Notes: a model not told the origin generated them from the sequence alone. Numbered from the stretch's first letter, positions 1 through 64,000 are shown. The stretch is 64,000 nt of DNA from a virus (IMGVR_UViG_3300043078_000170), one strand, 5' to 3'. Made by a program: numbers and translations.

Positions 1-777
1 ATATTAAATAATTTTTTATTAGGTAATAAATGCCCTTACTGTAAGAATAAAAATGATGGAAAAACTAATAAAACAGTTACTAAAATGACTAAAGAAGACT
101 TTATTAATAAACTAGACAATGATTATGTATTAATAGGAGACTTTATTAATCTTAAAACTAATGTAAATCTATTACATAAAACTTGTGGCAATATTTATAA
201 TATAAGACCTGGAAATTATCTTTATAATAATCATCGTTGTAACTGTACTAGAACTAAACATAAGTATACTATTGAAGATATTAAAGAATTCTTTAATAAA
301 ATAGATGATTATGAATTAATTTCTAAAGAATATATAAATACAATTAGTAAAATTAAAATAAAGCATTTATCTTGTGGAAATATATTTGAAATGAGATTTA
401 ATGACTTTAAAAATAATAACAATAGATGCCCTAAATGTAGTTCTTCAAAAGGTGAAAATATTATAAGAACTTTTCTATCAAATAATAATATTGGTTTTAT
501 TGAACAAAAATGCTTTGAAGATTGTAAAGATAAAAGAGTATTACCATTTGATTTTTATTTAGAAGATTATAATATACTTATTGAATATGACGGTGAATTA
601 CATTATAAAGAAAGTAGATATAAAAATAGTCAAGATAAATTAAATATTATTAAAAATCATGATAATATTAAGAATAATTATTGTAAGGAAAATAATATAA
701 AACTTATTAGAATACCTTATACAGAATTTGATAATATTGAAAATATTCTTAAAAAGGAGTTGAATGTAAATGGGTAA
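1..777 (+). CDS. Free-standing homing endonuclease (Zn-ribbon repeats + C-terminal PD-(D/E)xK/Vsr-like domain), 5'-truncated by window edge
   Basis: Frame of the 85..777 ORF is open back to base 1 (ILNNFLLGNKCPYCK...). HxxC...CPxC repeats; C-terminal LPFDFYL...IEYDGELH...LIRIPY. Confidence 0.8.
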   Translation: MLNNFLLGNKCPYCKNKNDGKTNKTVTKMTKEDFINKLDNDYVLIGDFINLKTNVNLLHKTCGNIYNIRPGNYLYNNHRCNCTRTKHKYTIEDIKEFFNKIDDYELISKEYINTISKIKIKHLSCGNIFEMRFNDFKNNNNRCPKCSSSKGENIIRTFLSNNNIGFIEQKCFEDCKDKRVLPFDFYLEDYNILIEYDGELHYKESRYKNSQDKLNIIKNHDNIKNNYCKENNIKLIRIPYTEFDNIENILKKELNVNG

Positions 778-1690
778 AAAATTTACTTATATAGAGGTTA
801 AAAATATTATAGAAAAAGAAAATGGATATATTCTAATATCTGAAGAATATATTAATAATAGACAAAAATTAAAAATAAAACATTTAGAATGTAATAATCT
901 ATTCGAAATGGCATTTACAAATTTTTATAATTCTGGTAATAGATGTCCTTATTGTGCAAATAAAATAAGAAATAGAAATAATAAATATAAAATAAGTGAT
1001 ATAAATAGTTATATGAAAAAATTTGGTTATGAATGTTTATCGAAAGAATATCAAAATTACCGACAAAAATTAAAAATAAAGCATTTAGAATGTAATAATA
1101 TATTTGAAATGACTTTTGATAATTTTAAAAATGGTAAAAATCGTTGTCCTTACTGTTCTAATCATATTAAATATTCTATAGAAGATGTTAAGAAAATAAT
1201 TAAAGATAAAGATCCTGATTATGAATGTTTGTCAGAAGAATATATTAATAATAAAACTAACTTAAAAATTAAACATCTTAAATGTAATAATATTTATGAA
1301 GTAAATTTAAATAATTTTTTGAATAAAGAAAATAGGTGTCCTTATTGTAAGACTTCTAAAGGAGAAAAAATTATAAATGATTATTTATTAAAGAATAATA
1401 TAAAATTTATAAGAGAATATAAATTTGAAGATTGTAAAGATAAAAGAGTATTACCATTTGATTTTTATTTAGAAGATTATAATATACTTATTGAATATGA
1501 TGGTGAATTACATTATAAAGAGAGTAGATATCGTGATTCTAAATATAATAAAGATAAATTAAATAAACAAATATTACATGATAATATTAAAAATGAATAT
1601 TGTAAAAATAATCATATAAAACTTATTAGAATTCCATATACAGAGTTTGATAATATTGAAAAGATTCTTAAAGAAGAATTAAATTTGTAA
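770..1690 (+). CDS. Free-standing homing endonuclease, same family (3 Zn-ribbon repeats + nuclease domain)
   Basis: AAGGAG RBS; three KHLxCNN...RCPYC repeats; FDFYL..IEYDGELH; followed by a terminator hairpin, with no intron core seen. Confidence 0.8.
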   Translation: MGKKFTYIEVKNIIEKENGYILISEEYINNRQKLKIKHLECNNLFEMAFTNFYNSGNRCPYCANKIRNRNNKYKISDINSYMKKFGYECLSKEYQNYRQKLKIKHLECNNIFEMTFDNFKNGKNRCPYCSNHIKYSIEDVKKIIKDKDPDYECLSEEYINNKTNLKIKHLKCNNIYEVNLNNFLNKENRCPYCKTSKGEKIINDYLLKNNIKFIREYKFEDCKDKRVLPFDFYLEDYNILIEYDGELHYKESRYRDSKYNKDKLNKQILHDNIKNEYCKNNHIKLIRIPYTEFDNIEKILKEELNL

Positions 1691-1696
1691 TAAATT

Positions 1697-1730
1697 CCCC
1701 CTAAGACTTTTATAGTCTTAGGGGTTATTT
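1697..1730. terminator. Bidirectional intrinsic terminator hairpin
   Basis: CCCCTAAGAC-ttttata-GTCTTAGGGG between convergent genes. Confidence 0.75.
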
Positions 1731-1767
1731 TTATAGTTGGAATATTTTATAAAAACTCTATATAAAA

Positions 1768-3537
1768 TTAAACTCTATCGTAAACAGAACCATCATTATT
1801 CTTAATAATGATCTTTGCAATAATAGGTACGTATTCTTCTAATGTATCACGCTTTGTGAGCATTATAGATGGTACATTAGCGTTAACAGTATTTAAATAA
1901 TTCTTAACAACGTTGAATGTATATGGATAATATTCGAATGTCTTGAATTTATCGGTTGTTGGAACGAAGAACATAGTTAACTCGCCCTGTGGAATTAAGT
2001 CAGAAGAAATAATAGTATACTTATTAGCACCAGAAATAGCACCAATAGAATATTGAACTTCTACACCGTTCTGTTGATCGTTTACAGAATTAAATGACCA
2101 AGAAACGTTAGGAAGAATATTTGTATCAATTGGATTACCAATAATTACAAAGTAACCATTATAGCACTTATAATCGCCACGCATCTTAGTAGCAAGTAAA
2201 TCAAATAACTTCTTAAGTTCATTTAACCATTCAGAAGGATTCATTGCAAAGTGACCAGAAGGATATACATTAAAGCTCTTTCTATACTGAGCTTCAGTAC
2301 CTTCATAAGCTCTCATTAAGAACTGATAAATTCTCTGGTCTAACTTCTGAGCACAAACATTAGACATGATATCGATTAATTCAGCAGCACCATCAACCTG
2401 ATACATAGCCTTTACGTCCTGAAGGAATTCAAGAGGTAAGGATGCTTCAATGTGTTCGCCTGTTCCAATTTCGATATCCTTCTTATCCATTTCAAAGTCA
2501 ACGTTAGTAGACTTCTGATGTGTTTCAGAAGATAAGAATGCCATTACACGAACCTTAGTAGCTCTACCAGACATAGAAACGAATTCTAAGAAACCATTTT
2601 CAAGATCTACAGAACCAAATACAGTATCCTTAACAGGAGTTAAATTACCATCCTTATCATATTCAGTAAAGAATACGTCAGAATAAATTCTTCTGTAAAG
2701 GTCAACCTTTGCATTAACCTTAATAGGAGTTTCTACATAAGTACCATCTGCACCACATACTGGATAGTAAACATCTGTTACAACAAACTTTCTATCTACA
2801 GCATAACGAGCATCATTTGTAGGATTCTTATGATCAAAGATTGTAGAACCTGTAAATAAGTTAAATCTTTCAATCTTACCACCCTCTGCAAGAGCGATTA
2901 CACCCTTATCAATAGGAGTAGCAGCTGTCTTATCATCTGTAGCTTCATAAGTATAAGTACCATCAGCTTCAGAAATAGTAATAGTAGAATAGAACTTAGT
3001 TTCTGTAGGATCACCATCAAAATCAGGATTCTGAGCTACACCATCATTCATAGGAAGCTGATAAAGTTCAGCTAATTCATTATCCTGCATATTAATAGAT
3101 TCTGGTAAGTAATGCTTTGTCTTACCATCTGCACCTAAAATATATGGCTTCATAAATGCTACAGAGAATGCAGGAACTGTTACTGGCTCAGTTGGAACTG
3201 CATACTTTAAGCTTAAACGTGCCCAAAGCTTAACAAGAATAGGCATTGTTAAAGAAGCATAAGGCTGTACGCCTTCTAAAGATTCAGTTAAAATAGATTC
3301 TCTTGTAGAATCTGCCATTTCATGGATCTGAGCACATTCAGTAGCTTCAAAACCTTCGCAAAGATGGCTCATATAATCCTCATATAAAACATTGTCAGTT
3401 AAAATATCTTCAAAATTCTTACCAATGATGTTTGTCTGATGTCTCTGAGCAAAGTAATCCTGTGTCTCAGAAAGTCTTCTAGAGAAAGCATCCTGTGGTG
3501 AAGATGTAGTAACTTTCTTTTGATAAATTACACTCAT
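1768..3537 (-). CDS. Major capsid protein precursor
   Basis: 589 aa; LTES/GVQPY..LTMPILVKLW..AVPTEP resembles the T4 gp23-type N-arm; strongly biased codon usage; late promoter upstream. Confidence 0.7.
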   Translation of the reverse strand: MSVIYQKKVTTSSPQDAFSRRLSETQDYFAQRHQTNIIGKNFEDILTDNVLYEDYMSHLCEGFEATECAQIHEMADSTRESILTESLEGVQPYASLTMPILVKLWARLSLKYAVPTEPVTVPAFSVAFMKPYILGADGKTKHYLPESINMQDNELAELYQLPMNDGVAQNPDFDGDPTETKFYSTITISEADGTYTYEATDDKTAATPIDKGVIALAEGGKIERFNLFTGSTIFDHKNPTNDARYAVDRKFVVTDVYYPVCGADGTYVETPIKVNAKVDLYRRIYSDVFFTEYDKDGNLTPVKDTVFGSVDLENGFLEFVSMSGRATKVRVMAFLSSETHQKSTNVDFEMDKKDIEIGTGEHIEASLPLEFLQDVKAMYQVDGAAELIDIMSNVCAQKLDQRIYQFLMRAYEGTEAQYRKSFNVYPSGHFAMNPSEWLNELKKLFDLLATKMRGDYKCYNGYFVIIGNPIDTNILPNVSWSFNSVNDQQNGVEVQYSIGAISGANKYTIISSDLIPQGELTMFFVPTTDKFKTFEYYPYTFNVVKNYLNTVNANVPSIMLTKRDTLEEYVPIIAKIIIKNNDGSVYDRV

Positions 3538-3644
3538 GGTATCTCACCTAAGATGAAATTATTATCATCTTATTTTTTCCTTTCTTTTAAAGTAATAAAT
3601 TATATAAATAAACTAAAAAAATTATAAATTATATAAATTAATAA

Positions 3645-3656
3645 TAAATTTATGTT
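3645..3656 (-). promoter_or_regulatory. Late-type promoter AACA-N6-TA (capsid gene)
   Basis: AACA TAAATT TA on the minus strand; same motif found before at least 11 genes. Confidence 0.7.
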
Positions 3657-3667
3657 AAGCTCTTTAA

Positions 3668-5014
3668 TTAGTTAAATATCTTTTTAACAACTGTTTTTCC
3701 TAATTGTTCACCACTACCTCTTAATAATGATTGTTTAAAGGTTTGTGATAAATCATGTCTATCCTGTTTTTTTTCTTCTTCTGCTTCTTCTTTTTTACGT
3801 TTTTCTCTAAGGTATTCTTTTTTTTCTTCAGCAGTCATATTTTTCATTTTTTCTGCTTCTTTTTTCTTTTCTTCTTCTTTCTTTTTAGCTTTTTCTTTTT
3901 CCATTTTTTCTACTTTAGCTTTTCTCTTTTCTTCTTCAGCTTTAATACCATTTATAGCAGCTTTAGTATAAACAGAAATATGCTTCTTAGCTTGTTCAAA
4001 CGCATTTTCATCTAAAGGTTCTAAACCTCTAGATTCCATCATAATACAATATGAATTATATGATTTAATTTTAAAGTTTTCATCATATTCTAATGCTTCT
4101 AAATAATTATCCATATCATAAGAAGATACACTCATTAGTTCTTCACAAACTGGATTTAGATGTTTATTAAATCCCATTTTTTCATATACTTTATTTCTAT
4201 CATGTCTATTTTTCTGATCTTTATCAACTTTTCTATCTAATTTACGGTTAGCTCTACTTGGATCGCCCTTTATTTTATGCCTAATTTCATTTCCTGCAAA
4301 AGCAGTACCTAAAGTAGCAGCAGTTCCTAATATAACTTTTTTCTTTAATGCTTTCTTATCATTTTTCCATTCTTTATAAGATTTATAATTTTTATTACCT
4401 TTAGCTTTTTCTCTTTGTTTATATTCATTATAACTTTCTTTATCTTTAGACTCATTAAAATAATTATTATAATAATTTAATAATTCTGATTCTGTAAAGT
4501 TTTCATATAAATAAATATATAAACTTTCATTTAAAGCTTGTTTAGTATCTCTAAATTTTTTCTTTCCTTCTTTTTTTCCAATAAGCCTACCTGTTTTTGT
4601 AGCATATCTTTGTGTCTGTTTTCCATAAGCTCTAATTTGTTTTTCTTGAGCTCTTTGATTAATTCTAGCTTGTTTTCTCATCATTCTAGCATTATGTGCA
4701 TTTTGTTTTTTGCGTATATTTTCAGCAGTTTTATCTTCATCTTTATTATCATGCATTTTTTTAAGACCAACACCAGTAGCTGCTACCGCACCTAAAGCAG
4801 CTAATCTTTTTAAACGTTTTTTACGTTTTACTTCATCTTTATAGCCTTCAGGAGATTTAGCTATTTTACCTTTTGCAGCTTGTTGATTGCGATAATCTAT
4901 ATATCTAGGATCATTTTCTTTTTTATTTTTTTTAATTCCATGACTTAATAAACCATCATCCTCTTTATCTTCTTCTTTATTTTTATTAAAAATACCTTCA
5001 TTATAATAATACAT
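3668..5014 (-). CDS. Lys-rich modular protein with Gly/Ala hydrophobic helices; putative internal head protein
   Basis: Three YxxY-x6-G modules, two followed by AALGAVAATGVG / ILGTAATLGTAFAG; acidic/Tyr spacers containing LNES/FNES; adjacent to capsid gene. Confidence 0.45.
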   Translation of the reverse strand: MYYYNEGIFNKNKEEDKEDDGLLSHGIKKNKKENDPRYIDYRNQQAAKGKIAKSPEGYKDEVKRKKRLKRLAALGAVAATGVGLKKMHDNKDEDKTAENIRKKQNAHNARMMRKQARINQRAQEKQIRAYGKQTQRYATKTGRLIGKKEGKKKFRDTKQALNESLYIYLYENFTESELLNYYNNYFNESKDKESYNEYKQREKAKGNKNYKSYKEWKNDKKALKKKVILGTAATLGTAFAGNEIRHKIKGDPSRANRKLDRKVDKDQKNRHDRNKVYEKMGFNKHLNPVCEELMSVSSYDMDNYLEALEYDENFKIKSYNSYCIMMESRGLEPLDENAFEQAKKHISVYTKAAINGIKAEEEKRKAKVEKMEKEKAKKKEEEKKKEAEKMKNMTAEEKKEYLREKRKKEEAEEEKKQDRHDLSQTFKQSLLRGSGEQLGKTVVKKIFN

Positions 5015-5053
5015 CTTCTCACCTTCTCTATTTAAAATTAATAATAAATAGTT

Positions 5054-6973
5054 TTAAGCATAAGTACCATCAAAACCACTTAATGTATTATTTTTCTTCT
5101 CATTGATCTTTGAAAATGGTGAATCTAATTTTAATTCTAGTTTCTGCAATATTTTTTTATCACTAGAAACTTTCATTAATTTTTCCATTTTCTTTATTTG
5201 TTCTTGAATTTCTTTTTTCTGTTTCGGATTTAATTTATCACCATTTTTATTTAATTCTTGTTTATATAATTCTAATATTTTTTTACATCTTGTAATATTA
5301 GAAGGATGACAATCTATAAAATACATTCCCATATAAGATGTAAATAAAGTATATATTTTAGAAAGAGATGTAAGAACATCTAAAGAATTCATTGGATTAT
5401 CTGAAATGGCTTCTAACCCAGTGTAGAGATCTTTACCATAACCATGTTTAGCTGCAAAAGCATCTGCATATTTTTCAGCCTGATAGTCTAAAGTAAGAAG
5501 ACCTGCTGAACCAACGTCTTTAAATAAAGATTTTATTACTTTCATTAATATAATTTTAATAACTAATTTTATAGGTGTAAATATTATATTTAATGTTTTA
5601 TTAATTGCACCAAAGACTTCTCTAAAGCCACCAATAATTTTATTAAATACAGTTAAATTAAGTTGTAATTTATCTCCAATAATATCATAAGATCCTGGAT
5701 TAGATAACCAAACTAAAGTTTTATAAATAAATTCTTTTTGTTTAGTTGGAAGAAATTCTAATGGCATTTTAAATAATGTTTCAATTAAAAATTCTAATAA
5801 ATCTTTTGTATATTCTCTAAAAGCACCTTCAGAATTATTTAATAAAAATTTCCAAGTTATTTCTAAAATACCATCGACTATATTTTTACTACTATTATAA
5901 CGAATATATTCTTTTCGTACAAAGAAATTATGTCCTATTTCATGAAGAAATATCGCATTAACTTCTTCTTTAGTAAGTTCACCTGTTAATAATTTAGGAT
6001 AAATATAGATATTAATTTTTTTATCAGTTGAATCTTTAAATTTAATTCCTTCAGAATTTTCAACTAAATCATAATTCTGCTTTTTAGTTTTACTAGCAAT
6101 ATTAATCCAATTTATAGTAAAAGCATTTTGAACGCCGTAATTACTACCAATATGAATATTTAATTTTTCTAAATTAAAATATTTTTCTAATTTAGCTTCA
6201 GCTTTTTTAATATCATTTTTATATTTATATGGATTTTCATTATGACTAACTGCATAAATAAGTTTTTCCCATAATTCATCTTCTATTTCTTTCATTGTAT
6301 TGGATTTTCCATAGAAAGCTTCATTATAATAATTATCTTCTTTTAAACTTGTTACAGTATTATAAGCTCCTAATCCAGTAGTGAAAACTGAAGCACCTGC
6401 AGCAATTGCTAATTGTTTATTTTGTTTTTTTAATTCATTAATTCTATTATTCTTCCAAATACTAAAGCTTTCTTTTGAACCAGATTGTTTATAAAGCTTT
6501 TTAGCTTCACTATTATTATTTAATAATTTTAATTCTTTATTATTTTTTACTAATGTTTTAAAACTATAAAAAGATCCTGCAGCTCCTGCTCCAGTTATAG
6601 CTAAATTTTTAGATACTTTTCCAACATTTCTACCGTTTATATTGAAATTATTAAAATTAACATTTGATATGTTTGGAGCTATATATTTACCTTTTTTATT
6701 TAAAGTATTATAAGCTCCTAATCCAGTAGCTCCTACTACACCTAAATTACTATATCTTAAATTTTTAATTTGTCCGTTTAAATACATTTTTCTTTCTGAA
6801 AGCCATTTAGAATAAGGTTTTTCACTTCCAGAATCTCTATATATTTTTTTAGCTTCTGTAGGATTATTTAATAATTTTAATTCTTTTTTTAAATTAGCAA
6901 GTTCTAATGTATTAGCAGCACCTGCAGTAGCAGCCAAACCCATAGTACCTAATCCTATTTGTTGTCTAGTCAT
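5054..6973 (-). CDS. Zn-metallopeptidase (M48-like HEIGH) fused to N-terminal basic/Gly-Ala repeat modules; putative virion protein
   Basis: AIFLHEIGHNF, EKYADAFAAKHGYG, HPSNITR; N-terminus has two copies of ELKLLNN..EAKK.Y..SGS....S.W...TGLGAYNT. Confidence 0.6.
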   Translation of the reverse strand: MTRQQIGLGTMGLAATAGAANTLELANLKKELKLLNNPTEAKKIYRDSGSEKPYSKWLSERKMYLNGQIKNLRYSNLGVVGATGLGAYNTLNKKGKYIAPNISNVNFNNFNINGRNVGKVSKNLAITGAGAAGSFYSFKTLVKNNKELKLLNNNSEAKKLYKQSGSKESFSIWKNNRINELKKQNKQLAIAAGASVFTTGLGAYNTVTSLKEDNYYNEAFYGKSNTMKEIEDELWEKLIYAVSHNENPYKYKNDIKKAEAKLEKYFNLEKLNIHIGSNYGVQNAFTINWINIASKTKKQNYDLVENSEGIKFKDSTDKKINIYIYPKLLTGELTKEEVNAIFLHEIGHNFFVRKEYIRYNSSKNIVDGILEITWKFLLNNSEGAFREYTKDLLEFLIETLFKMPLEFLPTKQKEFIYKTLVWLSNPGSYDIIGDKLQLNLTVFNKIIGGFREVFGAINKTLNIIFTPIKLVIKIILMKVIKSLFKDVGSAGLLTLDYQAEKYADAFAAKHGYGKDLYTGLEAISDNPMNSLDVLTSLSKIYTLFTSYMGMYFIDCHPSNITRCKKILELYKQELNKNGDKLNPKQKKEIQEQIKKMEKLMKVSSDKKILQKLELKLDSPFSKINEKKNNTLSGFDGTYA

Positions 6974-7026
6974 TTATAGTAGCATCTCCTTTCTATATAT
7001 TTAATAATTAAAAGTTTTTAATTAAA

Positions 7027-7058
7027 AACCCTAATGAGCATTACACTCATTAGGGTTA
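7027..7058. terminator. Intrinsic terminator hairpin downstream of recA
   Basis: AACCCTAATGAG-cattaca-CTCATTAGGGTT. Confidence 0.7.
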
Positions 7059-7076
7059 CTTTATATAATATTTATT

Positions 7077-10000
7077 TTATTCTTCGTATTCTACTTCTTC
7101 GCCTTCAGATGTATAGAACTTTCCATCAGAACCTTCCCATACATCATTTTCTTTATCAATGCATTTAATAAGTTCAATATCTTCTTCAACTTCGTCTATT
7201 ACTTCTTCATTATTATCTAAATTTTTATCAATATATAAAGAAGAATTTGGAATAAACTTTACATAGTTTTCTTTAATAAGATCAGCAACAGCTTTTCTTA
7301 ATTTTTCATTCTCATTATACTTTTCTTTAAAAGTCTTTAGAGTAAATTTAACTTCAGGAAGTTTTTCTAAATAATAAGCTCTTGGAGAACCCTTAAGTAT
7401 TCCTAATTCCTTGAAATTAACTAAATTACTTAAAACATTGTCAAAACCCGTTGACTGTTCAAAAACCATTTCAAAAGTTCTTCCTGCTTCATTAGATCTT
7501 GACTTTATGAACTCACCTTTTACCATAAATCCTTTAACACCATAAGTTGAATCTTCATCAAGCTTTGTTGAAGTTGTACAACGAATGATATTATTGGCAA
7601 GGTATAGTATTGAACTTCCGCCTGGAATACTTTCCTTTAAATTTTCATATAAGGTCGTTAAGCTTATATCGTTCTCTTATGAACTGCTACATATTACTAT
7701 ATAGAAAAGACTATATCTTCATTATTATATTAATAATGCTCCCCATTTCGATTTAATCAGGAATTACTGAATTATTACTTCATACCTAAACCACTTGGCT
7801 CTACTCTACTTCCTTCTTCAGCTATTCAATAATAGCTTATGGTTTCGATAGTCGTTGAACTTTACTTATTTCTTTAGATATAATTTCATTAATTTTATCA
7901 AACTCATCATATTTTATTATTAAAATATTATAACCTAATAATTCTGCAATATTGTATTTATTTTTATCTATATTTTGTCTATCTTCTAAATCTTTATCAT
8001 TCATATACCATTTTTTAAAATAATGCTGAGTACCATTGACTTCTATTATTAAATTATAATCTTCTAAATAAAAATCATATGGTTTATTTTTTAAATAATC
8101 ATTATTTCTAATAATAAAATCATGTGTAAATGATATATTTTCAGATAATAAAAAATTTTTAACTTTTTCTTCTCCAATAGATAATTTCTTACAAAAAGGG
8201 CATATTTGATTTTTTGAAAAATTTTTAAAATCAATATTAAATTCATTATTACAAAATAAATGTTTAATTTTTATTTTATTTTCTTTATTTGAATTATAAT
8301 ATCCTTCAATAAATTTAAAATCTTTATTTAAAGAATTTATTTCTTTTTCTAAATTATTTTTTATATATTTATTTTTATCATTTGTAGAAATTATATTACA
8401 ATTATTACAAAATATATTTGAGTCACTTGTAATTATATGACTATAAGATTTTTCAAAAATATTTTTACATTTTTTACATTTTAATTTAATATTACTTCTG
8501 GAATCTTTATTCCATTCTAATATTTCATAATTTTCTTTTAATTTGTCATATAATAACTTTTTGTAATTTTCTTTTTTAGATTTAACATGATTACATATAG
8601 GACATCTATTTCCATTTGATATAAAATTATTAGGTTTAATTTTCCAACTATAACCACATTTATTATGTTTACATAAAATCTCAGTTGAACTATTTACGTA
8701 ATCTTCTAAAAAAGTATATTCATTTCCAACTAACTTTATAATTTTTTCTTTAAATTCTTCATTAGTTATTTTTTTAGCCAATTATATCACCTTCTTTAGC
8801 TTTTAAATTACTAAAGAAATAAGTCTTAGCTGCTGATTGTCCTTGTTTTAAGGAGTTTCCAGCAATTAGAGGAGTTTAGACAGGACTCAAGATTATCGTT
8901 GGTTAATCCTGTTTGAGATAGTTTATTGCAGCTTGCGTCTTAGCAAATGCATTTATCTCAATTTTTTGAGTTATATGGTTAATTGCAATTAAGATAATAT
9001 TTCCTCTTTCAAGAGGACCTGCTAATCTCTTAATAATAGAATTATTAATTCTTGCAATAGATGTTGCTGACATCTGACCACTTAATTCATCTTCTTCAGA
9101 AATTCCTTCAGGAATAGTTAAAGCCCAACTGTCTAATAAAATTACTGTAGGTGGTAAAACATAAATAGGATTTCCATCACTATCTACTTCACCAGAATCT
9201 AACTTAATTTCATCATAAGTTTCAGGCTTATTCTTAAGCTTATCAATAGATTTAACTAATTTATAAATGCTTTCAGAATAAATATTTCTCTGAAGATTCT
9301 TATACTTCTTTTCAATAGTTTCATCAGACCAACCAGAAATAGTTTTAACTCTAGAAACATTAGTTGCTCTTTCAAAGTCATAGTGGAAGATATTACCATT
9401 TTCATATGGTTCAACAATAGAACAAGCCATCTTAATAGCTAATGATGTATTATGTGTTACAATAAAATCATTAGTAAGATATAGATGTCTATCAGAATCA
9501 ACCATAATACACTGCATTGCAGTTTCACCAATTTTTTCAATTTTTGAAATCTTTCTTGCTGGTTCTTTATATTTTTCTGATTTAACATATTTACTTGTAT
9601 GCTTTAATGATGAAAAAGGAATAATATCGCTTGGTAGTTTAATAAAAAGTCTATAATTATCTCTACAAATAACTTTTTCGCCATTATTATTTGTATATTC
9701 TGTCTTTTTAGTCATTAAATTAGTAATTCCACCTAAGCTTTCAACTAAAAATTTAACATCATTAATTAGTCTCTTTGAAGAAGAATAATAATAAACACAC
9801 TTATCCTTTTCAATACAACCATCTGTATCAATTAATCCCTGTAATAATTTAATTCTATTTTTTACTGAATTAAATTTATACATATCTGGAATAAATTTTT
9901 CATGAGAATAGCATCCATAAAGATTTAAATCCATTAATGATTCTTTTAATGATTTTACATTTTTTATATAATAATCATTATCGCTAGATTTATATAAAGC

Positions 10001-10690
10001 CATATTGTCTTCATTTAAAATAAACTTAACTTTTTCAATAATATCATTTTCTGAATTAGAAATAGAAATATGATTAGCACTATAAGTCATACAGCCATCA
10101 CCGATTAAAATTCCTAATAGATAAGGATCAATTGGAAGTTTTTCTACATTACTAAATTCAATTGGTTTTGTCATTGGAATATAATATTTTAATTTTTCCT
10201 TTGAATTAATATAATCTTTCTGAATTTCTTTTAGAGTCATTACTTTTGTTATTTTATAAGTTTCTTTCTTATGTCTATTCCAATTTAAATAAGAAACTTC
10301 AAACAAATGTTCATCATTACATTCCATAGATGTACCATCTGTAAATGTTACTCTAAAATTATCTTTAATTCCCTGTGGATAAATTCCAATTACTTTAGCA
10401 CTTTTACCATCAGGTGTAGAAACTAAATCTCCAATTTTAATATCACCCATTTTTTTAATACCTGTTGGTGTAATTACATCAGAATATAAAGGCTGAGCTT
10501 TACCGCTTCCGCTTTTGCCAATAATGGTAACAATTCTACCACCATCAAAACCAGTAGTAATCTTTCCATGTTCAATTCTTCCGTTACGATAATCCATTAC
10601 ATCAATACCACTAGTATAAGTAGGTGTAAATGGAATTTCCTCTCCTAGTTTTTCCTTCTGAATTGTTTCATTAATAAGATCAAATAACAT
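7077..10690 (-). CDS. recA: RecA/UvsX-like recombinase; exon 1 10690..8906 (contains intein), exon 2 7634..7077
   Basis: Walker A GKSGSGK|TSLA after intein removal; Walker B VILLDSW; IAINHI; splicing restores YLKQD|ESIPGGSSILYLANNIIR, equivalent to RecA ETTPGGRALKFYA. Confidence 0.85.
7635..8905 (-). mobile_element. Group I intron in recA (1271 nt) with endonuclease ORF in P6
   Basis: P1: exon CAGGAU pairs with GUCCUG (terminal U-G); core elements AATTGCTGGAAACTCC, AATCAGCAGC, GTTCAACGACTA, AAGATATAGTC; ends in G at 7635; in-frame junction. Confidence 0.9.
7837..8781 (-). CDS. Intron-encoded homing endonuclease (Zn-ribbon repeats + PD-(D/E)xK-like domain)
   Basis: TTG start after GAAGGTGA; CPIC/CPFC repeats; YDFYL..IEVNGTQH; C-terminus (KVQRLSKP) runs into the intron core. 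Confidence 0.8.
   Translation of the reverse strand: MAKKITNEEFKEKIIKLVGNEYTFLEDYVNSSTEILCKHNKCGYSWKIKPNNFISNGNRCPICNHVKSKKENYKKLLYDKLKENYEILEWNKDSRSNIKLKCKKCKNIFEKSYSHIITSDSNIFCNNCNIISTNDKNKYIKNNLEKEINSLNKDFKFIEGYYNSNKENKIKIKHLFCNNEFNIDFKNFSKNQICPFCKKLSIGEEKVKNFLLSENISFTHDFIIRNNDYLKNKPYDFYLEDYNLIIEVNGTQHYFKKWYMNDKDLEDRQNIDKNKYNIAELLGYNILIIKYDEFDKINEIISKEISKVQRLSKP
9449..10498 (-). mobile_element. Intein (350 aa) with LAGLIDADG endonuclease, inserted in RecA Walker A; Ala1, class-3-like
   Basis: Starts AQPLYSDV; block B CNDEHLF; LLGILIGDG and LLQGLIDTDG motifs; ends MQCIMVDSDRHLYLTNDFIVTHN followed by Thr+1. Confidence 0.9.
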
Positions 10691-10746
10691 GATTATACCT
10701 CCAAAAATTTTAGATTTGTTATTTATTGTACAAAGTACAATTTTAA

Positions 10747-10758
10747 TATTTTCATGTT
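10747..10758 (-). promoter_or_regulatory. AACA-N6-TA promoter (recA)
   Basis: AACA TGAAAA TA, about 57 nt before the start codon. Confidence 0.6.
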
Positions 10759-10807
10759 ACACCTAGCCTTTTTATTTAAATTCAAAACCGTATTAAACTA
10801 TATTCGT

Positions 10808-10820
10808 ATATATATATTAT
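10808..10820 (+). promoter_or_regulatory. Early-type promoter (TATATATTAT)
   Basis: Member of the recurrent + strand motif upstream of small early-style genes. Confidence 0.65.
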
Positions 10821-10892
10821 AATTGTGAATAAAAGTAATAAGACACCTTAAAAACGATTACTTTATTCCATATAATACATAATAATATTTAA

Positions 10893-11180
10893 ATGGTGGC
10901 GGAAAGAAATACTATGACTGGATTCACAATGAACAATAACACAATGGACTTTTTAAAAGCATATACAAATGATTTTGTATCATCTATAGAAAAAGAAGAA
11001 GCTGAAGGTTTTGCTAAACTTAATGCTGCTCTTAATGCTAATGAAAAAAGAAAAGAAAATAAGTCTAAGAGTGAAAATGGATTCACAATGAACAAGAAGA
11101 ACACAATGAATGAATTAAATGCTTTTGCAAATGACTTCTTTGGTTCAAGCTTCAATGATTTTGTTAAGTCAGTGTTCTAA
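10893..11180 (+). CDS. Small early protein with internal duplication
   Basis: GFTMNNNTMDFLKAYTNDFVSS / GFTMNKKNTMNELNAFANDFFGSS; own promoter and terminator (hairpin 11185..11212). Confidence 0.6.
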   Translation: MVAERNTMTGFTMNNNTMDFLKAYTNDFVSSIEKEEAEGFAKLNAALNANEKRKENKSKSENGFTMNKKNTMNELNAFANDFFGSSFNDFVKSVF

Positions 11181-11300
11181 CAATAATCACACACAATTAA
11201 TTGTGTGTGATTTTTTTTTTCATAAATTAAATATATATTATTTTTTTAGTAAGTAAAACAACTTACTAATATTTAATACAATTTTTAGGAGGAAATAATT

Positions 11301-13325
11301 ATGTCTATTAATTATGAAGAAGCTAAGAAAAATTTATTGATGAAAAAGAATCTTGAAGAAGTAAAGGAGCTTTTAATTGAATCATCTAAAGCTTATTATA
11401 ACTCAAGTTCATTAATTCTTTCAGATGATGAATATGATGAACTTTATAAAGCTTATAAAAGCTTAACAAATGATGAAATTATTGGTGCTGAACCTAATAA
11501 AGGTTCAAAAACTGTTTCAGTCGAACATAGTTACAATAATTTAGTTGGAACACTTGATAAAGCAAAAGATCTTGATGAAGTTAAACCTTTCTTAAAGAGA
11601 TTTTCTACAGTAGATATGAAAAATAAAAAATATACTGTAAGAATGTCTTTAAAATTTGATGGTAATTCAATTACTATTGAATATGATAAGAATGGTGTAC
11701 CAAAGAAAGCTCTTACGAGAGGACAAGATGGTAAAGGTAAAGATATTATTAATGTATTTAGTGGAAAAGATGATATTGTTAATATGAATAATTTTAATTT
11801 ATCTTTATTAGATTCCGAATTTGCTATCAAGTATGAAGTTATTATAACTTATGAAGATTATGAAAAGCTTTGTAAAGAAACTGGAGAAGAATACGCAAAT
11901 CCAAGAAGTACTATTTCAGGACTTTTGAATAGTAATGAAGGTGCTAATTTTAGAAAATATATGACACTTGTTCCTTTGGAAATGAGAGTTAAAGATGAAG
12001 GATTTGCATTTGAAAATGGTCTTAAGAAATTATATAGAGATGAAATTAGTGAAATTTATCCTATTAATTATTATGACACATATTTTACTAAAGTAAAGAA
12101 AGGAACTCTAGAAGAAATAGAAGAAGAAATTAAGAAATATTATGATAAAACAAATAAAATGCGTGAAACACTTCCTTTTATGATTGATGGAATAGTTGTT
12201 GAATTTCTTAATAAAGAAATTATTGATAAATATTTCTATGATCCTAGAGGTTATATTCCACAGTATTCATTTGCTGTAAAGCTTCCTTATCTTGAAAAAC
12301 CTACTGAAGTTACTGATATTGATTATTGTATTGGTAATAGTGGTAGAATCACTCCAAGAATTTGGTTTAAGGAAGTTCAATTTAATGGCACAACTCATAC
12401 AAAGCAACAGATTAGTAATTATAAAAGATTTAGAGAACTAAATCTAGGTAAAGGTAGTAAGATTATGGTAAGCTATCATAATGATTGTCTATCTTATATT
12501 ACTAAAATGGAAGAACAACCAGAAGGTATTGAACCATTTAAATTCATTAATAGATGTCCTATTTGTAATACTAAAATCAAAGTAAGAAAGAATGATAATG
12601 GAGAGCTTACATTAGCTAAGTGTCCTAATAAAGAATGCCCAGGACGTCTTAAAGGAAAAATTGAAAATTATTTCATTAAGATGGATATTAAAGGTATTAA
12701 AATGAATACTATTGAAGATCTTTATGATAATAAACTTCTTACTGATATTCCTAGTATTTATAAAATGAATTATAAAAAGGTGGCAAAATTATTAGGAAAT
12801 AAAACTGCAGAAAATATTAAAAATGCTATTGAAGAAAAAGAATTCTATGATTATGAAATCTTAGGATCTCTTGGAATTAATAATATTAGTATTGAAAATG
12901 CTAAAGTAATTTGTAAGAATTATAATCTTGATGAAATTATTGATCTTTATAATGACGATAAACTTTATGATTCAATTATTAAGTTAGAAGGATTTAGTAA
13001 TACTAAGACTAATAACTTTATTGAAGGATTTGAAGAAAATTCTGATACAATTGAATTTTTATATAGTAAAGGATATAAGAATTATAAAGATAATTTTAAA
13101 GATGCTAAATTTGATTTAAATATTGTTGTAACAGGTTGGAGACCTGACCCTGTAATGGAAATGAAAATGGAATCTATGGGTATTAAAATTAAATCTTCAG
13201 TTTCAAAGAAAGTTAATTTAGTTGTTTATTCAGATAATCCAGGAGCTACTAAAGTAAATAAAGCTAAAGAACTAAATATTCCAACAATGTATGTAGAAGA
13301 GTTCAAAGAAAAGTATAATATTTAA
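11301..13325 (+). CDS. ligA: NAD-dependent DNA ligase
   Basis: YY...LSDDEYDEL, KFDG adenylation motif, ALTRG.DG.G, ANPR, IDGIVV, Zn finger CPIC..CPNKEC, C-terminal BRCT (SVSKKVNLVV..PG.TKVNKAKELNI). Confidence 0.95.
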   Translation: MSINYEEAKKNLLMKKNLEEVKELLIESSKAYYNSSSLILSDDEYDELYKAYKSLTNDEIIGAEPNKGSKTVSVEHSYNNLVGTLDKAKDLDEVKPFLKRFSTVDMKNKKYTVRMSLKFDGNSITIEYDKNGVPKKALTRGQDGKGKDIINVFSGKDDIVNMNNFNLSLLDSEFAIKYEVIITYEDYEKLCKETGEEYANPRSTISGLLNSNEGANFRKYMTLVPLEMRVKDEGFAFENGLKKLYRDEISEIYPINYYDTYFTKVKKGTLEEIEEEIKKYYDKTNKMRETLPFMIDGIVVEFLNKEIIDKYFYDPRGYIPQYSFAVKLPYLEKPTEVTDIDYCIGNSGRITPRIWFKEVQFNGTTHTKQQISNYKRFRELNLGKGSKIMVSYHNDCLSYITKMEEQPEGIEPFKFINRCPICNTKIKVRKNDNGELTLAKCPNKECPGRLKGKIENYFIKMDIKGIKMNTIEDLYDNKLLTDIPSIYKMNYKKVAKLLGNKTAENIKNAIEEKEFYDYEILGSLGINNISIENAKVICKNYNLDEIIDLYNDDKLYDSIIKLEGFSNTKTNNFIEGFEENSDTIEFLYSKGYKNYKDNFKDAKFDLNIVVTGWRPDPVMEMKMESMGIKIKSSVSKKVNLVVYSDNPGATKVNKAKELNIPTMYVEEFKEKYNI

Positions 13326-13413
13326 GTATATATTATTAAGGTGTAAAGAGTTAAATACTCTTTACACTTTTTTATTATATTAAAATCTTTTTAAATTATA
13401 GGAGGAAAAAATA

Positions 13414-13848
13414 ATGAGTAACAAAAATTTTGATGGAGAAATTATTGAAACTAATGATTTCACAGAGGATGATTTTGATAGCTTCTTAGATTACTTAGAA
13501 GATATTGAAGATCTAGATTTAGAAGATGAAGAAGATGATTATGATGATAATGATGAATATTGTATTGATGTAAAGGAATATAAACCTATGGTATCTAGTA
13601 AAAATAATTTTAATAATAAGCAGATTACACAAAAAAATTATGATAATACAAATAATCTATCATTTAGTATTAATGATGATTATGGTAGTAATTTATCTAT
13701 AGGTAATAATGGAATTAATTGTAATATTAATCTTAATACATTAGGAAATTTATTTGGTGATATTAATGATAGTATTACAAGAAGACGTTATAGAAAAATG
13801 AAAGAAAAAGCAAGAATGGAGAAAATGAAAAAGAAATATAATAAGTAA
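13414..13848 (+). CDS. Hypothetical protein with acidic N-terminus and basic C-terminus
   Basis: AGGAGG RBS; early motif at 13324..13336. Confidence 0.6.
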   Translation: MSNKNFDGEIIETNDFTEDDFDSFLDYLEDIEDLDLEDEEDDYDDNDEYCIDVKEYKPMVSSKNNFNNKQITQKNYDNTNNLSFSINDDYGSNLSIGNNGINCNINLNTLGNLFGDINDSITRRRYRKMKEKARMEKMKKKYNK

Positions 13849-13910
13849 TCTTATATAATTATTTAATTTAAAAGGATATATGGGTTTAACCCATATATCC
13901 TTATTTTTTT

Positions 13911-14462
13911 TTAGTTATTATCATTATCTTCTATAGTACTAGTATCAAAAGTAAATTCTTCCACAGTAGTATTATCAATATCATATGAACTATCTAAATC
14001 ACCTAAATAATCAAATAATGTATTTGTATTAATAGTACTTACAGTACTATCAACGCTATCTGATAAAGCATGAACAGCTTCTTCAATTAAAACAGTAAGA
14101 TAAGTTTTAATTGAATCTTCTGAAGTAGAAGATGTAACATTGCTAATAATATTCTTTACAATAGAATAAACTGCTTCATAAGTACGCTGGAAAGCTTCCT
14201 GCTGCTTTTCATCTGTAAACTTATTTTCCTTCTTAAGGTCTTCAACAAAAGTCTGATTAGTATATGTTACACAACTATAAACTACACTCTTAATAAAATC
14301 TTCTGTAGACTGAATCTTAGACTTATCAACAGTATAATTAAGCTTTTTACTAATTACTACAACAAGCTTAGTTACAAAAAATGAAACTACTGCAAAAATA
14401 ATTGTAATAATAACCTTAATAAAATAAGATACAAATGTAGTGTTTGTTAATAATTCCTTCAT
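13911..14462 (-). CDS. Putative holin (LL-H-like, single N-terminal TM)
   Basis: N-terminal TM; CVTYTNQTFVEDLKKENKF and LIEEAV motifs typical of Firmicute phage LL-H holins. Confidence 0.6.
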   Translation of the reverse strand: MKELLTNTTFVSYFIKVIITIIFAVVSFFVTKLVVVISKKLNYTVDKSKIQSTEDFIKSVVYSCVTYTNQTFVEDLKKENKFTDEKQQEAFQRTYEAVYSIVKNIISNVTSSTSEDSIKTYLTVLIEEAVHALSDSVDSTVSTINTNTLFDYLGDLDSSYDIDNTTVEEFTFDTSTIEDNDNN

Positions 14463-14483
14463 AATTTAATACCTCTTTCTAAT

Positions 14484-15503
14484 TTAGTCAATTAATCTTT
14501 TATTAGTTGATATAATACTATAAAAATCTGGATAAGATATATTAATAACTCTTTTGATAAATGTATCAGGAGAACTTGAAACCATTAAACTCCAACTTTC
14601 TAAGAAAGTATCAAAATCAATATTATTTTCAATATATTTATATACAGAGTTATAGTAATTATAACACCAACAACTTAGTAAATTAGCATCATAAGCATCT
14701 CTATCAAATAATACTTCAATGCAATAAAAATAAAGTCTAATCCAAACATTTATAAAATGTTTCTTTTGTTTCTTTCCGTTTTCTAATCCTCTTTTTTTGC
14801 ATTCTTCATATACCCAAATCATATTATTTACATATCCTTCAATTGAATAGAAATAATATTCATGACCATTAATTCTTGTAATAGAATTTGGTTCATATCT
14901 CCATAAATAAACTACTTCATCTATGAAAATGTAATTATCTGTTAGCATTCTAAATAATGTTGTAAAACCATTATCTTCGTTTGCTCTTGTTTCATTAAAT
15001 GTTAAATGATTATCATCTAAAAACTTTTTCTTAAATAATTTTCCAAAAACCCAAATAAAGTTTCTTTCTCTTAATTTCATTTTTTTATTTTCCAATTCTT
15101 CATATGCTAATCCTGATACCATATTTAAATTTGGATTTTTAATAAATTCTGTTAATAATTTTATAATTGATGTATTATCATAAAATTCATCATCTGAATC
15201 TATAAAAGTTATATAATCTCCTTTAGCTAATTCTAATCCTACTTTTCTTGCTACTCCTGGACCAAAATTATTATCTAACTTTGTATAGTTAATATTTAAA
15301 TTTTGTTTATAGAATTTAATTAAATTTCCATAATTTTCAGTTGAACAATCATCAACAATAATTATTTCAATATTTTTGTAATCTTGTTTTTCAATACTTT
15401 GAATACATCTTTTAAATATATCTGGATTAGTATTATATAAAGGAATTATAATTGAAATTAAATCTTCTCCTAATTCTCTTTTTGGTGTTTTATTATTTCT
15501 CAT
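14484..15503 (-). CDS. Glycosyltransferase family 2
   Basis: ISIIIPLYN, IIIVDDCS, GPGVARKVGL, YITFIDSDD, NED motif. Confidence 0.9.
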   Translation of the reverse strand: MRNNKTPKRELGEDLISIIIPLYNTNPDIFKRCIQSIEKQDYKNIEIIIVDDCSTENYGNLIKFYKQNLNINYTKLDNNFGPGVARKVGLELAKGDYITFIDSDDEFYDNTSIIKLLTEFIKNPNLNMVSGLAYEELENKKMKLRERNFIWVFGKLFKKKFLDDNHLTFNETRANEDNGFTTLFRMLTDNYIFIDEVVYLWRYEPNSITRINGHEYYFYSIEGYVNNMIWVYEECKKRGLENGKKQKKHFINVWIRLYFYCIEVLFDRDAYDANLLSCWCYNYYNSVYKYIENNIDFDTFLESWSLMVSSSPDTFIKRVINISYPDFYSIISTNKRLID

Positions 15504-15793
15504 ATTATTAACTCCTTTTAAATTTATAATTTTATATTCATTAGTTATTTAATATATTTAAATATAAAAAATAATTAAAGATTTTGAAATTTTCATTTCT
15601 ATGCTATCAATTTTCCTTTTTAAATTATTTTTCCCCTTTTAATAATAATTTATTATTTTATAAATTAAAAATTTAATTTAATAAAATAAATTATTTTAAT
15701 CCCGAAATTTTTAATGAATTTTTTAAATATATATTATTGATGTGTATAAGTATATAAATTATACAAAAATAATTTTAATGGAGGTGAAATTAT

Positions 15794-15946
15794 ATGCTTA
15801 TATTAAAAATAATTAAAGTAATTTTAATTATAATCTCAATATCTTTAATAGGTATTGGATTCTTTTATCCTTTCTGTTGGGCAGCAAAAACAGGAGATGA
15901 AATATTGAAACGAAATTCAAAGCATGATTATGATGAAGAAGATTAA
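15794..15946 (+). CDS. 50-aa single-TM membrane protein (absent from ORF track)
   Basis: GGAGGTG RBS; MLILKIIKVILIIISISLIGIGFFYPFCWAAKTGDEILKRNSKHDYDEED; early motif at 15725..15737. Confidence 0.65.
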   Translation: MLILKIIKVILIIISISLIGIGFFYPFCWAAKTGDEILKRNSKHDYDEED

Positions 15947-15989
15947 AAATCTAAAAAAGAATTAAAAAAATTAAAAGGAGATTATTATC

Positions 15990-16667
15990 ATGAAAGTAAT
16001 GAAAACAATTGGATTTGAGCGTGTGGTTGGTATTAATCATAATGATATTATTATGGTCACTGAAGCTATTGATAAGGAAAAGATTCAAAATTCTGTTAAT
16101 CAAGAAGGAAAATTATTCTTACTTGATAACAAGTTTGGTGATTTAATTCAAATAGATTTAACTGATAAAATTAAATCAAAGTTGGATTCAATTGAAGTAA
16201 AACAAACATATAAACTTATATTTGATAAATTCTTTCAAGAAGTATTTTTACTTAAACTTGATTATATTGAAAAAACTGAAGAAACAGTAGATGAAATAAA
16301 AAAAGAAAAAACAAAAGTAAATAAAAAACCTGGTTTTTGTAAAAAATATAATAATTATTATAATATGTTTATCAATGAAAAAATTAATCCATCTGAAGTA
16401 TATAATGAAAAAATTGTAAGAACTAATAAAATTGGTATTGCAATTAATGAAAATAGTGAATATCAACTTATTTTCAACGATTATAAAACAAAGATTATTT
16501 TTAAAGATATAGATGATTTTATTGAAAAATATAAAAGTGATTTTAAAAATGTAAAATCATATAACAGTCAATATCTTTATTTGTTCGTTCCAGAATATAT
16601 AACTAAAAATAAACGTTCATCATTTGCATATATTAATGTTGGACACATTAGAGAATTAATTAAATAA
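15990..16667 (+). CDS. Hypothetical protein
   Basis: AAGGAG RBS, 225-aa ORF. Confidence 0.6.
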   Translation: MKVMKTIGFERVVGINHNDIIMVTEAIDKEKIQNSVNQEGKLFLLDNKFGDLIQIDLTDKIKSKLDSIEVKQTYKLIFDKFFQEVFLLKLDYIEKTEETVDEIKKEKTKVNKKPGFCKKYNNYYNMFINEKINPSEVYNEKIVRTNKIGIAINENSEYQLIFNDYKTKIIFKDIDDFIEKYKSDFKNVKSYNSQYLYLFVPEYITKNKRSSFAYINVGHIRELIK

Positions 16668-16768
16668 AAAATCATTAAATAATATACAAAGGGTTGAAGG
16701 TATTTAACAAAATAACCTTTCAACTCTTTGTATAATTTTTTTAATTTTAAAATAAGGAGAAAAAATAT

Positions 16769-17851
16769 ATGAAAAAAGCAAAATTGTTTAATACTAAAAA
16801 TATAAAAATAAATAGAGAAAATTCTACTTTGAATGTTTATTGCGAAAATTTCTCATTGATAGAAAGTCATAAATTGAAAGACCTTTTATATAAACATGGT
16901 TTAAAGAAAAATTATCCTTCAATGGTATTTAATCATTTTTATATTTTAAATAGTTATGACTTTTTTAAAAAATATGAAATAGATTTAGGTAAATTTCTTA
17001 GAAAGACTAATAAATATTATCAGAACTTAAATAATTTTGAAGATATAATTGATAAATTTAACGGAATAATTGATATATTCACTAAAAATAGATCTATCAT
17101 AACTGAATGTAGTAAAGAAGTTAAATATATCATACCTTATAGAACTATAAAAGAAATTGATGATTTATCTTATTCAAAAATAAGAAAATTCTATTCAAAT
17201 ATAGAAAAGAAAATATATGATATATTTTGTTATGAAAATAAATTTAATCAAGAAAAACTTTTAGCTTATAAATTGAATGTATTATATAATTTAGATTTTA
17301 ATTGGTATAATACTGATAAAAGTGAAGAATTTATTTTCAAAAAAATAGTAACAAACTTATTTACTATGTATGGTTATTTATTAAATACTATTGAAAAGAA
17401 AAGAATTTTATTAAAGAATGAAGAAAGGAAAAATTTAAAAAACTATTATGATGATTTATTAAATAAATTAAATAAACTTCTATGTAGAGTTATTTTATAT
17501 CTTTATAGATACGCTAGAGATGTTTATAAGCATGAAGTTAATTTGATTAAATCAAAAACAGTGAATGCTGCTAAAAAAAATCATAATGGTATTAATTCTA
17601 ATTATGTATATCCAATTAAATTTTATGGTAATTGTATTTTAGAAGAAATGATTAGAGGTGGTGATATTAAAGATATAAAAAATTCTTTTGATATAACTAA
17701 ACCAAAGATAGATAATTTAATTACCAATGATATTCGAGAATATACTTTAAAAGCTATTACTGAAGATAGAATTACTTTAGATATTCTTGAAAATAAATAT
17801 AAAGTAAATAAAGATAAAATGGAAAATCTTATATATGGTTTCTTAAATTAA
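16769..17851 (+). CDS. Hypothetical protein
   Basis: AAGGAG RBS, 360-aa ORF. Confidence 0.6.
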   Translation: MKKAKLFNTKNIKINRENSTLNVYCENFSLIESHKLKDLLYKHGLKKNYPSMVFNHFYILNSYDFFKKYEIDLGKFLRKTNKYYQNLNNFEDIIDKFNGIIDIFTKNRSIITECSKEVKYIIPYRTIKEIDDLSYSKIRKFYSNIEKKIYDIFCYENKFNQEKLLAYKLNVLYNLDFNWYNTDKSEEFIFKKIVTNLFTMYGYLLNTIEKKRILLKNEERKNLKNYYDDLLNKLNKLLCRVILYLYRYARDVYKHEVNLIKSKTVNAAKKNHNGINSNYVYPIKFYGNCILEEMIRGGDIKDIKNSFDITKPKIDNLITNDIREYTLKAITEDRITLDILENKYKVNKDKMENLIYGFLN

Positions 17852-17866
17852 GGAGGAAGAAATTAT

Positions 17867-19189
17867 ATGGCAAATTTTAATGTAATCATTTTAGATAAAA
17901 AATATTATCTAGCTAATGATAAAAAAACATTAATTAGTATCGAAGATGTAAATTTATATGATCCCACTAAAGATTTTTTAAAATCTATAGAAGAATCTAA
18001 TCAAGATTGTATTTTGTGGGATTCTGTAATAAATCATTTTAAATTAAATAAAATTCTATATGATAATTTTAAAGATTCTAGTAAAGAATTATTTGGAAAA
18101 GAAATTTATAATATTGAAATTCAAATAATTCAAATAAATAAAAATTCATTTAAGGGAATAGACAATCATTATACAAAATATTTTATATTATTTGTATTGG
18201 ATGAAGAAAAAGACCAAAATGATAAAGAGCATATTTATTTATTAGAAAATAATAATGAACTAAAACATATTGAAAGAGTATTATTACCGTCTGAAGCTTA
18301 TAGTTCATTTACAAACTGTTTAGATTATGATATTAATGAAAAATCTATGTATTTAATTCCTAAATCATATAGTCAAGAAAGAAAACTTACTGATCATAAA
18401 GTTTTGGTTGATTCTTTTAAAATTATTGATAATTATTGTAATAATTATAATCTTAATAAAGATAATATTAAAGAATTTATTATAGGTATTGATTATAGTG
18501 AAAATTATTCTTTTGTATTAGAAAGATTATTGAATGATATATTTATTAAAGGTGCAAATAATCTTAGTAATATGTATGAATTCCCACAAGCTATATTTAT
18601 TCCTAATAAGCCAATTAATTTAGCTTGGCAAAATAAAAAAGAATATTATGTAAATTTAATTAATTCAAAGTATTTTTATAATGTTACATTTGATGATAAA
18701 AAAATGACAGAAACTTTAGAAAGTCTAAAAGATTTTGATGAAAAACTTATGCTTATTTTAGATATTTTTATGCTAAATATTAATGGTCATAAAACAATTA
18801 TAGATATATTTCATAGAAACGATAAATATTATTTAGAAAATCTAAAAGATATGAAAGATTATAAACAATTTAGAGAATTTGAAGTTTTTAAAGATAATTG
18901 TTATAATCTCTATTTTGATGATAACCTATTAACTAGAAATATAATTAAACCAATTATTTTAAAGGTTTATAAATCATTTATGAGTAATCCTGAAAATTTC
19001 AGAATACTAAATAAATTTATAAGACTTTATTATAAAAATGAAAAAATTAGTGATAACCATATTGGTAAGATATATATTGAATGGTTTGTAGATAATGTTT
19101 TACTTCCAAAAGCTAGCAAGGGTGTTGATTTACACAAAAAATTTGGAATTACTTACTCTAATATAACTAAGATTACAGTTCAAGTTTAA
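17867..19189 (+). CDS. Hypothetical protein
   Basis: AAGGAGG RBS, 440-aa ORF; terminator hairpin at 19215..19254. Confidence 0.6.
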   Translation: MANFNVIILDKKYYLANDKKTLISIEDVNLYDPTKDFLKSIEESNQDCILWDSVINHFKLNKILYDNFKDSSKELFGKEIYNIEIQIIQINKNSFKGIDNHYTKYFILFVLDEEKDQNDKEHIYLLENNNELKHIERVLLPSEAYSSFTNCLDYDINEKSMYLIPKSYSQERKLTDHKVLVDSFKIIDNYCNNYNLNKDNIKEFIIGIDYSENYSFVLERLLNDIFIKGANNLSNMYEFPQAIFIPNKPINLAWQNKKEYYVNLINSKYFYNVTFDDKKMTETLESLKDFDEKLMLILDIFMLNINGHKTIIDIFHRNDKYYLENLKDMKDYKQFREFEVFKDNCYNLYFDDNLLTRNIIKPIILKVYKSFMSNPENFRILNKFIRLYYKNEKISDNHIGKIYIEWFVDNVLLPKASKGVDLHKKFGITYSNITKITVQV

Positions 19190-19253
19190 GTATCCAAATT
19201 TGCAGAGTTTAATAATCTCTCTATAGAATTTAATTCTATAGAGAGATTTTTTT

Positions 19254-20144
19254 TTAGTTAATTTTTCCACCTAATAAATAAACCCAATCAGTTCCACCTA
19301 AGTATCCTTCATTTAAATTGTTAGCTTTTTGAAATGCTTTAATACCATTTAAAGTATTATTACCACATATACCATCTGCTGTACCACAAGAATAACCCAT
19401 ATTATTTAATCTTGTTTGAACCCATTTTACTAAAGATCCTTTATCATTTTTATTAACAGTAAATTTCTTTGCAACATTATAAGTATTATTTCCAGCATAT
19501 CCATCAACTGTTAAAGTATATCCTTTTTCTACAAATATTTTTTGTAAATCTTTAATTTCTTCGTCATATTTATTAGACCAAATTACTTTAAGACTATTTG
19601 TAGAAGAATTAGAATTAGTTGTAACTGTATTAACAGTACTTGAAGTACTTGTTTCTCCTTCTTCTAAAGCTATAATATCTTTTTTATCAATATCATAATA
19701 TTTATAAAAATCAGAAGTTACAGTATTATAATTAATTATTTCATTACCTTTATAAGTTCTATTCTTCATATCTAAATGAATATAAGTATAATCATTATTA
19801 ATATTTGCAATACCTTTAAAGCCTAAATCTTGTGCTACACATGATAATAATTTAGTACTAATAGGTTTTCCATTCTTTACAAATTGACAGTCTGCTGCAT
19901 ATCCTTCCGTATGTGGACCAGTTCCTGTTCCACCAACATTTTTATCATGAGTTGAACATCGATAACCAGAGCTAATAAGAACATAATCTGCTTTAATTAG
20001 ATCTGTCATTTTTTGAAGCATTTCAACTAGCTCAGATGATAATTTAGTAGAATGTGAAGAACCACATTTACATTTGAATTCGGATACATTAAAATTATTT
20101 GTTAATTGAGTTTTATCATTAAAAGAATAAGTTTTAATACTCAT
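19254..20144 (-). CDS. Endolysin: peptidase M15 domain + two PG-binding domains
   Basis: NFNVSEFKCKCG, SSGYRCSTH, HTEGYAAD, YIHLD; Thr/Ser linker; VDGYAGNNT and ADGICGNNT..IKAFQ PG_binding_1 repeats. Confidence 0.9.
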   Translation of the reverse strand: MSIKTYSFNDKTQLTNNFNVSEFKCKCGSSHSTKLSSELVEMLQKMTDLIKADYVLISSGYRCSTHDKNVGGTGTGPHTEGYAADCQFVKNGKPISTKLLSCVAQDLGFKGIANINNDYTYIHLDMKNRTYKGNEIINYNTVTSDFYKYYDIDKKDIIALEEGETSTSSTVNTVTTNSNSSTNSLKVIWSNKYDEEIKDLQKIFVEKGYTLTVDGYAGNNTYNVAKKFTVNKNDKGSLVKWVQTRLNNMGYSCGTADGICGNNTLNGIKAFQKANNLNEGYLGGTDWVYLLGGKIN

Positions 20145-20214
20145 ACAAACAACTCCTTTATAATAAAATATAACTTGATGTTCGGTTAATAAAATTTTAA
20201 GGGGGAATATTAAT

Positions 20215-20484
20215 ATGAGAAAAGATCCAAATCTTATTACAGTTGTTTTATTAGTATTTGTTTTTATTATTACAATGTGTATAATTATTAAAGGACCAAC
20301 TGTAATAAAACATTATGATACAGTTAGCATTAAAACTAACTATGAAGAAGACTTTAAAGAATTTAATAATGTAGATGTAATTAATGAAAATACTTTAACG
20401 CAAACATATAATTTAAGATTAAATGATAATGATGAAAAAATTTTATATAATATTAAATATTCATGGGTAGAAGAGGTGAATTAA
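20215..20484 (+). CDS. Small membrane-anchored protein
   Basis: N-terminal hydrophobic helix. Confidence 0.5.
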   Translation: MRKDPNLITVVLLVFVFIITMCIIIKGPTVIKHYDTVSIKTNYEEDFKEFNNVDVINENTLTQTYNLRLNDNDEKILYNIKYSWVEEVN

Positions 20485-20485
20485 A

Positions 20486-20716
20486 ATGTATTATTTTCCA
20501 GAATGTAATGAATGTCTTTGTCCAAGATGTTTCTTTTTCTATAAACATGATAAAGGTGATTGTAAAGAATATATTGATTGTGATACATGTTTAATTAAAC
20601 TTAAATTTAAACCAAATCCAAAACTTAAATGTAAATATTATTTAGATGTAAAAAAACCACCACTTATTTCAGATAAAGATTTAGATAATTATAAAATTAC
20701 GGATATAACCAATTAA
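20486..20716 (+). CDS. Small Cys-rich protein
   Basis: CxxCxCxxC...C....CxxC...C pattern; GAGGTG RBS. Confidence 0.55.
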   Translation: MYYFPECNECLCPRCFFFYKHDKGDCKEYIDCDTCLIKLKFKPNPKLKCKYYLDVKKPPLISDKDLDNYKITDITN

Positions 20717-20841
20717 AGGTTATATCCGTTTTATTTGTTTTAAATAATATTTCTAAATATATATTATAATTATGATAAGTGAGTAATGACACACTCCTTA
20801 TTATACTTTTTATTTTATAGGTGTCAGAAAGGACTATTATT

Positions 20842-21060
20842 ATGAAAACATATGTGCAGATCACTGAAATGATTGAAACTCTCGTTCACTATGTAAGTGA
20901 AAACGACTCTTATGTCGTTGATGACTACTATGAGACTAGAGACAGTCTTGTTGATGTCATTAGAAAGAATCTTATCTTCCTTCATGAAGAAGAATGTAAG
21001 AAAGCTCTTGCTATTATGGAACGAGAAAGAGTTGCATATTTACTCCGTATAAATGAGTAA
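20842..21060 (+). CDS. Small early protein (likely start ATG 20842)
   Basis: GAAAGGA RBS before ATG; early motif at 20755..20767; terminator at about 21094..21127. Confidence 0.6.
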   Translation: MKTYVQITEMIETLVHYVSENDSYVVDDYYETRDSLVDVIRKNLIFLHEEECKKALAIMERERVAYLLRINE

Positions 21061-21126
21061 TACATAACACTAAAGTAAAAGGAGGTGATAAAAATAAGAA
21101 CGAATTAATTCGTTCTTATTTTTTTT

Positions 21127-21576
21127 TCATAATTTATAATGAGGCTTTTCTTCTTTAAAAAATCTATAACGTATATAGTCATCTAGTAAAATAGCTATAG
21201 CACTTAGTATGATCCAATAGATAAAACTCTGCAAACATATTTGACCGTTAATATTTAAAAATTTATTTGAATAATCCCAAACATACCAACCTAATTTTAT
21301 ATTAACAATATATCCTGAAATATACTCTAATGTTGTAATAATAATTGCACCTATTATACATTGTGAATGAAAAGTAGGAAACTCCCAATCAAAAAATTCA
21401 TTAATTAAACCAACTAAACAAAAACAAATACCACCTACTATAAACATTGACCAATGTGTGTATCCTCTATACGCTATTTCAATTAAATTATAGATTACTC
21501 CACCTATTGTAAATAATACTAATTCTTTTAAAAAATTTTTTAATATAACTTTCATAAAAATATAACGACCTTTCAT
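21127..21576 (-). CDS. Membrane protein, putative ABC-transporter type IV/CmpB-like family
   Basis: Four TMs; GGVIYNLIE..RGYTHWSM; WDYS....NINGQICL. Confidence 0.7.
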   Translation of the reverse strand: MKGRYIFMKVILKNFLKELVLFTIGGVIYNLIEIAYRGYTHWSMFIVGGICFCLVGLINEFFDWEFPTFHSQCIIGAIIITTLEYISGYIVNIKLGWYVWDYSNKFLNINGQICLQSFIYWIILSAIAILLDDYIRYRFFKEEKPHYKL

Positions 21577-21640
21577 ATAAATATAATAGAACGTTTTAAA
21601 TGATAAAATTTAAATATATATTATAGTTATGTAATAAGAG

Positions 21641-21779
21641 AGATAATGAATCCAATGCTTCTTTTAATTAAGTTTGGAGTTTATATGTTCCCTTAAAAAC
21701 TCTTGGTTGAAATGATATATACCGTATAAGAGTTCAATAAAGGTAAATAGTATAAATAATTATCAATTGGAGGTATATT
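21641..21779 (+). ncRNA. Conserved structured 5' leader RNA, copy 1 (putative)
   Basis: Colinear with 58346..58487; nested stems with one compensatory change; lies between early promoter 21612..21624 and the RBS. Confidence 0.55.
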
Positions 21780-22130
21780 ATGTTTACTACCAACAATTCT
21801 TTCACTAACCTTTCCGATGAAGCACGAGCTAAGATTAGTAAGCTTGGAACTGTCACTATTAACCCTCACAAAATGGGTGTAGGTTATCAAGGCAATTTCA
21901 ATGCTCCTAACGGTTGGCGAATTTCCTTCATCAAGTTTCCTGGTAGTTATGGATCTAAAAACGATCTCTGGGAAGCTGCCATCCTTGATAAGGAAGGGAA
22001 ACTTTGTTATACAACTGATTTGACAAATGATGTCATTGGTTACCTTGACGAAGATTCCTTGTTCCAGCTTTGTGTAATTCTTACTTATCTCATTGATGAG
22101 AATGGTAAGCTTACACATCTTCTGAAGTAA
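21780..22130 (+). CDS. Early hypothetical protein
   Basis: GGAGG RBS; F.APNGW.ISFI...GSYG....LWEAAIL...DVIGYL resembles a common small phage protein family. Confidence 0.7.
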   Translation: MFTTNNSFTNLSDEARAKISKLGTVTINPHKMGVGYQGNFNAPNGWRISFIKFPGSYGSKNDLWEAAILDKEGKLCYTTDLTNDVIGYLDEDSLFQLCVILTYLIDENGKLTHLLK

Positions 22131-22203
22131 TAAGGAAAAGGTTAAAGAAAGAAGGTGATAAATAATGACATATAGAATTTTCTATATGTCATTATTTTTT
22201 TTT

Positions 22204-23022
22204 TTAGTTGTTAGACGAAGCAGTTATTAAATTAATAATTGCTTGATATTCATCTTTAAGTGTCATACCATAATAAACATTATTAACTTCTTCAATATTT
22301 TCCATTTCATCAATCTGATTCTTTAAAAGATTATAATAAGTTGTATGATATGTAATCCAAGCAGTAGCAGTTTGGACTAATGTAATCATTTCTTCTGGTG
22401 TAAATATTTTACATACTTTACCATCAGCATGATAAGGAACGCTTTGACCTAATTGTGCTAATGAATATAATGATGTAAGATTTATTTGGTCAGTTGTATT
22501 TAATCTATAATGTTCATCATTTACATCAATACCATTAGTAATAGTGGTTTGACATATAGCACACATTTCAGTAATTTTTTTATTTTTTTCTTCTAATAAA
22601 GCATCTTCTTCAGAAAGTTCTTCATCACTTTCTAATATATTAATTTTATTTCTAATATCTGTTCTACTAGATAATAATTGTGAAAAATCATAAGGTAAAA
22701 CAGAACCTAACATATAACTTTCAGCACATTTAATTACTTGATAATCAGTATTAGTTAAAGATTGTTTTAAGTTTTCTTTTTCCTTTTCTTTATTTTCTAA
22801 AGCTTCTTCAACTTTTGCTCTTTCTATATAATTATCAAAATTAGTTTCAATATCATTAATTATATTTTCTTTACTAGAAGATATTAAAATTGAATATTCA
22901 TTATAAAGATATAATTCATCATTTTTTTTACTTATATTTTCTCTTAGATATATTTTATATATACTAGGAGTAATTTCTTTATAAGAATATTTTTCTACAA
23001 TTTCTTTAGAATATTTAATCAT
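22204..23022 (-). CDS. Tail-fibre-associated/assembly protein (DUF4376-like C-terminus)
   Basis: LTNTDYQVIKCAE; HYRLNTTDQINL..YHADG..C; located at the end of the fibre operon. Confidence 0.6.
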   Translation of the reverse strand: MIKYSKEIVEKYSYKEITPSIYKIYLRENISKKNDELYLYNEYSILISSSKENIINDIETNFDNYIERAKVEEALENKEKEKENLKQSLTNTDYQVIKCAESYMLGSVLPYDFSQLLSSRTDIRNKINILESDEELSEEDALLEEKNKKITEMCAICQTTITNGIDVNDEHYRLNTTDQINLTSLYSLAQLGQSVPYHADGKVCKIFTPEEMITLVQTATAWITYHTTYYNLLKNQIDEMENIEEVNNVYYGMTLKDEYQAIINLITASSNN

Positions 23023-23044
23023 AATTCAAATTCTCCTTTCTATA

Positions 23045-24568
23045 TTAATAACAAATACATTCAATATCAATATAAGTAAAACAACTATTTGCTTTTTTTG
23101 AAGTACCAGTAGCATATACTAAATAATTTCCATTAGGAATACTTGAAGCAGCACTATAATTATCTGTACCAGAAGCTGAACCAGCGCAGTAAATACTTAA
23201 TTGACCTACAAAATCTGAATTTGCTATTTTTTGAATAGCTTGTTCAATATTTTCAGCATCATTATCTCCAGTAACTTCTATTAAATTAAAATTAATAGTA
23301 GTATTCATCCAAGAGCTTTCTCCATATTTTAATCTTAAAATACCTTTTCCAGTAGTAATTTCAATAGGTGTAACAAATAATATAGAACCTTCATTAGAAG
23401 TACTAGTCCAGTTATCCATACAAATACCATTATATGTATTTTTACTTGCAACAAAGTTAGCATTTGAGTCTGCAGATGTGCCACCATTTAAATCATTTAA
23501 TTCTTTGAGAGAAGTAAAACTTGCACCATCATCTTCGCTGATATATACTAAATCACCATAAGTAGAAATTATACTATCGGCATCAGTAATACTAGTACAA
23601 TCTAATAATAAATAATCTCCAGCTTCTTCAGTAGTACCACCATCATATGTACCAACTATGCCAAATAATTTAGTGCCACTTTTAATATTTTCAGCTACTA
23701 AATTTTCATCACCTTTAATTATTTGATCACCACTTAAATACTTTCCTGAAGTAATAACAATATCTTCAACAGTTGGTGTATAAGTTGTAGTATCTAAACT
23801 TTCAATTGTACCTACAATCTTTTCACCATTAACATAAGCAGTTTTATCTAAAAGTATATCATTTTCAGTGGCATCAGCATCTGAAGTATCTATACCCCCT
23901 TCAGTATTTCCTTCTTCAGCTTTATAAGTACCTTCAACATTAAAAATAGTGACACCTTCTTTAATGTTTTCAGCAATTAAGTTTTCATCTCCAGGAAGAC
24001 TTATACCACTATAAAATCCTGCTTGTAGATAATGATCTGAAGTATCTGGAGTATATACAAATTCTTGATTGAGTGTATAAGCACTACCAATTACTTTTTC
24101 ACCATTTATATAAGCTACTAAATTCTTCTTAATATCATCTGAAGTTACTGCAGTTTCTCCATCTTCAATATTAGTAAATGTGCCATCAACATTAAAAATA
24201 GTTACACCGCTTTTAATATTTTCAGCTAATAAATTAGAATCTCCTAAGATTGTTTGATCTTCTGAAATATATTTACCAGAATTTATAGTTATATTTTCAG
24301 TAGTTGGTATATAAGTATTTTCGGTTAAAGAAGGAATACTACCAATTACTTTTTCACCATTAGAATAAGCTATTTTATTTTCAAGAATATCTTCACTAGT
24401 TACATCTGCATCAGAAGTATCTATGCCAGTTTCAATATCTAATACTTTTTCAACTAAAGTATTGAATTTTTCATCTTCAGAACTTTCAACACCTTTTGTA
24501 TTTAAATTATCTGAAAGTGTTTTTTTCTGTAATATTAAAGCATTTAATTTTTCAGCAATTGTACTCAT
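23045..24568 (-). CDS. Repeat-containing tail fibre/appendage protein
   Basis: Three repeats of TSDADAT..DI.....AY.NGEK.VG...GDENL.AENIK.G.TIF.V.GT. Confidence 0.6.
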   Translation of the reverse strand: MSTIAEKLNALILQKKTLSDNLNTKGVESSEDEKFNTLVEKVLDIETGIDTSDADVTSEDILENKIAYSNGEKVIGSIPSLTENTYIPTTENITINSGKYISEDQTILGDSNLLAENIKSGVTIFNVDGTFTNIEDGETAVTSDDIKKNLVAYINGEKVIGSAYTLNQEFVYTPDTSDHYLQAGFYSGISLPGDENLIAENIKEGVTIFNVEGTYKAEEGNTEGGIDTSDADATENDILLDKTAYVNGEKIVGTIESLDTTTYTPTVEDIVITSGKYLSGDQIIKGDENLVAENIKSGTKLFGIVGTYDGGTTEEAGDYLLLDCTSITDADSIISTYGDLVYISEDDGASFTSLKELNDLNGGTSADSNANFVASKNTYNGICMDNWTSTSNEGSILFVTPIEITTGKGILRLKYGESSWMNTTINFNLIEVTGDNDAENIEQAIQKIANSDFVGQLSIYCAGSASGTDNYSAASSIPNGNYLVYATGTSKKANSCFTYIDIECICY

Positions 24569-24574
24569 ATTACA

Positions 24575-26947
24575 TTACACCTCCACTAATGAATCAAGAA
24601 TAGTATTAATATCACCAACTAAATCATCAATATAACTCTTAATTACTTTATTCTGTACGGCATTTTCACTAGCATCACTCATTTCAGTATCAACTAAAAT
24701 AGTAGACTCACTTCCAGTACCATCTTTACCATTAGTAACAGTAAACTCAAATGTATTACCATCTGTTAATAATATTTGGTATGTATCTACTGCACCTGCA
24801 ATACCTGCACTATCGCCTTGTGTACTTGATATAAAAGTTACTGATTCAATATTATTACCATCATCACCCTTATCACCTTGTTTACCATCTTCACCAACTA
24901 CTTCACCAACGTCTAAAGTAGTTTCATCACTAAATGTTAATATTAGATGACCTGTTGAAGAATCTATAATAGCTTCTGTAATAGATTTACCATCAGTACC
25001 AGTTTCACCTGCTTCACCTTGAATACCTTGCTCACCAGTTTCACCCTTATCACCTTTTTCACCTTTAAGAGTTTCTAAAGCAATAAGATTAGTCCATTCA
25101 GAACTTGAAGACTTTTTCCATTGAATGTAATCATCAGTTATTTGTAATTCAATGCTATCACCATCGATACCATTATTACCATCATTTCCGTCTTCACCAA
25201 CTACTTTACCAACATCTAAAGTAGTTTCATCACTAAAAGTTAATATTAGATGACCTGTTGAATCTATTTTAGTAGATGTAATAGAGTTACCATCATCACC
25301 CTTGTCACCTTTTTCACCTTGTTCACCCTGTATTCCTGCTTCACCTTGAATACCTTGTTCACCAGTTTCACCCTTGTCACCTTTTTCTCCTTTAAGAGTT
25401 TCTAAAGCAATAAGATTAGTCCAACTAGAGCTTGAAGAATTCTTCCACTGAATGTAATCATCATTAACTCTTAATTCAGTACTATCGCCATCTTTACCAT
25501 TATGAATAGATATTAATATTGAATCTACATCATTATTAAAATTAATCCAATAATAATCATAAGAATCAGAAGTACCTTTTTCAGTTCCATCACCACTAGT
25601 AGCATCAGCTTCCATAGATGTAAATGTATAAGAAATATCAGTAATACTTGTTCCTCTTACCATACCAACATCCATATTTGAACCATCACTAAATCTTAAA
25701 ACTAATCCACCAAGTGTACTAATTTCAGCAGAATAAATATATCTACCTTCTACACCTTGTTCACCTTTTACATTACCAAGATTAGTGGTTGTATTATCAC
25801 TAAAAGTTAATATTAATTCATTATCAACGATTTCAGCTTTAGTAATACTTATACCATCAGTACCATCTTCGCCCTTTTCACCTTGAATACCTTGTTCACC
25901 AGTTTCGCCTTTATCACCCTTTGGACCTTGAATGCTACCAACATTATTAAATCCTTTAGTATGTGAATCATCTTCAAGATCTGTTCCAGTATATACCCAA
26001 AGCTCACCAAGAATTAAATAACCATCACCGTTAGTATTACCTGATGAAGGTAAGTCTTTAGTACTAGATAAACTATCAATAATATTTACAGATGTACCAT
26101 CTGCACCACGAATATTTTCTAAATTAAATAAATCATTCCAATTAGAACTATCTTCATAGCTATATTGAAGCATATTATTTTCATCAACTCTTAATAATAC
26201 TTCACTACCTTTATCACCTTTTGGAATTTTTAAATTTAATGTATAAGTTGTTAAATCATCTGAGATATCTTCATCTAAATATGCAGAAGCTTCTGAATTA
26301 CTATCTAAAGTAGTAACTTTAACTAATGAATTAAATTTAATATCACTACTTGCAACACCAGAACCTTCGCTACCACCAAGCATTTCCCATTCTAATTCAT
26401 ATAAACCAGTTGAATTATTATATTCAATAGATGTTAAAATATATTCATAATAAGAATTATTTGCATTATTAAATACTTTACCATCTTTATTACTAATTGA
26501 ATTTTCACTATTAGGTTTTGAGATTAAATAAATAATATTAGTTAAAATCTTACCCATTCCTGTATAGTAATTATATTGTGTGGAATTAAGAGTAGATGGG
26601 AGTTTATAACTCCCATCACTTTGTAACATTAATTCCATTAAATCTTCATCATCTTCAATAAATATACAAGGAGGTAATTCAATTAGTTTATTTGCATGAC
26701 CAAATTCATCATAACTTGTTTTGTATAGTAATGGTTCTTTATTATAAACATCAATTCTTTCAAAGCTAGGTGTATCTATATCAAATAAATTAGAGTGTTT
26801 AAAAAAGTTTAAGAATCTAATATGATCTCTTTTAAGACCATTAAAATCTAAGAAGAAATACTTATTAATACTGTCTATAGGAGACACTCCGTCATCAGCA
26901 GTCATAGGTACTTCATCATCCATTAATTTACTTGTATCAGTAGCCAT
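24575..26947 (-). CDS. Collagen-like tail fibre protein
   Basis: Multiple GEKGDKGETGEQGIQGE triplet runs interspersed with GHLILTFSD and IQWK..S.W..L modules. Confidence 0.75.
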   Translation of the reverse strand: MATDTSKLMDDEVPMTADDGVSPIDSINKYFFLDFNGLKRDHIRFLNFFKHSNLFDIDTPSFERIDVYNKEPLLYKTSYDEFGHANKLIELPPCIFIEDDEDLMELMLQSDGSYKLPSTLNSTQYNYYTGMGKILTNIIYLISKPNSENSISNKDGKVFNNANNSYYEYILTSIEYNNSTGLYELEWEMLGGSEGSGVASSDIKFNSLVKVTTLDSNSEASAYLDEDISDDLTTYTLNLKIPKGDKGSEVLLRVDENNMLQYSYEDSSNWNDLFNLENIRGADGTSVNIIDSLSSTKDLPSSGNTNGDGYLILGELWVYTGTDLEDDSHTKGFNNVGSIQGPKGDKGETGEQGIQGEKGEDGTDGISITKAEIVDNELILTFSDNTTTNLGNVKGEQGVEGRYIYSAEISTLGGLVLRFSDGSNMDVGMVRGTSITDISYTFTSMEADATSGDGTEKGTSDSYDYYWINFNNDVDSILISIHNGKDGDSTELRVNDDYIQWKNSSSSSWTNLIALETLKGEKGDKGETGEQGIQGEAGIQGEQGEKGDKGDDGNSITSTKIDSTGHLILTFSDETTLDVGKVVGEDGNDGNNGIDGDSIELQITDDYIQWKKSSSSEWTNLIALETLKGEKGDKGETGEQGIQGEAGETGTDGKSITEAIIDSSTGHLILTFSDETTLDVGEVVGEDGKQGDKGDDGNNIESVTFISSTQGDSAGIAGAVDTYQILLTDGNTFEFTVTNGKDGTGSESTILVDTEMSDASENAVQNKVIKSYIDDLVGDINTILDSLVEV

Positions 26948-26970
26948 AACAAATTTCTCCTTTCTAAATA

Positions 26971-29900
26971 TTATTCAAAGCTAGGATCAACTGTATTGAG
27001 TGTTACATTTAATACTGCTGTTTCGCTAGCCTGAGTATGATCTGTATCATTATAGTTATAACCAATAGTATCTTGACTATAGAAATACATACCACCACTA
27101 CCAACTACTCTGGTATCATGGTATAAAGCTGTATAACCTAAGAAAGCACTATCAGTGTAATAAGTTGTAGGAGATAAATATTGAACAGCACTTAAGTTAG
27201 ATCTTTCAAAAGCACCTTTACCTACAAACAAATTAGAAGATTTTCTTGTATCTACGTGAGCAATTTGACCTGCTCCATAGAAAGCATAGTTTGAAATCTT
27301 TTTTAATCCAGCAGGAGTTGTTAAATAGTTTGTTGTAGTACCAGAGTCTGTAATCATTCTCATATTAGTAGTACAAGCACAAGCATATTCACCAATATAC
27401 TTAATATTAGATGATTCAAAGCCTACTTGAACAGCAGTTTTACCATCTGCACTTAACTTTTCAAATACCATTGTTTGGTTAGCTGAACTATAGAAAGCAT
27501 AATCACCAATAGTTTCGATTCCTTCTGGAATATGATATTTAGGAATATTTGATGTATTAATTAAAACTCTTGTTAATTTAGTGACAGTATCTGCAATATA
27601 TAAACTATATACTTGAGGTCCTGTTAAGACTGTTTGAGTTATTTCAATATTATTACCGTCATAGCTAAAGGAACTTGTATCAAAATTATAAACTGAAGTA
27701 TTTCCTTCACTATCAATTTGATAATAAGTTTTATTTTCATAATAAGTACCATCTAATTCAGTTACAGTATAAACTTTATCACCTATTTTATATTTTGGCG
27801 CAATATTTAAATAAACATCACCGCTACCAATATACTTAACTAAAATTAAATTACTTCCTTCAATTCTATAGACGAAGTTTGAAAGTGGTGTAATATCACC
27901 AAAGTCTTTTTGATAATCTGAAATATCTGTAGTATCATCCCAATCATCATATACGGTATAAGTTTCATTAATATCCCAAACGTAATCTATCATTTTTTCT
28001 GAAATTCTATATAACTGAGGTGCTAATAATTCCCAAGATTTTGCTCCAGTTTCTTCATCTACAATAACTATCCATTCTTCATAATAATTCTTATTATTTA
28101 TTGAACTTTTATCTAATAAACCTATATTTAGACCTCTTTCATAACTAGGAGTTAATAAACAATAAATGAAGTTAGTTGAAGCAGTTTCAATATCAGGAAG
28201 TTCATCACAAACTACTAGAATATTTCCAGAAGCTTCTGTTGTTTCAATTTTTTCCCAAATAATATTACCAGATTCATCTTTGGATAATATAATATATTTA
28301 TCATAATTATTTTCTTTAGAAACTATTTCTTCATTATCTTCTTTTAATACTAAATAAATATGATTTGTATCATATTCATCGTTACTATCAGTTTCTGGTA
28401 AAGATTCTATAATCTTATAAAGTTCATTAATACCACCTTTAAGATTTGGTGTAGTAAATTCTACAGTATCTTCACCATTAGTATAAGATATATCTAATTT
28501 ATAAGTAAAATCATCATTATCTTTATTTTCAATAATGCTTACAGAAGCATCTTTACCATCTTGTCCATCTTTTCCGTCTATACCATCAGAACCATCTTCG
28601 CCCTTTTCGCCTTGAATACCTTGTTCACCAGTTTCACCTTTATCACCCTGTTCACCTTTTTCTCCCTTTGGTATACTAAATGAAAAATCATAAACATTCT
28701 TTTCATCAGTACTTAAGGAGCTATTTATTGTAACAGTGACAATTGGATCTTCAGTTGATTCAATAGAAGTAGTAGTAACTTTACCAACTTCAATATCTTT
28801 ACCATTTTTACCAGCAGCACCAGTAATTTGATCTATAGTTAAAAGATCTTTCCATTCTGATTCATCGGTATATTTCCATTGAATTGAATTATCACTTACA
28901 GTTAATTCAATCTCTCTACCATCAGAACCATCTTCGCCCTTTTCGCCTTGAATACCTTGTTCACCAGTTTCACCTTTATCACCCTGTTCACCTTTTTCTC
29001 CTTTAAGGATATTAAAAGTAAAATCATAAACATTCTTTTCATCAGTACTTAAAGAGTTATTTAATGAAGTAATAATAGAAACATCTTTTTCATCAGTAAC
29101 TATATTAGTTGTAACATTTCCTATTTCAATATTTTTACCATCAATACCATTCTTACCATCTTCACCATCTGAGCCAGTAATAGTAGAAATCTCTAATAAG
29201 TCTTTCCATTCTGAATCAGTTACATATTTCCATTGAATAGTACTTTCAGTTGATCTTAATTCAATTTCTTTACCATCAGTACCATTAGCAATATCAAATG
29301 AAACTTCATTACCATCACTAAATATAAATTTATAAGTATCTGTAGCTCCTGCAATTCCAGAAGTATTTCCTAAAGAACTCTTAACAAATTCAATACTTTT
29401 TAAAGAAACACCTTGTTCTCCTGTTTCTCCTTTATCTCCTTTATCGCCTTGTTCTCCTTTAAGTGAATTAATGAAGTCTTCTTCAGTACCTTCATTACCT
29501 AAGCTTAACCAAATTTGATAAGCTGATAAACCATCAGAACCTGAAATAGCATTAATAGAAACTAATGATGTCCATGTTTTATCCCCAACATATTGCCATT
29601 CAATATAGCTAGAATTTTCATTATATCTTAATGTAATATTTTTACCATTAGTAATAACATAAGTATCATCACCAATAGTTAATTTAAATCCATTATCAAT
29701 AGTTTCTTGGGTAATCTTTGGAATAGTACATAATAAATTCCAAGATTCTCCATAAGGATAAGTCTTATTATCTTCACTATCTTTAATAAAATATCTATAT
29801 TGAATTTCTTGATTACTATATCTTATTTCAATAGATTGACCATCTTCGCCTTTGTTACCTTGAGATCCTATTAAATTATCTGTATAAACAATACCAGTAC

Positions 29901-31536
29901 TATCAGTAATCTTTAATATTGTAGAGTCATCTGATTTAATTACTTCAACTTCTGGACTAATACCAGCAGCACCAGTAATTTCAACAATATCTATTAAATC
30001 CTCATAAGTAGAAACTTCATTATTATTTTTATCTACATAACAATATTGAATCCAAGTAGTACCATCGTCTTTTTTACTAATTCTAAATTTAACCTGATAG
30101 CCATCATCACCCTTATCACCTTTGTCACCATCACTACCAGTTGGTCCTTTGATTTTACCTACATCTAAGAATCCCATATAATGCTTACTATCATTTATAC
30201 TTGTATCACCAGTATATATCCAAAGATGACCATCGTCTGTATCATTTTCATTATCAACGATATAACCGTCACCTTCATTAGCAGTAGTAGCATAAGCCAT
30301 TAAATCAGTATAAGTATCTATAGAACCTTTAATATTAATAGAAGAACCATCTTCACCTTTTAAATTAGGAGAATTAATTTCTATACGATCACCTTTATTA
30401 GTATAAGCAACAAACTGTACTTTAAAAGTGCTTTCAGTATTAGATACAATATTAATTTCAGGGGAGAAGGGTAATCTAAATTCAATGGGTGTATCAATTA
30501 ATGTTTTACCATTGAAGAATTCAATATGTAATATTTGTCTTTGATCATCATCATTGGTTGATGGATTGATAATTTTATACTTAAGAGTTATATCAGGTGT
30601 TGAACCATCATCACCAACAATTTGTCCAACATTAGACCAACTTGTATAAAAGAACCAAAGATCTTTTCCTACAATATATGCATCACCTTTAGAAGCATTT
30701 GAAGGTAAATCACTTTTATTCTGTAAAGTTCCTTTAATATTTACAGAAGAACCATCTTTACCACGAACATTACCTAAATTACTTTCAGTACCATCATTAT
30801 AAGTAATTATTAAATATTCCTTAGAACCATCACTATTTTCTTTAAGTTCTATTGATTTAATTCCATAAGGTCCTACTGTATATGTATCACCAGTATTTAA
30901 AGTAAAAACTAAATAACCAGTTTTATTATTATCATCATCTAATTGATCTTCAATATTTACTACATAAGGACCTATTAAATTCTCAGTAGTTAAAATTTTC
31001 TTTAAATGTGTTAATTCATCACAATATTGAATATCTAATTTGTAAATTAAATTAGATAATGTTTCCATATCATTATCACTATTTTCAGAAATTTGAGGGC
31101 AATATCCTGGATCACCAATAACATAACCAACATTGGTATCTTGATCATCTGCAAATACTATGTGTAAATAACCAGCATCATCAATATAAGCTTTTTTGAT
31201 CATTGTATTAGTATTACCTTTAAGAACATATTGTTCATATTCACCAACAAAATACCCTGAGATTTCCATATTCTTGTCAACATTATTAACACTAGAAGCT
31301 CTTACAATGCTGCCTGTTCTACCAATTCTATAACCAGATTCAACAGATAATACTTTGTAATAATCATCTTCAAATTGAGAATAGAAAATCATACCTACAT
31401 ATGGATAATTAATATTTTCATCTAACTCATTTAAAGAAGGAGTTATTTGTCTAGAATCCAAAGGTATATTATTCCACATTTTAATTGGTTTATTTAAAGA
31501 TATTTCATTATCACTCATACCTCTCATACTTATCAT
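26971..31536 (-). CDS. Large collagen-like fibre protein with C-terminal BspA/LRR_5-like region
   Basis: G-X-Y runs; C-terminal IPEGIETIGDYAFY, IKYIGEYA, LKKISNYAFY repeats; late promoter at 31554..31565. Confidence 0.75.
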   Translation of the reverse strand: MISMRGMSDNEISLNKPIKMWNNIPLDSRQITPSLNELDENINYPYVGMIFYSQFEDDYYKVLSVESGYRIGRTGSIVRASSVNNVDKNMEISGYFVGEYEQYVLKGNTNTMIKKAYIDDAGYLHIVFADDQDTNVGYVIGDPGYCPQISENSDNDMETLSNLIYKLDIQYCDELTHLKKILTTENLIGPYVVNIEDQLDDDNNKTGYLVFTLNTGDTYTVGPYGIKSIELKENSDGSKEYLIITYNDGTESNLGNVRGKDGSSVNIKGTLQNKSDLPSNASKGDAYIVGKDLWFFYTSWSNVGQIVGDDGSTPDITLKYKIINPSTNDDDQRQILHIEFFNGKTLIDTPIEFRLPFSPEINIVSNTESTFKVQFVAYTNKGDRIEINSPNLKGEDGSSINIKGSIDTYTDLMAYATTANEGDGYIVDNENDTDDGHLWIYTGDTSINDSKHYMGFLDVGKIKGPTGSDGDKGDKGDDGYQVKFRISKKDDGTTWIQYCYVDKNNNEVSTYEDLIDIVEITGAAGISPEVEVIKSDDSTILKITDSTGIVYTDNLIGSQGNKGEDGQSIEIRYSNQEIQYRYFIKDSEDNKTYPYGESWNLLCTIPKITQETIDNGFKLTIGDDTYVITNGKNITLRYNENSSYIEWQYVGDKTWTSLVSINAISGSDGLSAYQIWLSLGNEGTEEDFINSLKGEQGDKGDKGETGEQGVSLKSIEFVKSSLGNTSGIAGATDTYKFIFSDGNEVSFDIANGTDGKEIELRSTESTIQWKYVTDSEWKDLLEISTITGSDGEDGKNGIDGKNIEIGNVTTNIVTDEKDVSIITSLNNSLSTDEKNVYDFTFNILKGEKGEQGDKGETGEQGIQGEKGEDGSDGREIELTVSDNSIQWKYTDESEWKDLLTIDQITGAAGKNGKDIEVGKVTTTSIESTEDPIVTVTINSSLSTDEKNVYDFSFSIPKGEKGEQGDKGETGEQGIQGEKGEDGSDGIDGKDGQDGKDASVSIIENKDNDDFTYKLDISYTNGEDTVEFTTPNLKGGINELYKIIESLPETDSNDEYDTNHIYLVLKEDNEEIVSKENNYDKYIILSKDESGNIIWEKIETTEASGNILVVCDELPDIETASTNFIYCLLTPSYERGLNIGLLDKSSINNKNYYEEWIVIVDEETGAKSWELLAPQLYRISEKMIDYVWDINETYTVYDDWDDTTDISDYQKDFGDITPLSNFVYRIEGSNLILVKYIGSGDVYLNIAPKYKIGDKVYTVTELDGTYYENKTYYQIDSEGNTSVYNFDTSSFSYDGNNIEITQTVLTGPQVYSLYIADTVTKLTRVLINTSNIPKYHIPEGIETIGDYAFYSSANQTMVFEKLSADGKTAVQVGFESSNIKYIGEYACACTTNMRMITDSGTTTNYLTTPAGLKKISNYAFYGAGQIAHVDTRKSSNLFVGKGAFERSNLSAVQYLSPTTYYTDSAFLGYTALYHDTRVVGSGGMYFYSQDTIGYNYNDTDHTQASETAVLNVTLNTVDPSFE
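28581..29252. repeat. 336-bp tandem duplication in fibre gene
   Basis: 28581..28665 is identical to 28917..29001 (offset 336); weaker similarity continues (SLSTDEKNVYDF twice). Confidence 0.8.
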
Positions 31537-31649
31537 TCCTTTCTATAATTTAATAAGTGATTGTTTGGGGTAATAATTCTTATTAGACTAAAGAAAAAAT
31601 AACCCTTAAGGATTTTACTCCTTAAGGGTTTTTCGAAAACAAAAATAAA

Positions 31650-32048
31650 TTACTCAGCGTTAATAGAATCAGAGAATCTTGGGAATGCCTTGAAAGAAAT
31701 TCTCTTCTTAGCAGGTACAGTTACCTTATCACCTGTCTTAGGATTTGTAGCTTCATAAGATTCCTTAACCTTGATCTTGAAACGACCAATGCTAGGAAGA
31801 ATGCAAGTTGTTTCATCAGATGTAGAACTCTTTGCATATTCAGTAAAGCTTTCAGAGAATGCCTGAATTACCTTAGAAACTTCTTCCTTAGTAATCTTCT
31901 TTTCATTTGTAGCATTATACTGATCTCTGATCATAGCATAAAAATCTTCAACATTAGTGATATTAGATGGCTTAACTGTAGATGCAGTAGCCTTAGTTTC
32001 TGTAGTAGCTGTAGTAGCAGCCTTCTTAATAATCTTCTTTGTAGACAT
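31650..32048 (-). CDS. hup: HU/IHF-family DNA-binding protein with Lys/Ala/Thr N-terminal tail
   Basis: LPSIGRFKIK......NPKTGDKVTVPAKKRISFK. Confidence 0.85.
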   Translation of the reverse strand: MSTKKIIKKAATTATTETKATASTVKPSNITNVEDFYAMIRDQYNATNEKKITKEEVSKVIQAFSESFTEYAKSSTSDETTCILPSIGRFKIKVKESYEATNPKTGDKVTVPAKKRISFKAFPRFSDSINAE

Positions 32049-32377
32049 AATAATTACTCCTTTAAATTATATTTTTAATTTTAAGTTCTTGGTATACCAA
32101 AAAACTTTTCTATACTTTTATGTTAGTACTTAAAATTTTGAATTTAAATTTAAATTTCCATAACTGTGTTAAACATTTCAGAGTTAAAAAATTTAAACAT
32201 CGATTCTTTTTATATTTTTTATAAATTTATATTTTTTATAAATTTAATTTAATATATTTTTATTTATTTTTTAAAATTTAAATTTATAAAATAAAATATA
32301 TATTATTAAAGGGTAAGATTAAAAAATATAATTTTTAATTTTATAAAATTTTATCTTAAATAAAAAGGAGAAAAATT

Positions 32378-33946
32378 ATGGCACAATGGAATAAGATGTT
32401 AAAAGAGTTGCATAACTCAATTCCAGAAAAATTTAATGAAGAAATATTTCATCTTAAAGAGAAAGACGATATTCTTCAACATATCTCAGATGCTTGTAGT
32501 AGTCTAGAAAGTATTCAAGGTATTAAATTTCTGGGAGCTAAAAAGATTGATGAGAGAACTCTTTATAAACCATCAAAGGATATTACAGATATTCCTTATG
32601 AACGTTCAAGACTTATTGCTATTGAAATTAAGTTTGAATTAAAAGATCCAAAGAGTTCTGAAACAAAATTAATTAAGAAGAAATTATATTTCCCAAAATT
32701 AATTGATGGTTGTTATTATCTTATTGATGATGTAAAATATTATCCAATCTTTCAGATAGTTGATGCAGAAACATATAAGACTAATAATAGTATTACAATG
32801 AGAACTTCTTTACAACCTATTGTCGTTAGTAAAAAGAATATTTCTATGACCCCAGAAAATACTTTAGAAGAAATTGAAGGTTATTATACTTTCAGTAAAA
32901 TCTTTAATACTAAGATTCCAATCTTTATTTATTTCTTTGCTAATTTTGGAATTACTAATACTCTTAAATATTTTGATTTAGAAGATACTTTTGAAATTAT
33001 TGATAAGAAAAGAATTGACTTTGATGAGCATGAAGATGATTATTTATTTAAACTTGGTTCAATGCTTTATTTATCAGTTCCTAAAAAGTATATGGATGAA
33101 TCGTTACAGAATAAAGTAATGGTATTTACTTTTGTCAATGCTTTTCAGAAGAAAGATAAAGTTTCAACAGAAAAGATTGATGATAAAGATTATTGGATTA
33201 GAAAACTCGGTAGTTATTTTACTAAAAATCAAACTAATTTTGATAATAAAGGTAAATCTGTAAAAGCTTCTTTTGAAAGACTTTTAGATAATACTACTAA
33301 AAGAGTTATTCGTATTCCAGATAGAGATAAGGAAAATATTTACAGCCTTTTAAGATGGTTCTTAATTAATTATGATAGTCTTTTATATCAAAACAATGAT
33401 GACTTGGCTAATAAAAGATTAAGACTTAATGAATGCTTTATTTTCCCACTATTGGAAGTATGGACTCAGGGCGTATTAAGAGTTCTTAATGGAAAAAACA
33501 TTACACTTAAAACTCTTGAATCTTTATTTAGTAATATTCAACCAGATTTTCTTGTTAAGAAGATTAAAACAGCAGATAATCTTAGATATATGAATAATGT
33601 AGATAGTATAGATATTCTTAATAAAATGAAGCTAACTATTGCAGGAAATCAAAGTATTTCTAATTCAAGAGGTGAGATCAGAGGTAAAACTTTGGACCCA
33701 TCGATGATCGGGAATATCGATGTAATTTATACATCGAATAATGACCCAGGTACTACAAGAGCTTTATCAATTGGTGCTAAAGTAAATGATACTTGGCACT
33801 TTACAGAAGAGCCTAATATTATTTCAAATGGCTTTGAAGGTGAAGAATATGATAATCTTGAAGAGCTTGAAGATTCCATCTATGAAGATGTTGATGTTGT
33901 TCAGCTTGGCGATGATGACTTTACTTTTGATATTGATGATGAATAA
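32378..33946 (+). CDS. rpoB: Multisubunit RNA polymerase beta subunit, N-terminal half (probably non-virion RNAP)
   Basis: YFPKLIDGCYYLIDDVKYYPIFQI (beta region A-like), DDLANKRLRL, LDPSMIGNID...DPG (region D-like); early motif at 32294..32306. Confidence 0.75.
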   Translation: MAQWNKMLKELHNSIPEKFNEEIFHLKEKDDILQHISDACSSLESIQGIKFLGAKKIDERTLYKPSKDITDIPYERSRLIAIEIKFELKDPKSSETKLIKKKLYFPKLIDGCYYLIDDVKYYPIFQIVDAETYKTNNSITMRTSLQPIVVSKKNISMTPENTLEEIEGYYTFSKIFNTKIPIFIYFFANFGITNTLKYFDLEDTFEIIDKKRIDFDEHEDDYLFKLGSMLYLSVPKKYMDESLQNKVMVFTFVNAFQKKDKVSTEKIDDKDYWIRKLGSYFTKNQTNFDNKGKSVKASFERLLDNTTKRVIRIPDRDKENIYSLLRWFLINYDSLLYQNNDDLANKRLRLNECFIFPLLEVWTQGVLRVLNGKNITLKTLESLFSNIQPDFLVKKIKTADNLRYMNNVDSIDILNKMKLTIAGNQSISNSRGEIRGKTLDPSMIGNIDVIYTSNNDPGTTRALSIGAKVNDTWHFTEEPNIISNGFEGEEYDNLEELEDSIYEDVDVVQLGDDDFTFDIDDE

Positions 33947-33950
33947 ATAA

Positions 33951-35045
33951 ATGAAGACTAAAACTAATGAAGAGTTCTTAAATGAAATATATGACTTAGT
34001 ACAGGATGAATATTCTGTACTAAGTAAATATATTAATAATAAAACTAAAATTAAATTTCGTCATAATAAATGCAATAATATATTTGAAATTCAACCAACA
34101 CATTTTTTACAAGGTCAAAGATGTCCTTATTGTAGAAAATATAATCCCATTAAAACTACTTCAACAATTGATAAAGAAATTAAAGAATTAACTAATGGTG
34201 AATATATCTTAGTGGGTGAATATAATAACAATAAAGGCTTTATAACTTTAAAGCATCTTAAATGTAATAAAGAATATAAAGTAAAAGCTCATAGCTTTAT
34301 TAATAATGGAGATAGATGTCCTTACTGTAGTAAAACACACAAGAAAACTACAGAAGAATTTATTAAAGATGTTAATAAGCTTTATGGTGATAACGAATAT
34401 ACAGTATTAAGTCCTTATATTAATAACGCAACTAAAATTAAAGTAAAACATAAATGTGGTTATATTTATGAAACAACTCCTAGAAATTTTTTACAGCATT
34501 TTGGATGTCCTAAATGTGCTAATAATATTAAAAAAACTTTAAAAGATTTTAAAGAAGAAGTTAATAGATTAGTAAATGATGAATATACCGTTATAGGAAA
34601 TTATATAAATACAGATACTAATATAAAAATTAAACATGAAAAATGTGGATTTGAATATTATGTAACTCCAAATAATTTCTTAAAAGGTCAAAGATGTCCT
34701 AAATGTAAAAGATCAAAAGGAGAAGAAAGGATAGCTAAATGGCTTAAAGATAATAACTATAATTTTGAAACTCAATATACCTTTGAAGATTGTAAAAATG
34801 AAAGAGTTCTTCCATTTGATTTTAAATTAGAAAAAAATAATAGAATAATTCTTATAGAATATGATGGAGAATTTCATTATAAGCAACAATTTTATTCAAA
34901 GGACTTTGAACTACAGAAGAAAAGAGATTCTATTAAAGATAATTATTGTAAACAACATGAAGATATTGACTTATATAGAATTCCATATACTGAATTTGAT
35001 AATATTGAAAGTATCTTAGAAGGAATTCTTAATAATTATAAATAA
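33951..35045 (+). CDS. Free-standing homing endonuclease (4 Zn-ribbon repeats + nuclease) between the two rpoB halves
   Basis: Four H..C...RCPxC repeats; LPFDFKL..IEYDGEFH; no group I core seen around it. Confidence 0.8.
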   Translation: MKTKTNEEFLNEIYDLVQDEYSVLSKYINNKTKIKFRHNKCNNIFEIQPTHFLQGQRCPYCRKYNPIKTTSTIDKEIKELTNGEYILVGEYNNNKGFITLKHLKCNKEYKVKAHSFINNGDRCPYCSKTHKKTTEEFIKDVNKLYGDNEYTVLSPYINNATKIKVKHKCGYIYETTPRNFLQHFGCPKCANNIKKTLKDFKEEVNRLVNDEYTVIGNYINTDTNIKIKHEKCGFEYYVTPNNFLKGQRCPKCKRSKGEERIAKWLKDNNYNFETQYTFEDCKNERVLPFDFKLEKNNRIILIEYDGEFHYKQQFYSKDFELQKKRDSIKDNYCKQHEDIDLYRIPYTEFDNIESILEGILNNYK

Positions 35046-35102
35046 ACATATATTATTAATTTGTCATATAAAGACAAATAAAATTATAGGAGGAAAATTT
35101 AT

Positions 35103-37515
35103 ATGCACAAACATCCGATTGAATTAGTAGAAGAAAGAGAGAATGAATTTAAAGATAATCATTCTTTCTTAGGTCCAACATGTATGATTCCAGGTTTAGC
35201 TTCAACTGATGCCAACAGAGCTCAAATGGACTCATCGCACTTAGAACAAAGACTACAGGTATTAGAACCTCAAGCACCTTTAATTTATACTGGATTTGAG
35301 AATGAATGGGGTAAGTATTCTTCAGGATATTGCCAACTAAAAGGTAAATGGAAGGTTCTTTGTAAGATTGAAAAGAATGACTATAACTATGATTTAATCA
35401 TTAAGAAGATTAAGAATAGTGAAGAAGAAACTAAGAATTTAAAGAATGGTATTAAACCAGAATTTAATCCAGGTGAATATCATGTAATTCAAAGAAATGA
35501 ATGTACTCATCTTACAGAAAAATATGGTTATAAGCATGATAATAAAATCATTGATTCATTAGAAAAAGGTGATATTATTGAAAATAATACAGTATTATTT
35601 AAAGATAATAACCGTGATGAAGAAATGAATTTAACTCATGGAAGAAATCTTAATGTTGTTTATTTGACTTATGGTGGTCTAACAAATGAAGATGCTATTG
35701 TAATTAGTGAAAGTACTTCTAAGAAAATGGGTCACTATGAAGTTAAAATTGTAGATGTATCATTAAACACTAATGATATATTTGTAAATATGTATGGTAA
35801 TAAAAAATTCTATAAGTCTTTCCCAGATATTGGTGAAGATTGTAAAGATGGATTATTATGTGCAACAAGAAGAATTAATTATTCAACTGCTCCAATTACT
35901 TTAGCTGATACTATTAATCTTATTCCTGAAGATGTAAAGTATAGAGGACATGGTAAAGTAGTTGATCTTCAGGTTATTTCTAATATTGAAAATCCTGAAG
36001 AAGTCTTAGATACAACATATAATAAGCAGATTAAGATTTACTATGATAAACAGCAAAACTATTATAAGAATTTTATTGCTTATGTTGAACCAATTGTTAC
36101 TAATTCAGAAAATAAAGTTAGTAAGGATTTAGTAGATCTTTATAACTATTATTGTAGATTAGTTGATCCGAATAATAAATTCTTAGTAAATGATAATCTA
36201 TTTGATCATCTAAGAATTAAGTTTACTATTCTTGAAGAATGCTCATTAGTTATTGGATCTAAATTGGCAGGACGTTACGGAGATAAAGGTGTTGTTTCAG
36301 AAATTAGACCAGATGATGAAATGCCTAAAGTAACTGATTTTGCTGGTCTTGGCAATCCTGATGAAAATTCTAATGTTAATTTCCAGATTGATATGATATT
36401 AAATCCATTAGGTGTTTCTAATAGACTTAATCCTTCTCAGAATATTGAAACAGAAATTAATTATAATAGTAAATATATTAGATATCAGATGGAACAGAAT
36501 TGGAATGAATGGACTCTTGAAGAAGAAAAGAAGTTTTTAATTGACTATCTTAATGTAGTAGATAAAGAAGAATGTGAAAACATTGAAAAGTTCATGGATA
36601 ATTTATCTGAAGAAGAACTTGAGGAACTACTCTTAGAGATAATTAAAAATGGTATTCCAGTTCATCAAGCACCTTTAAATGGAGCTAAAAATATTGTTGA
36701 TCTAGCAAGAATTTATAATTATACTGGCGTAGATCGTACTAAACTTAAAGATATTACTAATACAGTAATATTTGGTGAAAAGTTTATGATGACGCTTAAG
36801 CATATTCCTGCTTCTAAATTTAGTGCAAGAAGTGTTGATCAATTAAGTATTAAGAATATTCCTGTTAAAAGTAATTTGTATAAAGAATATAAGTCTGATT
36901 ATTCTACTAATGCTATCAAGATCGGTAAATTTTGCTGATGTAAAACTCCTTTAATTGCTGGAAACTCCTTAGTATAAGGACAATCAGCAGCTAATTATTC
37001 TAAGAATTCTTAGAATAAAAGTTCAACGACTATCGAAACCATAAGCTATTATTGAATAGCTGAAGAAGGAAGTAGAGTAGAGCCAAGTGGTTTAGGTTTA
37101 GAGCAATAATCTTATAATTCCTAATTAAATCGAAATGGGGAGCATTTGTTATTATCCAATAACAATGAAGATATAGTCTCAACTCTAGATATAAATAAAA
37201 CTAGAGAAGTTCATAAGAGAACTGCATAAGATTAACGACCTTATGTGAAGATAATTGGAAATGGAAAATATAGGACTTGCTTTAGCAAATCCTGCAAATA
37301 AAAAAGCTATGGAGATTAATAAAAATTATCTTGATGCTTTTGCAAACAATGAAAAAATGAGAATGGATTTAATTGAAACTCAATTATCAGATGATCCTTA
37401 TTGTTTTGACATTGAAAAGTCTGATACTCGTTCAGAAAATTCTAAGATGTTAAGAGCATTCTTAAATTGTATGCAATTAGATATTGAAGAAGATGAAGAG
37501 AATTTTGACGAATAA
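35103..37515 (+). CDS. rpoB: RNA polymerase beta subunit, C-terminal half; exons 35103..36926 and 37258..37515 (about 693 aa)
   Basis: DANRAQM, GLTNEDAIVIS, GSKLAGRYGDKGVVS, DMILNPLGVSNRLN, LKH; splicing restores IKIG|EME (conserved GEME). Confidence 0.92.
36927..37257 (+). mobile_element. Group I intron (331 nt, no ORF) in rpoB-C
   Basis: P1 AUCGGU/GCUGAU; AATTGCTGGAAACTCC, AATCAGCAGC, GTTCAACGACTA, AAGATATAGTC; terminal G at 37257. Confidence 0.92.
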
Positions 37516-37618
37516 TTAAAAATAATTGAAGAGATGAATAAGGAATAAAAAATCCTTATTCATCTTTTATTTTTATATTGGAAATTAACAATTTCCTATA
37601 ACTTAGGAGGTAATTTAA

Positions 37619-39406
37619 ATGGCAAATAGAATTTTTTCAGATGTCCCAAAAGATTCAATGTTTGTGAATTGTTTTTATACATTCTCTGAATATAATGACA
37701 CTAAAGGAGAATATGACCCTGATTCAATTATTGTAGTTCATAAAGATAAAGATGGTAATAAAGGTTATACTTTTATTGAAAAACCTAATTACACTTATTA
37801 TATAACTAAGGATATTGAAAAGCAGTTTAAGAATAATAAAAATGGTTATGAATATCGTTATATTTCTCTTAAAGATGTTATACCAGTAACTGCAAGATAT
37901 TCAAATAGATATAGATCAATGGCTGAACATTCTAATCGTTTGGAAGTTAAAGAATTATATAATAAATTCTCAGAGAAAGGTCTACCTAAAGAAGAAAGAA
38001 GAAAACTTGAAAATATGCATTTATTTAATGAGTTTCATTCTTCAGATGTAGATATTACAGATTATTATATTGATAGATTTATCATGGAAAATAATCAGGA
38101 GAAAAATTCAATTCCAATTGATATATCAACATTTGATATTGAAGTTGATGGTGCAGATTATCCAGGATTTCCTAATGAAGATGATGCACCATGTGAAGTA
38201 AATATGATAACTTATTATAATTTTAAAACTAATAGACTATCTGTATTTATGAAGGAATATGACACTGATACTTTTGAAGAGTTTATAAATGATAAAGAGC
38301 GTAAGATTAAAACTATTAAAGAAGTTAAGGATATTTACAGAGAATATTTTGGTGATTTTTCAGTTAAGCTTTATAGACTAAAATCTGAATTAGATGTCAT
38401 TAAATATTTCTTTATGACTGTAAATAAAGATAAACCAGATTATTGTTGTGCTTGGAACGCTAGATTCGATATCTTTACACTAAAAAATAGACTTGATAAG
38501 ATTCTTGTAGGAACTAATATGACTGCTGAAGATATTATGTGTCCTTCAGACTTTTGTGTAAAGAAAGTTGTTCTTAGAAAAGATGATAGTCAAAAAGCTA
38601 AGAATGATTTTACAGCTAGAACTGACACTTATAATATTTATGGATATACCACATGGCTTGATATGATGGTACTTTATGGAAATATTACAAGACCTCAAGG
38701 TAAAAAAGAATCCTATAGCTTGAATGCTATAGGACTTGAAGAAACAGGACTTGGTAAAGAAAATCTTAGTGAAGAAAATACTAGTATTAAAACTGTATTC
38801 TTAGATAATTATACAAAATTCTTTAAGTATTCTTGCATTGATACATTACTATTGTCGCTTATTGTAAAGAATACTGGATATATAGATCTTCTTCATACAA
38901 TTGTAACATTAACACATACTAGAGCTAGTAAAGCTTTAACTAAAACAGTTTGCTTAAGAAATTATGTAAATATCTTTTATAGAGAAATGGGTTATGTAAT
39001 TTCAAATAATAGATGTAGAGCACATAATGAAACAAGAATTGGTATTAGTGGTGCTTATGTTGCTCCACCAGAATTAATTGATAATGTAGGTGAAATTAAT
39101 GGTATTCCATCTAACAAATGTTTTGATTTTGTAATTGATGAAGACTTATCTGCAATGTATCCAAATATTCTTATAACATTTAATATTTCAAGTTCAACAG
39201 CTTTAAATAGAATTATAGTTAGTGAAAAAACTGGTGAATATGAAACAGTAATGAAGAATAATAAACCAGTAAAGCAAGAAATTATTAAAGATATAACTAA
39301 AGAATTTATGGAGAAGTTTTTGTCAGAAGACTCTGTAAGATATTGTGTTGAATATCATAATCTTCCTGATTATGAAGAAATGTATAATTTATTCAAAGAA
39401 GAATAA
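37619..39406 (+). CDS. Split family-B DNA polymerase, N-terminal subunit (3'-5' exonuclease + motif A)
   Basis: ExoI FDIEV, ExoII WNARFD, ExoIII YSCID, SGAYV, motif A DEDLSAMYPNI..FNIS; ends without motifs B/C. Confidence 0.85.
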   Translation: MANRIFSDVPKDSMFVNCFYTFSEYNDTKGEYDPDSIIVVHKDKDGNKGYTFIEKPNYTYYITKDIEKQFKNNKNGYEYRYISLKDVIPVTARYSNRYRSMAEHSNRLEVKELYNKFSEKGLPKEERRKLENMHLFNEFHSSDVDITDYYIDRFIMENNQEKNSIPIDISTFDIEVDGADYPGFPNEDDAPCEVNMITYYNFKTNRLSVFMKEYDTDTFEEFINDKERKIKTIKEVKDIYREYFGDFSVKLYRLKSELDVIKYFFMTVNKDKPDYCCAWNARFDIFTLKNRLDKILVGTNMTAEDIMCPSDFCVKKVVLRKDDSQKAKNDFTARTDTYNIYGYTTWLDMMVLYGNITRPQGKKESYSLNAIGLEETGLGKENLSEENTSIKTVFLDNYTKFFKYSCIDTLLLSLIVKNTGYIDLLHTIVTLTHTRASKALTKTVCLRNYVNIFYREMGYVISNNRCRAHNETRIGISGAYVAPPELIDNVGEINGIPSNKCFDFVIDEDLSAMYPNILITFNISSSTALNRIIVSEKTGEYETVMKNNKPVKQEIIKDITKEFMEKFLSEDSVRYCVEYHNLPDYEEMYNLFKEE

Positions 39407-39518
39407 ATGAATAAAAAACTCTCTAGGATTTTTTAAGATCCTAGAGAGAAATATTAAAATAAAGGAGTAAATTGGCTAAAATTTAACCTAATGGTTTGTT
39501 TTAAAAGGAGTTAAAAAT

Positions 39519-40280
39519 ATGAAATTAGTTGATAAAGAACTTAAGAATTTCTTAAAGAAAATATACGATCTTAATCAAATAATGAAGAATATTTACAAGG
39601 ATGAACCTAACTTTAGTCCTTCATATATTCTTACAAATAAAAAAGCTATTTATGCAGATATAGATTGTATTCCAGAAATTATTAAATATGATTTTAATGA
39701 ACCTATTGAAACTGAATTTAGAGTAATAGTTCATGCATCAGATTTCTTTTCAGTATTTAAAGATTCAAAGTTTAAAGAAGATATTAAATCAATTGTTATT
39801 AATAAAGATTCTATAGAATTTTATAATGATAATTCAGTTATTTATAAACTTAGTGATGATGAATCTATTATAACTAAAATAGATACTCTTTGTAATAATT
39901 ATGCTGAAAATTGTAGTGATAATCTTTTATGGGATTTTAATTTAAAAGAAGAAATTATTAAAGAAGTTGTAAATAAAAATAAAGAATTAATTCAATTAGT
40001 TTGTGATGTTGATAATGTAGAAGCTTATAATATTAAAGAAATTGATATTGATGAATTAGAAGATATAGCTTACTTTGAAATGTTCTTAAACAAAAAATTC
40101 ATTAATGGAATTTCTTATAAAGAGAAAAAACTTAAAAGTGGTAATAAAATAGAATATACACCAATTCATATTAGAGTATATGAAACACCTAAAAATGATA
40201 TTTATTATGCTGTAAATCTTATTGTATTTCTTAAAAATAAGGATGCTATAGAACATCACTTTATAATCTGTGATTTTTAA
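39519..40280 (+). CDS. Hypothetical protein
   Basis: AAGGAG RBS, 253 aa. Confidence 0.6.
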   Translation: MKLVDKELKNFLKKIYDLNQIMKNIYKDEPNFSPSYILTNKKAIYADIDCIPEIIKYDFNEPIETEFRVIVHASDFFSVFKDSKFKEDIKSIVINKDSIEFYNDNSVIYKLSDDESIITKIDTLCNNYAENCSDNLLWDFNLKEEIIKEVVNKNKELIQLVCDVDNVEAYNIKEIDIDELEDIAYFEMFLNKKFINGISYKEKKLKSGNKIEYTPIHIRVYETPKNDIYYAVNLIVFLKNKDAIEHHFIICDF

Positions 40281-40355
40281 TTATTATTTAAAAATATTAT
40301 TAAGAAAGGCTATTATTTTAATAGCCTTCTTTTTTTTATAAGGATGGTGAATTAA

Positions 40356-43300
40356 ATGGCTAAAAATGACGATAAAAAGCAAGCTGAAGAGCTTAAAAAG
40401 AATACTAAAACGAGAATAGGTTTGTTTAGTCGTAACAATTTCTCCAATAAAGTAAGTAACAATCAAAAAAATATTAAAGATGATTTAAACGAACAAGACA
40501 GAAATATAAATTCAGCTTTATTTGGTGGTTATGAAAATACTATTGATCAAATTAATAATACAGAATTAGATCCTACAAAGGCTCTTGAGAAAAAATTAGA
40601 AACTATTAATAATAAATTTAAACCAATAATTGGCGGAAATCCAATGGAATTCTTAAACAGAATTGAAATGGATAATAAAACATCTAATAATAATCCTGCT
40701 GATAAAAATAAAAATAATGGAAAAAATGGAAGAATTAAAAAATTAGAAAATATGCTTAAAAATTCTAATGGTGAATTCTTTCTTGAAGAAAAGGATAGAT
40801 TTTTTAAATATGAAGATTATCGTTTGATTGATTCATATATTCCAGAAGTTTCTAAGTGTTTAGATTTATTTAGAGATTGTATTTTATCACCAGATGATTT
40901 AACTAAAAGATCTTTAAATTATTATTATAATGGAGTAAGTATTGAAGGAAATGAAAATCCAGAAAATAAATTTATTAATAGTAATTTAGAATTATTAGAA
41001 AAAACTTATGATCTTAAAAAGATTATTAGAACGGATATTAGAGAAGCTTGTCAATTAGGTGATTTATTTTATTTATTAATGCCATATGAAGTAGGATTTA
41101 CTAAAATATTTAAAGAAGATAATGTAAATGAATCTTTAGAACATGATTCAAATTTATATGGTGATTATATTACTGAAGATATGTTAAATCTAGATAATGA
41201 TGAGGATTTTAATTCTTTATTTGATGATATGATTTATCTAAATGAAACATCTAATAGAGCTAAAGAAAAGAAAGAAAATATTGAAAGAGCTAAAAAAGAT
41301 ATTTTAGACTCTATTAATAATAATATTAAATTCTATAAAGATCCAACAGATATTCTTTCTGAGAAGAAACAAGAACAACAAAAATCAAAAGATATGAAAG
41401 GTATTAATATTAACGGTAGTATATTTAAAAAATTACCTCCTGAAAATATTATAGTACTAGAAATTGATGATCAAATACTTGGTTATATTTATATTGAAAA
41501 GAATAATATAAATCTACAACATGATAAACAAGGTTCTAGAAATAATAACCCTAATTCATTAAGATCTGGTAATACTGGTTCTTCTATCAATACTTCTGAT
41601 AGTTTAGGTTATGGTTCTAATGATGTATTTAATTCTAGATATGATTATCTTAATAGAGACCAGACACAAATTAAATCTAAATATGCTTTAATATCTCAGA
41701 TTTTTATTAAAGGTATTTCAAAGAAAATTAATAAAGACTTTTTAGTAAGAAATCAGGAGTTTAAAGATTTAATATATACTTTGGTACATGAAGAATATAT
41801 TACTAAAAAAGAAGTTAAAATGACGTTTATTGAACCTCAATATATACATCATCTTAAATTAAGCAGTACTGATATTTATGGTGTAAGTAAAATTAGTAAG
41901 AGTGTATTTTTCTGTAAGATTTATTTAAGTCATTTATTAACTAATTTAATGCAAAAAATTATAAGAGGTCGTGATAAACGAGCGTTCTATATAGAAACTG
42001 GTTTAGATGACGACATGGAAGGTGCAATTCAAGGATTTATTAGAGATATTAAATCTAAAGAACTTACTTCAGGTCATTTAAAGAATATTACAACTATTTT
42101 AAATAGTGTTGGTAGTTTTGAAGATTACTATATTCCTACTATTGATGGACAGAGATCAGTTGAGATTAACATATCAGTCTCCTTATTATCGAAAGATAAT
42201 TTGTAAAATTTCGTGAACTGCTGGGAATTCCTTAGAGCTTTATAGGCTGAAACGGAATAAGTGATTATAGACGGTATAGCTTAAGAACTATAAAGATTGG
42301 ATAATCAGCAACTAAGAATTCTTTTTTTTTTATATTATTGAAAAGGATAAGAATAAAATGAGTGCTAAAAGAAAAACACATGAAGAGTTTATTAAAGAAG
42401 TTAAAGAATTAGTAAATGAAGAATATACAGTATTAGAAAAGTATAAGTCTTCTTCAATTAAAATAAAGATAAGACACAATACTTGTAATAATATTTATGA
42501 AGTAACTCCTAATAAATTTTTACAAGGTAGAAGATGTCCTTATTGTAAATCAAAAGCTATAAGTAAATCATTAATAAGAACTCAAAAAGAGTTTGAAGAT
42601 ATTATTAATAATAAATTTAATGGTGAATATACAGTATTAGGTAATTATATAAATAATAGTGTTAAATTAGAAATAAAACATAATAAGTGTAAGAATACTT
42701 GGATGGTTTCACCTACTAATATTTTAAATAATAGAAGTACTTGTCCTTATTGTTCTGGAAAACATAAATATACAACTAAAGAATATTATAATAAAATTAA
42801 AAATGATACTAATGGTGAATATATTTTAATTAGTGATTATATTAATAATAAAACTAAAGTTAAAATAAAACATACAGTATGTAATAATACATATGAAGTA
42901 AAACCATATCATTTCAATAATGGAACAAGATGTCCTTATTGTTCTAATCATAATACATTAACTTTAGAAAATATTAAAGATATAATTGAAAATAATTTTA
43001 ATTATACAGTTTTACCAGATACTAATTATACAGGATATAAAGACAAATGTTTACATTTAAAGCATAATTTATGTAATAATGATTTTATGATAGATTATGA
43101 TCATTTTAAACAAGGAACAAGATGTCCTAAATGTAATATGTCTTCAGGTGAAGAAATAATTTATAATTATTTAAAAGAAAATAATTTAGAATTTATTAGA
43201 GAATATACTTTTAATGATTTATACGATAAAGATATTAATAAACCTTTAAGATTTGATTTTAGAGTTAACTTAAATAATGATTATATTTTAATTGAATTTG

Positions 43301-45185
43301 ATGGAAAACAACATTTTGAAAAATGTTGGTATGACACTGATGAAGATTTAAAACATAGACAATATTTAGATGAAAAGAAAAATAATTATTGTATTAAGCA
43401 TAATATTCATTTACTTAGAATATCTTATAAAGAAATAAATAATATAGATAATATATTAAAAGAAGAATTAAAGCTCAACGACTAAGTGATTATAAGTATA
43501 ATCCAGTGCGAAACACCTAAGTCTTTTTATTTAAGATATGGTGAAGATATAGTCTGAACTTAAGTGTAATGCTTAAGCAGTTTTAAGAAAGGTAAATTGT
43601 TAAATGAGAAAAACACAAGAACAATTTGAAGATGAAATTAATAATAAATTTAATGGTGAATATACAGTATTAGGTAAATATATTAATAATGGAACTAAGA
43701 TTAAAATAAGACATAATAAATGTAATAATATTTGGGAGGTAACGCCTACTAATATTTTAAATAATAGAAGTACTTGTCCTTATTGTTGTAAGAATCCTAG
43801 ATATACTACAGAAATGTTTAAAAATAAGATTAAAGAATTAACTAATGATGAATATAAATTACAATCAGAATATATTAATACAAAAACTAATATTACTTTA
43901 ATTCATAAAAAATGTGGAAATAAATTTGAATTAAAACCAAATGATTTTATTTCTAATGGACAACGTTGTCCTATATGTACAAAAGAAAAACAATATTCAG
44001 CTAAAAGAAAGACTAATGAAATTTTTTTAAAAGAAGTCTTTAATTTAGTTGGTGATGAATATACTTTCTTAGAAAAGTATATTAATAATTCTACTAAAAT
44101 AAAAGTAAGACATAATAAATGTAATAATGAATATAGTGTTACACCTATTAAGTTTTTAAGTGGTAGAAGATGTCCTTATTGTAAGAAATCTTTTGGAGAA
44201 TTAAAGATTAAATCATTATTAGAAAATATGAATATTAATTTTATTCAAGAATATAGATTCGATGATTGTAAATATGAAAGAACTTTACCATTTGATTTTT
44301 ATTTACCAGATAAAAATATTTGTATAGAATATGATGGAGAATTTCATTATTCAGTTCAATATTATAAAGATGATTTAATTAAACAACAAAAACGTGATAA
44401 TATTAAGAATGAATACTGCAAAAATCATAATATTAAATTAATTAGAATATCTTATAAAGATAAAAATAATATTGAATCTATTCTTAAAACGTATTTGAAT
44501 TAACGACTCAAATAGAACATAATGTGATACTGTTCCAGGTATGGATGTAGAAATGGAAAATGAATTTACTCAAATGTTATTAAAATCAATTATCACAGGG
44601 ATGAACGTACCATACAATTATATCGATTCAACTCAGGAAATTGATTTTGCTAGGTCTTTAACAATGACTAATAATCCTTTTGTAAGAGCTATTATTAATG
44701 ACCAAGAAGAATTTGGTAATTTTTATAGTAAGATTATTAGAGAATTATATAAAAATGAATTTGTTAAAGAAACTGGTGGTAAAAAGAAAAGAGTTAGTAG
44801 AAAAACTAAGAATGCTTATTTAAATATAGCTATTGATAATCTAGAACTTAGATTTCCTACTCCTATTTATCTTGTATTAGGTAATATGAATGAACAAATT
44901 CAGAATGCACAACAAACTGCTGAATTTATTACTACTACATATTATCCTGACGATCCTACAGGACAATCTATTGATGCATATCAAAATGAAGTCAATAAGG
45001 CTAATTTTAGAAAAGAATTATATAAAAAGCATTTACTTCCTTCATTGGAATGGGATTCTTTTGATGAAATTTATAAAAAAGTTAGTCAAAATGCTATTGA
45101 AAATGCTATTACTGGTACAATTAATTTTGCTCCAGAAGCTAAAAAGAAGAATGAGCTTGATATGTTAGAAGAAGATGAATTTTAA
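40356..45185 (+). CDS. Portal protein (T4 gp20-like); exons 40356..42166 and 44525..45185 (about 823 aa)
   Basis: YRLIDSYIPEV, RGRDKRAFYIETG; spliced EDYYIPTIDGQRSVEI-DTVPG parallels gp20 EDYWL.RRDG...TEVDTLPG. Confidence 0.8.
42358..43485 (+). CDS. Intron-encoded endonuclease 1 (in P6)
   Basis: Four Zn-ribbon repeats; LRFDFRV..IEFDGKQH; stop codon lies within the CAACGACTAA core element. Confidence 0.8.
   Translation: MSAKRKTHEEFIKEVKELVNEEYTVLEKYKSSSIKIKIRHNTCNNIYEVTPNKFLQGRRCPYCKSKAISKSLIRTQKEFEDIINNKFNGEYTVLGNYINNSVKLEIKHNKCKNTWMVSPTNILNNRSTCPYCSGKHKYTTKEYYNKIKNDTNGEYILISDYINNKTKVKIKHTVCNNTYEVKPYHFNNGTRCPYCSNHNTLTLENIKDIIENNFNYTVLPDTNYTGYKDKCLHLKHNLCNNDFMIDYDHFKQGTRCPKCNMSSGEEIIYNYLKENNLEFIREYTFNDLYDKDINKPLRFDFRVNLNNDYILIEFDGKQHFEKCWYDTDEDLKHRQYLDEKKNNYCIKHNIHLLRISYKEINNIDNILKEELKLND
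43604..44503 (+). CDS. Intron-encoded endonuclease 2 (in P9 region)
   Basis: Three Zn-ribbon repeats; LPFDFYL..IEYDGEFH; downstream of AAGATATAGTC. Confidence 0.8.
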   Translation: MRKTQEQFEDEINNKFNGEYTVLGKYINNGTKIKIRHNKCNNIWEVTPTNILNNRSTCPYCCKNPRYTTEMFKNKIKELTNDEYKLQSEYINTKTNITLIHKKCGNKFELKPNDFISNGQRCPICTKEKQYSAKRKTNEIFLKEVFNLVGDEYTFLEKYINNSTKIKVRHNKCNNEYSVTPIKFLSGRRCPYCKKSFGELKIKSLLENMNINFIQEYRFDDCKYERTLPFDFYLPDKNICIEYDGEFHYSVQYYKDDLIKQQKRDNIKNEYCKNHNIKLIRISYKDKNNIESILKTYLN

Positions 45186-45236
45186 TATAAAACCCTAAAG
45201 GCTAAAAAGCCTTTAGGGAAATTTTTTATTTTATAA

Positions 45237-46166
45237 TTAAGTACCAGAACTACTATTTGAATTAGTACCACTAGTTGCTTTCTGTGCAGGAGCAAGTAAC
45301 TCTGTACCAGAAAGGTCAATACTAATACCAGCATTTTCTTTATCCCAACCACCAGTAGCAAATGTAGCAAGGTTCTTTTCGCTAGCATCAGAATAAACAC
45401 CATTATTCTGAGGATCAAAGTCTGCAACTGTAAGAATAGGATATGGCTTAGCATAGATAGTATTGTTACCAGTATTATCAGCATCACTAAGTACATTATA
45501 AGCATAGTTATCTACTTCAGGACCTAAATGTAAGTCACCAACAAAGTTAATATCAATTTCAGGTGAATCATGAGTACCTTGTGAATAGTTGAAGTGACCA
45601 AGAGGTAATGAAGTTGGCATTACTGCAGTATAATAAGCAGCAAATTCAATGTTATTCATTGTAACGTTGTTAGCATCAGGACGTGTTACGATATATAGTA
45701 ATTCACCAGTATGGTTTTTAGCACCATATGTACAACCAAATGCTCTAGGATATACAGCAATATCAGTCTCAGGATCACGAATACCAGTAATCCAGAATTG
45801 ATACATATTCTTAATTGGGTTACCAGAGAATTCTTGATGCTTTAATGAGAAGTTAGTATTTGCTTTTTGAATTGATGTAGCATATTCATAAGCATTACCA
45901 TTAAAAGTATGTGTATACTGAGCTGTTTGTAAATCCATATTAGCAAGACCATCAAAAGACTTAAAGTTCTTTTGTGTCATATCAGCAAAGTTTTCATATG
46001 TCTTTTCAACCCAGAATGGTAACTTAGTCCAAATAATAAATGCATAACCTGTTACTAAAGGGTCAAAATCCAATGTTTGTGTGTTCATTTTGCCAGTAAA
46101 CCAGCTACCCTGAACTCTTTTTTGGTCCATATCAAACACGTTTATATTTTTGCCAGGTATTAACAT
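45237..46166 (-). CDS. Tail tube protein
   Basis: Immediately downstream of sheath; QFWITGIRDPET..YIVTRPD..AVMPTSLP; high-expression codon bias. Confidence 0.65.
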   Translation of the reverse strand: MLIPGKNINVFDMDQKRVQGSWFTGKMNTQTLDFDPLVTGYAFIIWTKLPFWVEKTYENFADMTQKNFKSFDGLANMDLQTAQYTHTFNGNAYEYATSIQKANTNFSLKHQEFSGNPIKNMYQFWITGIRDPETDIAVYPRAFGCTYGAKNHTGELLYIVTRPDANNVTMNNIEFAAYYTAVMPTSLPLGHFNYSQGTHDSPEIDINFVGDLHLGPEVDNYAYNVLSDADNTGNNTIYAKPYPILTVADFDPQNNGVYSDASEKNLATFATGGWDKENAGISIDLSGTELLAPAQKATSGTNSNSSSGT

Positions 46167-46236
46167 ATTTAATTAACTCCTTTCATAAATTAATTTAAAT
46201 GAGGAGTTAATATAAATTTAACTCCTCATATATATG

Positions 46237-49200
46237 TTAAATTGAAGCAGGACAATCAATATTAATTACGATTCTTTCAATTACACCAGTGAATTGAAGT
46301 GTAACGTCTACACGAACAATCTTTTGGATAATATCATAATCAGAAGCATAAACATCAGCTGTTGCAACAGTGCAAGCACCATTGTTAATCCAGTTAGTTA
46401 AGTAACTATTAATTTCAGCAGCCATTGCACTTCTTGTTTCAGAAGTATTAAATTCAAATTGATATGTCTTAGCAATTTTTTCAACATTTCTCTTAACTTT
46501 TAACATTACGAGCATGTTGTTAATCTGTCCTAAAGGACCAGTTGTATAGTTTGTATTCTGAGCACCTATTCTAATAGTAGTAATATCCTTTTCAAGATAG
46601 TTTACCTTATTAGTATAGAGCTTTTCTTTTTGTTCTTCATTTGGATACCAGTCATTAGAAATAAATCCACCAACTACACCACGTCTAGAACCAGCCATAG
46701 GCATATGTCTACCATAGTTATCAATATGCTTACCAAGTAAATCAGCAAGAATATAGGTAGAAGTTAAATTAATATTCTTAGATGTATATTCATCATACCA
46801 AACCTGAGATTGAGAAATAATAGACATGAAGTAAGTAGAATTTGTAAATCCTGTCTTCCAGTCTAAGCAATCTTGGATAGTATTCTGAACTTTAGTATCA
46901 GCCCAATAGAAGAAGTCTTGTCTTTCATCTCTAGCTAATGTGATGATTGCATTCTTAACTGCATCTTCATAGTTAGCATCAAGTATATGGTCAAATTCAT
47001 ATAAGTCCTTATTAAGTACATCTTCATTCCATGTACCCTTATAAGCCTTAATACGAACATCATTAATCTTATTCTTACGAAGTTTTAATGCAGCACTTGT
47101 ACTATTATCATAAGTGAAGCAACCGTCAGAACCTTCAGCAAATCCTAAAGGAGCATTAATATCAGTTACAAGGTTATCATAGCAAAGTGTATTTAATGAT
47201 ACAAGAACCTTATCCTGTTTTTCAATATTAGACTTTACAATATTCTTATTTTCCTTTGCAATAGAGATACTATTAATAATATCTTGAGCACAATAGTATG
47301 GATACTGTAATACAGGTGATTCTTGTGCTGTAGAAGAATCTAAAGGTAATGAATTTTCATTAAGTGAAACTTCTAAAGCATTATTAATTAAATTAGTAAC
47401 TTCAGTCTGTGTTAAATCTTCATTATCTTCACTATTATAATATTCCCAAAGAGTATTTACAGAATATGAAGAACCATTATATTTAATAACAGTATTAGCT
47501 ACATCAATTGTACCAATTAAAGTATTAATAATTTCTGTAATATACTTTTCATTAATAAATGCAGTGATAATATTATGAACATCAGATAATTGACTTAAGC
47601 TTTCAGAAAGAATTTGATAAATTGTTTCATACTTTGTTTGTGTTAAACCATCTACAGTATAGCCATTCTTAATATCATCATACATATCAATTAATGCTTG
47701 ACCACCATAAATCGGTGTTCTACTTTCACCATAATGGTTTTGTCCAGTAATATTAATTAATATCTTTTCAAGAATTGGTAATATACCTCTATAAACGGTA
47801 TCATCATTAGTTTTACCATAATTACTAATATTATATGTAATACCTAATGGGTCAATTTCTGTTTCATTTGTAGCACTTTCAGAGAAATAATAAGCATAAG
47901 GTTCATCATTAGAAGCTTTATATAAAACTTCAAGATCTTGTACTTTATAAGTCTGATAAAGAACTGTATTAATAATATTTGTGATTAAGTAATTAGTTTC
48001 AGTTACAATAGTATCCATTGCTGTATATAATGTATCTAATGTTTCATCACCAAGAATTACAGAAGCATTATTTCTAGCTAAATCAGTACTTAAATCTAAG
48101 ACAGTATTCTTATGAACATTTAATAATGTTAAATAAGTAGATCTTAAATCAAGATCATTATTAATTGTCTTCATTAAATACTTAAGTGAAGAATAGTTAG
48201 AGTAGTCAGTAATAGAACCTTGATTATTAACGATAGATTCAAAACCACCAACAAAAAGATTTAAGATAGTTGTTAATGAGTAATCAGAAGCTGAAATAGA
48301 AGTATACTTCTTAGCATTTGTAATATCATCAACAATAGTATCTTTACCCTTGCCATCTAATTCTCTAGAAATTAATGAAGCATAACTAGCTACCTTATTA
48401 TAGCACTGAGATAACTTACCATTCTTTAATTTTTCAGTAAATACTTCATCAAATACAGGTACTCCTTCAACATCTTCCTTTTTAAAATAATAATTAGAAA
48501 GAAGCTTTGTAATAGATGTATAATTAATATGGTTACTGTCTATAAAATCAGTTATAATTTGGAATGAAGTTAAAGGAATATTAGCTAAAGTATATTTTTT
48601 AGTGGTACCTGGAATTTCATAGTTACCTTCAATATTAAATTGATAGTTCATATATGCACTCATAAATCTTATAAGATTAGTTAAATTAAAGAATTTAACA
48701 CCACTAGAGATATACTTTTCTTTATTATCTATAAACTCTTTATAATTAGCTATTTCATCAGTATTTATAGAACTTTTTTCATTACTTACTACTAAATAAT
48801 TATTAAAGTTATTATCATTAAAATGGGTATAAATTGTATTTAATAAATCATAATAATCTTTAAATGTATAATCATATCCAATTTCGTTATTATCATCAGT
48901 ATAATTTAATACAATATTATAACTATAACCATCTACTGTATGTTTTGGTAGATCAGAGCTTTTTAAAGGTTCAGCATTTTCATCAGTAATATGGAATATT
49001 GTATATTTATCTTCATAAGCCCAATGAGCTATATGCTGACCGGTTTTCGGAATATATAAATATTTTTCAATCAAGGTGCTAAAAATTGTTCCAACAACAG
49101 CTTTTTTAAAAGATCCTATTGTAAGGCTAGTTCCTTTAATAGGTTGTAGTTTAGCTTCACCATTAATATTATAAACTTTTATATAATTGCCAAATTTATT

Positions 49201-51216
49201 TACAGTTCCATCAGAATCATAGCAAGTAAAATCAACAATTGGTATATAATTATATTTAATATCATCATCTGTATCTGAAATAAAATCATCTATATAAGTA
49301 GGATATAATGAACTATACTTACTGCTTGTTCCATCATTATTATGATAACTAAATTTATTATCTGGAAAATAGTCATTAGTATCTGTTAATCCTCTATTAA
49401 GATAATTATTGTTTGTACCATCAATATAAGCAATATTATTTACAATATATTCATAAATTGTTTTATATGTACCATCAAAATATTCTTTAGTTAAAGGCTG
49501 ATAATAATGACCATTATTAATTCCTTTTGTGTCTAAATAAAGATTTTTATAAGAAGTAGTAGATGAATTAGAATTAAATATAGAATAAATTTTAGCATCA
49601 TCACTAACATAATCATAATATAAATCGGCTTCAAGATAATCATCAGAAATTACAAATCCATTATTATTATAAATATCATAGTTAGCTATAAACTGGACAT
49701 ATTTCATAAAGTTATGATAGTAACTAATTAAATGAGTATCTGTTGCTGAAATATAGCCATCTTCGGTAATTGTACTCATCATTTGAGATGTAGAAGTATA
49801 AACTGTATCAACATTTTCATATCCAGTAACTTCACTACCTACATAATTACCATTTTTGTCTTTTAATGCTTTATTGATAATTTCTTGTGTTCTTAAGTAC
49901 CAAGAATGATCTTTTGTATCATCTTTACCAACATAATTAGATTTAAATGTTGCATTATTATAAATATAATAATATCTATCAGAATCCTTTTCATTAGCAT
50001 AAATTAAAGTATTAACTTTATCTGCTAATAAATAAGTATTAGGAGCAAAGTCGCTTAAAATATTACCAATAACTAAATTTAAGTTCTGTGTAATTCTATC
50101 ATTTAATAACCAGTTATAGAAACCTCTCATATAATCAGTTACATATTTCTGATTATTATAAATAACTCTACGACTATTATCAGCAATATCAACAATATCT
50201 GAAGTAGTTTCATCATTATTAGAAATATTTAAAATATAATCGCCATTTGACTGTAGAGCAATACCAGTTGTAGAATATTTTCTTAAAGCAATATGAACAT
50301 CTTCATCCTTACCAGTTGCAGAACTAAAGTATGTTTCACTTTCACCAGTAGAAAGAATTCTACTCTGACCAGAAAGAATATCGATTATATAAGGATCAAC
50401 TTCATCATTGATTATAGTAGCAAGCTTAATATAGTTTTCAGTATTAAACTTAATCTTAATATACTCAGAATAACTATTAACGACATTTTCAATAAACATT
50501 GACTTCTGACTATTTGGATCAATAGCATCTGGATCAAAGCTTACATAATAAGGTCCGTCAATAATATCATAAGTAGAACCACTGTATTTAATAACTTCAA
50601 AAGTATAAATACGGCTTGTCATACTAGCATCATAGGAAGAATTTAAGCGAATTCTAAAACCAAGATCGTTATAATATTCACCTCTTCCTTCAGGATATGC
50701 AATAAAGATAAAGTTATCAATATAGCCATCAGTAGTAGGATAATCAGAACGATCTTCTGATAATTCACTATCTAATAAAGCTTCTGATGTATTATTAACA
50801 CCAATATAAGTAACTAAAGGTCTTAAATAAACATCATTAATTTTAGTTTCATCACCATCAGCGTTGATTACTGCTTTACCATTAGTAGAATTCTTATACT
50901 GAATGTTTAAAATTGCATGAGCATAAGAAGCATCATCAGGTAATAAACGCATAATAACAGCTGAATTACCGTTAGTTAACCACTTTTCGACATTGTAACC
51001 TGCCTGACCATACTTATCAAGGTTAGGTTCACCATACTTGAATAAATATTCAGAAAGTGTATTAACTTGTTGTAATTTATTATCTACACCATGATCAAAA
51101 ACGTCTGCTACAAAAAGAACTTCTCTACTTACAGATGTATCGTAGTTATAATTCTCAGTAGTAATATAAGTTTTAATCGAAGGGTGAAGATACTTTAAAG
51201 TAATTTCACTAGCCAT
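46237..51216 (-). CDS. Tail sheath protein with very large central insertion (1659 aa)
   Basis: N-terminal HPSI..KYGEPNLDKYGQ..MRLLPDDA; C-terminal ILDANY..ARDERQDFF..AGSRRG..EKLYTNKVNY..YQFEFN..VTLQFTGVIERIVINI. Confidence 0.85.
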   Translation of the reverse strand: MASEITLKYLHPSIKTYITTENYNYDTSVSREVLFVADVFDHGVDNKLQQVNTLSEYLFKYGEPNLDKYGQAGYNVEKWLTNGNSAVIMRLLPDDASYAHAILNIQYKNSTNGKAVINADGDETKINDVYLRPLVTYIGVNNTSEALLDSELSEDRSDYPTTDGYIDNFIFIAYPEGRGEYYNDLGFRIRLNSSYDASMTSRIYTFEVIKYSGSTYDIIDGPYYVSFDPDAIDPNSQKSMFIENVVNSYSEYIKIKFNTENYIKLATIINDEVDPYIIDILSGQSRILSTGESETYFSSATGKDEDVHIALRKYSTTGIALQSNGDYILNISNNDETTSDIVDIADNSRRVIYNNQKYVTDYMRGFYNWLLNDRITQNLNLVIGNILSDFAPNTYLLADKVNTLIYANEKDSDRYYYIYNNATFKSNYVGKDDTKDHSWYLRTQEIINKALKDKNGNYVGSEVTGYENVDTVYTSTSQMMSTITEDGYISATDTHLISYYHNFMKYVQFIANYDIYNNNGFVISDDYLEADLYYDYVSDDAKIYSIFNSNSSTTSYKNLYLDTKGINNGHYYQPLTKEYFDGTYKTIYEYIVNNIAYIDGTNNNYLNRGLTDTNDYFPDNKFSYHNNDGTSSKYSSLYPTYIDDFISDTDDDIKYNYIPIVDFTCYDSDGTVNKFGNYIKVYNINGEAKLQPIKGTSLTIGSFKKAVVGTIFSTLIEKYLYIPKTGQHIAHWAYEDKYTIFHITDENAEPLKSSDLPKHTVDGYSYNIVLNYTDDNNEIGYDYTFKDYYDLLNTIYTHFNDNNFNNYLVVSNEKSSINTDEIANYKEFIDNKEKYISSGVKFFNLTNLIRFMSAYMNYQFNIEGNYEIPGTTKKYTLANIPLTSFQIITDFIDSNHINYTSITKLLSNYYFKKEDVEGVPVFDEVFTEKLKNGKLSQCYNKVASYASLISRELDGKGKDTIVDDITNAKKYTSISASDYSLTTILNLFVGGFESIVNNQGSITDYSNYSSLKYLMKTINNDLDLRSTYLTLLNVHKNTVLDLSTDLARNNASVILGDETLDTLYTAMDTIVTETNYLITNIINTVLYQTYKVQDLEVLYKASNDEPYAYYFSESATNETEIDPLGITYNISNYGKTNDDTVYRGILPILEKILINITGQNHYGESRTPIYGGQALIDMYDDIKNGYTVDGLTQTKYETIYQILSESLSQLSDVHNIITAFINEKYITEIINTLIGTIDVANTVIKYNGSSYSVNTLWEYYNSEDNEDLTQTEVTNLINNALEVSLNENSLPLDSSTAQESPVLQYPYYCAQDIINSISIAKENKNIVKSNIEKQDKVLVSLNTLCYDNLVTDINAPLGFAEGSDGCFTYDNSTSAALKLRKNKINDVRIKAYKGTWNEDVLNKDLYEFDHILDANYEDAVKNAIITLARDERQDFFYWADTKVQNTIQDCLDWKTGFTNSTYFMSIISQSQVWYDEYTSKNINLTSTYILADLLGKHIDNYGRHMPMAGSRRGVVGGFISNDWYPNEEQKEKLYTNKVNYLEKDITTIRIGAQNTNYTTGPLGQINNMLVMLKVKRNVEKIAKTYQFEFNTSETRSAMAAEINSYLTNWINNGACTVATADVYASDYDIIQKIVRVDVTLQFTGVIERIVINIDCPASI

Positions 51217-51469
51217 AATTAATCACTTCGATTGTCTTAAAATATTATAAATTATAAACTATAATACCAAGCCAAGGTATCTACGATTACTAAACTAGAC
51301 AATCTTTCCTTTCCTCATTATTTTTAGCTTAATTCATTTAGTAATCAATTATATTTTTCATAATATAGTTTTATAAAAAAATGTTTAGCTCATTAAAGTA
51401 TATTTAGATTTATTATATAAAAAGTAAACATCCATTTATAATTTTTATATATAAAGAGGTGATTATATA

Positions 51470-52384
51470 ATGTTTAATATCAATAGAGACAAATTTTTTA
51501 ATATATTAACAGATTTAAATAAATCATGTAAATATAATGATATAAAAGACAAATATTTTATGGAAGTACCTAAATTTAATAATCTAATGAATTATATTGA
51601 TTTAAATAAATATACTTTAGATTACATGCAAAATAGATTAATAGCTATAAAAAGAAAAGATGTTCCTGCTAATTATATTAAGAATTTAATACTTTGTCCT
51701 ATGTATACTAAAAATAGATTAGACCCTGAAGAATGTGAAAATATTACATTTACTTTTCCAACAGAAAAAAGAAATAGTTATTTAACAGATACTAATAAGG
51801 ATGAAACTAATGAATCTTATTGTGTTAAAGGTTTATTAAATCCAGGAATATTAAATGCTATTTTAGTATATATGCTAAATACTAATTTAATTTCTTATGA
51901 TACTATGATTATATTTAAAATAACAGATAGTAATTCAGATGTTATTGAATATTTACAAAAGAATAGTTCACTTGATGCTTTTAATAATGAATTAATTAAT
52001 ATAATTAACATAAATTATACTGAAAATAAATCAGGATTTTATAATAAAGGTTTTATGGGACAAGTTTTCATAGAAGGAAATAACCCAAGTTCTGTTAATG
52101 AAATAGTTAAAAAAGCTTATGAAATTGAAAGTTTTGATTTTAAATATCATGATAATTTTGAAGTTATGCATAAATCTCTTCCAAAATTAATGGATGGTAA
52201 TAGAAAATTATTAACATATTTTAATGCTAGTGTATATATTGATGATAGATTATTTATATTTAGTGATAAATCAAAAAGTATTAAATTTTCAGTTTTAGTT
52301 GAAGATACTTTCTTAGTAGAATGGAATACTATTGAGAAATTCATAAATCAGTTATATTGTATAATTAAAGGAGATGAGCTATAA
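51470..52384 (+). CDS. Hypothetical protein (late promoter 51427..51438)
   Basis: GAGGTG RBS, 304 aa. Confidence 0.6.
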   Translation: MFNINRDKFFNILTDLNKSCKYNDIKDKYFMEVPKFNNLMNYIDLNKYTLDYMQNRLIAIKRKDVPANYIKNLILCPMYTKNRLDPEECENITFTFPTEKRNSYLTDTNKDETNESYCVKGLLNPGILNAILVYMLNTNLISYDTMIIFKITDSNSDVIEYLQKNSSLDAFNNELINIININYTENKSGFYNKGFMGQVFIEGNNPSSVNEIVKKAYEIESFDFKYHDNFEVMHKSLPKLMDGNRKLLTYFNASVYIDDRLFIFSDKSKSIKFSVLVEDTFLVEWNTIEKFINQLYCIIKGDEL

Positions 52385-52779
52385 TGTATATGGATGAAGA
52401 TTATGATTATATATTTATGGAAGGTTATTATGATGCTTTATGTGAAGATATTGAAATAAAAATTAGCGGAAATAAAAATAAAGTTAAAAAAACTAAAGAA
52501 GTAATTGAAAAATATAATCAATATAAAGAAAAAAGAAAAAAGCAAGGAAAAGAAGCTTTAGATATTGATGATTGGATTGAACAACAGAAAAAAGCTAAAG
52601 ATCTTAAGCATGATATGGCAAAGGCTGGAATTAAAATTGTAGGTGCTGCTGGAACGGTTGCTGCAGCAGGTGCTGTAGCTAGTGCTTTTAAGAAAAAGGG
52701 AATTGATACAAATAGTAAAAAAGTAGATATCAATGTTGCACCTAATTTAAATACTATTAACTTAGGAAAGAAAAAATAA
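52384..52779 (+). CDS. GYYDAL-tag family protein with basic module and Gly/Ala helix
   Basis: FMEGYYDALCE; KYNQYKEKRKKQGKEALDIDDW; IVGAAGTVAAAGAVASA. Confidence 0.65.
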   Translation: MYMDEDYDYIFMEGYYDALCEDIEIKISGNKNKVKKTKEVIEKYNQYKEKRKKQGKEALDIDDWIEQQKKAKDLKHDMAKAGIKIVGAAGTVAAAGAVASAFKKKGIDTNSKKVDINVAPNLNTINLGKKK

Positions 52780-52819
52780 TAAAATACCATAAGAGATTTT
52801 ATCTCTTATGGTATATTTT

Positions 52820-53314
52820 TTAATTATAAATTTCGCATAATGCATCATAATATCCATCAATATAAGATTCATTCACCTTACCATATTTTTCACAAGCTTC
52901 TTTAGGATTATCTTTAAAATCTTTAAATATTTTTTTAGCATCATTTTTAAATTGTTTTTTAGCTTCTTCTTTAGATATTTCATTTTTAAATTTTCCATTT
53001 TCATCTTTTTCAAAACCATTAACATATCCACAATCATTAAACGCATCGTGAAGATCTTTTCCAAATTTAACAGTTTTTACAACACCAACAGTACCTGCAA
53101 CAGCAGCACCACTTAATAAACCATTTTTAATCATCCAACCTTTTTTAGATAATGGTTTTTTATTTTTACTGACACATTTAGTAACGTATTTCTTATATCT
53201 TTCATCAATTTTATTTTTAGCTTTATCTTTAATTGTTATTTTTTCATTTGCTTTTTTAGATTCACATAATGCATCGTAATAACCTTCTAAATAAATATCT
53301 TCTAAATTATACAT
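52820..53314 (-). CDS. GYYDAL-tag family protein (tag at both termini)
   Basis: YLEGYYDALCE at N-terminus, NESYIDGYYDALCE at C-terminus; LLSGAAVAGTVGVV. Confidence 0.65.
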   Translation of the reverse strand: MYNLEDIYLEGYYDALCESKKANEKITIKDKAKNKIDERYKKYVTKCVSKNKKPLSKKGWMIKNGLLSGAAVAGTVGVVKTVKFGKDLHDAFNDCGYVNGFEKDENGKFKNEISKEEAKKQFKNDAKKIFKDFKDNPKEACEKYGKVNESYIDGYYDALCEIYN

Positions 53315-53333
53315 TAAAATAACCTCATTTCAT

Positions 53334-56300
53334 TTATCCATTCATTCCAAATATACTTTTAATATTTTTCTTTCTACTATCTATTGGTTTTTTATTTCTT
53401 ATATCTAATTGATTTTGTATTTCATATAATTCTGGATCTATATTGCTATTTATTATAGTTTTCATAACATCATCATTGTTATAATTAGCTATTCTTTTAA
53501 ATTGTCTTTCTGTTTTATTAACTTCTTTTGGTTTTTCATCATTAACAGGAGTATCCGAAGTATTCTTAAAGAATTTATTTCTATTATTACTATATAATAG
53601 TACATAAAGACCTATTAAGTAACTCATAGTCAAGTCATCATGTTCTCCTTGCATATGATCAATTTTTCCAGTTCTAGTTCTTATTAATTTTCTTATTTCA
53701 TTAAATAATTCTTGATTGTTAACTAATTCTGGTTTTGTATTAGCTATCATAAATAATATTTCCTCAGTCATAACTTTTCTTTCTTGAGTTCCTGTATTAA
53801 AACCATATTTACGAGTCTCTATACCATTACCTTTATTAGTTTTAAAAATAGAAGTCTTTTTAATCTTCTTTTGTGTGTAATCTTTATCTTCAGTAGATGT
53901 ATAATAAAGATTTTTAGATATAGGAGATTTTTGTAAATATTCAATAAAAGCAGAGTTAAAGTTTCGTTCAGGTATTATAATAGCGTTAGGAACATATTTA
54001 GTAACAAATTCTATTACTAAATTACCAAATTCTAATACTGAGATATTATTATTCTTAAATTTCATAACTTGTTTAAGAGTTATTGGATCGATCAATGAAA
54101 ATGCTGAATAGTCTCTACCTAAACCACCACCAATATCTATAGAAAGACACCAGTTTTTATACATTAGGTTATTAAATGGTTCTAATACATCTATTTTATA
54201 ATTATTAATATAAATAGTTTGTAAATTTTCATTTTTAACATATTTAGACATTTCATCTAATTGTTCTTCAGTAAATATTGACATATTAGAAGCATAAGTC
54301 CACTCAATAAGAATTTCTCTTTTAACTTTAGCCATATCACCTTCAAGTGCTCTTATTTGTGCTTTAAGCCATTTTTCATCTTTTCCTAATTCAGTATGAT
54401 GATATTCAATAAATGTATAACCATTTCCAGAATTTTTATCGAGATAATCTTCTATTTGTTTATCATCCCAATCATACCAACTATAATCAAATTTTGCAGC
54501 TTTTTGAATCATTTCATAGCAGAATTTGCCCTCTGGAACATCGAGGTTGTTCGGAGTTGTAGTGATAGTTATTCCAAAAGGCTGATGAGCTTTTGCAGCT
54601 GCATCAGATGCTTTAGTAAGAGCAGGACGTGCGCTCATGTACATAATTTTATTCATATTTAGAAATGCAAATTCGTCACACCATAGTATAGGAATGTTAA
54701 GACCCCTTCCCAGCTTCAATAGTTCTTAACATAAAATATCGGTTTTTATAATTAAAAATAATTTGCATTTTATTGTTGGTAATTATAATATTATATAAAA
54801 TCTTTTAAATATTCTTCAAGAATATTTTCTATATTATTAAAATCTTTATAAGTTATTCTTAATAATTCATAATTATGATCTTTACAATAATCATTCTTAA
54901 GTTTATCTCTATTTTGTTGATCTTTTAAATCATTATAATACCAATTCTCAAAATGTTGAATACCATCAAATTCTATTAATAGAATATCTCCATTATCATA
55001 ATCTAATTTAAAATCAAATTTTAGGGGATGATTTTTAGATTTATAATAAAGATCTTTAAATGAATATTGAGTTTTATATTCAATATTATTTTTATCTAAC
55101 CATTTCTTTATTTTTTCTTCACCTTTATAATTTCTACAATTAGGGCATCTTTGACCGTTTAAAAAATGTGTAGGAGACATTTCAAATGTATTATTACATT
55201 TATTATGTAACATTTTAATTTTAGTGTTATAATTCTTATAGTCTTCTATAACACTATATTCAGATCCAACTAATTCAAATACCCTTGACTTAAATTCGTC
55301 ATTAGTTAATTTTTGTTTATCAATATTACATTTAGGACATTTAGTTCCTAATAAGAAATTTGATGGAGATACTAAATACTCATTATTACATTTATTATGC
55401 TTAATTTTAATTTTAGTTGAATTATTAATATATTCACCTAATACTGTATATTCATCACCATACATTTGTTTAACTTCAAATTTAAAAACATCAGTAGTTC
55501 TTTTATTATTCTTTCCACAATAAATACATTTGTTTTTCTTTTTAATAAAATTAGCAGGAGTTATTTCAAATGTATTATTACATTTATTATGCTTAATTTT
55601 AATCTTAGTTGAGTTATTAATATATTCACCTATAACAGTGTATTCATTACCAACTATTTCAAATACTCTTAACTTAAATTCATCAGTAGTTAATTTTCTA
55701 TAAGGATTACAGTAAGGACATTTTTTATATCCATTTAATATATTAATAGCTGAACATTCAAATGTATTATTACATTTATTATGCTTAAATAATAATTTAG
55801 ATTTATTATTAATATAATTACCACCTATTACTTCAAATTCACCATTTTTAAAATTCTTAAATTGTTCTTGAACTTCTTCAAAACTCTTTTGTTTTTTACC
55901 ATTACAATAAGGACATTTTGTAGGTTTATCTTTTAATATATTATAAGCGATTACTGTATATTCATTATTACATAATAAGTGTTTCATTTTAATTATTGAT
56001 CTAGTATTTTTAAATTCATTAGATAAAACTTCATATTGATCTCCAAGATTGGTATTTACAAATTCTTTAAATTCATTAATATTCATAATTATTTTACCTC
56101 ACATTTTAATATATACAAATTGGTTGTTATATATTAAATTTTTTAATATCTAGACTATATCTTCAAGTTTATAAAATAAACTTGCTCTCCGTTTGGGTGA
56201 TATTATTAATACCATATAAACTAATGAGGTATTTAGTTTATTCCTACTCTACTCTCTTCTTCAATTATTCTTTAAGAATAATTTATAATTTCGATAGTCG

Positions 56301-57077
56301 TTGAACGTTTATTCTAAGAAGTATTAGAATACTTCGCTGCTGATTGTCTAAAACTAATAATTTTTAAACATTCACGTTTAGAATTGCTTCTTACGTTGTA
56401 GTTTATTAGTTGATAAAGAGTTTCCAGCAATTAGAAGAGTTTATTATAGTGCGAACAAGCTTTTGGAAGAGTAAAATTTTATCCGCACTCTTTTCATCTT
56501 TAGGAGATGATAAAGCTTTAATAGTATTATTATTTTCTGCTAATCTAAGCATATTAATATTATCAGTATCATTTTTTAAATTCATATGACTTTTAAGATA
56601 TGGAGGTAACACTTCAATAACATCCATAATACGTTTTAAATTTTCTTGTGAGTCTTGTAATTGTTTATTACTAAATATTATAGTATAATTTTTAGCTTGA
56701 TATAAATAAATCCATGAATACCATACAACTGAACTCCAAGTTTTAAAGTGCTGCCTGGGCAGGCATAATATAATATCTTTATTTTTTATTTGCATATAAT
56801 GCATTGCCATATTGCCTAAATGTAATTCATATTTTACTGCGCCACCAGTAGAATTAATTTTTACAACTTCTCTAATATAATACCAATAATTAATCATTAC
56901 TTCTTTTTGTATTCTAGCTTGCATTTCTAAAGATAAATTAGGATCGTAAGGATCAACACCTTGTAATTTAGAATCATATAGTGCTAACATAAATTTCCAA
57001 TTCTTAATTTTTTTGTCTTTTAATGTTTTAGCCATTTTAATGAAACTAGTATTTTTAGTATTATAATCATAGATCAT
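53334..57077 (-). CDS. terL: Terminase large subunit; exons 57077..56481 and 54716..53334 (about 659 aa)
   Basis: Walker A LPRQHFKT; spliced SAD|KLGRG; Walker B ILWCDEFAF; ITTTPN; nuclease SIDIGGG.GRDYS, IPERN, HDDLTMS. Confidence 0.92.
54717..56480 (-). mobile_element. Group I intron (1764 nt) in terL with endonuclease ORF in P9 region
   Basis: P1 GUGCGGAU/GUUCGCAC; AATTGCTGGAAACTC, AATCAGCAGC, GTTCAACGACTA, AAGATATAGTC; terminal G at 54717. Confidence 0.9.
54791..56086 (-). CDS. Intron-encoded endonuclease (5 Zn-ribbon repeats + nuclease)
   Basis: KHNKCNN...CPxC repeats; LKFDFKL..IEFDGIQH. Confidence 0.8.
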   Translation of the reverse strand: MNINEFKEFVNTNLGDQYEVLSNEFKNTRSIIKMKHLLCNNEYTVIAYNILKDKPTKCPYCNGKKQKSFEEVQEQFKNFKNGEFEVIGGNYINNKSKLLFKHNKCNNTFECSAINILNGYKKCPYCNPYRKLTTDEFKLRVFEIVGNEYTVIGEYINNSTKIKIKHNKCNNTFEITPANFIKKKNKCIYCGKNNKRTTDVFKFEVKQMYGDEYTVLGEYINNSTKIKIKHNKCNNEYLVSPSNFLLGTKCPKCNIDKQKLTNDEFKSRVFELVGSEYSVIEDYKNYNTKIKMLHNKCNNTFEMSPTHFLNGQRCPNCRNYKGEEKIKKWLDKNNIEYKTQYSFKDLYYKSKNHPLKFDFKLDYDNGDILLIEFDGIQHFENWYYNDLKDQQNRDKLKNDYCKDHNYELLRITYKDFNNIENILEEYLKDFI

Positions 57078-57183
57078 ATTATATTTACTCCTTTCTTATA
57101 AAATATAATAATAGGTTGAAATAATTATATGAAAAAAAAAACTTTTTATTATAATTTTTATTTAGAAAAGAGGTAAAATATTT

Positions 57184-57753
57184 ATGTATTATGAAGATGC
57201 TTATTTAGAAGGTTATTATGATGCCATTCTTGAAAGTGATTATGATGATTATGAAGAAGATGATTATGAAGATGCTTATTTAGAAGGTTATTATGATGCT
57301 TTATTAGAACAAGGAAATGCTGTAAACAGAGCTAAAAGAAGAAAATTTGAAATAGAAAGAACTAATAATACTCTCCCAATATATGATTCCAATAAAATGG
57401 ATAAAACTACAAAAGCTGGGGAATTTTGGAATACTACTAATTATTATGGTGATAAAGAGCCTGTTTGGAAAAATGCTAAAACTGGAAAAGCTCAAACACT
57501 TAAATTTGATATACCAACTAAAGCTTATTATACAGCAGGAAAAATTGCTAGACATAGACAATTATCAAGAGCTGAAAATGAATTTAGCAAATCAAAAACA
57601 TTACAAAGAAAATTAAACGATGCTAAAAGACAAGGAAAGATTCATAAAGGTTTAAGTGATCCAAATAATTTAGCTAAATATAAAAAGGAAGCAGCTAGAC
57701 AACAAAAACTTAGAAAAAAACCTGGAAAAGGCGGAATTATGGATTTAGTATAA
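57184..57753 (+). CDS. GYYDAL-tag family protein, basic cargo A
   Basis: Two EDAYLEGYYDA(I/L)LE tags followed by a K/R-rich domain. Confidence 0.7.
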   Translation: MYYEDAYLEGYYDAILESDYDDYEEDDYEDAYLEGYYDALLEQGNAVNRAKRRKFEIERTNNTLPIYDSNKMDKTTKAGEFWNTTNYYGDKEPVWKNAKTGKAQTLKFDIPTKAYYTAGKIARHRQLSRAENEFSKSKTLQRKLNDAKRQGKIHKGLSDPNNLAKYKKEAARQQKLRKKPGKGGIMDLV

Positions 57754-57860
57754 AAAAATAATTCTATAAGATTTTATAAAGTCTTATTATTTAACTTTAT
57801 ATTAAAAATAATCCTTAAGAGTTTTAAACTCTTAAGGATTTTATTATATAAAATTTTAAA

Positions 57861-58223
57861 TTACCAACCTAATATTCTTCTACCTTCAGCTCCAGGGTCT
57901 TTCTTTATTCTATCAATTTCCATTTGTCTTCTAGCATTTTGTTTAGCAATATTTCTATTAGAACGATATTCTCTTGAAGCCATTTCCTTAGCACTTTTAT
58001 CGCCTACAAGATCTTCCCATTCTTTTTTTGTGTTGTTTCTTTCTAACATATCTTTTCTTAACTGTTTTCTATATCCTTTAACAGGTTCGCTAATTTCTAA
58101 TAAGGCATTATAATAACCTTCTAAATAAGCATCTTCGTAATAATCATCTTCTTCATAATCATCATAATCACTTTCAAGAATGGCATCATAATAACCTTCT
58201 AAATAAGCATCTTCATAATACAT
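57861..58223 (-). CDS. GYYDAL-tag family protein, basic cargo B
   Basis: Near-identical first ~43 aa to 57184..57753, unrelated R/K-rich C-terminus. Confidence 0.7.
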   Translation of the reverse strand: MYYEDAYLEGYYDAILESDYDDYEEDDYYEDAYLEGYYNALLEISEPVKGYRKQLRKDMLERNNTKKEWEDLVGDKSAKEMASREYRSNRNIAKQNARRQMEIDRIKKDPGAEGRRILGW

Positions 58224-58345
58224 AAATATTTTACCTCTTTTCTAAATAAAAATTATAATAAAAAGTTTTTTTTTTGAATCGTATTTAATATATTACTCAT
58301 ATATATATTATAATTATGAATAATATATATTATTCATATTAGTGC

Positions 58346-58487
58346 AGATATTAAATCCAATAAGCACTTTTAATAAATATTGGAGTTTGTATGTTCCCTT
58401 GAAGAAACTCTTGGTTGAAAAGATATATACCATATAAGAGATAACAGAGTAAAGGTAAATAGTACAAATATATCTTTGGAGGTCATT
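58346..58487 (+). ncRNA. Conserved structured 5' leader RNA, copy 2 (putative)
   Basis: Homologous to 21641..21779; downstream of early motif 58299..58311. Confidence 0.55.
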
Positions 58488-58907
58488 ATGACTAAGAATA
58501 TTAATGTAACAGTAACAGCAGCAATCGCAACCGTTATTAGAGAATACAATATCTCCATTAAGATCAAAAGCAGAAATGACATAATTAAGGAGACTGGAAA
58601 AATTTCAATTTGTGCTTGCACAACTTTGGAAAAAGGAAAGTGTCCAATTATTTATTTGGTGAAGGAAGATCTTAGCAAAATCAATAATGACGAATTGCAA
58701 TTTATCATCGGACATGAGCTGGGACATATTATCACAGATAGTGCAGATGAAGAACTTGCTGATCGGTACGGTGAAGCCTGCTCAAAAGGAAGAAACGTTA
58801 ATAAGAAGGTTATATTCCAAAAAATTAAAAAAATCGAAGAAGGCTTGTTAAAAGCAAATCCAAATTTAAGAAAAAGCAATCGTTATGGACATCGGGAAAA
58901 TGCATAA
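58488..58907 (+). CDS. Small early Zn-metallopeptidase-like protein (HELGH); likely start ATG 58488
   Basis: GGAGG RBS 5 nt before ATG; ELQFIIGHELGHI...EELADRYG. Confidence 0.7.
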   Translation: MTKNINVTVTAAIATVIREYNISIKIKSRNDIIKETGKISICACTTLEKGKCPIIYLVKEDLSKINNDELQFIIGHELGHIITDSADEELADRYGEACSKGRNVNKKVIFQKIKKIEEGLLKANPNLRKSNRYGHRENA

Positions 58908-59027
58908 ATGATTAATAAAAATAGAGATGACACGACATAATTATATATACATATATGGTCGTCTCTTTTTTTTTGTATTTTTAATAAAAACTATACTTTA
59001 TATTTTTAAATAGAGAGGTGAAACTAA

Positions 59028-60191
59028 GTGTCAACATTTTTTAATGATGAAGTATATCCAATGATTAAAACAAATGAAACACCTGCAATTACTAAACAAT
59101 TTGAAACTTATGTACATAAATATATGGATAAAAATTCTGAAGTGTTATATCACAATATTCCTAGTAAACGATTATTTTTTACTCCTTCAGATATTAAATA
59201 TCCTTTTGATCTTTTTAAAATATCAGTAGATGAAATAGATAATGTAGTAGCTAAAATTAAAAAAACTAAAGAATGCTATGGTGTTATTAATCAGGTAAAC
59301 TTTCCATTAAACTTTTTAATGGTAAATTTAGTTAGATATTATCATTTAGCTAACAATAAAGCAGGATTACAAGTATCTTTAATGTATTTAACACTATATC
59401 AATATGCTGCATTACATGCAAAATATTTTCAAAAGTTCTTACCTAATGAAGATTGTATGCAATTTACATTTAATAGAGTTTCAGATAAATATTATTTTAG
59501 AAAATATCAATCAGTATTTAAAGCATTATTTGCAACAGTTATTAACGCTCATGAAACACAAAAGAAATCTTTAGAATCTAAAAATGATATGGATATTTTA
59601 AGTTATTTATTAGCGATTAGAACTAGATTAAATAACCAAATGAAATCTTTTGTTAATGAATATATGATAGATTTTAATAATAAAAAATATCTTAAATTAC
59701 AACAAGATTCACAAGATGAAGAAAATTATCGTGAAACATCTAATATGTCTGCTGATTTAGTAATGGTAGTAAATAAAGCTTATAATAAATTTACTACTAC
59801 TAAAGTAGATCCAGTTATTTTAAGAACTGCTTGCGGTATTTGTAAAGCAGAACAAAGTGTAATGAAATTAGCTTTAGAGAATATTAAAGATAATGAATTA
59901 GATTCAATTAGATTATTATTATTATCAATGGTTCAATTATATATTTATAATAGTAATAATAATTCAAATGAAATTGGATCACAGAAATTTGTTACTTATA
60001 TGATATCTGCTTATAGTAAGTCTAATAGTAAAAATGATATAAGCTTAAATATTAAAAAAGTATTAGATAAATTTTTAACTAAATATTGCAATAGATATTC
60101 TAATACTGAAAGAGAAGCTACTAAAGTTATATATCGTAAAGCATTATATATTTATATGGTATTATTAATTAATAAATCATATAATTCATAA
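59028..60191 (+). CDS. Helical jumbo-phage protein; candidate sigma-like RNAP subunit
   Basis: GAGGTG RBS with GTG start; AACT-N6-TA upstream; mostly alpha-helical pattern. The CDS is well supported; the function is a weak inference. Confidence 0.35.
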   Translation: MSTFFNDEVYPMIKTNETPAITKQFETYVHKYMDKNSEVLYHNIPSKRLFFTPSDIKYPFDLFKISVDEIDNVVAKIKKTKECYGVINQVNFPLNFLMVNLVRYYHLANNKAGLQVSLMYLTLYQYAALHAKYFQKFLPNEDCMQFTFNRVSDKYYFRKYQSVFKALFATVINAHETQKKSLESKNDMDILSYLLAIRTRLNNQMKSFVNEYMIDFNNKKYLKLQQDSQDEENYRETSNMSADLVMVVNKAYNKFTTTKVDPVILRTACGICKAEQSVMKLALENIKDNELDSIRLLLLSMVQLYIYNSNNNSNEIGSQKFVTYMISAYSKSNSKNDISLNIKKVLDKFLTKYCNRYSNTEREATKVIYRKALYIYMVLLINKSYNS

Positions 60192-60216
60192 TTATATATA
60201 AAACAGTAAAGGACGG

Positions 60217-60510
60217 ATGATTATGGCTAGTAATATTTTTAAGTGGGGATTAATTTTATTTAATACAAAAACTAATGATATTGAATATGGTTTCGATAGA
60301 AATTTATCATTTAATTCTTTAATTAATAAATATACTTATTTATATAATAATTATAAAGAAGCTGAAGAAATTTATAAAATTCTTAAAGAAAAATATGATG
60401 ATGATTCTCTATTACTTCCTGAACACGTTCGTAATAATAAAAATATTTATAAAATTAAAATTGCTAGATTAGAATCTGTAATTATTTATGACTTAGAAAA
60501 AGAAGAATAA
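60217..60510 (+). CDS. Hypothetical protein
   Basis: AAGGA RBS; terminator at 60517..60543. Confidence 0.5.
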   Translation: MIMASNIFKWGLILFNTKTNDIEYGFDRNLSFNSLINKYTYLYNNYKEAEEIYKILKEKYDDDSLLLPEHVRNNKNIYKIKIARLESVIIYDLEKEE

Positions 60511-60554
60511 ATTATACCCTATAGAGTTTAAAACTCTATAGGGCTTTTTATAAT

Positions 60555-61241
60555 TTATCTTCTTTTCTTTTTATTTGTTTTACAATATTTTTCATAATCT
60601 TTTATGACACGTTCTCTATCTTTTGGTTTAAGATGTTTATATAATTCTAAGTATCTTTTGCTATCTGGAATAGTATAAGTACCAGTTTTTACTCTAGCTG
60701 TAGTATTAATAACTTGTCCATTAACAACTCTTGTAGTAGGAATATCAGCATATCTATTATATTCAATAGTACTAGTAACTTTACCACCTGGAAATATACC
60801 ATTCTTTCTATAAAGTAAATCATTCTTATGACCATAAGTACCATTACCGCTAATAAATGGTTCTTTAAAAGTCTCTCCTCTTTCCATAGCATATTCCATA
60901 GCTTTTACTTTTATATCATCTTTATCACTAATACCTAAAGAACTAGCTATATCACCACTAATATCTCCACCACCTAAAGTTCCAAAAAATCTCATTTTAG
61001 TTGGATTATCAAAATTACCATTTTGAATTTCTAATAAAGCATCATAATATCCTTCTAAATAAGCTTCTTCTTTAATATTTTCTAAATCTTGTTCCAATTC
61101 TTTTCTTTCTTCATATTTTTTCATTCTTCTTTTCCATGTTTTATTAGCATCATCGAGAATTCTTTTACGTTCATATTTACTACAGCAATTTCTATATTTT
61201 TTACTTCTTTTAACTTCATAGATATATTCATTATAAGTCAT
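60555..61241 (-). CDS. GYYDAL-tag family protein (internal tag)
   Basis: N-terminus MTYNEYIYE; internal EEAYLEGYYDALLE separating two basic domains. Confidence 0.65.
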   Translation of the reverse strand: MTYNEYIYEVKRSKKYRNCCSKYERKRILDDANKTWKRRMKKYEERKELEQDLENIKEEAYLEGYYDALLEIQNGNFDNPTKMRFFGTLGGGDISGDIASSLGISDKDDIKVKAMEYAMERGETFKEPFISGNGTYGHKNDLLYRKNGIFPGGKVTSTIEYNRYADIPTTRVVNGQVINTTARVKTGTYTIPDSKRYLELYKHLKPKDRERVIKDYEKYCKTNKKKRR

Positions 61242-61264
61242 TTATTAATCACATCTTTTCTTTT

Positions 61265-62089
61265 TTAATTTTTAGGTTTACCCATTTTTTTCCATTCTTT
61301 AAATGTTACATCTTTTCTCTTCTTAGGATCTTTATTTATCCAAGCTCTATATAAATTATGATTATAAGCATTTAAACTTGAAGCAACTGCTACTCCACCT
61401 GCTACTCCACCTGCAGCTACGCCTGCAGCTTTATAAGGAAGTTTAGCATATTTTCGTCTTGAATCTTTAAACGCATCTCTTACTTCTTTTCTACTCATAT
61501 CTTTCATATTTTTTTCATCATAGTATTTAAAAGCGTTATAATGTGTAAAATTATTTTTCTTGCGACACAAATTATCATACTCTTTTTTACTTATTTTACC
61601 TTCTTTATATTCTCTTTTAATTTGTCTCATTCCTATATTAGTATGTATTTTTTCTAAATTTCTTGATGATTTCTTATAGTGTTTAGCATAACGACTAAGA
61701 TGAACTTCATTTAATATATTATAATCATTTTCATAATCATCTATCTTATCTTCATTTATTTCTAATAATGCATCATAATAACCATCAATATAAGATTCAT
61801 TTAATTCTTTTTCGACATCTTTATCATTTTTACGTTTTAATAACCTATAAATACCGTAACCTGCTCCAACGCCTGCTATAGCTGCAGGAGCTCCTATTAC
61901 CGCAAGATTTTTATTATATTTTTTTAATTCTGCTTTTTTTTCTGCTTTTTCTTCATCTTTTTTCTTTTTTTCCAGTTTCGCTTTATATTTTTCAAATTCT
62001 TTTTTATCTTGTAAATTTGTATTATTATTGTTATTTTTAGCTTCATCAAAATAAAAAGTATTTTCTAAAATAAAATCATGATAATTCAT
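61265..62089 (-). CDS. GYYDAL-tag family protein with two Gly/Ala helices
   Basis: N-terminus MNYHDFILE; internal LNESYIDGYYDALLE; AVIGAPAAIAGVGAGYG and AAGVAAGGVAGGVAVA. Confidence 0.65.
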   Translation of the reverse strand: MNYHDFILENTFYFDEAKNNNNNTNLQDKKEFEKYKAKLEKKKKDEEKAEKKAELKKYNKNLAVIGAPAAIAGVGAGYGIYRLLKRKNDKDVEKELNESYIDGYYDALLEINEDKIDDYENDYNILNEVHLSRYAKHYKKSSRNLEKIHTNIGMRQIKREYKEGKISKKEYDNLCRKKNNFTHYNAFKYYDEKNMKDMSRKEVRDAFKDSRRKYAKLPYKAAGVAAGGVAGGVAVASSLNAYNHNLYRAWINKDPKKRKDVTFKEWKKMGKPKN

Positions 62090-62122
62090 TTAAATACACC
62101 TCTCTAATATTATTAATTTATT

Positions 62123-62830
62123 TTAAGCTATAAATATTTTTCTTCTAGTAGAATTTTTATGAGAATTATTTCTCCATTTTTCTTCTATCTGTTCTTTTTT
62201 ATCTTCAGCTCCTTGTAATTGGTCAATAAACATTTCTATGTTTCCATAAGGAGTTTGAATATTTTGAAATCTAGTACGCATTGTATATAATGTAGACTGA
62301 GTATCAGCTAAAGCATATTTCATAAATTCATCTTCAAGATTTACTGGAATAGTTCCAAAATGATCTGGATGAACAGTATTAGCAATAATAATATAGCTTC
62401 TTACATTATTATAAACAGGATAGATTTCAATCATACCTGGTTCAACATATTTAAAAGTAATAGGATTTGATGTATAAGACATTAAATCAATATTTAATTG
62501 TCTAGAAATTGGATCTCCTAATAACATATCAGCAGCTACTGGATGTAATAAACCTGTAACATAATTTGCACCTAATAGACTTCCACCAATCAATCTATTA
62601 ATACCAATACATTCATTTTGTGTTTTAATATAAAATCTGTTATCATAAGGTTCAACACGATTCTCAGGATCTACAACACAAGTTTCTTGATATGGAAAAT
62701 ACTTTGAAAAAGTTCTTAAAGTTTCATCCTTTAAGTTTTCAATAATTTCTTCATGTGATATTTCTAAATCCATAAATTTAAAACCTAATTTTTTTTCTAG
62801 ACGTTGTATAATTCTAGTACTATTTAACAT
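62123..62830 (-). CDS. Neck/head-completion protein (T4 gp13-like)
   Basis: IIQRLEKKLG...LEISHEEI.....TLRTFSKYFP and FMKYALA parallel gp13; late promoter at 62856..62867. Confidence 0.6.
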   Translation of the reverse strand: MLNSTRIIQRLEKKLGFKFMDLEISHEEIIENLKDETLRTFSKYFPYQETCVVDPENRVEPYDNRFYIKTQNECIGINRLIGGSLLGANYVTGLLHPVAADMLLGDPISRQLNIDLMSYTSNPITFKYVEPGMIEIYPVYNNVRSYIIIANTVHPDHFGTIPVNLEDEFMKYALADTQSTLYTMRTRFQNIQTPYGNIEMFIDQLQGAEDKKEQIEEKWRNNSHKNSTRRKIFIA

Positions 62831-62961
62831 ATTATCATCTCCTTTTATTAGATAATAATTTTCTGTTTTTTATTTAAATTTTCAAATATACATTATATTA
62901 ATGATAAAGTTAAAAATTTTTAGCTTTATAAAATATTATTTAATAAAAGGAGTAAATTATT

Positions 62962-63315
62962 ATGAAGTTCAAGTTTAGTGAATCCTATTCTGTAAACGAA
63001 GAAAAGGGAGTATGCGTTTGCGTATTAAAGTGTAAGAACATTTTTATCGCAAAGACTATTAATGAAGCTCTTAGATTCATTCTTAGAGAATCAAATAGTA
63101 AGGGCGTTAAACTTCCTCCAAACTGTTATATTCCAACTATGTTTAAGGGTACAGCAGTTTGTTATACAGAAGACGAATTTGACAGATCAACAGGACGTAA
63201 GATTGCTAGAGAAAAGGCTTATGACCAGTTTTCTAGATGGGCAGATAAGTATGAATCCAATATTAAGTTTTTAACTGAAGAAGTTCTTAAGAAGTTCAAG
63301 GTAGAAAAGAAGTAA
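62962..63315 (+). CDS. Conserved phage hypothetical protein
   Basis: FKGTAVC..EDEFD..TGRKIAREKA motif; early motif at 62884..62896. Confidence 0.65.
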   Translation: MKFKFSESYSVNEEKGVCVCVLKCKNIFIAKTINEALRFILRESNSKGVKLPPNCYIPTMFKGTAVCYTEDEFDRSTGRKIAREKAYDQFSRWADKYESNIKFLTEEVLKKFKVEKK

Positions 63316-63366
63316 ATAATTTTTACTTAACACTTCTTTATAGTTTCTATAAGGAAGTGACTTAAT

Positions 63367-63720
63367 ATGAAACAACAACAAAAGCAAAAACATAAAACTA
63401 AATTAAATCAAAATCCATTAACTTTTACTAAAAGATTAGTTATATTAATCTTATGGTTGTCTATAGTATGGGTAACTTGGTCTTATATATTAGCAACTAT
63501 TGCAGTAATTAAGTATGGAGAGTCTAGTGTTGTAGAATCTCTTAGTGAGCGTATTGTCGAAGCATTAATAGCTACAATATTAGGTTATTTATGTAAAGCT
63601 TATTTTGAAACTAAGAATGAAGAAAAAAATCGTATTCAAGAAAAACAAATAGATTTGGATTCATCTCAAGAAGAATTACAAGATGACCCAGATCCAACAA
63701 ATCGTAATTATATGGGTTAA
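63367..63720 (+). CDS. Two-TM membrane protein (holin-like)
   Basis: TFTKRLV + TM1, TM2 + YLCKAYFETKNE; AACA-N6-TA at 63329..63340. Confidence 0.55.
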   Translation: MKQQQKQKHKTKLNQNPLTFTKRLVILILWLSIVWVTWSYILATIAVIKYGESSVVESLSERIVEALIATILGYLCKAYFETKNEEKNRIQEKQIDLDSSQEELQDDPDPTNRNYMG

Positions 63721-63768
63721 AGAGAGTTAATCTCTTTAACCCTATTTATAATCTAGGAGGAAATTAAA

Positions 63769-63960
63769 ATGATCAAAAAGAAGACTTTTATGGTAGTAGA
63801 AACTAAGACTTATTACGTTGAAATTGAAAAGGAAGTTGATGAAGAATTACAAGAAGAAGTTGATTGGGATGCATTAGTTGATAAGCACATTGATGATGAA
63901 AAATATCATATTAATGAAGATCTTGATATTAATGTAATAGAATGTGATGATGAGGGATAA
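63769..63960 (+). CDS. Small acidic hypothetical protein
   Basis: AGGAGG RBS. Confidence 0.55.
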   Translation: MIKKKTFMVVETKTYYVEIEKEVDEELQEEVDWDALVDKHIDDEKYHINEDLDINVIECDDEG

Positions 63961-64000
63961 TACTATGAATAATATTGAAGATCTTGAAAATGCCATTATA

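Follow-up and report, generated by a model that had tools for sequence, protein, structure and literature searches.

A pseudoknotted RNA domain in the leaders of unrelated small genes of an AR9/PBS1-like jumbo phage

Why would two genes lying 37 kb apart in one phage genome, with no mutual similarity between their products, be preceded by nearly the same stretch of about 140 nucleotides? The question is raised by a 64,000-nt piece of viral DNA (IMGVR_UViG_3300043078_000170), the whole of which was analysed and is referred to below as the window. A first-pass annotation had picked out two colinear leaders in it and proposed that they are structured RNAs shared by non-homologous ORFs. The positions were right: the leaders at 21641-21779 (copy A) and 58346-58487 (copy B) align colinearly, with 81% identity over ~240 nt including the promoter. 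A core 21-mer and a core 36-mer each occur exactly twice in the window, with none expected from 100 shuffles. The ORFs behind the two copies are indeed dissimilar.

The repeated leader and its cassettes

The tail sheath encoded in the window (1659 aa, 46237-51216) shares 40-43% identity with the sheaths of the Bacillus phages AR9, PBS1, and BpSp and of Staphylococcus jumbo phages, and the other genes include those for a major head protein, a terminase, DNA polymerase pieces, and a phage RNA polymerase (RNAP) beta homologue (gene at 35103). Judged by sequence, the window is part of an uncultured AR9/PBS1-like jumbo phage. Only the last ~350 residues of the sheath match sheath families, and the protein carries a long N-terminal extension besides. 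Two paralogous HNH homing-endonuclease genes (33951-35045 and 42358-43485), located between polymerase and virion-protein gene pieces and beside the RNAP beta gene, are likely intron- or intein-associated insertions. No tRNA or tmRNA was found in the window by ARAGORN.

Copies A and B both reside in divergent intergenic regions (Table 1), each, as first described, between an early promoter and a ribosome-binding site: an AR9-class promoter lies upstream and the Shine-Dalgarno (SD) sequence directly 3' of the fold. In the AR9 promoter data that we drew on (Lavysh et al. 2017, PMC5312081), 41 early promoters were mapped by dRNA-seq and primer extension, have the consensus AAATATATATTAT-N6-G(+1), and are read by the virion RNA polymerase. 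About ten sites of this type are present on the plus strand of the window. Because the promoters of both leaders match the mapped consensus, transcription is predicted to start upstream of the element, at 21631 and 58318, which speaks against the downstream start site that had been named as fatal to the RNA model. These starts are placed by promoter homology; that of copy A is only 5 nt before the fold, which begins at +6 of the transcript. A promoter-like match at 58321 was rejected as a second promoter, as it is the 3' arm of the 5' hairpin of copy B. Upstream of the promoter cores is a CGT(A/T)TTTAAT box, which resembles the (c)cgtattaaaa found before many AR9 early promoters. In Table S2 of PMC5312081, many of the mapped early promoters have ccgtattaaaa upstream, a feature on which the text consulted does not comment. 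A (C)CGTATT(T)AA(A/T) box ~20-30 nt upstream of an early core was also seen at 10781-10792 of the window and at L212:1424-1434.

Table 1. Features of cassettes A and B in the window and the ORFs carried by each leader type
Feature	Position	Strand	Basis or remarks
Gene start flanking copy A	21576	-	
Gene start flanking copy B	58223	-	
ORF start flanking copy A	21780	+	
ORF start flanking copy B	58488	+	
A, upstream motif ACGTTTTAAAT	21590..21601	+	~30 nt before promoter core; resembles AR9 (c)cgtattaaaa box
A, early promoter AAATATATATTAT-N6-G	21612..21631	+	Exact match to AR9 early consensus; predicted start G 21631
A, structured domain	21636..21765	+	Hand segmentation, pair table, RNAalifold, counts on model-made alignment
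A, PK1	21636-40 / 21659-63	+	3' strand inside loop L1
A, P0	21641-46 / 21760-65	+	
A, P1	21651-55 / 21674-78	+	
A, P2	21679-85 / 21751-57	+	
A, P3	21691-94 / 21740-43	+	
A, P4	21700-04 / 21728-32	+	
A, P5	21705-07 / 21721-23	+	
A, apical loop L5	21708-20	+	
A, invariant internal loops	21686-90; 21744-50	+	UGUUC; UAAAUAG
A, SD GGAGG	21769-73	+	6-nt spacer, ATG 21780; unpaired in consensus structure
A, cargo gene	21780..22130	+	116 aa, phrog_4074; monocistronic; function not assigned
A, terminator	22165..22206	.	Hairpin + T-run, from sequence
B, upstream motif CGTATTTAAT	58280..58289	+	Compared with AR9 Table S2 (PMC5312081)
B, early promoter ATATATATATTAT-N6-G	58299..58318	+	1 mismatch to consensus; predicted start G 58318
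B, extra 5'-terminal hairpin GAAUAAUAU/AUAUUAUUC	58318..58335	+	Sequence, MFE fold
B, structured domain	58341..58475	+	Segmentation, pair table, RNAalifold, PK1/P0 tests
B, PK1	58341-45 / 58364-68	+	AGUGC / GCACU, the latter in L1
B, P0	58346-51 / 58470-75	+	
B, P1	58356-61 / 58379-84	+	
B, P2	58385-91 / 58463-69	+	
B, P3	58397-400 / 58452-55	+	
B, P4	58408-12 / 58436-40	+	
B, P5	58413-15 / 58429-31	+	
B, L5	58416-28	+	
B, internal loops	58392-96; 58401-07; 58441-51; 58456-62	+	UGUUC; GAAGAAA; AUAACAGAGUA; UAAAUAG
B, SD GGAGG	58478-82	+	5-nt spacer, ATG 58488
B, cargo gene	58488..58907	+	139 aa, HELGH motif; monocistronic; weak Peptidase_M48 match, E 8e-5
B, terminator	58923..58976	+	Hairpin + T9, from sequence
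c1, cargo ORF			124 aa
c2, cargo ORF			155 aa
c3, cargo ORF			135 aa
D, cargo ORF			82 aa, with membrane segment

The first-pass annotation counted two copies only, and there are more. Further copies were found by pattern scans and nhmmer, and then with a covariance model (R1). A near-identical IMG/VR record (G001) carries copies A and B. In a 134-kb record (G005), R1 detected three copies, namely one A-like, one B-like, and one of a further type, D; G005 is near-identical to the window, and its copy D shows a third copy ~30 kb past the window's end. Three more copies, c1, c2, and c3, were found by R1 within 4 kb in the records G002 and G004. Beside c3, G002 shares 83-85% identity with the first 500 nt of the window, and copies similar to c1-c3 may therefore lie just upstream of it. 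The divergent copies were found only in records of metagenomes 3300043004, 3300043019, 3300043020, and 3300043094. The family thus comprises at least six types at 63-98% identity, all with the same promoter and each before a different small ORF. Among the six cargo ORFs, no mutual similarity, shared family, or clue from PDB or Atlas was found. The protein encoded by gene B, whose HELGH motif is of the zinc-protease type, could be a minimal metalloprotease made early in infection.

The cassettes have a common order: terminator, AR9-type promoter, usually a 5' hairpin, the domain, the SD sequence, a small orphan ORF, and a terminator. Similarity between copies extends from the terminator T-tract to codon 2-3 and then ends. 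Terminator hairpins precede c2, c3, and D, and a separate 5'-terminal hairpin stands ahead of the domain in five of the six types (B, c1, c2, c3, and D). Cassettes A, B, c1, and c2 are monocistronic, each closed by its own terminator, beyond which lie convergent genes or genes that have promoters of their own. The domain was never seen without an ORF, and in A and B there is no terminator between fold and ORF. Since neighbouring early genes manage with leaders of only 30-65 nt, the domain marks a subset of early genes.

Several further features were observed around the cassettes. Nearly all predicted early transcripts of the window start with a hairpin directly at +1 and have leaders of no more than 40-65 nt (predicted +1 sites 10827, 11248, 13343, 15744, 20774, 32313, 35063, and 62903), e.g. 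GUAAAGAGUU..ACUCUUUAC at 13343 and GAUAAAGUU..AGCUUUAU at 62903. This looks like systematic protection of 5' ends, as would be expected in a host with a 5'-to-3' exonuclease. Upstream of the gene at 59028 (GTG start, phrog_2921) is the sequence AACT-N6-TA (58985-59030), close to the AR9 late promoter AACA-N6-TA/G; a terminator separates this gene from gene B, so that early and late units follow one another within a short distance. At 57810-57840 and 60516-60544, perfect palindromes form two hairpins of 12-14 bp, with T-runs flanking them on both strands; they look like bidirectional terminators between convergent genes. Cassette c1 is followed by a 137-aa cytidine/dCMP-deaminase-like early gene (L007:3877-4290, minus strand) with its own early promoter and a 29-nt leader, a gene of interest in a phage group with uracil DNA. 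A possible start-codon hairpin (window 58483-58493; L212:1636-1649) reads GUCA-UUA-UGAC in B, c1, and c2 and GCUA-UUA-UGGC in D, which gives one two-sided change; its short length and sparse sampling leave it a candidate only.

At gathering thresholds, Rfam 15 gave no match in the whole window, and searches of the individual copies at E ≤ 10 returned only noise (17.8 bits or less, where gathering scores are 39-125), in keeping with the initial statement that the RNA is not a recognized one. No match to copy A was found by blastn in 50,697 phage records. R1 detected nothing significant in the cultured relatives AR9, BpSp, Internexus, SA1, and Madawaska (best E 0.22), nor did it hit any of three IMG/VR relatives whose tail sheaths are 77-82% identical; one of the three is a complete 306-kb genome. 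In that genome, a distant homologue of gene A has the same promoter and a leader of only ~50 nt, and most of ~55 early-promoter-like sites are followed by short leaders. Pattern scans of viral contigs recovered real copies only in 33000430xx records, and the loci obtained from metagenomes (46) and from bacterial and archaeal genomes (19) were all chance matches, none of them hit by the model; these scans required exact matches to the conserved cores and would miss divergent members. Because the Rfam, R1, and contig searches found no copies elsewhere, the leader family appears to be young and confined to one lineage, as far as the searched collections show.

The complete relative contains another long leader, of ~320 nt, behind an early promoter and before a gene for a 301-aa protein (L307:9993-10316, minus strand; G008 ~149993-150316). 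Its G+C content is above that of the genome, its first 183 nt are unusually stable (z -3.5), and two alternative partners are available to its 5' end. With R1 the alignment is weak (12.5 bits); this may be a structured leader of another kind or else a very remote member of the family.

The fold and its support

The element is a sense-strand, pseudoknotted three-way-junction RNA domain of ~130-135 nt. It consists of a pseudoknot (PK1) that joins the 5' end to the P1 loop, a closing helix (P0), a hairpin (P1), and a long arm (P2-P3-P4-P5) whose internal and apical loops are invariant. The five stems listed in the first-pass annotation are all present and are each backed by compensatory changes in additional copies; the A-U to G-C exchange noted between TTT(A/G)TA and TA(T/C)AAA is real and belongs to P2. 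That list lacked the closing helix P0 and the pseudoknot PK1, and the domain begins at least 5 nt further 5' than proposed, with the 5' strand of PK1.

Base pairing was counted on two alignments. In a hand-curated alignment of eight distinct copies (63-98% identity), segmented by hand and fitted to the structure, 244 of 250 cells are canonical and two-sided changes occur in 17 of 35 pairs, distributed over P0, P1, P2, P3, P4, and P5. RNAalifold, run independently on this alignment, returned the same fold. Because the curated alignment had been fitted to the structure, the counting was repeated on a model-made alignment (A6), in which 89.7% of the cells pair, compared with 35-53% when the 3' partners were slid. 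Two-sided changes were found in 15 pairs, against 2-6 after sliding, and the observed values were reached in none of 500 shuffles. Covariation beyond the original two copies, on which the RNA model had been said to depend, is thus seen across the eight distinct copies.

The paired strands vary together. For example, P1 occurs as UCCAAU/AUUGGA, UCUAAC/GUUAGA, UCUAGUA/UACUAGA, and UCCAC/GUGGA; P3 as CCUU/AAGG and CCUC/GAGG; P4 as CUCUU/AAGAG, CUCAU/AUGAG, and CAUGUAU/AUACAUG; and P5 as GGU/ACC, GACC/GGUC, and UGCC/GGCG. P0, which encloses the whole domain, appears for instance as AGAUAU/AUAUCU, GAUAAU/AUUAUC, and GAGUAU/AUAUUC, and its complementarity exceeds that of random window sequence in each copy (p 0.005-0.014). 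PK1 pairs the 5-6 nt just 5' of P0 with the 5' part of the P1 loop, in the forms AGUGC/GCACU, AGUGA/UCACU, AGAGU/GCUCU, and AUAAGG/CCUUAU, with a weaker AAGAG/UUCUU in A. Because MAFFT sets the copies in different registers here, which precludes a column-wise count, PK1 was tested by swap and background controls. Cognate strands pair at -4.96 kcal/mol, compared with -2.17 kcal/mol for non-cognate strands (rank 2 of 120 permutations), and against random 9-mers four of the five types gave p values of 0.001-0.02.

G·U pairs are present at the closing pair of P2 and, in D and c3, in P0, P3, and P5. They work only on the plus strand and would be A·C on the other, which identifies the sense RNA as the folded molecule and disfavours a DNA-level palindrome or protein-binding site. 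Coding on either strand is excluded by indels of 1, 2, and 4 nt between copies. A mini-ORF, AUG UUC CCU (MFP-stop in A, B, and D), was rejected as a leader peptide because it keeps neither frame nor length in G001B, c1, c2, and c3 and lacks its SD in c1, D, and c3. A pseudoknot between L5 and the 3' tail was likewise rejected, as this pairing does not exceed chance (Fisher 0.11).

The support for the structure is covariation rather than thermodynamic stability, since the folding energy of single sequences is no better than that of shuffled ones (z 0.08 and 0.91 for copies A and B). The number of independent events is modest, because the copies are paralogues within one narrow lineage of uncultured phages and may exchange by gene conversion. 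Among copies with 63-98% pairwise identity, 27 of 49 unpaired columns are invariant, as are 25 of 56 paired ones, and notable conserved unpaired stretches are UGUUC, UGAAA..AUA, and GGUAAA. As the unpaired positions are conserved as much as the paired ones, specific recognition or tertiary contacts are indicated; tertiary folding alone, without a ligand, could account for the loop conservation. P0 ends 2-4 nt before the SD (GGAG), including in the most divergent copies (A, B, and c3), and the SD lies outside all conserved helices. On these data, the leader is a well-supported uncatalogued family of structured 5' leader RNAs that probably act in cis.

Possible roles of the leader

The explanation to which we give most weight, while holding it as tentative and at somewhat less than an even chance, is that the domain is a cis-acting handle through which a trans-acting factor controls how an early regulon is translated or how stable its messages are. 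A role in cis is favoured by the constant placement of the fold beside an unpaired SD, and the many invariant unpaired nucleotides suggest that the domain is recognized by something. The domain would influence both the neighbouring ribosome-binding site and what becomes of the message, and, as a common handle, would allow a set of early messages to be translated, silenced, or degraded as a group. The factor would most probably be a protein, either made by the phage later in infection or encoded by the host; bound beside the SD, such a factor would either recruit the 30S subunit or keep it out sterically. No conserved alternative pairing able to form a switch was found in the P1-SD and L5-tail pairings tested.

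The unpaired SD and this absence of a conserved alternative pairing also fit a portable leader that works constitutively, an unlikely but still substantial rival. Here the knotted fold, without any ligand, would shield the message from 5'-to-3' and endonucleolytic decay and insulate the ribosome site, so that any newly captured ORF is expressed reliably. The domain always sits in swappable promoter-leader-ATG cassettes, in which similarity runs from the T-tract to codon 2-3 only and the cargo genes are unrelated, and the hairpins that begin nearly all early transcripts of the window suggest strong 5' decay pressure. However, five of the six types already possess a separate 5'-terminal hairpin, neighbouring early genes do well with short leaders, and a pseudoknot of 130 nt with 27 invariant unpaired positions exceeds what insulation needs.

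A bolder form of control by a bound factor, which we consider rather improbable, is that the domain belongs to a new class of RNA sensors and switches a whole regulon of orphan early genes on or off. It would then be either an aptamer, with a small molecule or second messenger as its ligand, or the operator of a dedicated phage RNA-binding regulator. Such an aptamer would report the state of the infected cell, control would be post-transcriptional and independent of the phage RNA polymerases, and the genes of the regulon might serve in host takeover or anti-defence.

Taken specifically as a riboswitch for a metabolite or second messenger, with the ligand stabilizing P0 and PK1 and altering ribosome access, the leader has an aptamer-like anatomy of junction, pseudoknot, covarying stems, and invariant loops; its closing helix abuts the SD, and it is present in multiple copies per genome before unrelated genes, as second-messenger riboswitches are. 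That c1 adjoins the early gene for a dCMP-deaminase-like protein, in a group of phages whose DNA contains uracil, points the same way, but that gene has its own promoter and short leader. The conserved domain backed by covariation is there; the mutually exclusive pairing of an expression platform is not, since neither an SD-sequestering helix nor a terminator is conserved. With cargo genes that lack a common function and no relative in Rfam, this interpretation is improbable.

Still less probable is that the domain is itself the product, an abundant early RNA acting in trans, e.g. by sequestering a host protein or a defence sensor as a decoy or sponge, and either processed from the leaders or working as part of them. 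At least six copies under strong early promoters, with an elaborate fold and conserved loops, would suit such an RNA. It would not explain why the domain is never found without an ORF, why it keeps the same distance to the SD even where the copies differ most, or why no terminator separates the two.

The first-pass annotation had proposed that the 5' UCCAA can pair alternatively with the UUGGA at the SD. As a mechanism, the 5' strand of P1 would alternate between its P1 partner, a pseudo-SD whose UUGGAG resembles an SD, and the real SD, thereby toggling translation. Only A, G001A, and B show complementarity above chance (p ~0.02-0.03). The P1 5' strand of c1, D, and c3 has covaried with the P1 3' strand and no longer matches the SD, which leaves the pairing at chance level (p 0.2-0.3, and only 3 bp in c3). 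The switch is not kept in these copies, and we regard it as very improbable.

Least probable of all is an antitermination RNA of the HK022 put type acting on a phage RNA polymerase, or a self-cleaving ribozyme: the location directly downstream of early promoters in several leaders, as in putL/putR, and the pseudoknotted fold are outweighed by the terminator-closed, monocistronic cassettes A, B, c1, and c2, whose downstream neighbours are convergent or separately promoted and offer nothing to read through into, by the absence of any model match even at E ≤ 10 (hammerhead, twister, pistol, hatchet, and HDV-like), by the AR9-type start just 5 nt before the fold in copy A, and by a topology, with the PK1 3' strand inside the P1 loop, that by inspection is unlike the nested double pseudoknot of HDV.

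Comparison with known systems and implications

Protein-bound translational operators include the T4 gene 32 leader pseudoknot, E. coli rpsO/S15, thrS, and the ribosomal-protein leaders. As in the present leader, a structured, sometimes pseudoknotted, RNA stands directly 5' of the ribosome site; in those operators it is recognized by a protein that blocks or traps the 30S subunit. They are single-copy and autoregulatory, whereas this leader is common to at least six unrelated genes, and it has no sequence or Rfam similarity to them. Phage and multi-copy riboswitch aptamers, such as c-di-GMP-I, share with it the covarying stems, the invariant junction and loops, and the location in the 5' leaders of unrelated genes; unlike them, it has no conserved expression platform, no clue to a ligand in gene content, and no Rfam match. 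By analogy, these two groups appear to be the closest functional counterparts. With the 5' stabilizers of Bacillus and its phages (5'-terminal stem-loops, SP82, aprE, and the cryIIIA STAB-SD), the domain shares being a structure at or near the 5' end of messages, here in a Firmicute-type phage, and a pseudo-SD, UUGGAG followed by AUG, lies inside the leaders of A, B, and c2. In contrast to the stabilizers, that pseudo-SD is paired in P1 and lost in c1, D, and c3, and in five of the six types the domain is preceded by a separate 5' hairpin.

The cassettes share with the early units of AR9 the promoter class AAATATATATTAT-N6-G with an upstream cgtattaaa box and the placement of early genes in divergent intergenic regions adjoining late genes (PMC5312081). 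Some AR9 early UTRs are 100-340 nt long, and its authors predict an early 5' UTR motif to which no function is assigned (Lavysh et al. 2017, PMC5312081). R1 has no significant match in AR9, unlike in the present lineage, and neither a structure nor covariation is known to have been described for that motif. The PeSL elements of the T4-type phages RB49 and phi1, which consist of a sigma-70-like promoter and a terminator stem-loop without a long leader (Arbiol et al. 2010, PMC2839356), are likewise short conserved regulatory cassettes, repeated before early genes that are small and for the most part orphans; similarity does not extend into the cargo (PMC2839356), which suggests that such cassettes are shuffled by recombination. 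Unlike PeSL, the present cassettes use a phage-RNAP promoter, the conserved part is a 130-nt pseudoknotted RNA between transcription start and SD, and selection in the leader of this phage acts on base pairing.

AR9/PBS1-type jumbo phages transcribe their own genes with their own RNA polymerases, and, to our knowledge, almost nothing is known about post-transcriptional control in them. The pseudoknotted leaders described here make up a new and well-supported RNA family, which sets apart a subset of the early cassettes, monocistronic ones with an orphan gene as cargo. Should a protein or ligand act on the domain, the domain would define a post-transcriptional regulon and could serve in tracking down the regulator and in predicting which of the orphan genes work together. 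If the domain works constitutively, it would be a natural portable insulator of the ribosome-binding site and stabilizer of the message that could be reused in Gram-positive expression systems.
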